Positions 1 through 64,000 of a stretch of 64,000 bases of DNA are shown here, piece by piece; position 1 is the first letter of the stretch; each line of letters starts with the position of its first letter. The position numbers and the translations under genes were made by a program. Origin of the DNA: Rhizaria sp. SCN 62-66 (taxonomy: Eukaryota). Location: positions 1-64,000 of the forward strand of contig MEDY01000110.1 in the NCBI GenBank assembly GCA_001724265.1, written 5' to 3'. Under the pieces are notes generated by a model. It did not search any database. It was not told the DNA's origin and worked only from the letters and a program-made list of their open reading frames with translations.

Positions 1-1566
1 ATCCTTATCCCTGTCGGTGTGCTCATCAGCTTGCTCTTCGGCCGCTCTCAGCAGGGCCGTCTTAAGTCTGCGATTTACGGTTACGCGGAGCACGTGGCTT
101 ATCTGCATTACACGAACCGCATTTCTGAGCCGCAGTACGCGACCCGTAATGAGAACCGCATGAAGCGCAACCCAGTCGTGAGTGACGAAGACGAGCGCGT
201 GCTGTTGCACTCGATCGCGCAGGCCGGCGGCTGGACGCACGGTCCCGGCAATGCGTTGATTGCTGAGAACGCTCGTGGCACGCGTGACGATCGTGAGCTG
301 CGTAATCAGCTGCGCTTACTTGTGCACATTGACTATGATTTGTTCATGGTCTGGTTCCGCGAGTCGTGGTCGTTCCCACTTGGTCTTCGTCTCTTTGGCT
401 TTGTGCTGCTCTGGGCCTATGTCATTGTGCTTGTGATGCTGATCCTCGTCTATGGCATTCAGCTCGACATGGACAACAGCAACAACACCATGAGGTGGCT
501 GCAGGCCTCCGCGATCTCCAACGTCATTGAGATCTTTGCGTTGAAGCCCGTCAGTGTCTGTATCAAGGCTTTTGTGATGCTTGTCCTTTCGTTCTGTTTC
601 TGCGGCGGCAAGCCCAAGGGCCCTGCGTCCAAGTCGACTCCTGACGACAACTTGACTATTTACAACGCTATCGAGATGTTCTCCGCCTCCGGCGCGGGCA
701 AGGGCCACAAGCACGTAGCCGCCGACCTTGCGCTCGACATCGGTGCCCCAGAGCACGCTACTGGCTTTGTTGCAGCTGCGACAGACTACGATGATGACAA
801 CTACGCGACGCTCCAGAACTCGAGCTCCAACTTTGGCAACAACAGCAAACACACTCCGACAGCTCCAGCTGCAGTTGAGATGATGGCTCTTGGTGGCGCT
901 CGTGCGAAGTATGAGGCAGTGCACTCGACGCCAGCGTCGCCCGTTGCTGCTGTGCCACCACCCGTGCCCGCAGCGCCGTACGGTTACAAAGACGATTATT
1001 ACGACCACAATGGTGCTGGTAATAGCAACACCCACAACGGTTACAACGACGATTGGAGCGAGACTCATAATGAGCCCGAACCTGTGCCAGTGCCTGTTGT
1101 TGTTGCAATGCCCCCACCTCCACCTCCTGTCGCTCTAGTGCCACCCCCTCCGCCGCCGCATGCTGTTATCGTGGCACCGCCTCTGCCGCCACCAGTCATT
1201 GTTGCGCCGCCGCCGCCGCCACCTGTCGCCGCGGTCCAGCACCCCGCACCTGTGCGCCTGGTTGTGCCCTCGCCGCCGTTGTCTTCGTTGCACACGGCGC
1301 AGCGCGGTGAGACCGAGTCACTGGCACCAGGCCACACGCCCACAGTGCCTGCTCTGCCCGCGCCCAGCGGCGGCGTGCCCGTCATGGGAACGCGCTCTGT
1401 GCTGGCGTACCAAGAGCGCGAAGCCTCCGCCTCCGTGTCGGAGTCTGTAGCTACAGGAACGGCGAGCCCCGGCGCGTTGACGCGGGTGCCCATGCCACTG
1501 CCCGCGCGCATCAAGGCCGAGTACGCGCGACAGGAGAGCTTTTACGATGAGCCATAGAACAACTAA
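1..1566 (+). CDS. 3' part of a PKD1/REJ(polycystin)-like multi-pass membrane protein with a Pro-rich cytoplasmic tail (5'-truncated)
   Basis: Frame +1 is open from base 1. Hydrophobic segments ILIPVGVLISLLFGRS, LFGFVLLWAYVIVLVMLILVYGIQL and WLQASAISNVIEIFALKPV resemble PKD1-family transmembrane segments, followed by a polyPro tail. Ends at TAG 1555-1557 under the standard code, or at TAA 1564-1566 if TAG is sense. Confidence 0.55.
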
Positions 1567-2705
1567 CAACGAGGACTCGGATTAACATTCCTTAGCTATT
1601 GTTCTGTGGCCACCGAAAACATATGTGCGCACTTTCGCATGAATTTATAATCATTTTTTATGATCACACCTTCACCTCACACGCAAGTGCACACTTGTCT
1701 GCGGATTTTTGTCTAGTTTTTAAGTTTATTGATTTTTCGGAGTAGTTTTTTTCCTGTTTATTTTCAAGCATAATGATTGACTTTCTGTTTTAGTGTCCTT
1801 TTGAACTTGTAGCTCTTTACTTGTATTTGTATGATGTTTGTGTCATAGATAATTTTTAGTCATAACCGTTCGAGGCACTTTCATCAGTGCAAACAGTTTT
1901 TTTCTCCTAATTCATGTCACAAACATTTCATGTTGTACTTGTCGCGTGAGCGCAACTTAACATGCCTGTGTTTGTGCATTTTGTGGGAAACAACCTTGTT
2001 TTCGCATGAGGGAGACAGTCATCGAACTTTACGTCGGCCATCATACGTACTCATACACAAAGGTTATATCAATTATGGAATTCCGAGTCATTTCTTCATA
2101 CTATTGACAATACTAGTCTGTACGTTAGTTGCAGCTTGAGTAGCTCGTCATCGTTGTGACTTGAAAGTAGGCGCCCATGCACGTTGGATGAGCTGTTGTA
2201 ATATTATTCTGAGTTGTAAAAGAACAGTCATAACAAGAATGCATATACGACTGTATTTCTTTCAGCTAGTACTAGTATGAGTCATATTTATCCCCAAATG
2301 CATCGACTTCAAGTGGCTCGACAAGAATTTTTTTTCGATGTAATAGTGAGTTTTGATGTGTTTTCCTAAAAAATGAAGTAATAGATGTGAAAAATTAAAG
2401 GGGGCGCTTAAAAAACGTTATTTTTACAGAACGTAACGTCATGACGACGATACTATCAGTAAAGATGTAACGATCACATCCTGATGACTTTGTGGCGACA
2501 GAAGAGCCGTTGGCGAGGAGACAAGTCGTAGACGATTTAGATTCAAGTTTCAGGGTGTTCTATTATATATTTTGAGGTTCTTGTGATTTTTCACGTTTAA
2601 TTGTTTCTATTCAGCTCACTTTTATTTTTACATTTCAAATTTAGTTGCCTTTCATCCTCTATAGCCAGAATCACTTGACTTGATCGCAAGCACTTGCACC
2701 CTACC

Positions 2706-5700
2706 ATGTCTGAGAAGCCTCCCGTGCACGTGGGCCCCGCCCCGCCCCCTATGGCTTCCGCTTCTCCGATGCTGATGCCTACTGCGTCTTCTGTGTTTTC
2801 TCCTGGTGCTGCAGCTCCTGTAGGACAGTCCAGTAGCCTATCCGGCGCCGCCCCACGCGCCACCCTCACGTCCTCTTCCCGCCACCAGGACCTCCGCGAC
2901 TTGGCCAAGCGCAAACAATAGGAGCTCGTTGAGGTGCAAGAGCTCCGCATCCGTGAAAGCGAAGCCCGCTACGAGTGCGCGGAGCGCGAAGCTCGCGAGG
3001 CGCGCGATAGCCTTGCGCGGCTCAAAGACGACTTCACATACAACCTCAAACTGTTGGAGGAGAGGGACGAAGAGCTCCGCCGTTACGACGCCTCATTCGA
3101 TAGCCTCAAGCTCTTATTGCATGAACGCGACGCATCACTTGCCGCACTGCACCGCCGGTGTGATGCCGCTGAGTCTGAGGGCCGTCAGGGCAGTCTGCTT
3201 TCGCAAGAGCGCGAGTCCGCACTCCAACGACAGGTCGCGCTCCTCACAGCCGAAGCCTCGCGTTTAGCTGCCGCGCGCGAGGACGAGCTCGCATCAACAC
3301 GCGCGGCTTACGAAGCGACAATTGCGGCACTGTCCGCGAAGCTGCAACAAGACGAGGCTGCGCGCACCGAGGATTCCCGCCGGCTCGCCAGTTCCTACGA
3401 CCGCGCGCTGCAGGAGCAGGCGCTGACGACCCGCCTCGCAGACGAGGCCCGCGCCCAAGAGCACGCTGCCGACGCCGCGCGCGTGCAGACGCTCGAGGCC
3501 GACATTGCTGCGTTGCGCGGCGCTTTGGCAGCGCGCGACGGCAATGCGCATGCGCTGGAGACCGCTCTGGCGTCGGTGCAGGCGCGCGTCGACAGGTTGA
3601 CGGCGGAGCGCGAGGAGGCCGAGCGTGAGGCTGCTGCCCTGGCGACGCGCATGCGTGCCGAGCTTGAGGAGCTCCGTAGCGAGCGCGCGCGCGTGGTGCG
3701 AGACCGCGCCGCCGCTGTTTCGGAGGCTGAACGGCGCGCGACGGCTGCGGAGCGCGCGCTCAAGGCCGCTGTCGCCGCGCAGGAGGCTGAAACAGCAGCC
3801 TGGGAGCGGCGCTTTGCCGATGCAGCGTCACACAGGCTTGCACAGTTTGAACAAATCAAGCAGCAGGTGGCTGCGCTGCGGGAGAAACATCGCGCCGATC
3901 TGGCCTCCGCGCGCGCCGCAGCTGCGGCCTCGCAACAAGAGGCCGACGCAACGATCAAGCGCGCGCACGACGACGTTCGCGCTCACGCCGCTGAGGCCGA
4001 GGCGACGCGCGCACAGGCACGAGCTGACGTTGCGGCCGCACAGGACGGGCAGTGGCGCGCTGAGGCCGCCGCTACAGCCGCAGAGGCCCGCGCAGTGCGC
4101 GCCGAGAGCGCCACAAATGATGCTGAACGCGCTGCGCAGATTGCGCGAGCAGAGGCCGCCGCGGCCGCCGAGGCTGCTGCGGCGGCGCTTGCCCAGGCGG
4201 CATCGCAGACAGAGGCAGCGGCCGCTGCGCTGACCGCTGCGCGCGCCGACGCAGACGCCGCGCGTGCCGAAGCTGCGGCCGCGCGCACAGCGACTGAGAG
4301 CGCTCTGCAGGCCGTTGCGGCAGCGCAGCGCGCGAACGAGGCGACAGCTCTGGAGCGTGATGCGGCCGCGGGCGAGGCGCAGCGGCTGCGGGATGAGCGT
4401 GGCGAGCTCGTCACACGCATTGGCGAGTCCGCCGCGGCCGAGCGCGCCGCAGTGGCCGCACTTGAAAGCCAGCTCGAGGCTCTGCGCGCGCGTGTTGTCG
4501 CTGCGGAAGCCGCCGCTGACGAAGCCCGCGCCGCGAAGTCGACCGCCGAGGCTGCACTTGCCGCTGCGCACACTGCGACAGCAGCTGCGGAGGCTGACGG
4601 GCGGTCACGGCTTGAGGCGTTATCGACTGCGAGCGAAGCCGCGATCCGCGCCGTGCACGTGCGCGTTGGCACTGACGTTCACGCGATGGAGGCCGTCGTC
4701 GCAGATTTGCGCGGGGAGGTATCGGAGCTGCGGGACAAGCTCTCGCTTGCACAGGCCACGACAGCAGAGCTCGAGGCGCTGCTGGAGGAGAACGCGCGCG
4801 CGCTGGGCGCGTCCCAGCAAGCGCTGGGGAAGAGCGAACAGGCGCGCGCGGAGGCCGCGGAGGTGCGCGCGCGCGAGCGAGACATGCTCGTGGCGGAGCT
4901 GGAGCGGCGCAATGCGACTGTCACCGCGGGCGCGAGCGCGGTAGCGCGTGCAGCGGAGGAAGCGCGGCTGTCGCTGCGCAACCGGCTGCAGTTGCACCGG
5001 GAGCGCGTTCCCGTGCTGCGCTCCCGTGTGGGCGACAAGATCCAGGGCCACTACAGCGACGGCGACGGTAACGGCGACGACGATGACGGCGATCATGAAC
5101 ACCACACTCATAGTGGCGATGACGACGACGGTGACAACAATGGGAGCTTTGGCGGTGATGACTCGCCCCCGAGCTCGGTGCACAGTGCCGGCGGCGGCGG
5201 CGGCCGCAATCACAACGACACTAACGGCCGTCGCAACAACCACGCGAAGAATCACGGCAATAGCAATAACTGGATAGAGGAGAGCCTTGCGGAGGTCAAC
5301 ATCGACGAGTTCCGCTACAAATCGCCTCGGTTTGACTTGAAGTCAAGTCGTCCTGGCGCAGGTATGAGCTCGAGCCTCATAAATACCGGCGCTACCAATG
5401 GCAATGTGGGCAGCAGTGCGTGCCCGAAGCAGAGCAACGGCGCCGGTCACGGTCACGGTCCCACTGGTCCCACAGCTGTGTCACCACCCCGCTCTGCGCG
5501 CTTGTTCGAGGGTCCTTTTGAGCCTGCGAATGCGGCGCGTGTTGCGAACACTCCGGGCACTGGCAGGCTCAGCGCTGTGTTGGCAACGCCGCGCCCCTCG
5601 CAGCCCGCGCCCGCGCCTGCGGCCACTGCGGGCGCTGACGCGAGCGACGTGGAGGCCCAGCGTGAGTTAGCTGCGCTGCGCGCGGTGAACGCGCGGCTGC

Positions 5701-7097
5701 AAGGCGTTGTCGGCGAGATGCGGCAAGAGCTTGAGACGCTGCACACGCGTCTGCAACACGCGCAGTCACAGCACGGCGCGCAGTCGCAATTTAACGCGCC
5801 GGCGAGCACTGACGCTGCAGCGGTGACGGCGCTGCAGCGGCGCATTGCACTTCTTGATGAGCACAACCGCGTTTTGATGGCGCAGGCTGACAGCGCTGGC
5901 GCTGTGGGCGCTGGCGCGAGTGCTAATGCCACCAGTGAGTTGGCGTTCCTTCGGCAGAAGGTTTATTCTTTGCAGGAGGAGGTTGCGGAGACCACGCGCA
6001 CTGCTGCAACACTGCGCGCTTCGCTTGCGCGCGCCGCCGCTGCCGCGAACACGAGCTCGACCGCCGCAGATGCTGCGGCTGGTGGAGGCACGGGCGGCGG
6101 TGACGCCGAGGTATCTCGCCTGCGCGCACGCACCCGTGCCTTAGATGCAGAGCTTGCGGCTACGCGCGACGCACTTGAGCGTGTTGCTGCAGAGCGACAG
6201 CACGTCCAGGGCGTTGCAGAAAAGCTCCGTGCGGACTTGGCCGCAGCAGCGAAGCTCTACGGTTCTCAGGCACAGTCCGGTCCACAGTCGCAGACGCAGG
6301 CCCAGCTCTTACACTCACAATTGCCGCCTGCTGGCCCTGGCTTTACATACGCCTTTGCGCCCCGTGCGCCTGCTGCGCCCGCCGCGGCCCCTGCCGGCGC
6401 ACTTGCTGGCGCTCCAGCAACAGCGGGAACGACAGCAGCAGCAGTGATGGCGCCCGGACAAAGCCAGGTCCAGACGCACGCGCGCGTGGCTGTGGCCGCG
6501 CCGGGGTCAGCCCTGGCTCCTGCTGCCGCCGCAGCGCCCGCTGTTGCGACCGTGGCCGACGTCAACCGCCACCTTGACGTCGCTGCTGTGCGCGGCGATG
6601 TCATTGCGTACCTGACCGAGTACAACAAACTCATCACTGCGCTTGCACCGACGCCTGCCGCGATAGGTGTGGTTGCAACGACGACTGTTCCTGTCGCTGC
6701 GCCTTACTTAGGTGCCAACGCACCGCGGAACACAGGCACTGCAGGTGCCTCCGTCGCAGGCCGCCGCGCGGCTACGGGTGCAAGTACCTCAACCACAGCC
6801 GCATCGTCCACAGCTACCCGCGTTGCCACCACCAGTCCCGGAGTTGGCGCTGCGGGCGGTGCTGGTGCGTCTCCCAGCGCGCGCCGCCACTCCGCGACCG
6901 CCGCCGTCACACCGGCTGGCGCAGCCGCTGGGGCTGCGGGCGCTGTGGGCAGCAGGGGCACGGCGTCGCAGGCGCAGGCGGCTGAGGCGATGCAGAGGCG
7001 CCGGCGCGAGCGCGAGGCCGAGGTGGAAGAGCGGCTGCGGGCAAGGTAGGCCGCGCTTGCGAGGATCAATCGGGATGCACGCACCACGCAGCAGTAA
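2706..7097 (+). CDS. CCDC57: Coiled-coil domain-containing protein 57 homologue (centriolar), about 1463 aa, with two in-frame TAG codons (2919-2921, 7047-7049)
   Basis: LKDDFTYNLKLLEERDEELRRYDASF matches the CCDC57 N-terminal motif (human LQEDFVYNLQVLEERDLELERYDAAF, recalled). ORFs 2694-2921 and 2934-7049 share a frame and are separated by a single TAG. ATG at 2706. After the second TAG, 15 coding-like codons lead to TAA at 7095-7097. Confidence 0.75.
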
Positions 7098-7424
7098 CGC
7101 AACTGCGGGCGACTCATTTAAACGTCTGAATATTAAACACATCCTTATCTAGTCTTGTACCAAATGTGATATCATTAAGAGGTGAGGTCGGCTTAACATT
7201 CTTTTCATTCAATGTTTTCAGAAATACACCAGTTAACCTAGAAAGTTGTAGTTTGCCATTAAAGTTACCGTGGTTACAGTATTCATAGGTCATCGATGAT
7301 AATTAATGTCATTGTTTGTATTAGTTACTATTATTACTCTTCCTGAAGTTCTAAGTGATCATTGATGTAAATCGTGACATGATATTGAGCTTTAATCAAG
7401 TTGCACGTTTATGTTTCGTAATGC

Positions 7425-10400
7425 TTACCGTGCTGACTGAGAGCCGTTCGCACCTTTGCTCGCAGATGCGTCGCCCTGCATCGCTAAACTTGCGCCCGCA
7501 CCGGCCAGCGTTCCCCTGCCACTGTTTCCAACACCAGTGCCCGAGATAAACCCGGCTCCAGCGGCGCTGTACCCAATGCTGTTGAGGCTGTTATTGTTCG
7601 GCATAATACGCACGGGGCCGCGCGCAGAGAGCGTGAAATACGTCTCCTGTCCGGCGGCAGCCGCAGCAGCAGCCGCCGCACCGGGAACAGCCCGCCTGGT
7701 TGCACCAGCTGCTGTGGGGGGCAGCCTTGTGGCCCTATCCATAAAAACGACGTTGTTAGAAGTCGCACCAATGTTAGGGGTAGTGCTAGTAGCTGCAGTG
7801 ACGGTGGATGCGGTGACTGAGGCGGATACGCGAGCAAGTGCCTGAGCTGCTGCCTCGACGGCTGATAGTGCTGGCTTCGCACTCGCGTTGCCAGAGCCGT
7901 TCGTGGTCGCAGTCGCATTGCTGAGCATGGTCGATCCTGCAGCAACAGGCACGCCGCCAGCGCCAGTCCCGTTGCCAAGACTCGGGACTGAAGTCGTGCC
8001 TGCAGTCAGGATAATCGCAGTCGGTGGGTAGAGAGTATGCTTTGGCGGCGGCGCGTCCCTCGTTGACGACAAGCTCGACATAAATCCTGATGACACTGCA
8101 CTCTCACCAGCTCCAGCGCTACCGCCGCTGCGAGGACGCGCCAGCAGCGACCAACCTGAGCCCGATGCAGCTCCATTTCCTGTCGAAGGGGGACGTGTGG
8201 TGGCCCCGCCAAGACGTGGGCGCGCGTTGGTAACTCCGTAGCCAGGCACAATGCCACCGCCACCAACAGCGATTGCGCCCGCTGTCGCAGTCGTCGCTGT
8301 TCCGTGGGCTGCAGCTGCAGAGACTGCGGGGCCGTTCACGCTGGCAGACGCAGTCAACACGAAGGGAGCGCGCACCGCAGTCGACGCAGAGGCTGTGGTG
8401 GGGCGAGAGTTGTTCTCCGCAGGTGTTCCTAAAGCCGAGCGCTGGAGTTGCTGGTGCTGGCGACTAAGCATCGCCGTCAGCGACATTGTCTCAAGCGCGG
8501 GCTTGCCGCCGATCGCACTAGTGCCGACACCCTGCCTGCGTCCGCGCCGCGCGCTGCCGGGTCCGCTAATGGCCGCATCCCAGATCCCTGTGGCGCCACC
8601 CGCAGTGACGTCGAGCGCATCAGGTGTCGCGGTGACGCCGGACATAACTCCAGTGCCTGCCAGCGCCGCCGCAGTGCCATGCGCAATAAGCGCGCGCAGC
8701 TGCTCCACGCCCGCAGGCGAATAAAGCGCGTTATCAGGATCCGCAATTACGTACTGCTCTTCGGTTGATAATTTATAGCCAAGCAAGCGACGCATTTCGA
8801 CAGAGATCTGTTCGAGACGCTCGCGGTGGGCTGTTGCAGCGGCAATGGAGGCGACGAGAGCAGACCGGCCACTCGCACTCGCACTGTTTGCATCAAAGCC
8901 AGCGGCGCTGCGTGACAGCATATCGGTTGTAACATTGTTGGGGCGAGCGTTCGCAGCAGTGGTGCCAGTGATGCGCTCTGTGGCAATTCGCTCCTGTTTG
9001 AGCTCTTCAAGCAAGCGCAGCACGCGCTGACGACGCGCATCGCGCGCGCGGCGGCGCTCATCAGGCGCAGCAGCGTCACGCCGAGCTTCAGCATCAAGCC
9101 TCTCGCCAGCACGCGTGAGTTCGCGCGAGATGCGTTGATAGTCGTACTTAAGCAGCTGCCGATGCGACGACACAAACCGACGCAATACAGCAAGTTCGCG
9201 CTCGCGCACGCGGCGCCATTCAGTGATCTTAGCCACATCAATCTCAACTGCGCTTAATGCAGTCTTAATGCTCACTGCGCGCGCTTCTTCAGCTGCAACA
9301 GTGTCAGCAGCATCAGCAGAGTGTTGCGCAAGTGTCACAGCAAGCGAGTCACCACGAACTGCAGCGCGCACGGCCCCACACATGGCATCCGCAGCGGCAG
9401 CAGTAGCATCGGCCGCGTTTTGACGGGCTACGGCGCGCGCAGCCGTCCTGGTCGCAATTGCGGTCGCCGCCTTTGCTGCAGTAAGCTCAAGCCTGACCAG
9501 CTCGGCACGACATGCGTCGACCGTGTCTTCAGCGGCCAGCGCGGCGAGCGTGCGCGAGCGCAGCGCAAAAGGCGTGGACGGCAGCGCAACAACGCCGCGC
9601 ATCGCAGTGCGCTTGATCAAAGCAAAGTGTGAGTGCAAACGCCAGCGCGCGGCGGTGAGTGCCTCGGCCATGCTCAGACGCAGAACAGAGAGCTTCTCAA
9701 TTTCAGCGAGAAGCTTGCCCTGAAAACGCTGCCGGGCTTCTCGAACAGACCGAGCAACTGCGACGCTGTTGCCGCCGCCCCCAACTCCCATTCCTGCAAA
9801 GAAAACAGCAACACCCCCAGCAGACGGAGCTGCACCGGTGCCGGTAATAGCGTTGCAGTTGTTGACTGTGGTGGCTGACCTGAGTGTGTCTTGCAGCCGT
9901 TGGCTAACAAGCACAGTGGCAAGCTCGACCGCAGCGGTGTCCGCAGCAGCAACGCCGCCGTTGGCAGAGGCAATAGCGATGCGCCGCGCGACAGCCACAG
10001 CGTGTGCCGCGGCACCGTCTGCAACCGTGTCTGCATGCGCTGCGGCTACCACAAGAGCCCTGAGTGCGGGGTCAGGCCCCGGCACCACCGCTGCGTGCGT
10101 GGCAGCGGCGGCGGTAATATCAGTCAGCAGCTTCTCAACCAGCGCGCGTGGCAGCACAACAAACTCCGCGTGCGCGTCAATCAAAGACGCCGCAGCCCGC
10201 AGCGCCGCCACGGGTTGTGCAGAGTCTGCAACGTCCGCAAGCAGCCCCGCCGCACCGCGCGCAACACGCCGCAAAGCGTGCAGAGGTGCATCGTCGGTCA
10301 CTGCCGCACGCGCCCACGCTGCGGGCACAGGCACCGTCGCGCGGAGCGCGGGAAGCGCGCGCAGCGCCGTGGCATCCGCTGCTGCGGCAGCCTCAGCGGC

Positions 10401-13400
10401 GGAGCGCGGAAGCAGGTCGTCGTACTCACTGCGCTCGCGCTCAGCGCGTGCAAGCTCCGCAGACGCGAGCGCAGTCCACGCAGCAAATGCGCGTGCCGCG
10501 GCAGCACGGGGCAAGGCGAGGCCAGTAGAGCGCAACAGCGTCTCCCAGCCCGCGTCCCCAGCCGTGGTAAGCGCGGGACGCAGCGCGGGCGCGCGGGCAA
10601 GTGCGGCGGCGAGCAAGAGGCGGAGCTCTGCCGCCGGTATGGCGGGTGGCAGCACTGACAGCGAGGCCGCGGACGGAGCTGCGCGCGGCACCAGTGCGGT
10701 AGCGGCCGAGACGGGCGGCGGAAGCGCACGAGCCGCCGCCTTACGAGCGCGCGAACGGACCCGCAGCGAGGCAACAAGTAGCGGGAGCGCACGGGGACGC
10801 CCAGCGTTAGACAGTGCAAGAAGCAGTGTCAGCGAAAGCCCAAGCCAGGGCCGGTCGACAGCTGCGGCAGCGGCACTGCCAACAGTCGATGGATCCGTAA
10901 CGGCAAGCTGCAGCAGAGACACAAAACGACACCGCAGCAGCGCTAAGACGGGCTCAGGTGGCGCTGCAGCAGCCTCAGCAGCAGCAGCCTCAGCAGCGGC
11001 GGCGGCCGCGGCAGCAGCAGACGAGATTTTACCGTCGCTCTTGTTCTTGCTGTTGCCGTTCGCAGTGAGAGAGCGGGATCCAAGCGTGGCGGAGGCTGCA
11101 GCTGCAGCAGCACCTGGGACTGGATCAGGAGGCAAACTAACCGCTGCAGCAACTGCAGCCCTGGCCGCAGCGGCTGCAGCACCGCGTGCATGCGCCGCAG
11201 CCGCAGCCCTCGTGAGCTGTGATGCGGCGATGTCGTCGCTCAATACACTTGTCAACGCGAGTACAGCGCGCGTCGAAGCACCCATGGCACACTCAGTCGG
11301 ATTACGCAGCGTACGCGCAGCAGCGCTGGGATCAAGACTGGCCACAACAGTGTCGACTGCGGTGCCCGCCGCGGCCGCGGCTGCAGCGGCGGACGGGAGG
11401 GCAAGCGGCAGCCAAGAGAGGGCGAGCGAGGCTGGCGCAGCAAGGACTCTATGACGTGCTGCAGCGGCAGTCGCAGCGGCGGCAGCTGCAGCGGCAAGCG
11501 CAGAGGCAGGTGTAGCGGCGTCAACTTCGTTGCCGTCACTTGCACCGGCATTGTTGTCTCCGTCAGCAGCCGTTAGACCAAGGTAGACGGTAACAGATGC
11601 GTGGGTAGCTGTTCCATTGCTGCGCCGCGAGCGCGCTTGCTGCTGCTGCACTTGTTTTTGGCTCAGCACAGCGGCGCGGTGCGCGTCAGCCAATCGTTGT
11701 TGCTGCAGCGCCGGCAACTGCGCGTGGGATGTGAAACCAGTAGAGAGCAAAACCGAAAAAAGGGGGTTCAATGTCGAGAAGCGCAAGCGCAGCGCCTTTT
11801 CTGCCGTGCCCAAGCTGTTCGCAGTGGATCCAGAGATGGGAACGGGAAGCAAAAAGACGTGGCTCGTCTGTAAAGCGTGCGCATGCGCGTGCGCAGCATC
11901 AGCGGCATCGCCAGAGTGGCCATGAGCGCCGTTGTGAGCGTGGCCGTGAGCATCAGCGTCGGCGTGAGCATCCGATGCGAGATGATGTGGACGGTAGCGA
12001 GAGCTTGAGAGACCGTAGTAATAATCGTCGCGGTCATTATAGCCGCTGTCGCCGTCATCACCATCCTCATCTTCGTCCTCGTCCTCGTCTTCATCCGACC
12101 AGCCGTCGTCGCCGTCGCTCTCGCTCTCGCTATCACTTTCGCTCTCTCTTAGTACCTGCACCTGCGCCTGCGCATTTTGTCCTGCGCCTGCGGGCACACT
12201 CCCAGTCCCCACTGCCGCCGTCGCAGCCACTGACGCCACTGATGCGACCCGCGCGCGTTTGCGTTCTTCCCTCGCGGTACGCCTCTCTTCGCGGTCTAGC
12301 CGCCGCATCTCCCGCGCAACAACACGCGTCACGCTCACTTCGGCCTTGCGCCAAATGCGGACGCGCGCGGCGCCCTCACCACTAAACCCGGTCGCATCGC
12401 GCACCGCGCGCCCTTGCTCCGCAGCGGCCTCAGCGCGCGCAGCAGCGCGCTCCGCACGCGCGCGCGCAGCCGCAGCTTCGCGGTCGCGCGCCTTGGCGGC
12501 AGAGCGGGCAGCGATGCGCTCACGGAATTGAGCGTCGGCAGCGGCGATCGCAGCGGCAGCGGCTGCGGTCACTTCAGCAGCTGCATCACTCGGTGCATGA
12601 GTCTCAGACCCCACACTCGCAGCTGTTGTTGTCACAGACACAGTGGACGCTGCTGTGGATGCAGTGGCATCAGTCGGCGTGGCCACAGGAGCGTTACTTC
12701 CAAGAGTCGCAACGGCGACAGGAGCAGGCTTGCTCGCAGTGGCAAAGAACGACGAAGACTGCTGCGGATGATACTTATGATCCTGTGTACGTGAGTTAGA
12801 GTGACCGTAGCCACCGTACTTGTGTTCATGCTCATCAGCGTCGCCGTCAACGTGGTGAACAACGAGGTTAGCAGTGTCGTTGTAGACAGCAGTGCCTGCA
12901 GCGGCAGCGAACACGCGACGGGGCCGCTGCAGCGCTGGGGGCAGTCCAAGGCCGTACTTTCCAGCATCAGCGCTTGCGGCAGCAGATGCGGCCTTGCGTT
13001 GCTGTAGCTGAGTCAGAGGCGGGAGCAAGGACATGACCCCCGACTCTTCCGACTTTAGCACACGCACACGCCCCATCTCGCCGATGCCAAGACTCTTGTC
13101 AGTCTGCGACGGCAATTGCGACCAGGGCGCTGAGATACGAGCTGCGAGGGGCAGCAAATAGCCCTCAAGCAGCACGAGTGCGCGCTGCCACTCTAGCGGG
13201 TTGCGACGCCACGCGCGATCAACGGTAGCACGGCCCCACTCAGGCAAAACACCGGTACTTGCACTGGCACCAATAGAGTGACTATGAGCAAGTGAGATGA
13301 TAAGTGCGGTTGCGTCGATGTCCGTGGTGGCGCCTGAATAGATTGCATTGCCGACAACAGGTAAAGCATCAACAGTGGCGGCCGCGGCAGCAAGAGGGCG

Positions 13401-16400
13401 CGCTGCGGCAGCGTCTGCGCCCAAAAGCGAGACCCACAACGACCACGGAGAAGCTGCCGACGGCGCGGCGAGCAGCGGTGGCAGCGGGACAGTCGGCTGC
13501 GCGCTGATGCCTCCGCTCCGAGCACGGCTGTCGTAGTGTTGCTGCGGCTGCTGCTGTCCGGCGCAGTTCGAGGCAACCGCGGGCAAGAGAGCGGGGGGAA
13601 TAGCTGCCCACGCGTCTCCACCAAGTGTACCAATGTACGGTGCCACAACAGAGGCATACGCGGCGGCGACAACGGCGCATGCACGCGAACGAGCTGCAAT
13701 GCTGTCAGTGGGACTGCTGTTCATGTCACTGTTGGTGTCAGCGCTCGAATTGGCGTCTGGCGCGTCGACGGCGTTCGTGACCGTCGGGAGAAGAAGCGCA
13801 GGATGGCAGTGACGCAAAGAGCGCGGGCCTAAAACGCGACCCTTGCTCGTCTTATTGTTGTTACGCCGCCCCTGACAACGCCGTTGTTTGCTATCTTCGT
13901 CGCGAGGTGATTCAGCATTATTCGTATCATTCTCGCCAAGAGAAAGAGCGGAGAGCGCGGGCACAGAGGCAAGCACTGGTACCTCTGCTACAGCAGTGGC
14001 AGCTTCCCAAACACCGGTGTACCGGCCCGCGTAAGCATCACCAGCAGCAGATGTCGACAAGACCACAGCAGCGCCAGCGTCGACGTTGTTACTGTTGCTA
14101 TTATTGCCGTTGTTAATAAGCAACGCCGGGAACGGAGACACCTCCATCGGCACTGACTCCATACTGGCTGCCGCCGTGTTAGCGGCAGGCGCAATGGCGG
14201 GAGCAGGCGTCGGGGCAGCCGCGGCAAGAGCCATGGGGTCAGGCAGCAAGTGCCGTGCACGAATCGACTGTGCGACGCGTAAACGCAGGTCGCGGTCTGT
14301 TGTTGCGTTGAGAATCGCAGGTCCTGACAGGGCAGACGCCGTAGTTGAGCTGGAGTTTGTGGCGGGAACAATAGGACTGAAGACAGTGGCAACAGGCGCG
14401 GGAAGATGTGGCGCGTACAGTGAGTGCATAGCGTCTAAATGATCATGGAGCCACTTGGACTTCAAGAACAACAGCAACGTGTGGGCGTTGAGATCGTTTG
14501 AGTTGTCATCATCGTCATCACCGTCGCTGTCAGCATCGTTATCATCATCATTCTGCTCATCACGCTTGAGTGTGTTCACGCTCGTGCGGGACTCTGCTGC
14601 GTTGGCGTCATACTCAAAGCTGACTGTCTTCGACATCACCCTGCCAGTACCGTTGGCGACCGTGCTGCCAGTCGTTGTATTGGCAGCACTAGCAATGCGA
14701 GGACTCGAGGTCGTTTCGTTGTCATTCTCAGCGTCGGACTCAAGGCCGACAGCGGTGGCAAGGCCCTCGTGCGCAACTGCAACTGAGTACGGGTCCGTAA
14801 TCAACCCCTTGGACTGCCCACTGGAATTTGCACTCGTGGCACTTGCAGCGCGCGGGGTACTTGCGCTGGCCCCGGTGGCCTCAGTAGTGGTGTCAGAGCG
14901 CGCATGAGACGAGTCGGGGCGCGAACGACCGTAGCCGTAGCCGCCAAAGACGGTGTAGCCACCAGCGCCAAGACCAAGTCCTTGTCCCATGCCCTGCTGC
15001 TCATTCGCGTTACCAGCACCGCTGGCACCGCGGAGCCGAAGCCGAATACCGGTGCGCCGACGTTCGCGTCGCAGCCTGCGTAGCTCGTGACGGACAGCAA
15101 CAAAGCACACAAACGCGTCACACAAGTGCCGGAAAAGAGTGAACACGCGCGACTGCAGCGTTGTTTGCGCGGAAGTTAAGCCTCCGACAAGGGCAACAGC
15201 AGCGAGTCCACCGGCGTCAGCCAGAGAAGACGGCGTTGCGTCCGCAGCGTCAGCGGCTGCAGCGGCAAGAGCGGCTGCGGAAGGTGCAGCCGCAGCGCAG
15301 AGAGTTTCATCACCCTCTCCGTTGTCGCCGTTTTCACCAGCACTGCTGCCGTTGCCACTAGGGCCGGAGACGCTGCCGCTGCGCCCACTGCGCGCACCAT
15401 TCCCGTTCAAAGAGCTTGATGTGGTTGCTGTGGTGAGCAGCAGGGCAAGGCGCTGTTGCAAAGTCAGTGGGAGCGTGCCATCAAGCAAGGACGCAAACAT
15501 CGCGCTGCCGACACTCGCACTGACACTAGAATTGGCGTGAGAACTCGATCTTTGAACCTGCTGCGCGCGGGGCGCGGCACTCTGTGACGCTGAAGACACT
15601 GCCATCGGCCAGGCGCCGCTATAAAGAGCGCGCGTGAGGTGCGCAGAAACAGCGGCGGCGGCAGCCACGGCGCGGGGGCCGGCAACAGCAACAGGCCCGC
15701 GAGGAACGCCCGCAGCACCGAGAGTTGTGGCCAGCGCAGGCGCGGCGGCGGCGCGGCGGGCCTCAGCGTGTGCGGTGTCCATCATCGCGTTGCTAACGCG
15801 GATAGCGTGCAAGTGCGCCTCTACAAGTCGCGACTGCGCAACTAGAGCTGGTTCCGCAGTGTCGTCTGCGACAGGGGCTGCAGCCAGCGAGAGCTGCGGC
15901 TGCGGGGATGCGGCGGGGCCTAACGCTAGGAGCGCGGCGAGCGTCTCATGGAACGCCTCCAGGCCCTGCGTCGCGGCGGCTGATAGCAGCGATGGTGGCG
16001 CGAGCAGCGCAAGCGTTTGTGCCGCTGTTTCCGCAGCTGCAGCAACTGGCGCGGCACCAGCGAGAGACAGAAAGTCGCTGCCGGTCACTGTGTAGGGCAA
16101 CGCGGCAGCAGGAGAGAGCCAGCGGCCACCACAGGCAGCAGTGTCACCACCAGGCAGGCGCAGTGCGTATACGGGCCTGGAACTTTGACTCGCGGCGGGA
16201 CCACTTGCACTGACGCTGACGCCGGCGGGCGCATTAAGCATTGTGGAAACTCCCACTGCAGCAGAAGCCACGGATGCACGCGGAGGCCGGCTATAGCAGC
16301 GTAACGGCAGAGGATCTGCATGTACGTTAAAGGCCACAACACCAGAGTCATCGCTCGCACTGCTATAATTGCTCTGGTGACTAAAACTAAGATGCGTTGT

Positions 16401-19400
16401 TGTCGCGGGCGCAGCGATCGTGCACTCAGAAAGACCATGTCTCTGCTGCCACAGCCGCGCATACGCTTGTGACTGCGCAGCGTTGGCTATTGCTGCATTC
16501 ATCAGGCCAGCGCGCGAGTGGGCGGGAGCCGACAAAGCCCGGAGAGCGCGGGATGCCGCTGCACCAACAGTCGTAGTCACTCCCGCCGCGGCGGCAGCGG
16601 CAGCGGCGGCCGCAGCGGTGGCTGTCTGACTCGCCGGCAGTTGCCATGCAGGGCAATGCCAGTGCGGTGCTGCAGCCAGCGCAGCAGTCGCTCTTCCGAA
16701 GACGCCACCGGCACCAACGTAACCACCACCGCTGCGCAACACAGCCTCCGCCTCGGCGTCAGCTTCGCCCAGTGTCGGGTTGGAGCTTGCGTCGGCAAGT
16801 GCAGCAGCAGAGGCGGGAAGCTCGTCCGTAACTGCAGCTGCATAGGGCGACGAGCCCACGGCAACAGCAAGCGAAGCAGCGGTGTGCGCATCCAGTAAGA
16901 GCACAAACGGAGAGCCGGCAGAGCCGGGCGCGACAGTAAGTGCGGATTGCACTGCCCAGCCACGGCGGGCTGCGCGGCGCAAGGGCGCGTTCAGAGCGCT
17001 AAGTGCGCGCGAAACGGCGTCAAAAGCGCCACCGACGCATGGGAGTGGAGAAATAACAACAGACATATCATTTTTGAGGTTGCCACCGACGCTGGTCACA
17101 GCCACGACGCTTGCAGTCGCTGTTGTTGTGACAAAGCGCACAAGAGAAGAAAGCGTGTGGCCGGGCGGCAGCGACTTGATAACGCTCAGCGGCACCGCGG
17201 AAGGCCCTTCGAGCGCTGCTGGTGGGGCACCATCAACGAGCAGCTCCTTGGGGAATGAAGCTGCGACAGGACGTACTGGCACAGCAGCGGTCGCTGTTGA
17301 GCTCGCAGAATTGGCATGAACGGATGCGGTGGCCACTGACGCCTCAGTGCGAGGAATCAACGGCCGATGACCGAGCGCTGTAACAGCCTGCGGGACCAAT
17401 GCTGCGGGTGAGGTAAGCGTGGCAAGCGCTGTTGACAGCCACAGTCGGAGCGCAGGCCGCAGCGACGAGAGCGACCGCGAGCGCCAGTCAACTCGACTCG
17501 CTCCCGTAGCCCTCTGACTTGCGCTTGCTGCGGCTGCGGCAGCTGCAGCAGCGGCGACGGCCGCAGAGGCTGAAGCGGGAGCAAGCGCTGCTGCGCCAAC
17601 AACGCCCACAGTCGCGTTATCGGTTATTGTAGAGGAGTTGGAAGCAGCAGGAGCGGTGTACAAAGGCTCATCAATCGCGGCTTGAGTTGGAGCAGCGCAA
17701 TGAGTCGCGGCCTCAGCTGCAGCCGCGAGCGCAAGAGCAAGCGCGTGGTGCGCCGCGTGGCGCTGCTGGTCCACAACAGCCAAGACATCACTCACAGTGC
17801 AGTCCCACGGGAGCGCTAGCACAGCGCGTGCGGAAGCGGAGAGACACTCAAGAAAGACGGAGTGCACTGACAACAGCGGTGCGAGGCGACGAGGCACGCT
17901 TTGCACGCAGAGACTGCGGACGCGAATGCCGGTGATGTTGCTGCCGACAACACCACTGCCAGCAGCAGGCACTGCAGCAGTGGAGTTAGCTGATGTAGAG
18001 GCAGCAGACACACGTGTCGTCATCGCAATTGCACACTGTTGTTGCTGCTGCTGTTGTTGTGATTGCGTCTGCGTTTGTGATTGCGATTGAGGTTGCACTT
18101 GCGAGCGGGCGCTCGAGTTGCCAGAAGTAGCAACCCACCTGGCGACCTGCGATGGGCTCATCGCAATAGCTCCGGCATATCCGGAGCCAACACTTGGCGT
18201 CGCCCCACCTGCAGCTACGGTCTCAACATCAGCTGCAGCGGCAATCCGCACAGTGGCCGCATACGAAGCCCACGTCGCGCAGACGTCAGACCACGCGCGG
18301 CGGCACGCGAGGTCGAGCTGTATCGCCGCAGGGTCAACGCAGTCGCCTGGAGTTGCAAGCAGCACAGCAATGTCAGCTGCAGCAGGAGCGCCAGAAAGGA
18401 GAGAAAGACGCTGCGTAATGCTGCGAGCCGCACGGGCAAGATCAAGGCGCGCCTGGGCATCAAGAGGGACAGAGCCGGCAGCGTCGCCACAAGAAACACC
18501 AAAGGGATCAACTAAGGCCGACGTGGATCGCGGGATGCTAGAACCAATGTTCGCACCAGAGGTGGATGCAGCTGTGCTTGTGGAGGCGGTGATTGCACTC
18601 AGCAGTACGGTCGGAGCAAGCAAGTGCAGAAGTCCTGAGGGAAAAAGTTGTTTCGCTTCCTCCTTTTGCAGCTCTGTGAGCACAGCTGCCGCGGACAGAG
18701 ACGAGCCGCCACTGGCCGCATAAGACGTCGTCGCAGCAGCGGATGCCGAGGACGAGGTCGAAGTAGCCCCACTGTGAGCGCAAGCGGAGAGGTACTGAGT
18801 GGCGAACGCGGCGGCAAAGTGGCTTGCGTCAGCAGCGGCACCTGGGCCAGTGTAGAGCACAGTCGGCAGCAGCACCATGGGGGCCGCAGCAGTCGCAGGC
18901 ACACCGCTCGCGCTTGTACTCACGCCAGGAGCAGAGCCTGTGACAGCTGCGGCTGCGACATTGCCAACATGAGCAAACTGAGCGTCAGCAGCTGCTGCAG
19001 CAGCGGCGTTAGCAGCGGCCGCAAAAGGCGCAGCAACCACCACAGTCGCAGTCAGCGCGCCCCACTGCGAGCCCACGTGTTGCCTGCGCAGCAGGGATGT
19101 CTCCGCCGCGTAAACTGTGACGGCAAGTGCAGACAGCAATGCACGTGCATAGGTTGACGCAGCAGAGTCTTCTGTGGCAGAGTCACTCGCGGCCAGACGG
19201 GCGCGGTGGCGTGCGCGCTCCTTTAGCGGGGCAAGACATAGAAAAGACAGCGACGTCAGGCCGCCGCGCACAACCAGCCGCGGGAAACGTGCATGTTGCG
19301 CGGCGCGTGAAGCAGCCTCTGTGCGCTGTGCAGTCACCCACGCAAGCTTTCGCTTTGTAATCGCAGCCGTTGTGTCAGCCGCGGCGATAACAGACTGCAG

Positions 19401-22400
19401 CGGCGCAACCGCGCCTGCCCGCGCCTGGGCTACGACGGCAGCGGCAGCGGCGGTCGTTGTCGCGCTCACGGATGAATGGGGAACGGGCAAAGGCGCGGTA
19501 AGCCCGCAGACTGCCCACAGCGAGGCAAGTGGAGGAACGAGCGACGGCGCTCCCACCATCACGCTCTGTCCGCCGCCAGCAACGCTGGCGCGTTGAGAAG
19601 CGCAAAGTGCACCAGAGTCAGAGGATGTGCGCGTGTGGCGGGGTGACTTAGCTCCAGATAAAGCGCTCGTACTGGTGTTGTTGACATTAGCGCCGCTCGA
19701 GGCAACCTGGGCAAAGGGACTGTACTGAGTCGATGAGTTGCGGGGATGAGCCGCAGGCCCAGGTTTGCGCTTCTGCTGCTGTTGTTGCTGCTGTTGCGGA
19801 AGGGCCATTTGCTGGCGATCAACTGCGTAACTGCACACAACAGCACCGTCACCTTCAGCTTTAAAAACAGTGCTTGCATCACTGTCCGCAGCGTCAACGT
19901 CACACGAGGCGGGTGCAGTGTCCGTCATAAGAACAGCATGCGCTTGCGTCACCAGTGACAGCGCACGCGCGTGCGCTTGTTGTGTCTCCGCGGCCAGCCT
20001 GATTACGGCTAGCGGCGTCGCGGCGCATGTGCTCGCTTCGACTGCTGTGGCTTTGCGAGGGAGTGAGAAAAGCACGAATGGTGACCTCAGTGTTGTGAGA
20101 CTCTGCAGAGGCACATGAAGCTCGCGCTCGAGGTCGGTGATGGTGAGCTTGCCAATCTCGTCTACGCATGACGCAGGCACTGGAGTCGGCCGCCATAACG
20201 CAGCGCGAGGAGAGTACAACGCACCGAGGCCGCAGTGCCGTGCCCACGCCGCACACGCACTCGCAGCGGCTGCAACTGCGGTGGTAGCTGCGGCGGGCGA
20301 GAGCGCAGAAAGGCGCGACAGGTCCAATGGATCACTGGAGGCAGCAATCAGCCGGTCGAACGCACCCGGAGTCCCTGCGGCAGCGGCGGTCCAAAGCAAT
20401 GAGGCAGAGCCACTGCCACCGCTGGTAAGCGCAATAGACAATGCGTCAGCCGTCGGCGTCGCATCGTCATCACCGCGACCCCACGGCATGCTCAAGAAGG
20501 GGTTGCTCACAAGAGCGTCGTTTTCTTCGTTTGTACGAGAGTTGCTTGGCGCATTCAGAGTACTTCCGGCCGCCGCACTGTCATTGTCGTCACTGGCAAT
20601 AGAAGCAAAAACAGAGAATGTCTTTCCGTCATTTTTACCATGCATTGTACTCGCACGCGCGGCTCCACCAGTAGGTCGAGCCATTACAACACCCGCAGCT
20701 GCAGAGCCCGCAGCAGCATTCGCAGCCGCACCGGTACCAGTGCCCCGTCCAGCGCCGCGCGCGCCTCCGCTCGCACCGCCACCGTCGAGCGCATGTGCAG
20801 CGGATAACGCGCGCGTTGCCAAGAGGGTGCGCGGGTCAGCGATGTTGAAGTAAGCCGCCTGCGCGTGATACACACGCGTCGCAATCTGACTCTCAACCGA
20901 AGCCTGCAGCAGCGCGCGGCGGAAAGTCATGGCGTCGAGGGCGTTTAGCGCCTCGGGCATCGGGAACGCGGTCACGGCGGCGGAGAGCGCAGGTGTTGGG
21001 GTGAGAATAGAGCTTGCACTTGTTGAGTTTGAGCTCACACTGCCACCACTGTTGTATAACGGCCCCTGCAGGTTAGTGGCACCTGCCGCAGTGGCTGCAG
21101 CAGTGGCGGCAGTCGTAGTAGCTTTCGCGTTGGCGGCCAGATTCGCCGCATCTCTGCGGTTCTGCATTGTGCCATCACCAGCGCTGGTCGCATTGGACGC
21201 CGCAGAAACTGCAGATGCTGCTGTAGCAACAGCGGCCGCAGCAGCGCGCAAGCTCGCAGCATCCAACGCTGCCGCAGTGCCAGCGCTAACCGCACTCGCG
21301 ATCGCACCGGAAAGGTTGGCGTCGTTGCCAGGAGGAGGCTTGGCCCGAGCACCAGCTTTGCGCGCCGCGCGGCCCGCAGCGCCGCCGGCAGTGACGCCGT
21401 CGCCGGCAGACACAAGCGCGGCCTCCGCGGCTTGCGTAGCAGCAAGCGCTTGCGCCTGCGCCTTGACTGCGGCGCGGAGCTCGCGCGTGGCGCGGCGGTG
21501 CGCGAGCGAGCGGACAGTGGTGATGACAATAGCGGGGGACGTCAGAGCCGCGTGCGACCACAGCGACGCCAGAGTTGAAGGCTCACGGTGACCGGAGGAG
21601 AGCGCAAACGGAGCAGCGCTGGCAAGAGAAGACGCGGCGACTGTGCGCAGGACTTCGACAGCTGCGGCGGCGATGTGGTGCGAGCGCTCGAAGCGGGTCA
21701 GGCAGAACTCATTGGGTGACTGCATGGTTTGTGCAAGCATGTCATCTACTGGAGCAGCATTTCTACCACTCGGGGTACTGGTCCCCTTGTTAGAGTGAGC
21801 GTTCGTGATATCGGAGAGAGAGGCTGAGTCAGCGGGAGAAACAGCAGACGCGAGCATTGCACGCGTGAGTGCGCGACCCTTGATCGGCGCGAACACCCAC
21901 CCGTCTCCGTCAATCACACCCATGGCCGCGTTCATGCGGCCGCCGTGTCCCAGCGCCAGCGCTGATGCAGTGTCAGAACCACCGCCCGTTGCAGGCGCCA
22001 CAGACACGCGCGCTGCAGCGCCCCAGCCACTGTGCGCACCACTCTTGTTCCCGATCTTCGCAGCAGAAGCCGCGGATGCCGCGGCAACACGAGAGGCGAC
22101 AGCGGCCGCAACTGGGGCGCGGCCCGGCGCACCGCCCGCAGCGACCGCGGCGGCTGCGTCCGCTTCCGCGGTCGTGACCAAAGCGCGGCGTCGCGGAGGC
22201 AGTGCTGGGAGGCCGGCCATTGGGAACATTTGCTCTGTCAGCGGTGATCGTTGCAGCTGCAGTCGCGGCGGCGCGTCAGTGAGCGCGTTATGCGTGGGAC
22301 AAAGACGAGAACGCGTATCAAGCTGATTCGCGCCGGCCGACTGCGACAGTGCGGTGGGAGCGGCGTCGGCGGATGAAGAGAAGGCAGTTGTCGCATGCGC

Positions 22401-25400
22401 ACTGTCGGCCGCGTCGGCGGCAGCCGCGGCAGCGGATGCGGCTGAAGCGGCCTCGTTGGTGAACGCGAGCAAGTAGTCAACACTGGCGGCGTAGATCAAA
22501 GGCAGGAAGTCTAAGTACCTGCGCGTGAGCGCCACGAATGGCTCCGGCGAGTACATCGTCTCTGTCGCCGACGTCGCAGCTGCGGCAAACAGCGCACGCG
22601 CCTCTGCGTCGGCAGCGAGCGGTGACAGCGCCGCAAGCGCGACCGAGTCCGGAGCCGTGGCATCGCTCTGCTTCGCCACAATGCGCGTCGCAAACGTGTA
22701 CACGCGCGGCGGCTGCGGCGGCTGCGGCCAGATGAGACGGTTGCGCCGCGGCTGCAGCTCCAGCAAGCGCGCTTCAGCGGCCGCAGTGGCATCAGCAACG
22801 CTGCCAACAGCGGCTAGCGCGGGCAGCAGCTCCACCAGCCCCGCCGGCCTACGCGGCGCCGGGAGCGGCGGGGCGAGGACTGCACCCGCAGCGGGCACCA
22901 CTGCCGTCGCTGCGGCGCACGCAGCAGCCGCCTCATCAGCAGTGGCTGCGCCACCGAGCGCCGCGCCGGGGCCCAGCGCAGCCGCCGCGGCGTCGGAGTC
23001 ACCATTGGCGTCAATCTGCAGCCAGGCAGACGCGGGCTCGTAGCCGCTGCCACGCGCGCGGGCGCGGGCCAGAGCGCCGCGATGCGCAGTGACTGCGGCG
23101 GCCACATCGCTCGGCAAGCCGTCCGTGGCGAGAGCGCCCGCGGTTGCGGGGCCCGTCGCAGAGACTGCGATAGCCGCCGCGGCAGAGGAGGCGAGCGTGG
23201 CGTGCGCGACCGCAGTCGCCGTGGCGTTGGGACGACCGTTCGCGTTCGCGTTGGCGAGTGTGGGAAGCAAGCGCAGAGACAGCGGTTGTGATGCAGACTC
23301 CGCGGTGCCGGCAGCGTAGCGCCAACCTGCGGGTCCGTAGCGGTCCTCGCTCCCGCTGACAAGCGCAGTGTACATCTCTGAGTGGTCATCTTTATAGACA
23401 CACCGGCAGCTGCCTAAACTGCTGGTTGCGCTACTGCTCGTCTGCGTAGACATATTCGAGTGGGTGTAACGAGAGCAGATGGGTGCAAACCGGTCAAACG
23501 GACGCGCCGGATAATACACGACAGTCTCTAGCGGCGTATACAGCGTGAATGTCGCAGACACAGCGCCGCCGGGAGCACACGATGACAGCATCGAGCCGTT
23601 CCCGTCGTTAAAGCTTGCTGCGACTGCGCTCAGGACTACGCCTGAGTTACCGAGGGGAGCAGCAGGAAAGCGCGCTGCGTGCACGGCCGCGGCGACTGCG
23701 GCTGCAGTGGTGTTGCTGCAGCTAGCGGTAAGAGCGGTGGCCGGGGTGACTGGCGGGGGCATCAGCTGGCCGTAGCGGCCGGTCGCGCGCAACGACAGAG
23801 ACTGACGTGACCGCGGACCGGCGGCGACACTCGCGCCACCCGGGCCCGCAAGGCCGAGTTCGCTCGCAGCAGCGACTGCGGCCGCCGCTGCAGCTGCAGC
23901 GGGTGAAGCCGCTAGCTGTGCCCGCCACGGTTCTCCGTCCGTCGCCGCTGCGCGCTCGCAGTCAGTCAAAAGGTCAAGACTGCAGTGCAGCGCGGCGGCG
24001 CGCGCACGGAGTACGGTGGCGTCGAGCGAGATCTGCGCGAGCGGCCAGGCGAGGCGCGCGGGCGGTGGGCGCGGCGCTGGAGCAGTGAACGGCAGCAAGA
24101 ACACTGGCGGTAACGGCGGGGGTAGTGCTGTTGCCGCAGCAGCTGCGGCCGAGGCGTGCGTGCCCTCGGGCCTGTTCGCAACTGCAGTGGCGGCAAGGAC
24201 GGACGCAGTTTGCGCCTGGTACTCCGCCAGCGCGGGCACGGCGCGAAGCGCAGACGCCGGGACGAAGCCAGTACCGGAAAAGTAGGCAGCAAAGAACTGC
24301 TGGTTCTCAACAGCTTCGCGCTCAGCGAGCCCGCTAACGACATGCATGTCTGCCGAGGGCGCCGAGTCAACTGTAGGCCGCGCGGCAACAATAGCGGCAA
24401 CGCGGCGCGCGATGTCGCGAGCCGCAGAGGGGTCGGCGCAGTGCGGCAGAGCACGCGTGACGGCGTCAAGCAAGGCCTTCTTGCCGCATTGGTACTCGTA
24501 TTCGCGCTCCCAAGTCGCCAGCAGCAGCGATAAACGGTCGCAGCCTGTCTCAAAGTCAAGCCGCGTGTGCTCCGCGGCGGCCAAAGCGGCAGGCCCCATG
24601 CGCGCGGCCGCGCCCAGCGCCTCCGCATCAGCCTCAGCAACGGCTTGAGTGCGCGGATCGCTGTGCCGCGCGGAAGGAAGATCCTCTGCGCTCGCAGCGA
24701 GCGTCGCTGCAAGCGTCGCAACGGCGGTTGCAAGAGCTGCACGCCAACCGCGCGTGCCTGTGGCGGCGGCGACCTCCTCATCGTTCTCACAGGCTCCAGC
24801 ACCGGCCCCAGTGGGTGCGGGTGTGGTGGCATCGGTCGATGAGGCGGGCAGCGGGGCGTCCGCAGTGTTGACAGCAACGCGCTGGACACGGCCGTGCGCA
24901 CCAACGCGAAGTCGCAGCGCGTGGCGCGCGGCTTCCTTAGAAGCCAAGACGGCGTCGACCGAGGGAACGGGGCGCAAGGCGAGCCCGGTGCCGAAGGAGA
25001 AGCCGGATGACGACGAAGATGATGCTGCCGCCACCGCAGCTGTAGCGTTGTTCACAGTGCCAGTAGCGATCATGTTCGCATTGGTGTTGTCAAGCGGCGT
25101 GGTCGTTGCGAGCGAGGTAGTGACTGAAAGAGGCGAGGTAGAGGTAGGGAGAGCGGGCGGACGGTAGCGACGAATGTCACGCGATGACATCGCGAGCAAA
25201 CGAGACACAGCGCGCCCAGCGGCCGCGACGGCAGAGCGGCGCTGGCGCATAGGACACTCGTTGTCAACATAACCAGAAGCGAAACGGCTATCCTCATCAC
25301 TGCCGTTGCTTTTAGCGTCTTCATCGGCTGTATCAGGAGAAGAAGCAAATCGTGATGTCAGCGATGCAAGCTCGTTAAGCGAAACAAAGCACATGCCCTC

Positions 25401-28400
25401 GACGCCAGCAGCCGCGCTCGCGTTCGGGTTGGTGCTTGTGACGGAGACGCATTTGCGCGCGAACAGCGAGAACGGCGGAAGCCAACTGGGCCCGTGCACG
25501 TACGTCGACCGGCCGGAGCAGCCCGCCGCGAGCGTGGCCTCGGCCAACGCAGCGACGCTGGCTTCAAGCCTGCGCGCCCATGCGGCCGCCGCAACGCGCT
25601 GGCGAGCGCGCGCATGCGCCTGACGCGAATGCAGGTGGCTGAGGTAGCGCAGGTTGTGCTGCAGCAAGTGCGTGCGCAGCCGACGCATGTCGTCCAACGC
25701 AGCCGAGTACAGCACAGGCGTGCCCGCTGCGACGACGCCATCAGCAGCAATAATACTCGGAGAGCCGCCGCTGCTGTGAACCGTAATGGCGCCATCTTCA
25801 GTATCGACGGTGTAAGTATCAAGCGCACGCGGGGCCCTCAGACCGCTGCGACTGCCACTCACACAGCCGTCGCCATCGCCAAGGTCATCGCCGCAGTTCG
25901 CGTCCCCGTCGTCGTAGTCGTCATCATCGCTGTCCATAGCACCATTGCCCCGAGATTGTGAGTTGCTGCCGTTGCCGGCAGCGGCCGCAGCAACCTCGTC
26001 GGCGAGCCCGAGCAGAGAGCTGTGGCGGCCGCCGATGTGGGGCGCAGTGCCGCCACCGCTCATTGCCGCCGCGGCCGCCAGGTGCAGCTCCAGCGGTAGG
26101 TCTTCAGCACGCAGAGAGGCCGACTTGAGCGCAGACAGAGCCTGTTCTGCGGCTGCGACAGTCGGCGCTCCAGCGTCCGTATTATCCGTACTTTTGCGGT
26201 CATTGGGGCTGTCGCCACTGCTTGCATCGGCATTGTTAATGTCGTTGTTATGAGCAGTGAGGAGTGTTTGCAGCACGATCGCAGCTAGCCCGCCGCCACC
26301 ACCGCCACTGTTGTTGCATTTGCTTGTAGCAAGCGCATTGGGGCACTCAATAGCGCCGTGGTTAATCAGCGTGTTGACCGTGTTCTTCTGCACGCTGCGC
26401 GCATAGTTCAACAGCCCCATCACGCGCCGCTGCAGCACGCGAATGCGCGTCATCTGTAGCAGCACCACGCTCTCGACCGAGCTCTCGCTGGTCTCCGCCG
26501 CCACTGCGGGAGCCACGGGCCCCGGCGCCGCTCCCTGCCGTGCGCGCGCTACGGGGCCGTGCGCCGTCGCGAGTGCGCGCGCCCAAGCACACGCTTCAGC
26601 TGCGGGGGCGTCGGCCGTGACGCGGTCCAGCCAGAGGAAGCCGGGGGCGAGCGGGGACGTTGCAGCGGCTTCGGCGCACGCGGCGTGCACGCTAGCTTCG
26701 GCCGGCACACTCACGCTCACGGTCACGTTGACGCTCTCACCTCCAGCGCCACTGCTGCTGCTCTTGGATTCCTGTTCAGCAGAGAAAACAGTCGCGTTAC
26801 TGGTATCGTTCTCATTGCTACTGCTACTTGCTGTCGTTGTCGTCGTAGAGACAGCAGTGATGGTTGCGTGCGGCCAGGGCAGCGGCACCTCGAGATCCAG
26901 ACCTGCCTGCTGCGCACGCTGCTCCGGCGTCGGCAGCGGCACAAACGGCGTGACTGTGAGCTCGACAGCGTCCGCGACAACAGCGGAATGCGGCTGCGGC
27001 CAAGGAGCGGAGGGGACAACGGCTCCCGCAACGGTGACTGCGTCGTCAGAAGCAAAACCAGAGCCGAGCGCGTCGGTATTCACGTCATTGCTGCCTGCGC
27101 TATTCGAGTCTGCGTTTGTGCTCGTGTGGGTTGAAGTGATTGTGGACGCCGGCGCGTCAGCTAAGTGAGCAGGCACATATCCGTACAGGTCGTTGTTGTT
27201 ATTGCTACCATCGGCTTCGTCCTCTTCTTCATAAGCATCTTCCTCAGCCAACAAGTATACTCCGCCATCGTCGCCGTCGTCGTCGTCGTCGTCATCATCA
27301 TCAAGACCGAGATCGCCGTCGTCGTCAGCAGCGTCAACTCCGTCAATGCCAATAGTTCCAGTCTTGTTATTGTTGCCACGCTTGTTCCGACGCTTGCGCC
27401 CGCCCGCGCGTACTTTGCGCACGAGCCCGGCTCCCATGGCCCTGGCCCTGGGCGCGGGCACCGGCATCGCCAGTCCCGCGGCGCCCACAGCCCCGCCAGC
27501 GGTCGCTATGCGCAGTGCGTCTGGCGTCTTGTCGTAGCCGGCGGCAAGGACCTGCGCCGCCCATGCGAGCACCGCGCCCGCCGCACCCGCGGGAGGCTGA
27601 GTCAGCGCCAGCAGCGCGCACACGCCCGCGGCGCTGCCACTCGCCGCAGCGCCTGCACTTGCGCTGGAGCCGGATTTGGCGTTGCCGGCGACGGCTGCGG
27701 AAGCCGCATTCGAAATCGTGGTCGCAGCTGAAGTAGCCGCAGCGGCGGCGGCAAGCGCGGTAGGCGCCCAGCGGCGCACACGCGCAAAGTTGCGCTCAGC
27801 GCCCGCGCCTTCGCAACTCACGCCGGCCGCAGCGCTGCCAACAGCGGCCGCGCCCGCACCGGCGGCCGCAGCTGCCTCTGCCTCTGCTTCAGCCTCCGTG
27901 AGGGGCACAAGAGCAGGCGCCGCGGCCTCGGTCGCCGCGAGCGTGCCGTCCGCAGTCATCGCCACCAAGAGCGACGCAACCGTAACCCACGCGCCCTCGG
28001 CGGCAGCAGGGAGCGGGGCGGCGACTGAGGCGGCCGCCAGGGCGGCAGCGGTGACGTGCAGCGGCAACAGAGGGGAAGCAAAAATGGAAAGGTTTGTCGC
28101 CGCGTTGCTGTGAGGGAAGAGACGCGCAAACGGGGACGGTGCAGGCAGAGGCGTTGTCGGGTGCGAGAGATAGTGCAAGGGGTATTTAGCTGGAGCCCGG
28201 ATCGTGCTGTTGCCGTCCTGAGAATTGTTGTCAGCGAGAGCAAAGTGCAGCGGCGCGCGCGCCGGCGTGGCAGCCGCAGTGTGCACGGCGGGCGCAGTGA
28301 CTGCAAACACGCCCCGCGCCGGCGCATCGGCCTGCAGCGCAAGCCTTAGCGCGGCCCGCTGCGGCATGTGCTTCAGCGCCATCAAAACGACGGACAGACG

Positions 28401-29633
28401 TTGCTCGCGCTGCGCCTGCAAGAGGGTCGCCATCAGCAGGCTTTCGCAGTCTGTGATAGCGAGCGAGTGCAGCGCAGAAGCTGGCACGGTCGATGCAACA
28501 CTGGAGAGCAGCGCTGCTGTGTCAGCATCATTGTCACTGACAGCGGCCGCGGCAGCAGCACTCGCAACCTCAGCGCTGGAGCCCGCGTTTGTGTGCGTGC
28601 CAGCGTTGCCATGCGCGCTCGCTGGAGCACGAGCATGAGCACTGGTTTTGAGACCGTTGGCATTGCTTGAAGAAGTAGCAGCCGCAGTTGTAGCGGCGGC
28701 AGCGGCGTTAACGGCAGCGTCAATCTCCGCGTGCCTCTGACTGACCGTGAGCACGCGTATCCGGGCCCTGGCGCCCGCCGCGGCGTTTGCGAGCGCGGCC
28801 ATGGCCCTGGCGAGCGGCAGCCCAGCGGCGTGAAACGTCTGCAGCGACTGCGTGTGCAGCAGCATGCGCGTCAGACACACCCTGCGCAGCCCCGCGGCCT
28901 GCGCGCGGCGGTCCGCGTGCGCGCGCAGCACGGCTAGGTGCAGCGTTTGCAGCGTCGCGTGCGAGTGCAGACGCGCGAGCGTGCAGTCGGCCAGCGAGTC
29001 CGCCAGCGCCGACGGCGGCGGCGGCAGCGGCGGTAGGCGGGTGGCCGCCGTGGTAATGTTGGTCGTAATAGTCGCCTTGAGATGCGACAGAGACGGCAGC
29101 GTGTCGGGCAGCGGGGGCGAGATCAGCACGCTTGCAGCAGTACCGCTAGTTGAACTCGAATTGCTAGCGCTGTCTTTGCGAGAAACACCAGCCGTGAGCG
29201 CAAGCCCATTATCAGTAAACCTTGCGCGCGCCGCAGCGCCAGCCGTATTCGCGTCCGCAGCACCACCAGCCAGACTGCCACTGAGGTTACTACTACTAGT
29301 ACTGCTTGAAACAGAGGCCGAGGTGGGCGCGGATGCAGGGGCGTCGAAGGATGGGATCTTGAGTCGGGACGCACTCGCAGCAGCGCGGGCGTCGGTTAAA
29401 GCCTTCGACAGGTCGCGCTCAGCAAGAGCACTTCGGTCGAGGAATACCGCAGAAGAGCGCGGAGGACCGACGGGCGGTGGCTGTGAGACTGAGCCGAGCT
29501 GCGCTGTTGTCGCTGAAGAAGGCGACGCCATGTGGCTGCTATCGTGACTGGCAGGGTGAGCGGAGGACTCAGCTGACGCGGGCGGGCGAGCATAAAAGCC
29601 AGCAGACGGCACAGGTGGGCCAAAGGTGGACAT
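7425..29633 (-). CDS. Giant 7402-aa Ala/Ser-rich protein, apparently single exon; conserved islands resemble CCDC162-like coiled-coil proteins
   Basis: 22.2-kb uninterrupted ORF from ATG to TAA. Islands such as RIRVLQRRVMGLLNYARSVQK, VLYSAALDDMRRLRTHLL and DRLSLLLATWEREYEYQCGKKALLDAV resemble the CCDC162 family (recalled, unverified). C-terminal coiled-coil region. The CDS is well supported; the family call is tentative. Confidence 0.6.
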   Translation of the reverse strand: MSTFGPPVPSAGFYARPPASAESSAHPASHDSSHMASPSSATTAQLGSVSQPPPVGPPRSSAVFLDRSALAERDLSKALTDARAAASASRLKIPSFDAPASAPTSASVSSSTSSSNLSGSLAGGAADANTAGAAARARFTDNGLALTAGVSRKDSASNSSSTSGTAASVLISPPLPDTLPSLSHLKATITTNITTAATRLPPLPPPPSALADSLADCTLARLHSHATLQTLHLAVLRAHADRRAQAAGLRRVCLTRMLLHTQSLQTFHAAGLPLARAMAALANAAAGARARIRVLTVSQRHAEIDAAVNAAAAATTAAATSSSNANGLKTSAHARAPASAHGNAGTHTNAGSSAEVASAAAAAAVSDNDADTAALLSSVASTVPASALHSLAITDCESLLMATLLQAQREQRLSVVLMALKHMPQRAALRLALQADAPARGVFAVTAPAVHTAAATPARAPLHFALADNNSQDGNSTIRAPAKYPLHYLSHPTTPLPAPSPFARLFPHSNAATNLSIFASPLLPLHVTAAALAAASVAAPLPAAAEGAWVTVASLLVAMTADGTLAATEAAAPALVPLTEAEAEAEAAAAAGAGAAAVGSAAAGVSCEGAGAERNFARVRRWAPTALAAAAAATSAATTISNAASAAVAGNAKSGSSASAGAAASGSAAGVCALLALTQPPAGAAGAVLAWAAQVLAAGYDKTPDALRIATAGGAVGAAGLAMPVPAPRARAMGAGLVRKVRAGGRKRRNKRGNNNKTGTIGIDGVDAADDDGDLGLDDDDDDDDDGDDGGVYLLAEEDAYEEEDEADGSNNNNDLYGYVPAHLADAPASTITSTHTSTNADSNSAGSNDVNTDALGSGFASDDAVTVAGAVVPSAPWPQPHSAVVADAVELTVTPFVPLPTPEQRAQQAGLDLEVPLPWPHATITAVSTTTTTASSSSNENDTSNATVFSAEQESKSSSSGAGGESVNVTVSVSVPAEASVHAACAEAAATSPLAPGFLWLDRVTADAPAAEACAWARALATAHGPVARARQGAAPGPVAPAVAAETSESSVESVVLLQMTRIRVLQRRVMGLLNYARSVQKNTVNTLINHGAIECPNALATSKCNNSGGGGGGLAAIVLQTLLTAHNNDINNADASSGDSPNDRKSTDNTDAGAPTVAAAEQALSALKSASLRAEDLPLELHLAAAAAMSGGGTAPHIGGRHSSLLGLADEVAAAAAGNGSNSQSRGNGAMDSDDDDYDDGDANCGDDLGDGDGCVSGSRSGLRAPRALDTYTVDTEDGAITVHSSGGSPSIIAADGVVAAGTPVLYSAALDDMRRLRTHLLQHNLRYLSHLHSRQAHARARQRVAAAAWARRLEASVAALAEATLAAGCSGRSTYVHGPSWLPPFSLFARKCVSVTSTNPNASAAAGVEGMCFVSLNELASLTSRFASSPDTADEDAKSNGSDEDSRFASGYVDNECPMRQRRSAVAAAGRAVSRLLAMSSRDIRRYRPPALPTSTSPLSVTTSLATTTPLDNTNANMIATGTVNNATAAVAAASSSSSSGFSFGTGLALRPVPSVDAVLASKEAARHALRLRVGAHGRVQRVAVNTADAPLPASSTDATTPAPTGAGAGACENDEEVAAATGTRGWRAALATAVATLAATLAASAEDLPSARHSDPRTQAVAEADAEALGAAARMGPAALAAAEHTRLDFETGCDRLSLLLATWEREYEYQCGKKALLDAVTRALPHCADPSAARDIARRVAAIVAARPTVDSAPSADMHVVSGLAEREAVENQQFFAAYFSGTGFVPASALRAVPALAEYQAQTASVLAATAVANRPEGTHASAAAAAATALPPPLPPVFLLPFTAPAPRPPPARLAWPLAQISLDATVLRARAAALHCSLDLLTDCERAAATDGEPWRAQLAASPAAAAAAAAVAAASELGLAGPGGASVAAGPRSRQSLSLRATGRYGQLMPPPVTPATALTASCSNTTAAAVAAAVHAARFPAAPLGNSGVVLSAVAASFNDGNGSMLSSCAPGGAVSATFTLYTPLETVVYYPARPFDRFAPICSRYTHSNMSTQTSSSATSSLGSCRCVYKDDHSEMYTALVSGSEDRYGPAGWRYAAGTAESASQPLSLRLLPTLANANANGRPNATATAVAHATLASSAAAAIAVSATGPATAGALATDGLPSDVAAAVTAHRGALARARARGSGYEPASAWLQIDANGDSDAAAAALGPGAALGGAATADEAAAACAAATAVVPAAGAVLAPPLPAPRRPAGLVELLPALAAVGSVADATAAAEARLLELQPRRNRLIWPQPPQPPRVYTFATRIVAKQSDATAPDSVALAALSPLAADAEARALFAAAATSATETMYSPEPFVALTRRYLDFLPLIYAASVDYLLAFTNEAASAASAAAAAADAADSAHATTAFSSSADAAPTALSQSAGANQLDTRSRLCPTHNALTDAPPRLQLQRSPLTEQMFPMAGLPALPPRRRALVTTAEADAAAAVAAGGAPGRAPVAAAVASRVAAASAASAAKIGNKSGAHSGWGAAARVSVAPATGGGSDTASALALGHGGRMNAAMGVIDGDGWVFAPIKGRALTRAMLASAVSPADSASLSDITNAHSNKGTSTPSGRNAAPVDDMLAQTMQSPNEFCLTRFERSHHIAAAAVEVLRTVAASSLASAAPFALSSGHREPSTLASLWSHAALTSPAIVITTVRSLAHRRATRELRAAVKAQAQALAATQAAEAALVSAGDGVTAGGAAGRAARKAGARAKPPPGNDANLSGAIASAVSAGTAAALDAASLRAAAAAVATAASAVSAASNATSAGDGTMQNRRDAANLAANAKATTTAATAAATAAGATNLQGPLYNSGGSVSSNSTSASSILTPTPALSAAVTAFPMPEALNALDAMTFRRALLQASVESQIATRVYHAQAAYFNIADPRTLLATRALSAAHALDGGGASGGARGAGRGTGTGAAANAAAGSAAAGVVMARPTGGAARASTMHGKNDGKTFSVFASIASDDNDSAAAGSTLNAPSNSRTNEENDALVSNPFLSMPWGRGDDDATPTADALSIALTSGGSGSASLLWTAAAAGTPGAFDRLIAASSDPLDLSRLSALSPAAATTAVAAAASACAAWARHCGLGALYSPRAALWRPTPVPASCVDEIGKLTITDLERELHVPLQSLTTLRSPFVLFSLPRKATAVEASTCAATPLAVIRLAAETQQAHARALSLVTQAHAVLMTDTAPASCDVDAADSDASTVFKAEGDGAVVCSYAVDRQQMALPQQQQQQQQKRKPGPAAHPRNSSTQYSPFAQVASSGANVNNTSTSALSGAKSPRHTRTSSDSGALCASQRASVAGGGQSVMVGAPSLVPPLASLWAVCGLTAPLPVPHSSVSATTTAAAAAVVAQARAGAVAPLQSVIAAADTTAAITKRKLAWVTAQRTEAASRAAQHARFPRLVVRGGLTSLSFLCLAPLKERARHRARLAASDSATEDSAASTYARALLSALAVTVYAAETSLLRRQHVGSQWGALTATVVVAAPFAAAANAAAAAAADAQFAHVGNVAAAAVTGSAPGVSTSASGVPATAAAPMVLLPTVLYTGPGAAADASHFAAAFATQYLSACAHSGATSTSSSASAAATTSYAASGGSSLSAAAVLTELQKEEAKQLFPSGLLHLLAPTVLLSAITASTSTAASTSGANIGSSIPRSTSALVDPFGVSCGDAAGSVPLDAQARLDLARAARSITQRLSLLSGAPAAADIAVLLATPGDCVDPAAIQLDLACRRAWSDVCATWASYAATVRIAAAADVETVAAGGATPSVGSGYAGAIAMSPSQVARWVATSGNSSARSQVQPQSQSQTQTQSQQQQQQQQCAIAMTTRVSAASTSANSTAAVPAAGSGVVGSNITGIRVRSLCVQSVPRRLAPLLSVHSVFLECLSASARAVLALPWDCTVSDVLAVVDQQRHAAHHALALALAAAAEAATHCAAPTQAAIDEPLYTAPAASNSSTITDNATVGVVGAAALAPASASAAVAAAAAAAAAASASQRATGASRVDWRSRSLSSLRPALRLWLSTALATLTSPAALVPQAVTALGHRPLIPRTEASVATASVHANSASSTATAAVPVRPVAASFPKELLVDGAPPAALEGPSAVPLSVIKSLPPGHTLSSLVRFVTTTATASVVAVTSVGGNLKNDMSVVISPLPCVGGAFDAVSRALSALNAPLRRAARRGWAVQSALTVAPGSAGSPFVLLLDAHTAASLAVAVGSSPYAAAVTDELPASAAALADASSNPTLGEADAEAEAVLRSGGGYVGAGGVFGRATAALAAAPHWHCPAWQLPASQTATAAAAAAAAAAAGVTTTVGAAASRALRALSAPAHSRAGLMNAAIANAAQSQAYARLWQQRHGLSECTIAAPATTTHLSFSHQSNYSSASDDSGVVAFNVHADPLPLRCYSRPPRASVASAAVGVSTMLNAPAGVSVSASGPAASQSSRPVYALRLPGGDTAACGGRWLSPAAALPYTVTGSDFLSLAGAAPVAAAAETAAQTLALLAPPSLLSAAATQGLEAFHETLAALLALGPAASPQPQLSLAAAPVADDTAEPALVAQSRLVEAHLHAIRVSNAMMDTAHAEARRAAAAPALATTLGAAGVPRGPVAVAGPRAVAAAAAVSAHLTRALYSGAWPMAVSSASQSAAPRAQQVQRSSSHANSSVSASVGSAMFASLLDGTLPLTLQQRLALLLTTATTSSSLNGNGARSGRSGSVSGPSGNGSSAGENGDNGEGDETLCAAAAPSAAALAAAAADAADATPSSLADAGGLAAVALVGGLTSAQTTLQSRVFTLFRHLCDAFVCFVAVRHELRRLRRERRRTGIRLRLRGASGAGNANEQQGMGQGLGLGAGGYTVFGGYGYGRSRPDSSHARSDTTTEATGASASTPRAASATSANSSGQSKGLITDPYSVAVAHEGLATAVGLESDAENDNETTSSPRIASAANTTTGSTVANGTGRVMSKTVSFEYDANAAESRTSVNTLKRDEQNDDDNDADSDGDDDDDNSNDLNAHTLLLFLKSKWLHDHLDAMHSLYAPHLPAPVATVFSPIVPATNSSSTTASALSGPAILNATTDRDLRLRVAQSIRARHLLPDPMALAAAAPTPAPAIAPAANTAAASMESVPMEVSPFPALLINNGNNSNSNNVDAGAAVVLSTSAAGDAYAGRYTGVWEAATAVAEVPVLASVPALSALSLGENDTNNAESPRDEDSKQRRCQGRRNNNKTSKGRVLGPRSLRHCHPALLLPTVTNAVDAPDANSSADTNSDMNSSPTDSIAARSRACAVVAAAYASVVAPYIGTLGGDAWAAIPPALLPAVASNCAGQQQPQQHYDSRARSGGISAQPTVPLPPLLAAPSAASPWSLWVSLLGADAAAARPLAAAAATVDALPVVGNAIYSGATTDIDATALIISLAHSHSIGASASTGVLPEWGRATVDRAWRRNPLEWQRALVLLEGYLLPLAARISAPWSQLPSQTDKSLGIGEMGRVRVLKSEESGVMSLLPPLTQLQQRKAASAAASADAGKYGLGLPPALQRPRRVFAAAAGTAVYNDTANLVVHHVDGDADEHEHKYGGYGHSNSRTQDHKYHPQQSSSFFATASKPAPVAVATLGSNAPVATPTDATASTAASTVSVTTTAASVGSETHAPSDAAAEVTAAAAAAIAAADAQFRERIAARSAAKARDREAAAARARAERAAARAEAAAEQGRAVRDATGFSGEGAARVRIWRKAEVSVTRVVAREMRRLDREERRTAREERKRARVASVASVAATAAVGTGSVPAGAGQNAQAQVQVLRESESDSESESDGDDGWSDEDEDEDEDEDGDDGDSGYNDRDDYYYGLSSSRYRPHHLASDAHADADAHGHAHNGAHGHSGDAADAAHAHAHALQTSHVFLLPVPISGSTANSLGTAEKALRLRFSTLNPLFSVLLSTGFTSHAQLPALQQQRLADAHRAAVLSQKQVQQQQARSRRSNGTATHASVTVYLGLTAADGDNNAGASDGNEVDAATPASALAAAAAAAATAAAARHRVLAAPASLALSWLPLALPSAAAAAAAAGTAVDTVVASLDPSAAARTLRNPTECAMGASTRAVLALTSVLSDDIAASQLTRAAAAAHARGAAAAAARAAVAAAVSLPPDPVPGAAAAAASATLGSRSLTANGNSKNKSDGKISSAAAAAAAAAEAAAAEAAAAPPEPVLALLRCRFVSLLQLAVTDPSTVGSAAAAAVDRPWLGLSLTLLLALSNAGRPRALPLLVASLRVRSRARKAAARALPPPVSAATALVPRAAPSAASLSVLPPAIPAAELRLLLAAALARAPALRPALTTAGDAGWETLLRSTGLALPRAAAARAFAAWTALASAELARAERERSEYDDLLPRSAAEAAAAADATALRALPALRATVPVPAAWARAAVTDDAPLHALRRVARGAAGLLADVADSAQPVAALRAAASLIDAHAEFVVLPRALVEKLLTDITAAAATHAAVVPGPDPALRALVVAAAHADTVADGAAAHAVAVARRIAIASANGGVAAADTAAVELATVLVSQRLQDTLRSATTVNNCNAITGTGAAPSAGGVAVFFAGMGVGGGGNSVAVARSVREARQRFQGKLLAEIEKLSVLRLSMAEALTAARWRLHSHFALIKRTAMRGVVALPSTPFALRSRTLAALAAEDTVDACRAELVRLELTAAKAATAIATRTAARAVARQNAADATAAAADAMCGAVRAAVRGDSLAVTLAQHSADAADTVAAEEARAVSIKTALSAVEIDVAKITEWRRVRERELAVLRRFVSSHRQLLKYDYQRISRELTRAGERLDAEARRDAAAPDERRRARDARRQRVLRLLEELKQERIATERITGTTAANARPNNVTTDMLSRSAAGFDANSASASGRSALVASIAAATAHRERLEQISVEMRRLLGYKLSTEEQYVIADPDNALYSPAGVEQLRALIAHGTAAALAGTGVMSGVTATPDALDVTAGGATGIWDAAISGPGSARRGRRQGVGTSAIGGKPALETMSLTAMLSRQHQQLQRSALGTPAENNSRPTTASASTAVRAPFVLTASASVNGPAVSAAAAHGTATTATAGAIAVGGGGIVPGYGVTNARPRLGGATTRPPSTGNGAASGSGWSLLARPRSGGSAGAGESAVSSGFMSSLSSTRDAPPPKHTLYPPTAIILTAGTTSVPSLGNGTGAGGVPVAAGSTMLSNATATTNGSGNASAKPALSAVEAAAQALARVSASVTASTVTAATSTTPNIGATSNNVVFMDRATRLPPTAAGATRRAVPGAAAAAAAAAGQETYFTLSARGPVRIMPNNNSLNSIGYSAAGAGFISGTGVGNSGRGTLAGAGASLAMQGDASASKGANGSQSAR

Positions 29634-30399
29634 AGGTGGTGTAGCCAGGAAGCCGCGAGGCAGAGGCGTCTTCGTTGGTTGGAAGTGAGAAGCCTGTGGG
29701 AAAGTGAGCTTCTTAAGAACGCAAAAATATCGATGAGAAAGTCACTTTGAATACTAGTATTCAAATAACATGTATGACAAAACAATTAAAAACGAAAAAC
29801 CATATATGCAAGAATATTGACGTTGAGATAGTCGTAGGGTGGTATCCGTTTTTTCGTCGACTTTGACTTGACTGACAAATCTTCCCCATACAATAGTTAC
29901 CTCTTTGCGGTTCGTAAAAACAAAAGTCATTTTTGATCGGACTGGAAGTCGAGAGGATGAATCGTTTGTACCCGGATTGGACGCTTCTCCGTATCCTGGC
30001 AATTCAGCAACCAATTTTGTTAAGCTCTTGAGTGGAGGTCTTTATCAGAAATGTTGCCACATTTGCGTCTCACGGCTTCCTGGCCGCGAACACGGTGGCT
30101 CTGAAGGGGCTCATTGGCTAGGGCCAGCACCCCTTGCTCCCTCCACTCTCCCCTGTCCCACGACCCGTGTCGCCCATTTGAGCGCTCCCGGTGGACTATC
30201 TACACACCTTGCTCATAATTCTATTATGAGCATCGCGTTACGTGGCAGTATCTCCTTAGCTTCCCTGTCTATCCATTCCTCAACACCCATCTCACCTTCC
30301 CCCTTTGATCCTCCTCTGCTGTCTACTCTTCATTTTATCTCATCATCCGAACTCTCGCGCGTTTCCGTTCATCTCCGCGTTGCTCGTACAGAGTGGAGG
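29634..30399. promoter_or_regulatory. Divergent intergenic/promoter region containing a perfect 20-bp palindrome TTTGAATACTAGTATTCAAA (29746-29765)
   Basis: Head-to-head start codons at 29633 (-) and 30400 (+). The palindrome is read directly from the sequence; regulatory function is inferred. Confidence 0.4.
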
Positions 30400-32799
30400 A
30401 TGAAGTCCCTCATCCTCGCCTTAGCGTTGGTGGTGGCTTGCCTCTTAACGCTGGCGCCGTCCCCCGCCAGCGCCTGGTCCTCCCCGGGCTCCGGCTCCCC
30501 CTCTGCCTCTGCCACAGCCGCCGAGCTCGTAGAGGTCGACGCCTACGAGGAGGCCGAGCTCAACGGTGAGCCCTGCCCTACGGGCTGCTCCAACCACGGC
30601 ATGTGCACACAGGACGGCCAGTGCTTCTGCTACGACGGCTGGGGCGGCAGCGACTGCTCGACCCGCGTCTGCCCAGCCGCCTGCCACCTCCATGGCTCGT
30701 GCGTCGACGGCCAGTGCGTGTGCAAGCCCGGCTGGGCGGGCTACGACTGCTCCTACCGCGGCTGCGCCAACGACTGCAGCGGCCACGGCGTGTGCCACAT
30801 TACGCCCTACGCGTCGCAGTGCGCCTGCTACCCGGGCTTCACAGGCCCCACGTGCGAGCGCATGGAGGTCGCCGTCGCCGCCACGTCGTGCATCGACGAT
30901 TGCAACGGCCGCGGGTTCTGCCGCGGCACCACGTGCCAGTGCGAGCCCGGCTGGGTGGGCCGCGCATGCGAGCAGCCCGAGTGCCCGCACGGCTGCTCCG
31001 GCCGCGGGCTTTGCGACAAGGCCACCGGCAAGTGCCAATGTCTCGACTCGGTCAAGTTCTCCGGCTCCTTCTGCCAGACGCTGAGCTGCCCCAACAACTG
31101 CTACGGCAACGGCGTGTGCCTTGAGTCGGGAGTGTGCAAGTGCAACCCGGGCTTCTTCGGCCGCGACTGCGCGCCCGAGAACTGCCCCGACAACTGCAAC
31201 TACCCCGCGCGCGGCGAGTGCACCGTGCCGCCCCCAGCGCCGCGGGACGCCAATAACGCCTCGTCCCCACTGGGCGACCGGCGCGGCGTGTGCAAGTGTG
31301 GACCCTTCTTCACGGGCCCCTCGTGCGCGGCGCGCCGCTGCCCACTCGACTGCTCCGGCAATGGCCAGTGCGACGACAAGACGCACCAGTGCAAGTGCAA
31401 CGAGGGCTGGGCTGGCGAGGCCTGCAACCTGCGGCCCTGCCTCCAGACGTGCGTGCACGGTGCGTGCCTTGACGGCCAGTGCAAGTGCGAGCCCGACTGG
31501 ACGGGCGGCGCCTGCGATCAGCCTAAGACGTGCCCCAAGGACTGCTCTTCGCACGGCGTCTGCCGCGGCGGCGCCTGCTACTGTGAAAACGGCTATGAGG
31601 GCGCAGACTGCTCCCGCTCCGTCGGCGCGGCCATCACTCCTAAGCTGCTGCGCTCCGCGACCGGTGACATCCTCCCCGCCGGCCAGGCCGTCTGCTCGCC
31701 GCCCTGCGACGACGCCAACGGGCTCTGCGTCGTGTCCCCCGCGACCGGGCTGCCGCAGTGCACGTGCAAGACCGGCTTCGGCGGCGCCGACTGCAAGCTG
31801 CGCGCCACGCCCCCCGCGGCCAAGGCCGGCGTCAACGGCACGTCATTCATCTCGGTCGACCAGGTCATCACCCAGGGCCTCGCCGTCGACCCCAAGACCG
31901 CCACGCGCAACGGCAAGGCCGCCAACAACGGCAACGCGACTGCGGGCGGCAACGCGACCGCTGCTGCTACAGGCAACGTCACTGCTGGCGCGAACGCGAC
32001 CACCGCCGCCCGGGACAACAAGACTGCCAGCGTTCTCAACAACACCAAGAGCACGAACGCGACTGCGGGCGCCAACGCCACCGCGGGCGGCAACGGCACT
32101 GCGGGCGTCAATGGCACTGCGGCCGGCAACGTGACGGCGCCGCTGAACGCGACTGAGACGCTCAAGCGCGTGGCCGCCGTGGCCGCTGCGAACGCGCTCA
32201 AGCCCAAGAACGCGACCGAGGCCGCTGCGCAGGCGGCCAAGAAGCGCGAGCTCGCTGAGCTGGGCCAGATCGCGGTCAAGCCCGTGGCGCAGCGTACGGC
32301 GTGCGAGCCGGCGTGCTCGCAGAACGGCCGCTGCATCATCCTTGACAAGGCCATCGGGCCCCAGTGCTTCTGCCTCAAGGGCTTCGCCGGCCCCACCTGC
32401 GGTATCGCCGTCGCGGCCAAGCCCGTCGTTGCCGCCGCGCCCGCTGCCGCCGCCGCCAAGCCCGCTGCTGCGGTCAAGCCTGCCGCTGCCGCTGCTGCTG
32501 CTGCTAAGCCTGCTGCTGCTGCTGCCGACGCCGCTGCCAAGCCCGCTGCCGCCAAGCCCGCTGCCGCGCCCGCCGCTGCGAAGCCCGCCGCCGCCCCCGC
32601 TGCCCCCGCCGCCAAGCCCGCTGCTGCCTCCGCCGCCGCGCCCGCCGCGCCCGCCGCTGCGAAGCCCGCTGCGCCGACGGTGACGACGCTGATCGAGGAG
32701 GCGGCGTACTTTGACGAGGACGCGCTGTGGGAGAGCGAGGAGGACCGCCACGAGGACGAGATGCTGCTCCGCGCGCTCGACCAGATCATCCGCGTCTAA
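30400..32799 (+). CDS. Secreted tenascin-type EGF-repeat glycoprotein (about 799 aa, about 12 EGF-like modules)
   Basis: Signal peptide MKSLILALALVVACLLTLAPSPASA from ATG 30400. Repeats of CPxxCSGxGxC...CxCxxG(W/F)xGxxC, an NxT-rich segment, AKPAAA repeats and an acidic C-terminus. Stop TAA. Confidence 0.85.
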   Translation: MKSLILALALVVACLLTLAPSPASAWSSPGSGSPSASATAAELVEVDAYEEAELNGEPCPTGCSNHGMCTQDGQCFCYDGWGGSDCSTRVCPAACHLHGSCVDGQCVCKPGWAGYDCSYRGCANDCSGHGVCHITPYASQCACYPGFTGPTCERMEVAVAATSCIDDCNGRGFCRGTTCQCEPGWVGRACEQPECPHGCSGRGLCDKATGKCQCLDSVKFSGSFCQTLSCPNNCYGNGVCLESGVCKCNPGFFGRDCAPENCPDNCNYPARGECTVPPPAPRDANNASSPLGDRRGVCKCGPFFTGPSCAARRCPLDCSGNGQCDDKTHQCKCNEGWAGEACNLRPCLQTCVHGACLDGQCKCEPDWTGGACDQPKTCPKDCSSHGVCRGGACYCENGYEGADCSRSVGAAITPKLLRSATGDILPAGQAVCSPPCDDANGLCVVSPATGLPQCTCKTGFGGADCKLRATPPAAKAGVNGTSFISVDQVITQGLAVDPKTATRNGKAANNGNATAGGNATAAATGNVTAGANATTAARDNKTASVLNNTKSTNATAGANATAGGNGTAGVNGTAAGNVTAPLNATETLKRVAAVAAANALKPKNATEAAAQAAKKRELAELGQIAVKPVAQRTACEPACSQNGRCIILDKAIGPQCFCLKGFAGPTCGIAVAAKPVVAAAPAAAAAKPAAAVKPAAAAAAAAKPAAAAADAAAKPAAAKPAAAPAAAKPAAAPAAPAAKPAAASAAAPAAPAAAKPAAPTVTTLIEEAAYFDEDALWESEEDRHEDEMLLRALDQIIRV
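32416..32672 (+). repeat. Coding tandem repeat encoding (AKPAAA)n
   Basis: Recurrent gccaagcccgctgc/aagcccgccgcc units within the EGF protein tail. Confidence 0.8.
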
Positions 32800-33808
32800 G
32801 GTGAACTATGCCATCAGTCGGGACGGACGGGTTTGGAAGCAAACGAATTGAATGAGGTAGTGACTGTAAGTGTTTCTTTTGTTAGCAAAGTGATGTCAGA
32901 TTCGCTTAGTTTTGTTCTTAGTTTATGTTTTATGCATGTTTACGTAGTCGTTGTTGTGTGTCCGAAATTGTGACTTGCTGACGAAAACTACTTCACTGCT
33001 GTCAGCTACTTGTCGGGAAGAGGTTATGTAGTGTCTGTTGTTGTTTTGTTGTCGTCGTCGTCATATGTCGTTATCCTTGTGGGTTGTGCACTTGTATTTA
33101 AAACACACATGCGCTCACAACTCTCGATTGTGTACGCGGCGGCGATTAGGAAGGGTTAAGAGCGTGTCTATTTTGTTGGTGTATTTCGGCTTTGCGCCTT
33201 AATCCGCTGACTTGGCGCGCGTTCACAAAGAATCAATAAGTCTAAAACAGAAAAGAGCCTGTGGTACCCATCTGAAATGCGGACCTCAACTTGCGCTATA
33301 GAAATGTCAAAACCAATAAAAATTACTCAACTTTTTATATTCCTTGTCTCAATCAATTCCTCATTTCCAAATCCGCGAACATATCGGCCTTTTATGGCTT
33401 CGTTTTGCGTGGCCTGGATGTCGCGAGTGACTGTATTAGAGCCCTCGATCGCGAGAGTCGACTGTGAAGAAAGTTAAGCCGCGAGTTGGATCCAGCGGAG
33501 AAACTTCGTAACCCGTTTTGACCGTGTTAAGTCCGTCATTTTGCAGAGTTATTGGTTATCTGGGTTAGGAGGAACCTTTTTCTGCTTTATACCTTTCTAA
33601 TCGCTTCGATCTAGTGCATTAACGTTCCGTACAAAAGTGTCGCAGGTTTTCCCGCCTAAAGACCTTTGGCGGAGACGTCGTTTTGTTTCCGCACGTCTTC
33701 TATGCAGCTCATGTTCAAAAATTGACTGTGCCTATTCGCGTTCTATTTTTCCCTTTCCTTGCCCTTGACTCCGCTTGCTCACCCGTGCGCGTATACCCGC
33801 AGCCGCAG

Positions 33809-34768
33809 ATGTCGACCGAAAAGAAGTCGGGTGCTCTCCCCTTCATCCAGGACCTTCTCCTTGGTGGAACCTCTGGCGTCATCGCCAAGACCGCCTGCGC
33901 ACCCCTCGAGCGCGTGAAGATTCTCCTCCAGGTCCAGGGCGCCTCCGTCAACGGCCCCAAGTACACCGGCTTCATGGACGCCCTCACCCGCGTCCCCAAG
34001 GAGGAGGGCATGGCCGCCCTCTGGCGCGGTAACCTCGCTAACTGCCTGCGTTACTTCCCCACCCAGGCCATGAATTTCGCCTTCAAGGAGCGCTACCAGC
34101 GCATGTTTGTCCGCCCCCGCGAGGAGGTTGGCTTCGCCCGCTGGTTCGCCGGTTTCCTCGCCGCCGGTGCCGCCGCTGGTGCCACCGCGCTCACTGTCTC
34201 GTACCCCCTCGAGTACACGTACACTCGCCTCGCTGCCGACTCCGGCGCGCACGGTGCCCCTGCGGGCGGCGCTGCCGGCTCGGGCCGCCAGTACAACGGC
34301 ATGCTTGACTGCATCAAGAAGACCGTCAAGTCCGACGGCATCCGCGGTCTCTACCGTGGCTACGGCCCTTCCGTCGCCGGCATCATCGTCTACCGTGCCG
34401 GTTACTTCGGTCTCTACGACTTCTCCAAGGCCTTCGTCATGCCCCACATGCCCGCCGACTCCGGCGCGGCCACCATGTTTGCCACCAAGTTCCTCATGGC
34501 GCTCACCATCGACATCTTCTCGGCCATGTGTTCGTACCCGCTCGACACGATCCGCCGCTCGATGATGATGATGTCCGGCCGCGTCGACCCGCCCTTCACC
34601 ACCTCGCTCGGCTGCGCCAAGTACATCATTGCGCGCGACGGCTTCAAGGGCCTCTACAAGGGCGCCTTCACCAACAACATCCGCGCGATCGGCTCTGCCC
34701 TCGTGCTCGTGCTCTACGACGAGCTCCGCACCATCTTCCTCCCCAACGCCCCCACCAACAAGCACTAA
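33809..34768 (+). CDS. AAC: Mitochondrial ADP/ATP carrier (SLC25 family), 319 aa, no coding introns
   Basis: KTACAPLERVKILLQVQ, LWRGNLANCLRYFPTQAMNFAFKE, GLYRGYGPSVAGIIVYRAGYFGLYD and YPLDTIRRSMMM. Three carrier repeats. Stop TAA. Confidence 0.93.
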   Translation: MSTEKKSGALPFIQDLLLGGTSGVIAKTACAPLERVKILLQVQGASVNGPKYTGFMDALTRVPKEEGMAALWRGNLANCLRYFPTQAMNFAFKERYQRMFVRPREEVGFARWFAGFLAAGAAAGATALTVSYPLEYTYTRLAADSGAHGAPAGGAAGSGRQYNGMLDCIKKTVKSDGIRGLYRGYGPSVAGIIVYRAGYFGLYDFSKAFVMPHMPADSGAATMFATKFLMALTIDIFSAMCSYPLDTIRRSMMMMSGRVDPPFTTSLGCAKYIIARDGFKGLYKGAFTNNIRAIGSALVLVLYDELRTIFLPNAPTNKH

Positions 34769-34980
34769 GTGAGCCGCCGTCAAAGGAGAGGAAGAAGGTC
34801 GCTGCGACAACAGCGTCTGCGGCAGCGACGGCGACGGAGACTGCGACGATGACGGCCTAACAACTTGCAACATCACGACATTTCCGCTTATCTTTTAGTG
34901 ATGGTGTCTGTGTGTGTAAGTATTTGGCGTCAATGTTGCCGTGCCAATGTCAACAGCATGGGTGTTGTTGTTGATGCGAG

Positions 34981-35002
34981 TGTTGTTGTTGTTGTTGTTG
35001 TT

Positions 35003-35046
<44 letters not shown>
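34981..35046. repeat. (GTT)n trinucleotide microsatellite downstream of the ADP/ATP carrier
   Basis: About 22 near-perfect GTT units with one GTT>ATT interruption. Confidence 0.95.
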
Positions 35047-35912
35047 CTTTGTCGTTTTGTTGTGACAACGACAACAACAGCAACGGTAACTGTGAGGACA
35101 CTTACTTATTCACGACTGAGCGAGTGTCTAAGTGTGTGTTGCTGCACTCTCGAGTATGCTCTGCGTTAATGGTTACTCATGGTGTGGCGACACGCGCTGG
35201 CTGCCTGTTCTGGTTTTGTTTCCCACTTATATTATGAGAAGAACAAGATCAACAGCGGCCGCCCCGTCAATCCCTGCTCACACTCTGACCCAGCCTCAGC
35301 CCCCCAGTTCTAGCTCAAACCCCGCACTTTAGTTTTGTTCAGTTCCAGTCACTAACTCAAAGTACACTGTAACTCAGCTTTATTTTATAGTATTTTTTGA
35401 TTTTTCCGTATTATTTTCTATCAGTGCGAGGTCTGATAATGCGTCTTTTGTATTCCGCAGTGTGTGGTGGTGTGTTTCATGGGCCTTTTGCCCCCGCCTC
35501 ACACACAGCTACAAGAGAAGACAAATGGGCGATCATGGGTATGTGTGTTTATCATGTTGTGAGAATGATTTTCTGCGTCAACCGATCTATATATGCGCAG
35601 TCATTCATTAGAATACAGGGTTATTAACATATTGCTTCATGATAAGTATAACAATGTATTTTTGTGTGTATTATTTCTTCTTTTTGTAAAGCAATGCGCG
35701 CTTCAAAGTTGCTGCTCCGTCTGCAACGACGAGGATACACAACAGGAAAGCGACTGACTTTGCATCAATCAAGTATGTAGCACAATACAAGATAGAAATG
35801 AGTAGACTATATCATACAGACCAAGAAAAACGAAATTTCAAAATAAAAGATGCATATTATGTAAAACAACTTCACTCTTCACACCGACAGCCACAAACAG
35901 CAAGTCGTTGCT

Positions 35913-38546
35913 TTAGTCGTCGTCCTCGCCCTCCTTGTTGGCCTTGGCGGCGGCGGCGGCGTCAGCGGCGCGCTTCTCCGCCGCGGCGGCCTCATCGAGC
36001 TTCTTCTGATTGACCAGCGGCGGGATGAGCGTGACGGTCTTGTTCTTGCCGTTCTCGTCCTGCACGATGAGCACCTTGTCAAGCGCGGCCTGCTCCTGCG
36101 CGGGCTCCAGGTCGTCGACGCTGGCCGCGTTCATGCGGCGCAGCGCCGAGGAGAGCTTGAGCACGGTCGACACGCCGCGGTCGTCGCCCACCGCGATGAT
36201 CGGGTCGCGCGGGTTGAAGGCCACGTGCGAGAGCTTCGAGGCCTTGGAGAGGCGGTGCTCGCCCACAGGCTCGTGGCGCGACGCCGCGAGGTCGTAGAGC
36301 TTGAGCCAGCCGTCGCTGGTGACGCAGGCGAAGACAGTGGACTTGTAGGGCGCCCACACAACGTCGCCGATGGGCGTGTGCAGATCGAAGGTCATGACGG
36401 CGTTGCGCGTCGTGTGCTCCCAGATCTTGATCGTCCAGTCGGCCGAGCACGAGATGAAGATGTTGGGGTGGAAGTGGTTCCACCGCACCGCGTACACGGC
36501 CATCGTGTGCCCGTCAAACGTCTGCGCAAGCGTGCTATTGTATGCCGTGTGGTATGTCGACACCGTGCCTTCCTCCGTGCCCACGACGAGCATCGGGATC
36601 GCCGGGTTGAAGTCGAAGCACGTGCCGCCACCGAGCGTCACGAGCGCGCGCTCAGGGTCAACGGGCGCGTTGGGCAGCGGCGCGGCCGTCTTGGCGAATT
36701 CGGAGGCGTCGCCGACGTTGCGCACGTTGCTGTGCGCGAGCTTGAGCAGCACCACGTCCTCCTTGTCCAGGTCCGTCTTGTTGACAACCCAGGAGCAGAA
36801 GTGACCGTCGGTGGACACCGAGTGGAACTGCAGCGGCGACTGCGCCGCCGTCCACGCCACCTGCCAGACGGGCCCCATGTGGCGCGAGGTCGGCGTCGAG
36901 GACGAGTACAGCGGCTTGTTGCCGCCCTTGCGCGCGTCAAACACGCACACGGAGCCGTCGTGGAGGCCGGCCACGAGCAGCGGCGACAGCGTCGGGTGCC
37001 AGTCGAGCGACATCACGCCCGAGGGCGTCTCGAACGTGTACTCGGGGTGTGCCGCGTTCTTGAGCGAGTAGCAGCACACGAGGCCCGTGCCGGAGCGCGT
37101 ATTGGTGATGAAGTCGTAGGAGCCGAAGCCGACGGCGAAGAGGTCGGGGAATTGCTTGTTCCACACCACGGCCGTGACCGTCTGGCGCGGCTTGGCCGCC
37201 TTGTCTGTCGTAAAGCGCCACAACGGCAGAAACGAGCCGCGGTCCGCGGGCGCCAGCGTGGTGACGGCCGAGAGCGACGAGCCCGACGAAGAACCGTCGG
37301 TCTGGGCGCCGCTGCTGGAGCTGCTGCTGCTTGTCGCGGCGGAGTCGCTGCCGCCGGCGCCGGAGCCCGGCGCCGCGGGCTGCGGGCCAGCGGGCGCGTT
37401 GGCGTTGGCCCCGGCGACGGCAGCCGAGAGCGAGCCAATGTTGTCCTCGAAGTACTTGTAGTCCCAGTACACGTGTGCGTCGGCGTTCTGGTTCACCGTG
37501 CGCTCCACGACCTTAAGAGCGCGCGCCATCGACTCGGAGAAGAAGATCGCGTCGGCCGACTTGGCCGAGGCCTTGCTCGCGCCGGCGCCGTGAACAGACG
37601 ACGACGCGGCGGCAGCGTCGGCCTCGGCAGCCGCGGCGTCGGCAGCGGCGCCCTGGTCTCCCGCCTTGCTCTCATCCTCGCCCTCGGCGCCCGCGGCGGC
37701 GGCGTCGCCGTCGGCCGCATCATCGCCCTGAGCGGCGCCCGAGCCGCCCAGCTTGAGCTTGCGCGAGTCGCGCTGCTCGCGGGCGTAGATCTGCGCGTTG
37801 AGGTCCGCCAAGTAGGCGTCGAAGATGGTCCACTGCGTGATCTGGCCGCCGTAGTCGTGCGTCGGCGCCGGCTCAGTGGTGACCTGGCGCTCGCGCAGAG
37901 GGTTGTTGGACGTCTGCATCGCGCGCTCATTGAAGTTGAACTGATTGCGCAGCGCGCGCTTCTTCTCCGCCGCGGCCGCCGCGGCAGAGAGGTTCGCGGT
38001 CGACGGGCTGGGCGAGAGAGAGGAGCCAGTGCCCGCGGACGCGGATGCGGCAGGGATGTCGGGGTCGCCGACCTGGGCGCTGGTGCTGACCTTCTCGCTG
38101 CGGGCCACGGCGGCGGCAGCGAGCGCGGCGGCCGAGACGGGCTCCTTGGTCTTGGTGATGCCTGCGGCGGCGTCGAGCGCCTTAGCCTCAGCGCTGTCGA
38201 CGTGGATGAGGTTGCCCTCCATCTGGAAGTGCACGGCCAGGTGGCTCACGTTGGGGTCAGGCTTGTACGCGCCCTCGCGGAAGTGGAAGCGCACGCCCGT
38301 ACGCGAAACGTTGGGGTCCGTGGCCGTGATAACCTTGGTGAAGACCTCGTTAAGCTGCTCCTCAGACAGGCCCTTGACTTGGTCCTCGGGCGCACGCTTC
38401 ATCTCCACGGGCTGGAGGTCAAACTCGCTGCCGTCGAACATAGCGTAGTCGTAGTTGTAGTCGTAGTCAAAACGCGCAGGGGCCGCGGGGGCTGCGCCCG
38501 CGTTCGCCTTGCCGGACTGATAGCCAGGGTTCGGGCGCGGAGGCAT
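35913..38546 (-). CDS. DNAI1: Axonemal outer-arm dynein intermediate chain 1 (IC78/DNAI1), WD40 protein, about 877 aa
   Basis: LRNQFNFNERAMQTSNNPLRERQVTTEP, LPLWRF, DLFAVGFGSYDF, YSLKN..HPEY, SGVMSLDWHP and WNHFHPNIFISCSADWTIKIW are DNAI1 motifs. Likely ATG at 38546 (MPPRPNPG). Stop TAA. Confidence 0.92.
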   Translation of the reverse strand: MPPRPNPGYQSGKANAGAAPAAPARFDYDYNYDYAMFDGSEFDLQPVEMKRAPEDQVKGLSEEQLNEVFTKVITATDPNVSRTGVRFHFREGAYKPDPNVSHLAVHFQMEGNLIHVDSAEAKALDAAAGITKTKEPVSAAALAAAAVARSEKVSTSAQVGDPDIPAASASAGTGSSLSPSPSTANLSAAAAAAEKKRALRNQFNFNERAMQTSNNPLRERQVTTEPAPTHDYGGQITQWTIFDAYLADLNAQIYAREQRDSRKLKLGGSGAAQGDDAADGDAAAAGAEGEDESKAGDQGAAADAAAAEADAAAASSSVHGAGASKASAKSADAIFFSESMARALKVVERTVNQNADAHVYWDYKYFEDNIGSLSAAVAGANANAPAGPQPAAPGSGAGGSDSAATSSSSSSSGAQTDGSSSGSSLSAVTTLAPADRGSFLPLWRFTTDKAAKPRQTVTAVVWNKQFPDLFAVGFGSYDFITNTRSGTGLVCCYSLKNAAHPEYTFETPSGVMSLDWHPTLSPLLVAGLHDGSVCVFDARKGGNKPLYSSSTPTSRHMGPVWQVAWTAAQSPLQFHSVSTDGHFCSWVVNKTDLDKEDVVLLKLAHSNVRNVGDASEFAKTAAPLPNAPVDPERALVTLGGGTCFDFNPAIPMLVVGTEEGTVSTYHTAYNSTLAQTFDGHTMAVYAVRWNHFHPNIFISCSADWTIKIWEHTTRNAVMTFDLHTPIGDVVWAPYKSTVFACVTSDGWLKLYDLAASRHEPVGEHRLSKASKLSHVAFNPRDPIIAVGDDRGVSTVLKLSSALRRMNAASVDDLEPAQEQAALDKVLIVQDENGKNKTVTLIPPLVNQKKLDEAAAAEKRAADAAAAAKANKEGEDDD

Positions 38547-39130
38547 GACTACCTGGACGCCTTCAACAGGAAGGAGCAGGGAGGCCAGCAAAGTGATTGA
38601 GGGAGAAAGACAAGTGGGGGGGACGGTCAGTTGAGGGCACTTGTTCGTGACAATAAAGTCGCCAAAAGAGGTTTTTCTTTGATGACCAAGCAAAGTAGAC
38701 CACAACACAATTGTAAATTGAATACTGCGCATGTCGACGTTGATATCGTTTCACAATTCGGGCGAATCTCTTGAGTGGCCTCGTCCCTGCACGGAAACGG
38801 TCGGTCGTGGTCGGCCAACCCACCCACAGTCACTTCCAGCCAGGTGACCGTGAGCGAGGACCGAGAGAGAGAGTCTCGCTGGCGGTCTGTGCGAGGGGGG
38901 CAGAGATGATATCGGTCTTGTACTTTGTATCCGGCTTTTTTCGGCAAATTATAGCGCACAGACGTTAAGGACGCTGGTTTCTCTTTTCTCATTTAATAGC
39001 TTTTGACATGCTATGCGATATCACGCGCTTTGTTGGTTGGCGGATTCCCACGTGGTTGCCCAACTTCCTCCCTCATGCATTTTGCCCTGTTTTCTTCTCC
39101 CCTGGCGTGTACTTCCGTAGTTTCTTGACC

Positions 39131-40091
39131 ATGTCTTCGAGTCTTGAGAACGTTACCAATGAGGAGCTCATGCACGAGGTTCAGCGCCGTATCGAGTGCT
39201 CGAAGGTGCCCGATACTCGTGTCATCTTCATCGGCCCTCCTGGCTGCGGTAAGGGGACCCAGGCTCCTATCATCAAGCAGAAGCAATGCATCTGCCACCT
39301 TGCGACGGGCGACATCCTTCGCGATGCCGTCGAGCACAAGACTGCGATGGGTCTTAAGATCCGGAGCATCATGGACACCGGAGGCCTCGTTTCCGACGAT
39401 ATCGTTGTCGGCGTGATCCAGGAGGCCCTCAAGCGTCCCTCGTGCCAGAAGGGCTTCATCCTCGACGGCTTCCCCCGCACTCTCGACCAGGCCAAGGCCC
39501 TTGATGAGATGCTTGCCAGTAGTCACAAGAAGCTTGACGCCGCCTTTGAGTTCGATGTCCCCGATGAGGTACGCATCGTAAGCTGCACCGCGCACTATCT
39601 AATTTCGCATTGCTTTGACAAAGCCCCTCCGCCAGTTAGTCACTTTGCATATCGCTGCATATCTTTGCATTTTCTTGCTCTTTCTTCCTTTCACTCTCTG
39701 GCATTGGTTTACTCACATCTTTTACCTTTACTCCCCATACTCAACTGCTTTTGCGTGTTTCGTTTCGTTTCCCCAGCTCCTGCTCGACCGCGTGACTGGC
39801 CGCATGATCCACATGGCATCTGGCCGCTCCTACCACGTCCGCAACAACCCGCCCCGCGTTCCGGGCAAGGATGACATCACGGGCGAGGCCCTCGTGCACC
39901 GCCACGACGACAACGCCGCCGCGCTTAAGACCCGCCTGGAGAAGTACCACGCGCTCACCGAGCCGCTGTTCGACTACTACAAGCAGCGCGGCATCATCGC
40001 CAAGATCAACGCCGACCAGCCCGTGCACGCAGTCACCAACGACCTCCTCAAGGTCGTCGGCGGCCTGCCCCCCAAGGCTTCCTCGCTCTAA
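39131..40091 (+). CDS. ADK: Adenylate kinase (AK2-type), 250 aa; exons 39131-39568 and 39777-40091
   Basis: P-loop [30 protein letters not shown] and LID region [23 protein letters not shown]...CAG intron (39569-39776) joins the two ORFs in frame. Stop TAA. Confidence 0.95.
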
Positions 40092-43000
40092 ACAATGAAC
40101 GCACGTGCGCTCTCTAAAAGCTTCGAGCAACGACAAGCTTCCAGTTATCAGTCCGGCATAGGTAGAACAGCACTAGAACCATTAAAACAGCATCTGAGAC
40201 GCCTATCTTAGCACAAACAAACTACTCTGCTGCATTTGTGTCCCTCTGTGTGAGAACTGTTTGCGCATGTTTACCCCTTGTGTTGTGCCACTGAGTCAGT
40301 CAGATGGCTCTGCGTGTTTTGTGTGCTCGCAGCTCTCTCTATCTTTCTCACATTCACAACACTCATTCACAACACTCTATGTTTTTTATCATCTCAACTC
40401 ATGTGTTTTACTGCGAGTCATGATGTGCTATTGTTGCTTTTGTTACTGCTGCTGCTGCTGTAGCTCCCGTCCTCGTCGTTTCCCAGTGGCTCTTATTTAT
40501 TGCTGGGGATGTCGACTCTCTCCGTGCCCTTGGTCTCTGAGCCGACCGGGGCACACTGGCTCACTGACTGCCGCAGCAGCAGCAGCAGCAGCTGCTGCTG
40601 CCGCTGCTCTGCTGCTGCTGCTCTGCTGATGTTATCTGTGCTTGCACTCACACTGACTGCATTTGATCTATTATCAACTGTGCGATGCTCCCACAGCTCA
40701 CTCTATTGCCAGCCTTCAATCAATCATTCATTAGTCTGTTCTGTCTTTCTTTGGTATATTGTGCATTTAGCACTATATTTTTCCTTACCCTTTGTCCTTT
40801 TTATTTTTCAACATCGTCGTCGTTATCGTATCGTCATTTTCTTTCTGATTGCCTTGGTGATGGTTGCTGTTGCTGTTGTTGAATTTATTATTATTAGTCG
40901 TGTTCACTCGTCCTATTTTCTCACTTGGTTTCACTCACGCACTCACGCATGTGTGCTGTGCGTGATTGTAAGTGAGGCTATCGGTGAGCTAGCTGACCAA
41001 CAACGCCGCAACACACAGCATTACACATGCTAACATCAAACTGACTTTCGACACCAAGCAAACAAGCCGACGCGACGTAACACGACGATGATCTGGCAAA
41101 CTCGCAACACAAACTGACTCACACACAGCTTGTTTCCGACGGAGTTGAGTTGGAATCAGCGACGTTGATGTGTGTGTGTGTCGATCTGCTATGTTGTGTC
41201 GAGTATGTTGTAGCCTGCGGAGGTATGTGCGCCGGAGTGTGCGTGCTTGCGTGGGGCCGCTGTGTTATATTGTATGTGCATGTATTAAGTATATCAATAC
41301 AAACTAATTTAACTTCACAAATGCGGTTGCAAAGTGGACTTAGTAGGATGTTAGGTCGATCAAATGCACTTTCAGGGACTCATAACACAAAGAGATGCTC
41401 ATCTATCAAACTCAATACTATGACACATGATAGTTCTAGATGCAATGCACTCGTACGTATGCATTTGGTGTGATGTGCAGCATTATCACGACGGGTAAAT
41501 TACATTGTCAGTAAGTTTACCAGGCACTTCGCGTTGCCCAGTCGACTAGTATGCATCCCGCAAGACTGCAGAGTCAATGATTCTCGACTTGATGCTTTAG
41601 TATCAATTTCAAAAAATTAGCAAGTAGAATATATCTGCGTTATTCACGGGTCCAATAGTTTTATGCGTGTCATCAATGATGCATTACCATCTTCGTGAGC
41701 TACGGCGGACGCGCCTGGAAGAGGACATATTATCAATGTCAATATCTGGGCAGCAAAATAGGCTTGACCGGAAGCAAGACCAACATTAATGAATACAAAA
41801 AACACTAAACTCCCGGACGCAAAACATCACACTCCAGAACACGAGCTCTATGAGCACCTAGTCGAAACATATCGGAATAAGCGGAAGACCGACTTCGCGA
41901 ACGCCAAGTCTCCGCCAAATTTTATCTTTGTAAACGGGCCGTCAGCGAGAATTTTACCGATACCAATATTGTATCCTCCAAATATCTACTGTAAGATGTA
42001 CTTGTATCTAACCAAAGCACGATTGTGTTAAGTTATCCTTGCACTTGCCTTGGCACGCCTGAGCGGTGCGTCGTCTGCTTTCTTCCAATGCATTTCGAGC
42101 GAGTATTTCGTCTTAATCATCAGCTGTAACGAAATCAGCAGTGCGCTTGCACTGTTAAGGCAATGAATTATTCTGACATCGACGTTTTATTTTATCGATT
42201 GTTTGTTCTGATGCAGATCCGGGCCATTTGTCACTTAACCGCCATCAAGAGGGACAAAACGACGACTCATTGAGGATGATTTTGAGATGTGAAACGCTAC
42301 ATAGAGGAAGATTGGAAGCAATATAGTCATCGCGTGCCGGGGATCTAGTAGGAATCCATGTTGAATGTGCAAATTTCAACAGAGGTCATCCAAAGTCTGA
42401 CGTTTAGCGTCGTCTCCCGAAGGTTTGGAGGGTGATTCTGGAGACCACGTTATGAAGGATAACTTCATAAGATCCGAGTGAACTCGACTCATTTCATACA
42501 ATTTCGGACAAAACAACAGGTATAATACATTAATCAACGTTACTTGCGAATTGAAAGCCATTTGAGTGAGGATATGCATCGTGATATGATGCAGGTCCTC
42601 TCAGCGTAACCATTGTGTCGGTGCTTCTTGCGCATATGCGTGTGTAAGTCGTTGATCACTGAGCAGAATACAAAGCGGAAGTCGCATGCGCGCTCGTGTT
42701 AAGCTTGTTACTCCAGCTACGGCTCACTTGCAAGGATCTGGTTGCCCGGGAACCCTCTCATTTCGACCGCTGCTGGCCAGAAGATAATTGTGCCAACGGC
42801 TATTTTCGCGAACTTGACCGTGCGAAAAATTGGCCAATGGCCTGCGTTTTGTGGTGCGTAATTAGCGCGTGGTACTTTTTCGCTCAACGGGACTGGGGCC
42901 TCGCTGGATTGCCCCCGTTTGGCACCTTTGAATCTTTCTATAATTTGCTTCCAACTTACCCTTGTTGACAAAGAAATTTATTGATTAGAGTAGAAGTTAA

Positions 43001-43490
43001 TAGTTGTAGCCTTTATCTAATTTGCCGAATGCTGAAGCGAAGACCTTTGTGGTGAATTATCCACATTCTTTGGTTTTGTCTGGGCCAGCAAGCTTTCGAG
43101 AAGCTTCGGTTCGTTTCACGCTTTCTCTTGCTTCCCCACATCGGACTTTCTGTCTTTTGACCTTGTCCGCGCGTTGGATCAAGATTCTCCTTTACGGTTC
43201 AATATTTGCATGTCAAGTTTCGTGGTCTTATGTCAGTCTTAATGTCATGACATGATGCAAGATACTTTCTGCCCCCCTAGTGGGCTTCCGTGACGCCTCG
43301 ACCTCGGCACATCATGCATGCTTTGTGGTCTCTCTTTACTGTGTCTATGCTCTTAAGCGCGGCCCAGCTTGAGTTCGCTCAGTCATTTACATAGTCTCAC
43401 TATTTCTTCCCTTTTTTATGCCCTTTTCCACCTTCATTTTTCGACCTTGACTACCTTGACTCGTTGCGACCTCAGTTCTTTTCAACCACA

Positions 43491-44259
43491 ATGGCTGTTT
43501 CCCAGGCTGCTCTCGAGCAAATTTACCTCAACGCTCACACCGAGCACGGCTTCACCGATGCCACCATCAGTGACGAGACCCTCACCAAGCTCTATGACGT
43601 ACGTTTTGACTCTCAAAGCCCTCCTTCCTGTCTCATGGTCTTTCTGACTTTTTGACTCGCCCCTCTCCTCTTTATTGACAAGTATCACTCAGTGTCTCAC
43701 AATTCTTGTCCCTCTCTTTATCTTCAATTTGTTCTGTTTTTTGTGCATTTGCGTTGCCTCGCTTTGCTTTCCTCCGACACAGCTCGTCGCCCTCGCCCCC
43801 ACCGCCTTCAACTGCAACCCTCTCCGTGTCCGCTTCGTGCGCTCCACCGAGGCCAAGGACAAGCTCGAGAAGACCCTGATGGCCGGCAACGTTGCCCAGA
43901 CCCGCGCCGCCCCCGTCACCGCGATCCTCTGCGTCGACAACGAGTGGCTCTCCAAGATGGACACCCTCTCCCCCAACTACGACGTCAAGCCCATCTTCTC
44001 CAACAACGCCGAGGCCGCCAAGGGCACCGGCGACCTGAACGCCCGCATCCAGGCCGGCTACTTCATCCTCACCGCCCGCGCTCTCGGCCTTAACTGCGGC
44101 CCCATGTCCGGCTTCGACAACGCCGCCGTCGACGCCGCCTTCCTCGAGGGCACGGGCCTCTCGTCCGTCGTGCTCGTCAACCTCGGCACTGGTATCCCCG
44201 AGAACCGCTACCCGCGCGCGCCCCGCCTCTCGTTCGAGGACGCCTGCAAGATCCTCTAA
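43491..44259 (+). CDS. rutE: RutE-like nitroreductase-family enzyme (malonic semialdehyde reductase-like), 194 aa; exons 43491-43598 and 43783-44259
   Basis: ISDETL..LY, APTAFNCNPLRVRFVRS.EAK, GN..QT.AAPVTAI, QAGYFILTARALGLNCGPMSGFD and PRAPRLSFEDAC are collinear with bacterial RutE over the full length. Intron GTACGT...CAG at 43599-43782. Confidence 0.88.
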
Positions 44260-45683
44260 GCGAATCAGCTGCTGATTCTGCTGAGAGCGAGCGATCCGCG
44301 CGCATTGTATAACGTACACAGTACACATACCCACACTATACCCATCACCGGCCACCGCGCTTTCGGGGTGCTCCACCGTGGCGCGCGGAGGCTGTTGCCG
44401 AACCTACGAGCGAGGTATCAGCGTTTGACGGTGATGCCAGTTGTTTTTCTCTAAGCGTGATCCGCGGTTATTCGTTTGATAACCGTCTCTATTATAAAAA
44501 CACGAGATCAAGTAGTTATAACACTCTTTTCGTTGTTGTTTCCAAACCTCAATACATCAACAACGATTGATCCATTGGTATTTTACAATTTATTTCAGAG
44601 TATTTGCACACATGAACGGATTATATCTATAACTCGTACGATGAATGGTCAAAGTAATACAGAGAAGTCACTCACACAACATGCGTACTCCATGAGACAA
44701 CCAGAACATACCAAAGCATTGTTTCTTATCACTCATCATGAAGCACATTTGATCAAGGAGTCAGTCTATTTCGATGAATCAATCTTTTCTATTGTAACGA
44801 TTATTAAGCTTGAGACATGACAATGGCTCGATGACAAGTAATGATCCTACTCGAGACACGTCAGTGATCACGTATGGCGATGAAGATTCAAAAAACAGGA
44901 ACAAACGACACGAGGGATGAAACAAAATAAAAAATCAGGGAGACAGATCATCATAGCATTATACGTACACATAGTTTACGTGAATAGAATACGGACAATG
45001 ATTCTGTGTGCAAGTAGTCGTTGCTGTGGCGTGTCTAATCATGAAATCGCAATGAAGACACTGAGGTTTGTTTGTGAATCAAGGGGGAAAAAAATACATC
45101 GATAAAATAATGAGTGGCAAATGTCGCTTCATTAAAAACTCGTCGTACTCGTCGTACTGATAGCCGTATTGTTGCGAAGATACACAGGGACACATACAGA
45201 AAAGAGGTGAGGAGAACACAGAAGAGCAAAGCCAAATAGCTCACTCACAGTTGCAGAAATAGAGAATAAAAGGATTCGTTACCGCGTAAAGATGCGTTAA
45301 ACGCAACAAAGCGAAGAAGATGACAAAACATTAAAGCGGTTGCGTTGTCCGAACACCACACGTGCAGTGTTCATACGAACAACACCAAAGCAGCCCAAGC
45401 ACTACGCTTGATGTTACGTTGCTATTATGAATGTAGTGGCTATAACAAGATAACGCTGTTAAAAACTGACACTACGTCCACAAATAGCAACAACATTGAT
45501 AATAACGAGGCGTTCGAAGCTCATTTAAAATCTCAAAAATGTCAAGTCAGATAAAACAGAACGCAGGATAGCGACACATTCGTACAGACAAATAGGGTAG
45601 CCGAATTACAGTTAAGCAACACCAGCATCTGTTACCGACATAACGCTACGGCGCTTAGAGACACCTTAGAACTGTTGTTGATG

Positions 45684-48600
45684 TTAATGTTGCTGTTGCT
45701 GCTGCAGATGCTGCTGGTATTGGTATTGTTGCTGCTGCACATACTGCTGCTGTTGCACCTGTTGCTGCTGCGCGTACATCATCGAGTTGCGTACACTGCG
45801 CGCCTCGACCGCGACCAGCGGCTCTTGGCCTAGAGGGACCCACACGGCGACCGTCTCCATCACCACGCGCATGCGGATGACGCGGAAGTTAAGTCGCTCC
45901 AGCCCCAGCCCGAAGCCCGGGTGCTGGACCCAGGCGCCGCAGCGCGGGCAGCAGCGCGGCGCGCTCGCGGAGCCGGCGGAGCCGAGGCCGGCGCTGGCGG
46001 AGGCCACTGCTGCGACGGCAGATGCAGCGGCAGCGGCGGAGGCGGCGGTTGTATTGCTCGCGCCCGCGCTAGAGGTGTTCGTGGGAGTCGTGCCAAGGAA
46101 GCTTGCAGCAGAAGGTGGCACGCCAGGGCTGGCGACAGCACCGGAAGAAGCGGCAGCGGCACTGGGGGCATGCGGCTGCGGCCAGAGCAGCGGGACCGTG
46201 GCGCTGCAGCGGCACTGGCCGGCGTTGGCGCCCGCGCAGCTGCCCTCGGCCCCCACATTCGCGCCCAGACTCACGCCCGCGCTGGCGCTCGCACCGCCGG
46301 CGCCGGCGCTGGAGTTGGAGCTGGAGTGGCCGTGGGCAGCGAGGTAGGCGCCGGGGAGGCCGTGGCCGTAGGCACTGTGCGCGCCGTTCGCGCCGGCGCC
46401 GCTGTCGCCGTGGTGACCGTGGCCGTGGCCGTGGCTGCCGTGAGCGTGACTGTGGCAAGAGCCATCGTCGTCATCGTTGTTCACATGACCGAGAGCATTG
46501 CCACTGCCACCGCTGTTGCTGTTGTTGTTTTCCTCGGTCAGCGCGGCGGGCTCGACTACCCAGCCGCCGCGCGCGCTGGTGAGTGGCACCGTGACCGAGG
46601 ACACGCGCGGCGGGCCCGTGGCGGGGAACGCGGCCAGCGCCAGTGGCAACACGGCCTGGCCCGCCACGCCGTCGCTCGACCGCGCACGCAGGCACAGAGA
46701 CAGGAAAGGCTGCGACAAGGTCACAGGGATCGGCAGCGTCGGCGAGGACGATGACGACAACGTCGATGGCGATAGCGGCGACGCTAAAGGGGGCGATAAA
46801 GGGGATGCAAAACCAACACCAGAACTGCCAGCCGAGTTGACTGCGTTGTTGTCGCCCATATTGCCGTGGAGCGCGGCCGTGAACGCCGGCGCGGGCCGCG
46901 GAGGCAGCGCGAAGAGCATCGTGGCGCGCGGGATCTGCGTCTGCGACAAAAGCTGCGACTGCGGCAGCTCGGGTTGCGCGCCCACGGACGCGGCGAGCGC
47001 GTCCGCGTCTGCGTCCGCGCCCGCGACCGAGTATGCATCCTCCTCCTCAGCCGCCGCCGCGGCCGCTGCAGTAGCAGCGGCCGTGGCAGCGGCCGCGGCG
47101 TGCGCGCTGCTGCGGCCGCTGCCGTCGTGACTGTCGGCGGAATGCGCGGCTGCGGCTGCTGCGGCCACCGCGGCGGTGGCGGCCGCGGGCGTCATGCCCC
47201 CAGCTTGCGGCGCCCTGGTATTGACACCGGCGCCCGCGCCCTCCCGGGCGTAGCTGGCAGCGACGGCGGTGGCGGCGGCGGGCGTGATGCAGGTGAGCCT
47301 GCGCGGCAGCGGGAGCGCGGGCGGCGCGAGCACGGCGCCCGCGCCAGCACCCGCGCCGGGACCCGCGCTGACCGCGCTGGCGGTGGCGGCGGCGACGGCG
47401 GCGACGGCGGCGGTGGTGGCGGCGGCGACGGCGGTGCGCGACAGCGGCGGGTGCGAGTGCACGAGGGACTCGAAGGGACCCGGGAAGAGGACGCGGAGGC
47501 TGAGCGGGGGGACTTCGGTGATCATGAACGCAGGCTGCTGCTGCTGCTGTTGCTGTTGAAGCTGCTGCTGGGAATGCATGGGCGTGCCGATGCTAGCGGC
47601 CGCGCTCGAGTTGTGGGGAAAGGAAAGGGGGGCAATAAAACGCTGCTGTTGCTGTTGATTATCGCCGCTATTCACATTCACCATGATGCCACCATCGTCG
47701 TGCGCATTCACGTCATCGCTGTTGTTACGCGCACCCAGACTGGTGCCAGTGCCGTTGCCCGCGGTGGCGTCAGCAGCGGCCGCAGCGGCCAGCCCCGCCG
47801 CCGTGGCCTCAGCCACCGCGGCCGCGAGCGCCGAGTCGAACCCCACGGGCGGCGCGAAGGCTGAGGAGCGAGGCCGCGTCACCGGCGTACCGCTCCCGCT
47901 CCCGCTGCCACCGCCGCCGCCGCCGCCGGTGCCGTTGCCGTTGCCAGGGGCCTGGCCGTGACCGTGGGCGGGGGCCTGGCCGTGGTGCTGCTGGGCGGCG
48001 GTGCTGGCGGTGGGGTGCGAGCGCGGCTGCATGCGCTGAGGCCGCTTGTGCGCGCGGAGGATCCGCACCGAGAGCAGGCGCACCACGTAGTGGTACTGGC
48101 CCATGCCCCTACCCACGCTGCCGCCGCTGCCGCCACTGGAGTGGTTGCCCACCACACCCGCACCGGTCACGACAGTGAGCGCACCGTTGCCGTCTATGTT
48201 TCCAGTGCCTGGGTGCGGCGAAGCCGCCGCCGCCGCTGCCGCCGCCGCCGTCGCCGCGACAGCGGACTGGTAGAGCGAGGCCATGCTGGGGATGGGCGCC
48301 GCGAGCGTGAGCGGGTCGTTGTTGCCAAAACTAGACTCAGCAGCAACGCGGCCGTGATTGTCGCGGGGCTGCAGCAGATGCAGCTGTGCCTGCGCCTGTT
48401 GCTGCTGTTGCTGCGGCTGTAGTTGCGCCTGCGCGCTGATGTTGTCAATGTTGCGAGGAGTCCTTGACTCACTCACCGCATCTCCAGCACCAGCAGCACG
48501 CGCCCCATCAGCCCCAGCTTCAGCTCCATCCCCAGTCTCGGATTCCGGCGTCTCAGCGCAGCCCGCCGTGGTTTTGGCGCCGCCCGCCTTGGCCGCCGCG

Positions 48601-50846
48601 TCCTCGGCCGCCGCGTTGGCAATCGCGGCCGCCAGCGGCGAGGCCGTGACCGCGATCGCGAGCGTGAATGTGCAGTAGACCGGCGCGTGGTCGCTCAGCG
48701 TCAGCCAGTCGTTGACGGAGCTGTAGTTGTCGAACCCGGAGCAGGAGCGCGTGGTCACCGCGCCCGCGCACGGGGCCGCCGCGCCCAGGCAGTCTGGCGC
48801 GCCGCAGTGGCACCCAGTGCTGGGCACGGCCGCGCACGCCGCGGCGGCTGCGGCGGTCGTCGCGGCGGCGGCAACAGCGGCGCTCGCTGCCGTCGTCGTC
48901 GTCGTCGTGACCGAGGCATGATCGCTGTTGACTTGGTCGACGTGATCGTTGTTCGCACTGCTGCCGCTGCTGCTGCTGTTGCTGCTGCTGTGGCTAGCGA
49001 AGACGGCGGCCGCGGCGGCGTTGGCAGCGGCGGCGGCAAGCGCGGAGTAACGGAGCGCGACCGTGTTGTCGGGCGCAAGCACGTAGCCACCGCCGCGGGC
49101 GACGACGTCACAAGCGCACGCGCACTCGCAAGCGCCTGCGCAGGGCAAGGCTGGGGACACGGCGCGGGGACAGACGCCGCGGACGCCGCTGCATTCGGCC
49201 AGGCAGGGGCCCGCGGGGGCTGATGGGGTGTAGTCAGACGCGGAGTTCAAGCCAGACTCAGGGGCAGAGTGAGAGGCCGTGACGCAAGTGCCGAGAACGC
49301 AGCTGCCGCAGTCGGAGCTGTCTGACAGCGGAGGGCGCCTACGCAAAGCAAAAATGATAAAAAGAGTGTGTTTAGTCATCAACAGTTAACATACGCAAAA
49401 AAGGCGGGCACGCATTGCAATTTCAGTGTTTCAAGTCAATGTAACGAATTTTGCAGAGGATTACAGCTTTGCAGATGAAGGCAGCGCAACGTACCTCGCT
49501 TGCGGCTCGGGCCGCAACAGACCCGCGCCCGCGGGCGCAGACCGCCAGAGCACCCGATCCGTGTACGCGGGCAGCCGCTCCGACACGCGGCCCGACTTGT
49601 ACCAGGGCTCCTTGTAGGCGGTGCGGAACTGGCGCCGGATCGAGTCCGCGGAGCCGCCCCAGCGCACGGGCGTGGGCCGGCCTTCGACGCGCTTGTACGA
49701 CGGGTAGAAGTCGTTGGCCATCGCAGCCTCGCTGTAGCCCGCCAGTGCGCGCCCCGAGCGGCGGTCCTGCGTCAACTCGTCGTGCGTGCGTAGTAGGTGC
49801 AGCCCGCGCGGCCGCGAGAGGCACGAGGCCGGGACTGGCGGCAGCAGCGAGCGCGGCGGCAGCGGCGGCGGCGACGGCGACGGCGACGGGCGCTGTTCAG
49901 AGGACGCCGCAACATCACTCCTCGTGCTGGTGCTGCTACCGCTTTCTATCGCACCCGACAGCTGCGACTGGGGCTGCGGCTGTGCGAGTGCGAGCGTATA
50001 CTTGTAGTTGCGCCGCATCACGGCCCGCATGCGCGCGCACTCTGCGGCGCGCTCGCTCTCTGCGCTCTCGTGCTCCGCCATCAGCGCAATCGCGCGCTCC
50101 ACGCTCAGCGCCGCGCTGCTGTGCGCGCCGGAGCCGGAGCCGGCGCCCGCGGCGACAGAGCTGAAGCTGCTGCTGGAGGAGCTGCTGCTGGTGATGTAGT
50201 TGGCGTTGTTGGTGGCGTTGAGCTTGAAGTTGGTATCGCCGAGCAGGATGGTGTGGTGGAACAGGTCATCAAGCCCAAAGGAGCCCAGCGCGGAGCCGCA
50301 CAGCGCAGGCCCGGTCGCGGCGGTGATGTGCGCGATCGCGGCGCGGCGCGCGGCGAGCGACGATGACGGCAGGTGCACCGAGAGAAAGACGACCGTGGTG
50401 CCGGCGATCGATACGGCGGCCGTGGCAGCGCCCTTGGAGCCCTCAGTAATACCAAGGCTGATGGGGGCCGCGGCGAGGAGCGTAGTGGAGGCAAGGAGTC
50501 GGCGGGAGACGTAGAAGGCAAGTCCAGTGAACTTAGGGAAGAGGAACGAACCGTCGCCGCGGCCGCGCACGTCGGCGTTGAACGGTAAGCGCACGACGTC
50601 GAAGCGCTCGAGGTGGCGTGCAACAAGGTCATAAAACGCGCCGGAAACGGCCTCTTGCACGGCGAGAGCATACAAGTCGTAGCCGGCAGGAATGAAGGTG
50701 CGCAGCGCGACGATCTGGGAAGCTGGGAGCTCTTTTGCACCCATGTTCCAGGTACCGGTCCATAAACGCACTCTGGGGAGCGGAATCGGGCCAGATATCG
50801 TGGCTGCGGCGGCCACAGTAGACGGAGGGCCGTAGAGCAGCGACAT
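45684..50846 (-). CDS. Inositol polyphosphate 5-phosphatase (IPPc/EEP) with long low-complexity extensions, about 1668 aa; exons 50846-49495 and 49338-45684
   Basis: GTWNMG, ALAVQE, GSKGA, FLSVHL, ILLGDTNFKL, FYPSYK, RLPAYTDRVLW and SDHAPV motifs. Phase-2 intron 49494-49339 (GTACGT...TAG). PolyQ C-terminus. Stop TAA. Confidence 0.85.
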
Positions 50847-51488
50847 GGCGGGCTCAGCAGAGAGGATAAAACTACGATGAGGCTGGTAGCGAGCGCGCGA
50901 GGCAGGTGAAAGAGCTCGACGACGTAGGGCTGGAGATGGAGATATTGAAATACAGTTTTAGACCTGACAAGAACGTCCAAGCACAGGGGTTTCTGTGAGT
51001 AATGTGCCCCAAATACAACGGTATACGGGAAATTGAGTCCAATCAGTCTATAATCAAAAGGAGTGACGACAGAGCGAAGTGAGTTTGTGAGCTCGCGTGA
51101 CGAGGGCGATCTACCGACGGGCAAGATTCGAGGAACGGTTTTCTCCGTGCACAAGAAAAAATAGGAAGTAAAATCAAAAGAAACAACACTGAAAGTTAAA
51201 TAATTTTACAAAATGTGTAATATATGCAGATCTGCGACGCAAGTTTGCCACAAACTAATTTCGCATATGCCGCCAGCAATGGCTTCCATGGTCACGTCGC
51301 TCAGCGAGTTCGCTTGTCACCGAAGCAGCTCCTTGCACTTACAAACAAGTTGTTTAGACAACAAAGACATTAAGGTCTGCTTCCCAGATTGAACTATAAC
51401 GTAGGTTTATTGTACATAAACGCGGTAGTTCCGAATGTTAATCAAATGAATAATTTTTTTATCTCATAATCACGGTTATACTAACTGC

Positions 51489-54400
51489 TTACTCGTTCGG
51501 CACCACAGCGTACGCTTGCCACGCCGCACACTCAAGCTCGCTGAACGCATTTACCTTACCGTTCCACAGCCTGTTCTGCGCCTTCGCCTGCGCAATGAGC
51601 ATGTCTATGCCACGCACAGTCACACATCCCGCTGCAACCGCCTGCTTCATCAGCAAAGTGTTCTTCGGCGCATACGCTGCCTCGAACACGACTGGCGGCG
51701 CGACAGCACCAGTCATATCACACTTCTGACCATCCGATTTCTCACTTTCACAATCAGCAGCTTCGAGCAAGCACTGACCCAGCGCGGGGCTTGCAGCGCC
51801 CGGTAGCGTGGATACGACTACGGCGACCTGCGCCGTAGGCAGCCCCGTGGCCGCCCGCACAGCGCCAAGTCGCACGGCCACCTGCGCGCCCCCGTCCGCG
51901 CCTAGCGCGTCCGCGCCGGTGACCGCGCAAAGCCCCGGGAAGGCGCTCTGCAGCGCGTGCACGCGGTGAGCGGAGCGGTTGACGACGGCGATGCGCGACT
52001 GTGGGAAGCCGATCTGGAGGAGCGCGTAGATGGCGGCGCGTGCGGTGCCGCCGGCGCCGACGACGACGGCGACGGCCGGTGCAGACACAGCATCAGAATC
52101 AACACCGGCAGCAGTCGCAACAGCGTCTAAAAGCAGTGCTTGATTGTATAACGCGTCAACAAGAGGCAGTGCAATGCCAATCCAATCAGTGTTGTAAGCT
52201 GCCATCACGGGCACACAACCCACATCAACACTGGCGGCAGCCACCGGGCTGCTTGCGTTGCTGTTGCTGGTGGCGTTCGCAGCGGCAGTGCCGGCGGCAG
52301 CGGCAGCCGCAACTGTGGCAAGCTTCGTCCTCAGCCCCATCGGCAGTGAGGCAGCGGCCGTAGGCACAGTCAGCGTCACAAGCGTGTTCGAGGCGCCCAC
52401 CGCGGTCACGGCTGTGTCCGCGACACAGCAGAGGCCCACAACACTCTCCTTCAGCGGGACCGTCACGCACGCGCCGGCAAACGCGCGCCCGTCCCCGTCC
52501 GCGGCGGTGGCGAGAGCGAGGGCGCGGGCCACTGCGGCGGCGGTCGCCGTGGGCAGCGCGGTGAGGCACGCGTCAGCCGTGTCCATCGCTGCAGCCGCGG
52601 CGGTGTGCATGCGCGGCGACGGCGAAAGACCGAGCGGGGAACCGAAAATGCGGTACAGCAGCGGGGGCAGGTAGAGGGAGCGGCGGAGCGCGGCGAGGGC
52701 GGCGGCCGTGAGCTGACCGGGGGCGGCGGCTGGCAGAGAGACGTGCGTGACGGGGCTGAAGACCCCGCTTGAGGCACGAGAAAGCTAAAAAGAGAAATAG
52801 AAGCAAAGAACACTGATTTTGATGAAAAAGTTTCGCAATAGATATGAAAATACACGTTTGAGCTGTTTCAAACAAAATATACAAATGACAGTTATTTCAC
52901 GTACCTTGCCCATCGCGCCCATGTCAAAGGCAATCAGTCCTGGCACATGATGCGGTGAGAGCGACAAAGCTTGAGCAACGCATGGTGCGGCGCTGGCAGC
53001 ACCGAAGAACTCACACACAGCACGACGTAACTCACGATTGTACAGGTCAGCGACGGGCGGCACTGGGCAGTTCGAGCGCGACTTAACTTGCCAGCATTGC
53101 GACTTCGTCTTAGGGGAACCGCTGTTGCCAATACGGTGGTGCGCGAGGCTGATGGTGCCTTGTTGCTTTGCAAGTGCAACCACGCTTGACGTGCTTGCAC
53201 TGATGCCAGTTGCAGCAGAGAGGCCAGCTGTTGCGGCGGTAAAGATGCTGCTGTAGGGCGCAGACATCAGTTCGTTGTCGCGGAACGTGCTCACAGTTGC
53301 CACGGTGCCAGCACTGGTATCTGTGCCGACACAGCTCACGGCCGCGTTACCAACGATCTTAATAATGTCAACAACAGAGTTGCCGTCTGCGATATCACAG
53401 GCGTTGCTGGCCTCGATCGTCAGAGTAGCGCTCACAGTCATCTCCGCTGCAGCGGCGACAACGGCAGCAATCCTGTCCCTGCCTGTGGTGCCAGTCACCA
53501 AACTCTCAGCGCCCACGCTCGCCGTTAAATCGTGACAGCTCACAATCACCTGCGCGCCGCGTGCCGCCGCCGTGGCCGCGACCGCCGCGCGCGCCCGCAG
53601 CGGCCACGCAGCCTCGACGTCGACCCACCGTGCGCCCGCGGCGAGTGCGGCGGCGCTCAGGAGGGCCAAGAGCGCGCCGTCACCGTGGAAGCGCCCGCCC
53701 TCGCGCACGCTGCGGAGGGTGAAGACAACGGGCAGCGTGGGCGGCAGCGGCCGGAATGCGTACGCAGCAGCGCCACAGCTGTCACCTTTCTCGGCGCTCG
53801 CGTTGGTGGCATTCGCATGGAAGCGTGAGGGGCGGTGGAAGGACAGTCCCTGCGTGGTCTTGTCAACCTCGGCGTCGATTCCAGCGGCACGAATAGCTTG
53901 CACGCGGCGCACGACGGCCATTTCGCGGTGCATTTGCGACACAACAGCGCTTAACTGCTCCGCGGTGGCATCAGTAAAGCGCCTTGGTAGAGCCTTTGTT
54001 GTAAGCGTACACAGAATGAAATACAAAAATAAGACAGGTGTAAGTATTGATCGACATTTAAGAGTTATTGAAAGCAATTACAGAATAGAATGAGAAAACT
54101 TCGATTCGTCACAAGGCATATGTGATCTTGTTCATATGTCGTACCTGAACGCTGGGCCAAAGATCGGCACGCAGCTCAATCGCATCTGAGGCAATAGTAA
54201 GCTTGCGAAGCGCATCGGCAGCGCGGGAGAGAGCCACTGGGGAGCCCAACTCGGTTTGCGCCGGCGCACTATCATAATAATTAACAACAGCGCTCGAGCG
54301 GTTATTGTTGGAGTTCGCAAGGTCCCACAGCGAAGGCAAGGGGAAGCACAGGAAGTTGGTCTCCTCCCTCAGCACAGCCCTGGTCTCAGCTACCACCGCG

Positions 54401-57400
54401 CCCCGGTCCCGACTCAGCCCCAACAGCGTCCTCACCGTCGGCGCTGCAGGGGTAGTGACGGCGGCGACGAAGCCCGTGAACTCGAGGTCGAGGCTGGCCC
54501 AGGCGCGGTCGCCGGGGGCGATGGTGAAGACGTGGGTGGCGTGGGCGCGGTAGACGGGCAGACGGGAGAGGAATTGACTGCGATATGCACTGGTGTTGTC
54601 ACTGTTGTTCGCGATGACCGCGGTGACAGAGCCACTGTTAGTGAATTGCTTGAACGCGTCAGTGTGGATAAGCTTACTCGCGTCACGGCGCACCAGCGCG
54701 GCAACGATATCGTCCTCGTCGCGCTCAATGTGCACAATGCAAACTCTGCCTAAAACACGCCGACTGGGGCCGCTGCTTGTCGCGGAACTGCTGCTATCAG
54801 CTGTAGCTGTTACCGACACAGTAACAGGTGCTAGGTGCGGCGCGGTCGTCTTCAGCATAACACCAATCGAGTTCGCGCCGGCGTCACCCTCGGCCGCCGC
54901 AACCGCGAGCGCAGCCGCGGTGTCCTCCGCCGGCAGCGGCGCCGCAGCCGCGGCCATGAGCGTGTCCCTGGCGAGCTGCGTGGTCATCACACCGCCGCCG
55001 CACGCCACGAGCGCGCTCGCGCCCAGTGTGAATAGCGCGTGCGCGGCGCGCGGGCGCCGGCACAGAGCGTGCGCGGGCGCAACCAGCGCCGGGTGGAAAG
55101 GTAGGTCGCCAGGTGTGATGCATGGATACGGTGTGCGCGCAAGGACGGACACAAAGTCAAGAGCAGGAATATGAGTCGCGACTGTGGCGGGAGACGCGGG
55201 GAGTGATGCAGCTGTGACACTGTGGGCAGCAGCGGTGACTGTGCTTGTCCAGTCACACTGTAAAGCGTTCTCGGGAACATCGCTGTTCGCAGTGCTAATC
55301 AGAGCGCGCACTTGAGGACATAGGGCCGAGAAAATGCCACGCACAACGCAGAGTTCAACGAGGCGGAAAAACGGCCAGCCAAGCGTCACAATCGCGACAT
55401 CAGTAATAGTCTCTGCAGTCAAGGTGGCAGAGATCGTAGCAGCGTAAATAAGCGCGTTGCGCAGCGTAGAAATACAATTGTTGCCCACATCATTGTTAGC
55501 GTTGTTGTTGACAGTGGAAATAATATACGCGGCCACCTCATCATCCAAGTCCACAAACACGCGGTGCGTGCCGTGCGCAGCGGCGCGGCCCAGAGACGTC
55601 TTCCCAGCGCCGCGCATGCCAGTCACAGCGACGTGCGCACGCATCTGCGCTTGGGGCATCCGCGACGGAGACTGCAACTGCGAATGATCTTGTTCTTGAG
55701 ACAAGAGCGCGGCGAGCGGGGCAGGAAACACAGTCTCGCGGTGAGCCAACGACGCGAGCACGGCTGTTTTCTCGGCCTCAGTCAACACCGGCACGGAAAC
55801 TGTAACGCTGTCTTTGCCGCCACCTTCGTCAGTGCTGGGACTGTTCGTAGCGTTGTCAAAGCAACGCACTGTGCGGAGTGTTACCGCAGTCGCGGATGTG
55901 CTTGTGACAGGAAAACGCCCGGGAAGCGCTGGCAGCGACGCGACAAGGGCAGAAACGTCCCATTTGAGCCCGACACCAAGCCCTTGCGGCAAAGGCCGAG
56001 TCCAGTCACTCTCACTGCCCAGGTCATTCCACAGCACACTGCCGTTCGCATTGATGTCGTAGTTTCTGTTAATGTCGTCCCAAAAGCCCGGGTACGTCTT
56101 GCCCACGCAGCGGTGGTCGCTCAGCGCCACCAGCGGTAGACGCAGGCCCGCAGCCGCGAACGCCATCGCGACGCGGTGATCGCCGTGGCAGCGGATGACG
56201 GCCGACACGGACTCGGGCGCAGTTGCAGCTGCAGAGATAAACGGAGGCGGTGGCACGGCCGCGCTTTCACAGTTACTATTGCTGCCATGAGCGCTGTTCA
56301 TGTCAAAGTAAGTTTTGCGAGGAAGCAGTGAGTCCGTGTGTGCATGCTCTGTTGTCTCAGCACTGATCATCGCAGCACCACTCGCTTGAGCAGTCGTCAC
56401 GGCCGTGCTTTCACTGATGCCACTACTAGAATGCGCAGACGCAGGGATCGGCGGCAGAGACGGCGCGGGCTCCCCGAGCCGCCGCAGTCCGTGCACGCGC
56501 ACACCAGTGGGCAGCTCTTCTGCGCCGAGCCCCAGCCGCCGGAGTCCGTCGACAACTGCGGCGACGCGATCGCACTCCTTGACGCGCTGGTTCGCGACAT
56601 TGACGATGTCGGTGTGGCCGACCGCGAAGGCGGCGACAACGGCGACGGCGAGGAATGAGTCCGTTTGTGCGCTCATGTCGACCTCGCCAAGACCGAGCAA
56701 GTGCCGCGCTGGCAGAGTGTAAGGGGCAGGGGGGAGGAAGACACCGGCCGGGGTGGCGACGAGAGGCAGTGGGGGCGGGCCACGTAGGCGAGTGCGTAAC
56801 TGCTCAGACGCTGTCACAGTGGTTTGAGATGCAGCTGCAACTGTAGTCATCGCCGTTGAAGACGGAGTTACGGACTGAGTGTCGCAGCCCATGCGTTGGA
56901 GCAAAGCGGCCACGCCAGCATCGCCCTGTCCTGACAGGGGCGAAACGTTAACGTCAACGAGACCACCAGAAAGCGCAGCAAAGCAAAGGGGGTACACCGC
57001 AGCAGAAGCGTCACCCTCAATTGTCACAACCTGTGACTGCGACTGGCTGCTTGCTAGATCACTGCTGGTGTGCAAGGCAGGGACAGTGTAGCATCGCTTG
57101 TCGGAGTCAGCGGTGACCGTCACGCCAAACTGCTGCATCGTATCCACTGTGAGCGCAACATACCCTTCCGAGACAAGATCACCCTGCACTTCGATCACAG
57201 ACGAAGCCTCGGCGTTGTCATTGTTGGGCTGCTGAGCCAGGACAGCTGCCATCAAGAGTGCTGAGACATATTGTGACGAGACTGAGCCAGGCAGACTCAG
57301 CTTACCCGTTGACAACCCTCCAATCAACCGATCACTATTTTCATAGCGCTCCTGGTGCAAGGGCGTGATGCGCAGCGGCAGCGCGCCGGGCAGCTGCAGG

Positions 57401-59378
57401 TGCTCGATGCGCGCGCCGTGCGCAGCCAGCGCGGCCGTGAGGTCGGCGATCGGCCGCTGGTGCATGCGGGCGACGCCGTGGAGTTTGATCGACCGCAGGG
57501 ACAGCGGCTGCGCGTTGGCGTCACCAGCGGCATTGATGGGCTTGAATCGCGCATAGCACAGCAACGCCGTGAGAAACCTTGCTGCAGTCCCGGCGTTGCC
57601 CACAAACAGCGACGTCTCGCCGGGCGGCAGTGAGAAGACGCCGCGGCAGCCGGTCACGGTGACTGTCGGCTCAGAGTTGAGGTGACTGTGAGCAGCAACC
57701 TCGATAGTGACACCGAGTTGACGCAAGCACGTGATCATCACCTATTCATCCAATAAAACAGGAATAAAATTAACAAGAAGGTGATGTGAGCAATGCGGAT
57801 TTGTAGGAGATATCCATAAGCGTATGTGTCGGTTTGCTTTGCTCGGAATATTCATGCACGAACCTCTGTGTCATCAGAGTGAAGCAGCCCCCTGAGCACC
57901 GTGACACCTGTGCCCAGAGCAGCCATCACGAGCGCGCGATTCGAGATGGACTTCGAGCCAGGCACAGTGACCGCGCCGACGACGGGCTGCGGCAGAGGGA
58001 GCGCCCAGGCGCCTGCACCGTCAGCCACAGTGCTGTCAGGTCGCGTGCTGTGTGAAATTGCAACGGCGGTGGCGAGGACGCGTTCGAGGACAGGGCGGCT
58101 CAACACATGAGTACACCCGCCGCGCTTCGCACTGTTAGCTGCGATCGCGGAGGGGGCGAGCGCGCGCCAAAGAGTTGTTCCCGCCTCATAGTCCGTACAG
58201 GGCTGCTAAGGACACTGCTCGCAGTTGCCACATGCGTTACAGTCACTCGTTGAAGCATCCGCAGTGGGGTCGCTGTCGGAGCCCTTGCTCTCGAGCGCGA
58301 CGTCGCCGAGCGCCCTCAACAGCACGCTCCGGACGTTACCACCGACGTTCTTCTTGTCGACGCCCATTGCCGCAATGACGTGCCCCGTCGTCAGGTGCGC
58401 AGGCGTCTCCACAGGCAGCTTGTACGCCCGCAGCACGCGCTTGGCGCGCTCCACCAGCGCCACGTCGGTCAGTGCGCCGGTGCGGGCCGCGATCTCCAGC
58501 TCGAGCACAAGCCCGACGCTGACGGCCTCGCCGTGCAACAGGTCCGGCGTCGCCAACGCCTCAAGCCCGTGGCCCAGCGTGTGGCCCGCGTTGAGGACCG
58601 CGCGCACCCAACGCTCCTGTGGGTCCGCGCTCACAACCGCGGCCTTGACTCGCGCAGTGTCGTGCAGGATGCGCCGCAGTGTCAGGGGCTCGCGTTGGGT
58701 AAGTACCTGGGCCGCGGAGGCCTCGCAGAGCGCAAAGAGCGCGGGCGCAGCAATGAGGCCCGTCTTGATCACCTCAGCCATGCCGTTAGAGAGCTCGCGC
58801 AGCGGCAGCGTGGTCAGGAAGAGCGGGGACAGCAGCACGGCCAGCGGGTGGTGGAAGGCACCGATAAGGTTCTTGCCCTTGGCGGTGTCGATCGCAGTTT
58901 TCCCGCCAATCGCGGAGTCGACCATAGCGAGCAGTGTGGTGGGGATCTGAATACAGGGCACGCCGCGCATGTAGGTCGCAGCAATGAAGCCCGCGAGGTC
59001 GCCGATCACGCCGCCGCCGAGCGCGATGATGACGGTGTCGCGGCCGCAGCGGTGCGCCAGCAGAGTGTCTTCGCAGTGGGCCTTGGCGGCGCGGGACTTG
59101 CTGGATTCGCCCGCAGAAAAAACGTGCTGGATAACGCGGCGCGAGGACGGGAGCAACGCCGACAGGGCTGAGGCGAGGGACGGGGCGAAGAGCAATGACG
59201 TGTTGTCATCAGACAACAGAGCGAAAACGCCGGCGGACGGCGCGAGGGAAAGAATACGCGCTGCAAGCGCGGGGTAAAGTTCGGGCAAGGAGGAACTGTT
59301 GTCAAACTCAATTGGATAGTGGAATCCGGTGCCAGACACCGTGATCACTTCAGCGGGATTGCCGAGAGGGGCCGACAT
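51489..59378 (-). CDS. ARO1: Pentafunctional AROM (DHQ synthase, EPSP synthase, shikimate kinase, type I DHQase, shikimate dehydrogenase), about 2498 aa; exons 59378-57864, 57741-54145, 53993-52905, 52784-51489; in-frame TAG at 58208-58206
   Basis: [84 protein letters not shown]. DHQase: [49 protein letters not shown]. Three phase-0 GT-AG introns restore the frame. Stop TAA. Confidence 0.9.
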
Positions 59379-59674
59379 CGAAGGCCGTCGTCCGGACCGC
59401 TAGACGAAAAGTGTGCATATTAGAGCGCGAGAGAGTTTCTTAGTAGTGTTATTTAAAGAGAGTATATTATACACAAGATAAAATTACATATCCAAAGATC
59501 GCATAATTTAACGATCATTTGCGCGGGATATCGCTTTTGATAATCGTGGACCACACGTTGCTGTCGGCAAGAAGCAGGCCGTCGCCGACCTCGGGCCGGG
59601 TCGTGATGATGCACCAAAATCTTTCTTCTGTTTGCGATATCTTGATCGTGAGCGTCAGTGTTTTCACCGGAAAG
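59379..59674. promoter_or_regulatory. Compact putative bidirectional promoter between AROM and pyrophosphatase
   Basis: Only about 300 bp separate the divergent ATGs, with an AT-rich core at about 59440-59520. Confidence 0.45.
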
Positions 59675-60971
59675 ATGTTCAGCAAGAGGTTGACTTCCAA
59701 GATCTTTGGACTGGCGTGCACTGCTTCGCTGTTTGCGCCTGGCGCCGCTCTTCCGGCTGCGACCCGGATCGCCCATCACGCCAAGCAGGTGTGCCTTCCC
59801 AAGTCGACCTTCGTCACGTATGCGCCCTATACCCATGCTAGCAAGGGCTACCGCGAGGAACGCCGTGTGTCCATCTTTCCCTCGACTGCGGACACGTCCG
59901 ACGCCGCGAATGCCATCTCGCCCTGGCACGGTATTTCGCTCGTCGCCTGCCCCGTACGTTTGTTTTGTTGCTCCTCATCCTTCCACTTCAGATATCTCCG
60001 CGAGCTTGCATTCAATCCGTTCATTTGTTTGGTATAACATTTAATTCTACGTGGGTAACTCTATAGGTCACTATTACGTTGTTTTGCTCTTTATGCGGCT
60101 TTGTAGATCAAGGGCACGTTCAACTTTGTGAACGAGATCCCGAAGGGGACGCGCGCCAAGATGGAGATCTCCACCACCGAGGCCTCAAATCCCATCAAGC
60201 AAGACATCAAGAACGGCAAGCTCCGCGAGTTCGCCTACGGCAAGATCCCCTTTAACTACGGCGCGCTGCCGCAGACGTGGGAGAACCCTATCCTGTCGCA
60301 CCCCGTCCTCGGTCTGCAGGGCGACAACGACCCCGTCGATGTGGTCGAGATTTCCACCGGCGCGCTCCCCGAGGGCGCTGTGATGGAGGTCAAGGTGCTC
60401 GGTGCGCTGGCGCTGATTGACGAGGGCGAGGTCGACTGGAAGGTCATCGCTGTCGACGCACACTCGCCGCTCGCGACCAAGATCGATGACGCCGATGACT
60501 TGGAGAACGTCATGCCCGGGGTCATTTCCTCCATCCGCGAGTGGTTCAGGAAGTACAAAACCGCGGACGGGAAGCCCGAGAACACGTTTGGGTTTCACGA
60601 GGCCGTCATCTCGGTCAAAGAGACCAAGGAGGTGATCGCTGAGACGCACCAGGTACAAAAAGCTCAAAAAATTATTTTATTTCAGAATTTATATCGTGTG
60701 TATGAGCTTCAACCTTTGTATTACTATATTTATATATGAGACTTAGTGATGTGAACATGTAATTCCATTTTATTGCTCTATCTTACCACTCTGACTTCCT
60801 ATCCTCTCTTTTGTGCCTGTATAGGAGTGGCGCAAGCTCGTCAACGGCGAGGTCAAATGCGACAAGGCCGCCGCCCTCTGGGTCGGCGGCGTCGTCCCCA
60901 CTGCGCAGGTTGCTGCGCCTGGCGCTGCGGCGACTGAGTCGACGGAGCTGTGCGAGGAGAACAATCAATGA
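59675..60971 (+). CDS. PPA: Family I inorganic pyrophosphatase with an N-terminal organellar-targeting-like extension, about 323 aa; exons 59675-59953, 60107-60652, 60825-60971
   Basis: ISPWH, EIPKGTRAKMEI, NPIKQD.KNGKLR, NYGALPQTWE, GDNDPVDVVEI, LIDEGEVDWKVIA and WFRKYK. Two phase-0 introns. Stop TGA. Confidence 0.92.
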
Positions 60972-61430
60972 GTGCACGTGTGGATACGTGCGATGGTGCG
61001 TCGGTAGCAGACTTCTTCTGTCTAAAGCTTGCGTAGAGGAGTTCAGGAGTTGGTATTCGGGTTTATCCTTGTCTGTTTCGTTAAATATGTTGCTATTTTT
61101 CTCACTATTAATTCAATACAATATAGTTTCGTCATACTAGTCCTGCATAAGTCTATAAGCTTACAAATTTAACATATTTTTGGTTGCGTGATACTTACAC
61201 ATGAAGTGCTATTGGATACAATATATTATTTGGTATTTATTACAATCGTGATTTTTTTAATCATCAAAACATCTTCTTTTTTCCCTTCCAACCATTCTCT
61301 CGGCCGACATAGTCACTTTCACACACTCACTTAAGCTATCAACCTGAGGTCAACCCAAGGCGGCGTTTCTAATGTAAGGCGAGTCCTATTGCACCAACGC
61401 ATCCTGGCGTAGCAGCTTAGACAAAGTGAC

Positions 61431-63243
61431 TTAAGCGGACATGTAGGTGGAGACCTCGATCTTCTCCGGCAGGGGCTGGATCTCAACCGTGAAGCGGTCC
61501 TGGACCTGCTTGAGCGTTTCCTTGTCCTCGTCCGAAGACAGGAAGGTGATGGCGAGGCCCTTGGTGCCGAAGCGGCCGGAGCGGCCGACGCGGTGAAGGT
61601 ACGAGTCGGGGTCCTTGGACATGTCGTAGTTGATGACGATGTTGACGCGCTCGAAGTCGACGCCGCGGCCGAAGACGTCGGTCGACACCAGGATGCGCGC
61701 CTTGTATTCCTTGAAGTCGTTGTAGCGCTTCAGGCGCTCCTCCTGCACAGGCGCAAATCATCGCGAAGATGAGGAAAAACAAGAATAATTGAAACAAAAG
61801 TAATTGATGTAAGAGCGTGTTTGTGATGTACTTTTGATAGAATGATTGATACATAGTGAAACACGGGGAATGTAGCAGTAATGTTATGTCAAGGTTTTTG
61901 CAGTGCACGAACCTGGTTGAGGCCACCGTACATGGCGATCGAGGGGAAACCGAACTCGTTGAGGAACTTGTTGAGTGCCTGGCAGCGGGACGGGGAGGAG
62001 ACAAAGATGACGACCTGGTTGAACTCGAGAGTGTCGAGCAGGTCGTTCAGCTTGCGGTTCTTCTCAGCGTCAGTCAGCGCAACCTGTGTGAAAGAGACGT
62101 AAAGGGAGAACAAGCAAGAGTGGAAAAGTGAGATATTGTTGCAGTTTAGGTGCACAGTCACATCCAAACCGTGAGATAACTCAACATCATCACAATGACA
62201 CGTGATATAGTTTTGCTATGAAAAACCTCGAGGATTGTTTCGGACGAGATATCTGAAGCGTTCGTACCTGGTACTGGAGGAGGCCGTGGAGGGTGAGCTT
62301 GGACTCGTCGTCGACGTAGACCTCGATGGGGTTGGGGGCCGTGAACATGCGCGCAATGGCGCGGACCTCCTTGGGGATGGTGGCGGAGAAGAGCATGACC
62401 TGCTTGTTGTGGGGGGTCTTCTGGAAGATCTGCTGGACGGTGCCGCGCATGTCGACCTCCTTGAGGAGCGAGTCGCACTCGTCGAAGATAACGCGCTTGA
62501 CGTGGCTAACGTCGAGGTCCTTCTCCTCGACCAGTTGCTTGATGCGACCGGGGGTGCCGATCACGATGTGCGGCACCACGGACTTGAGCATGTCCTTGTG
62601 CTTCTGGACGGGGATGCCGCCGAAGTAGACATGGACTTTGATCTCGGGCATGTACTTGGCGAAGCGCATGAACTCACGGCAGATCTGATACGCGAGCTCG
62701 CGCGTGTGGCACATCACCAGGGTGTCGACCTTGCCGTCCTCGGGCTCGATCAGCTGCAGCGTCGCGAGCACAAACACGGCCGTCTTGCCGGTGCCGGCCT
62801 TAGCCTGGCAGATGAGGTCGTGGCCGTAGAGCGCCTAGAGACAAAACAGAATACAAAAAGAGCCGTGAGAAAAGACAGGGATTTTAAAATGTAGTCACAT
62901 ATATGGGTAGAAAACAACTAATTTTCGTGCCATGGCCAGACGTTGTTTTGTTTTAGATCAGTTCAAGTTCCTAAGCATCGTGTAAAGAATCGTTGTGGAA
63001 GATGCATGAGTGACTGACCTGGGGCAGGCACTCCTGCTGGACCTCGGAGGGGTGCTCGAAGGAGCAGTCCTGGATAGCGGACATGATGGGAGCCTTGAGA
63101 AGCATCTCACGGAAGCCGGTGGAGACGACGCCGGCGTAGGAGCCCTTCTTGGCGGCCGCGGCCGACGACGAGGTCTTGGTGGTGGTGTCCTCCTCCTCCT
63201 CGTAGTCGACGTACTCCTCCTCAGCCTTAGGGTCAGCAGACAT
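61431..63243 (-). CDS. DDX39B: DEAD-box (DECD) RNA helicase UAP56/Sub2, 424 aa; exons 63243-63019, 62834-62268, 62083-61913, 61742-61431
   Basis: [58 protein letters not shown] and [15 protein letters not shown]. Three phase-0 GT-AG introns. Stop TAA. Confidence 0.96.
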
Positions 63244-64000
63244 TGCTTCTTTTCTATAACGGTGGTACAACAACAGCAGTATCGACAGATCGAGGTCGCA
63301 TTGGCAGGGTGACGAGTTTTCATGAGCGCAAGGGAGGCAGTTGGTTGAACACACAGGTTGAGTAGAGACGAGGCAAGATTAAGTGAGAAAAAGGTCAGAT
63401 TTTTGAGTTAGGAGCGACGTCGTGAGAGATAAAACCCAACTCTTGAGAATTCGAAAGAATAGTTTGTACAGAAAGAATGACAAGATTTGAAACAAAGAGC
63501 TGTGACAAGCTCTGGTCGGGGGATGCGGGCTCTCTCGAAGCCGAAATCAGACGTTAATCCTGGCTTTGCGCGACAAGATCCCTGCTTGACAAGCAGCATG
63601 GCATCATTTACAGGAATACCATGTTATAGAAATGCCAGAGTTGCATTTCCACGCAAATGCTAAGATCTGTCCACGATGTCTGTTTAGCACACGATATCTC
63701 GCTTTTGCAACATCTTTGTTCTCGTCCGTTCACTCTTCTCTCTGCCGGATCAATCAGTCAGTCGGTTGGTGGTGGGTCGTGGTGTGAGCGAGCAAATTTT
63801 GACGGTGAAGCGCCCAGACCGGGAGCCTAAGTTAGGCCGCCAGCCAAGGCACATGATCTTTGGAAGGCCTCAGCGCTTTAATAGTCACGTTATTTTGTTA
63901 TGCCCGCTTATTTATGCATTTTACATTTCACAATCAATCTTTCTTGTGCTTTGTTTGGTCTCGTGCTCATGTGCGCTTTCTCCTGATGTCTTTTGCAGAT

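Follow-up and report, generated by a model that had tools for sequence, protein, structure and literature searches.

In nuclear genetic codes, UAG has been separated from UAA in only a handful of lineages (PMC11687900). In Iotanema spirale, UAG is read as glutamine and the release factor eRF1 carries a T32G exchange; standard-code relatives keep the GTS motif. Residue T32 of eRF1 forms a bond with the G at the third base of UAG (PMC5304391 and PMC9161772 for both statements). In yeast eRF1, T32A is lethal, and E107A and E104K are viable and reduce readthrough (PMC4381064, PMC2665212).

The locus described here lies in the window, i.e., the whole stretch of 64,000 nucleotides that was analysed. 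It is a pentafunctional AROM gene on the minus strand with a TAG in its reading frame. This TAG appears to be one of many affected by a change in how TAG is decoded throughout the genome, the cause of which is not specific to AROM.

The AROM gene and its in-frame TAG

Pfam domains assign DHQ synthase (DHQS) to the part upstream of the TAG and EPSP synthase (EPSPS), shikimate kinase, type I DHQase and shikimate dehydrogenase to the part downstream. The gene is built as follows:

57864..59378, minus strand: AROM exon 1 with DHQS, an insertion, the last DHQS helix and the start of EPSPS; ATG at 59378, 505 codons
58113..58280, minus strand: lineage-specific insertion (about 56 residues) within the final DHQS loop, delimited by homolog spacing; contains the TAG
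58206..58208, minus strand: in-frame TAG in exon 1, supported by the single frame and by contigs from other runs
57742..57863, minus strand: AROM intron 1, donor GTTCGT, GC 0.38, typical for introns of this genome
51489..57741, minus strand: remaining AROM (EPSPS, shikimate kinase, type I DHQase, shikimate dehydrogenase), ending in TAA, with two further introns (donors GTACGA and GTACGT)

One frame runs through the site, from CEQCP over the TAG (58208-58206, minus strand) to QPCTDYEAG and two later segments of 13 and 11 residues (not shown). Together with the Pfam domains on both sides, this agrees with the first-pass annotation, which had placed an in-frame TAG within AROM just before the last DHQS helix. 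The spacing from DKKN to PGSKS amounts to 132 residues, whereas the median across 119 homologs is 57, and a comparable insertion at the identical place is present in one AROM homolog (P0021). Close AROM relatives were not found in the homolog search, and the top match (P0001) owed its high score solely to being an internal duplication. Within the insertion (58206-58243, minus strand), a CxxCxxCxxC pattern precedes the TAG and a further Cys follows three codons past it, resembling a metal-binding motif.

The TAG is genomic and not a sequencing error, as had been assumed from the start, because contigs from other runs span the site without differences. A contig of run X2, which belongs to a separate study from 2025, covers 57907-58808, and a contig of runs X3 and X4, which appear to be a single data set deposited twice, covers 58116-58908; both show 0 differences. 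The identical AROM TAG sequence was thus recovered in separate studies whose runs lie roughly a decade apart. In the sole RNA run (X5), which is of low depth with DNA-like contigs and unspliced introns, none of the listed contigs spans the AROM TAG, and the one at 58262-58479 ends short of it.

TAG across the genome and in eRF1

A codon-model scan of stop-codon flanks was run on 108 sequences (929,742 nt) and required each flank to reach a coding score above 5; 17 loci had been picked for a flagged TAG and the remaining loci had not. Coding flanks on both sides were found for 14 of 2168 TAG triplets, three of these 14 lying in domains fetched since a search had flagged the TAG, compared with none of 8886 TGA and none of 1494 TAA triplets. 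Transitions from coding to non-coding sequence fell on TAA in 53 cases, on TGA in 28 and on TAG in seven. All seven TAG "ends" continue in frame, as six resume coding and the seventh reaches a TGA after 16 codons. TAG therefore serves as a true terminator at no more than one of 88 ends (0-1) in this sample, which covers 0.93 of 34.9 Mb and excludes the TAG at window position 1555. UAA and UGA are kept as stops and are absent in frame from the sampled coding interiors.

Genes with an in-frame TAG inside intact conserved sequence comprise eRF1, kinases, SUV3, Rab, chromodomain, USP and AROM. A lone TAG was seen in 9/142 kinase rows, five of them mid-exon and four at intron acceptors; TAA and TGA cases among the kinases were intron read-ins in the three rows inspected out of five. 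The DEAD family search gave one row with a candidate TAG (C40), and searches of the kinesin, ABC, AAA, WD40 and SNF2 families gave no new mid-exon TAG. In a Ser-rich gene elsewhere in the genome (L073:6490-6925, minus strand), four in-frame TAGs fall within about 150 codons. Three more TAG triplets in the window are listed here:

2919..2921, plus strand: second mid-frame TAG of the window, between LAKRKQ and ELVEVQ, upstream of a 1375-codon frame
7047..7049, plus strand: TAG followed by 15 in-frame codons (ending in QQ) and TAA, from frame reading
1555..1557, plus strand: TAG followed by two in-frame codons and TAA, either a sense codon or the first of two stops in tandem

By our estimate, TAG occurs as a sense codon roughly once per 5,000-8,000 codons. 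The window also holds a stop-free open frame of 7438 codons (7425-29741, minus strand), and the lack of any TAG in this frame agrees with that frequency. In a GC-rich genome, usage this low would be expected if the codon was captured recently or is decoded poorly.

A single eRF1 gene was found in the genome, and it carries an in-frame TAG itself (L003:1594-1596, i.e., G000 C63, minus strand); other matches of the eRF1 search look, in our reading, like pelota. This TAG lies mid-exon at human position 107, in sequence colinear with human eRF1 and devoid of indels, and is followed by AAAAAG. The first intron of the gene starts with GTCCGT. A second assembly (L116) contains the identical eRF1 gene including the TAG, and the nearest homolog, a metagenomic protein (P0124), is 84% identical and has an unchanged T32. 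Since the yeast E107A and E104K mutants are viable, the position tolerates substitution.

Altogether, we consider it about 85% probable that UAG has been dropped as a terminator and is read as an amino acid while TAA and TGA stay stops, a UAG-only reassignment like that of NCBI table 15. For AROM, the TAG is most likely a sense codon within a tolerant insertion, from which full-length AROM is made. The initial expectation that AROM stays one polypeptide through a TAG that is read is thus most likely right, given TAGs in intact coding frames genome-wide and gene ends that avoid TAG.

The alternative that survives best is an in-frame intron in AROM whose splicing removes the TAG, whatever TAG means elsewhere. 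The likeliest form is this:

58139..58240, minus strand: rival 102-nt intron from GTAACG to CAG, with GC 0.63 and a +5 base other than G, whose excision would take the TAG with it

The first-pass annotation had judged upstream GTs unusable, which no longer stands; that check took only tccttag or tagcag as acceptors, and with the CAG at 58139 as acceptor, GT donors at 58246, 58240, 58231 and 58213 each yield an intron of the GT-AG type that is in frame. The intron 58240-58139 has a pyrimidine run ahead of its CAG, the insertion would be shorter without it, and the sequence on either side of the AROM TAG scores poorly as coding (2.7 and -2.2 in the coding model). Its GC content, however, contrasts with 0.28-0.38 in the real introns of AROM, whose donors GTTCGT, GTACGA and GTACGT all have the G at +5 that GTAACG does not have. 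GTAACG was the donor in none of 124 ab initio introns, whose callers are noisy and were used for donor counts only, and a donor site of this kind after coding sequence was followed by non-coding sequence in 2/23 cases compared with 25/80 for GTACGT. As an intron in AROM would also explain none of the other TAGs, splicing is improbable.

Even less probable is a site-specific programmed readthrough that yields a short DHQS form beside full-length AROM, as had been proposed on the grounds that TAG CAG CCC resembles a leaky context. Readthrough of the tobacco mosaic virus type uses UAG-CAR-YYA. A CAG does follow the AROM TAG, and CA follows the TAG at 9 of 36 hand-picked sites compared with a background of 10.5% (P=0.01), a hint of a context effect. 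The AROM context CAGCCC, however, is no match to CAR-YYA since its +9 base is C, and none of the 36 sites matches; the eRF1 TAG is followed by AAAAAG. In-frame TAGs occur genome-wide in unrelated contexts, eRF1 itself carries one, and elsewhere in the sampled genome practically no gene ends in TAG. A product ending at the AROM TAG would, moreover, be devoid of the last DHQS helix.

A nonsense allele, a split of AROM into two genes or a sequencing error, to which the position near a domain boundary would lend itself, can practically be dismissed: the sequence is the same in runs from different studies; a separate transcript start for the EPSPS part, raised as a possibility at first, has no in-frame ATG ahead of the EPSPS motif (the first one, at 57926, comes after a segment of 11 residues, not shown); decay would have produced coding-flanked TGA and TAA too; and the essential eRF1 could not be cut at residue 107.

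Proposed decoding of UAG and the probable residue

The stop-reading motifs of the eRF1 N domain are altered by T32S, G57S and T58K, the latter two adjoining NIKS. Neither T32S nor G57S occurs in any of 117 homologs, and T58K occurs in one, the closest relative. Other changes in the N domain are M34V, T99E and F114V. Recognition of UAG by eRF1 may have been lost or weakened through T32S, together with G57S and T58K beside NIKS, as judged from the sequence. UAG would then be decoded by some tRNA, whether one with a CUA anticodon that the assembly does not contain or a near-cognate tRNA, and the inserted residue would be polar, with glutamine as the likeliest.

A CUA tRNA was found neither by ARAGORN on 28, 12, 20 and 8 loci nor with six sequence patterns, and the assembly may be incomplete. 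Of the tRNA candidates, 63/506 were scored; one of the patterns was able to catch anticodon-only variants of Gln, Glu, Lys and Ser tRNAs, and three were too narrow for Gln or Glu variants. Likewise, a suppressor tRNA was not found for Hartmannula and Trochilia (PMC11687900).

As to the residue, summed Pfam bits over eight domain sites are 422.5 for Glu, 420.4 for Gln, 420.2 for Lys, 416.3 for Ser, 410.3 for Tyr, 409.6 for Leu and 404.5 for Trp. Glu, Gln and Lys thus lie within 2.3 bits, and Tyr, Leu and Trp are lower by 10 bits or more. Leucine, as in table 16, was rejected since it scores 11-13 bits worse than Gln and Glu. Glutamine is favoured, with somewhat better than even odds. Homologs of one kinase (L036) with at least 50% identity have Gln in 6/17 cases, including the two closest, and Glu in 1/17; one TAG lies inside a polyQ tract and another stands in place of a Gln found in the genome's own ubiquitin copies. 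Against glutamine, the column of the eRF1 TAG holds Glu in 106/117 homologs and Gln in none, with Val in the closest relative. An internal repeat that pairs TAG with GAG speaks for glutamate, which is nevertheless a rather unlikely candidate, and a mixture of Gln, Lys and Tyr inserted by near-cognate tRNAs is equally doubtful. Alignments to PDB structures (SUV3, NEK-like kinase, USP5, chromodomain) did not separate Gln from Glu. In a genome-wide polyQ/polyE pattern search with 119 matches, the six sampled and 16 others viewed were all in other frames.

Flank models rejected an origin of at least half of the sites from CAG (P=0.003). They fit no single residue, and under mixtures the residues are indistinguishable, which suggests that the TAG sites are of mixed origin. 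A more specific version of the reassignment, to which we give only a small chance, is a codon caught in mid-capture: eRF1 would have released UAG before any cognate tRNA took over, near-cognate tRNAs would insert Gln, Lys or Tyr at low efficiency, TAG would be confined to sites that are tolerant and of mixed origin, about a thousand in number, and eRF1 synthesis would depend on readthrough, so that eRF1 would be under negative feedback in a cellular eukaryote.

Affiliation of the organism and comparison with known codes

The nearest HSP90 homolog is a metagenomic protein with 88% identity. Ubiquitin is unusually divergent and starts with MSMQIF in 6/6 copies with an intact start (L213, L216-L218; G000 C3, C168, C182, C370); the extra MS may be taken as a weak hint at Rhizaria. 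A polyubiquitin monomer junction was looked for and none was found. Another locus (L215, G000 C681:1512-4727; GC 0.48) encodes a ubiquitin domain joined to an N-terminal region with repeats and to a tail that resembles a viral intramolecular chaperone; the locus may be a mobile or virus-like element. An SSU rRNA gene that is divergent and AT-rich extends over 4.4 kb with apparently several self-splicing introns (L002, G000 C706:4459-8903) and may or may not belong to the same organism.

With standard-code annotation, AROM, eRF1 and, by estimate, roughly a thousand other sites are truncated. Usage is so low that detectors needing many conserved sites would probably miss this code, and such codes may be under-counted. 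An early stage of codon capture may be on view. Since eRF1 is changed at T32 both here and in Iotanema, the T32 hypothesis becomes testable in a second lineage.

A context-dependent stop code as in Blastocrithidia, Condylostoma or Amoebophrya Kv was rejected, since TAG is essentially absent from gene ends and TAA and TGA from interiors. Judged by genomic features, the organism would fall among the UAG-only reassignments, with UAG in frame and not used as terminator, UAA and UGA as stops, and an altered eRF1. In the literature searched, which included few subscription journals and no supplements, no report matched this case.

Several known codes are close to this one. Iotanema spirale (UAG as Gln, UAA and UGA as stops) shares the UAG-only change, UAA as main stop and an eRF1 altered at T32 of GTS, by T32G compared with T32S here (PMC5304391, PMC9161772). 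UAG makes up about 8% of Gln codons in Iotanema (PMC5304391, PMC9161772), whereas it is estimated at well under 1% here. The TAG within eRF1 is a feature of the present genome. The phyllopharyngean ciliates Hartmannula and Trochilia (table 15) and the TARA metagenome-assembled genomes (table 16) share UAG as sense codon, UAA kept as stop and a code deduced from assemblies (PMC11687900). The two former, which use Gln, are also alike in that no suppressor tRNA was found (PMC11687900), whereas the three Leu genomes have 1131-2431 conserved UAG sites (PMC11687900), in contrast to a rare UAG in a GC-rich genome with no ciliate sign. The rhizarian exLh (UAG as Leu) is likewise an uncultured protist with a UAG-only reassignment (PMC5304391), but it keeps GTS intact (PMC5304391), and Leu is disfavoured here. 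Oligohymenophorea sp. PL0344 (UAG as Glu, UAA as Lys) is a precedent for Glu, the second candidate here (PMC10553269); unlike here, it also reassigns UAA and has many suppressor tRNAs (PMC10553269). The present case may have arisen independently of the known reassignments and is probably a new member of the UAG-only group, unusual in its very low UAG usage and its TAG-bearing eRF1.
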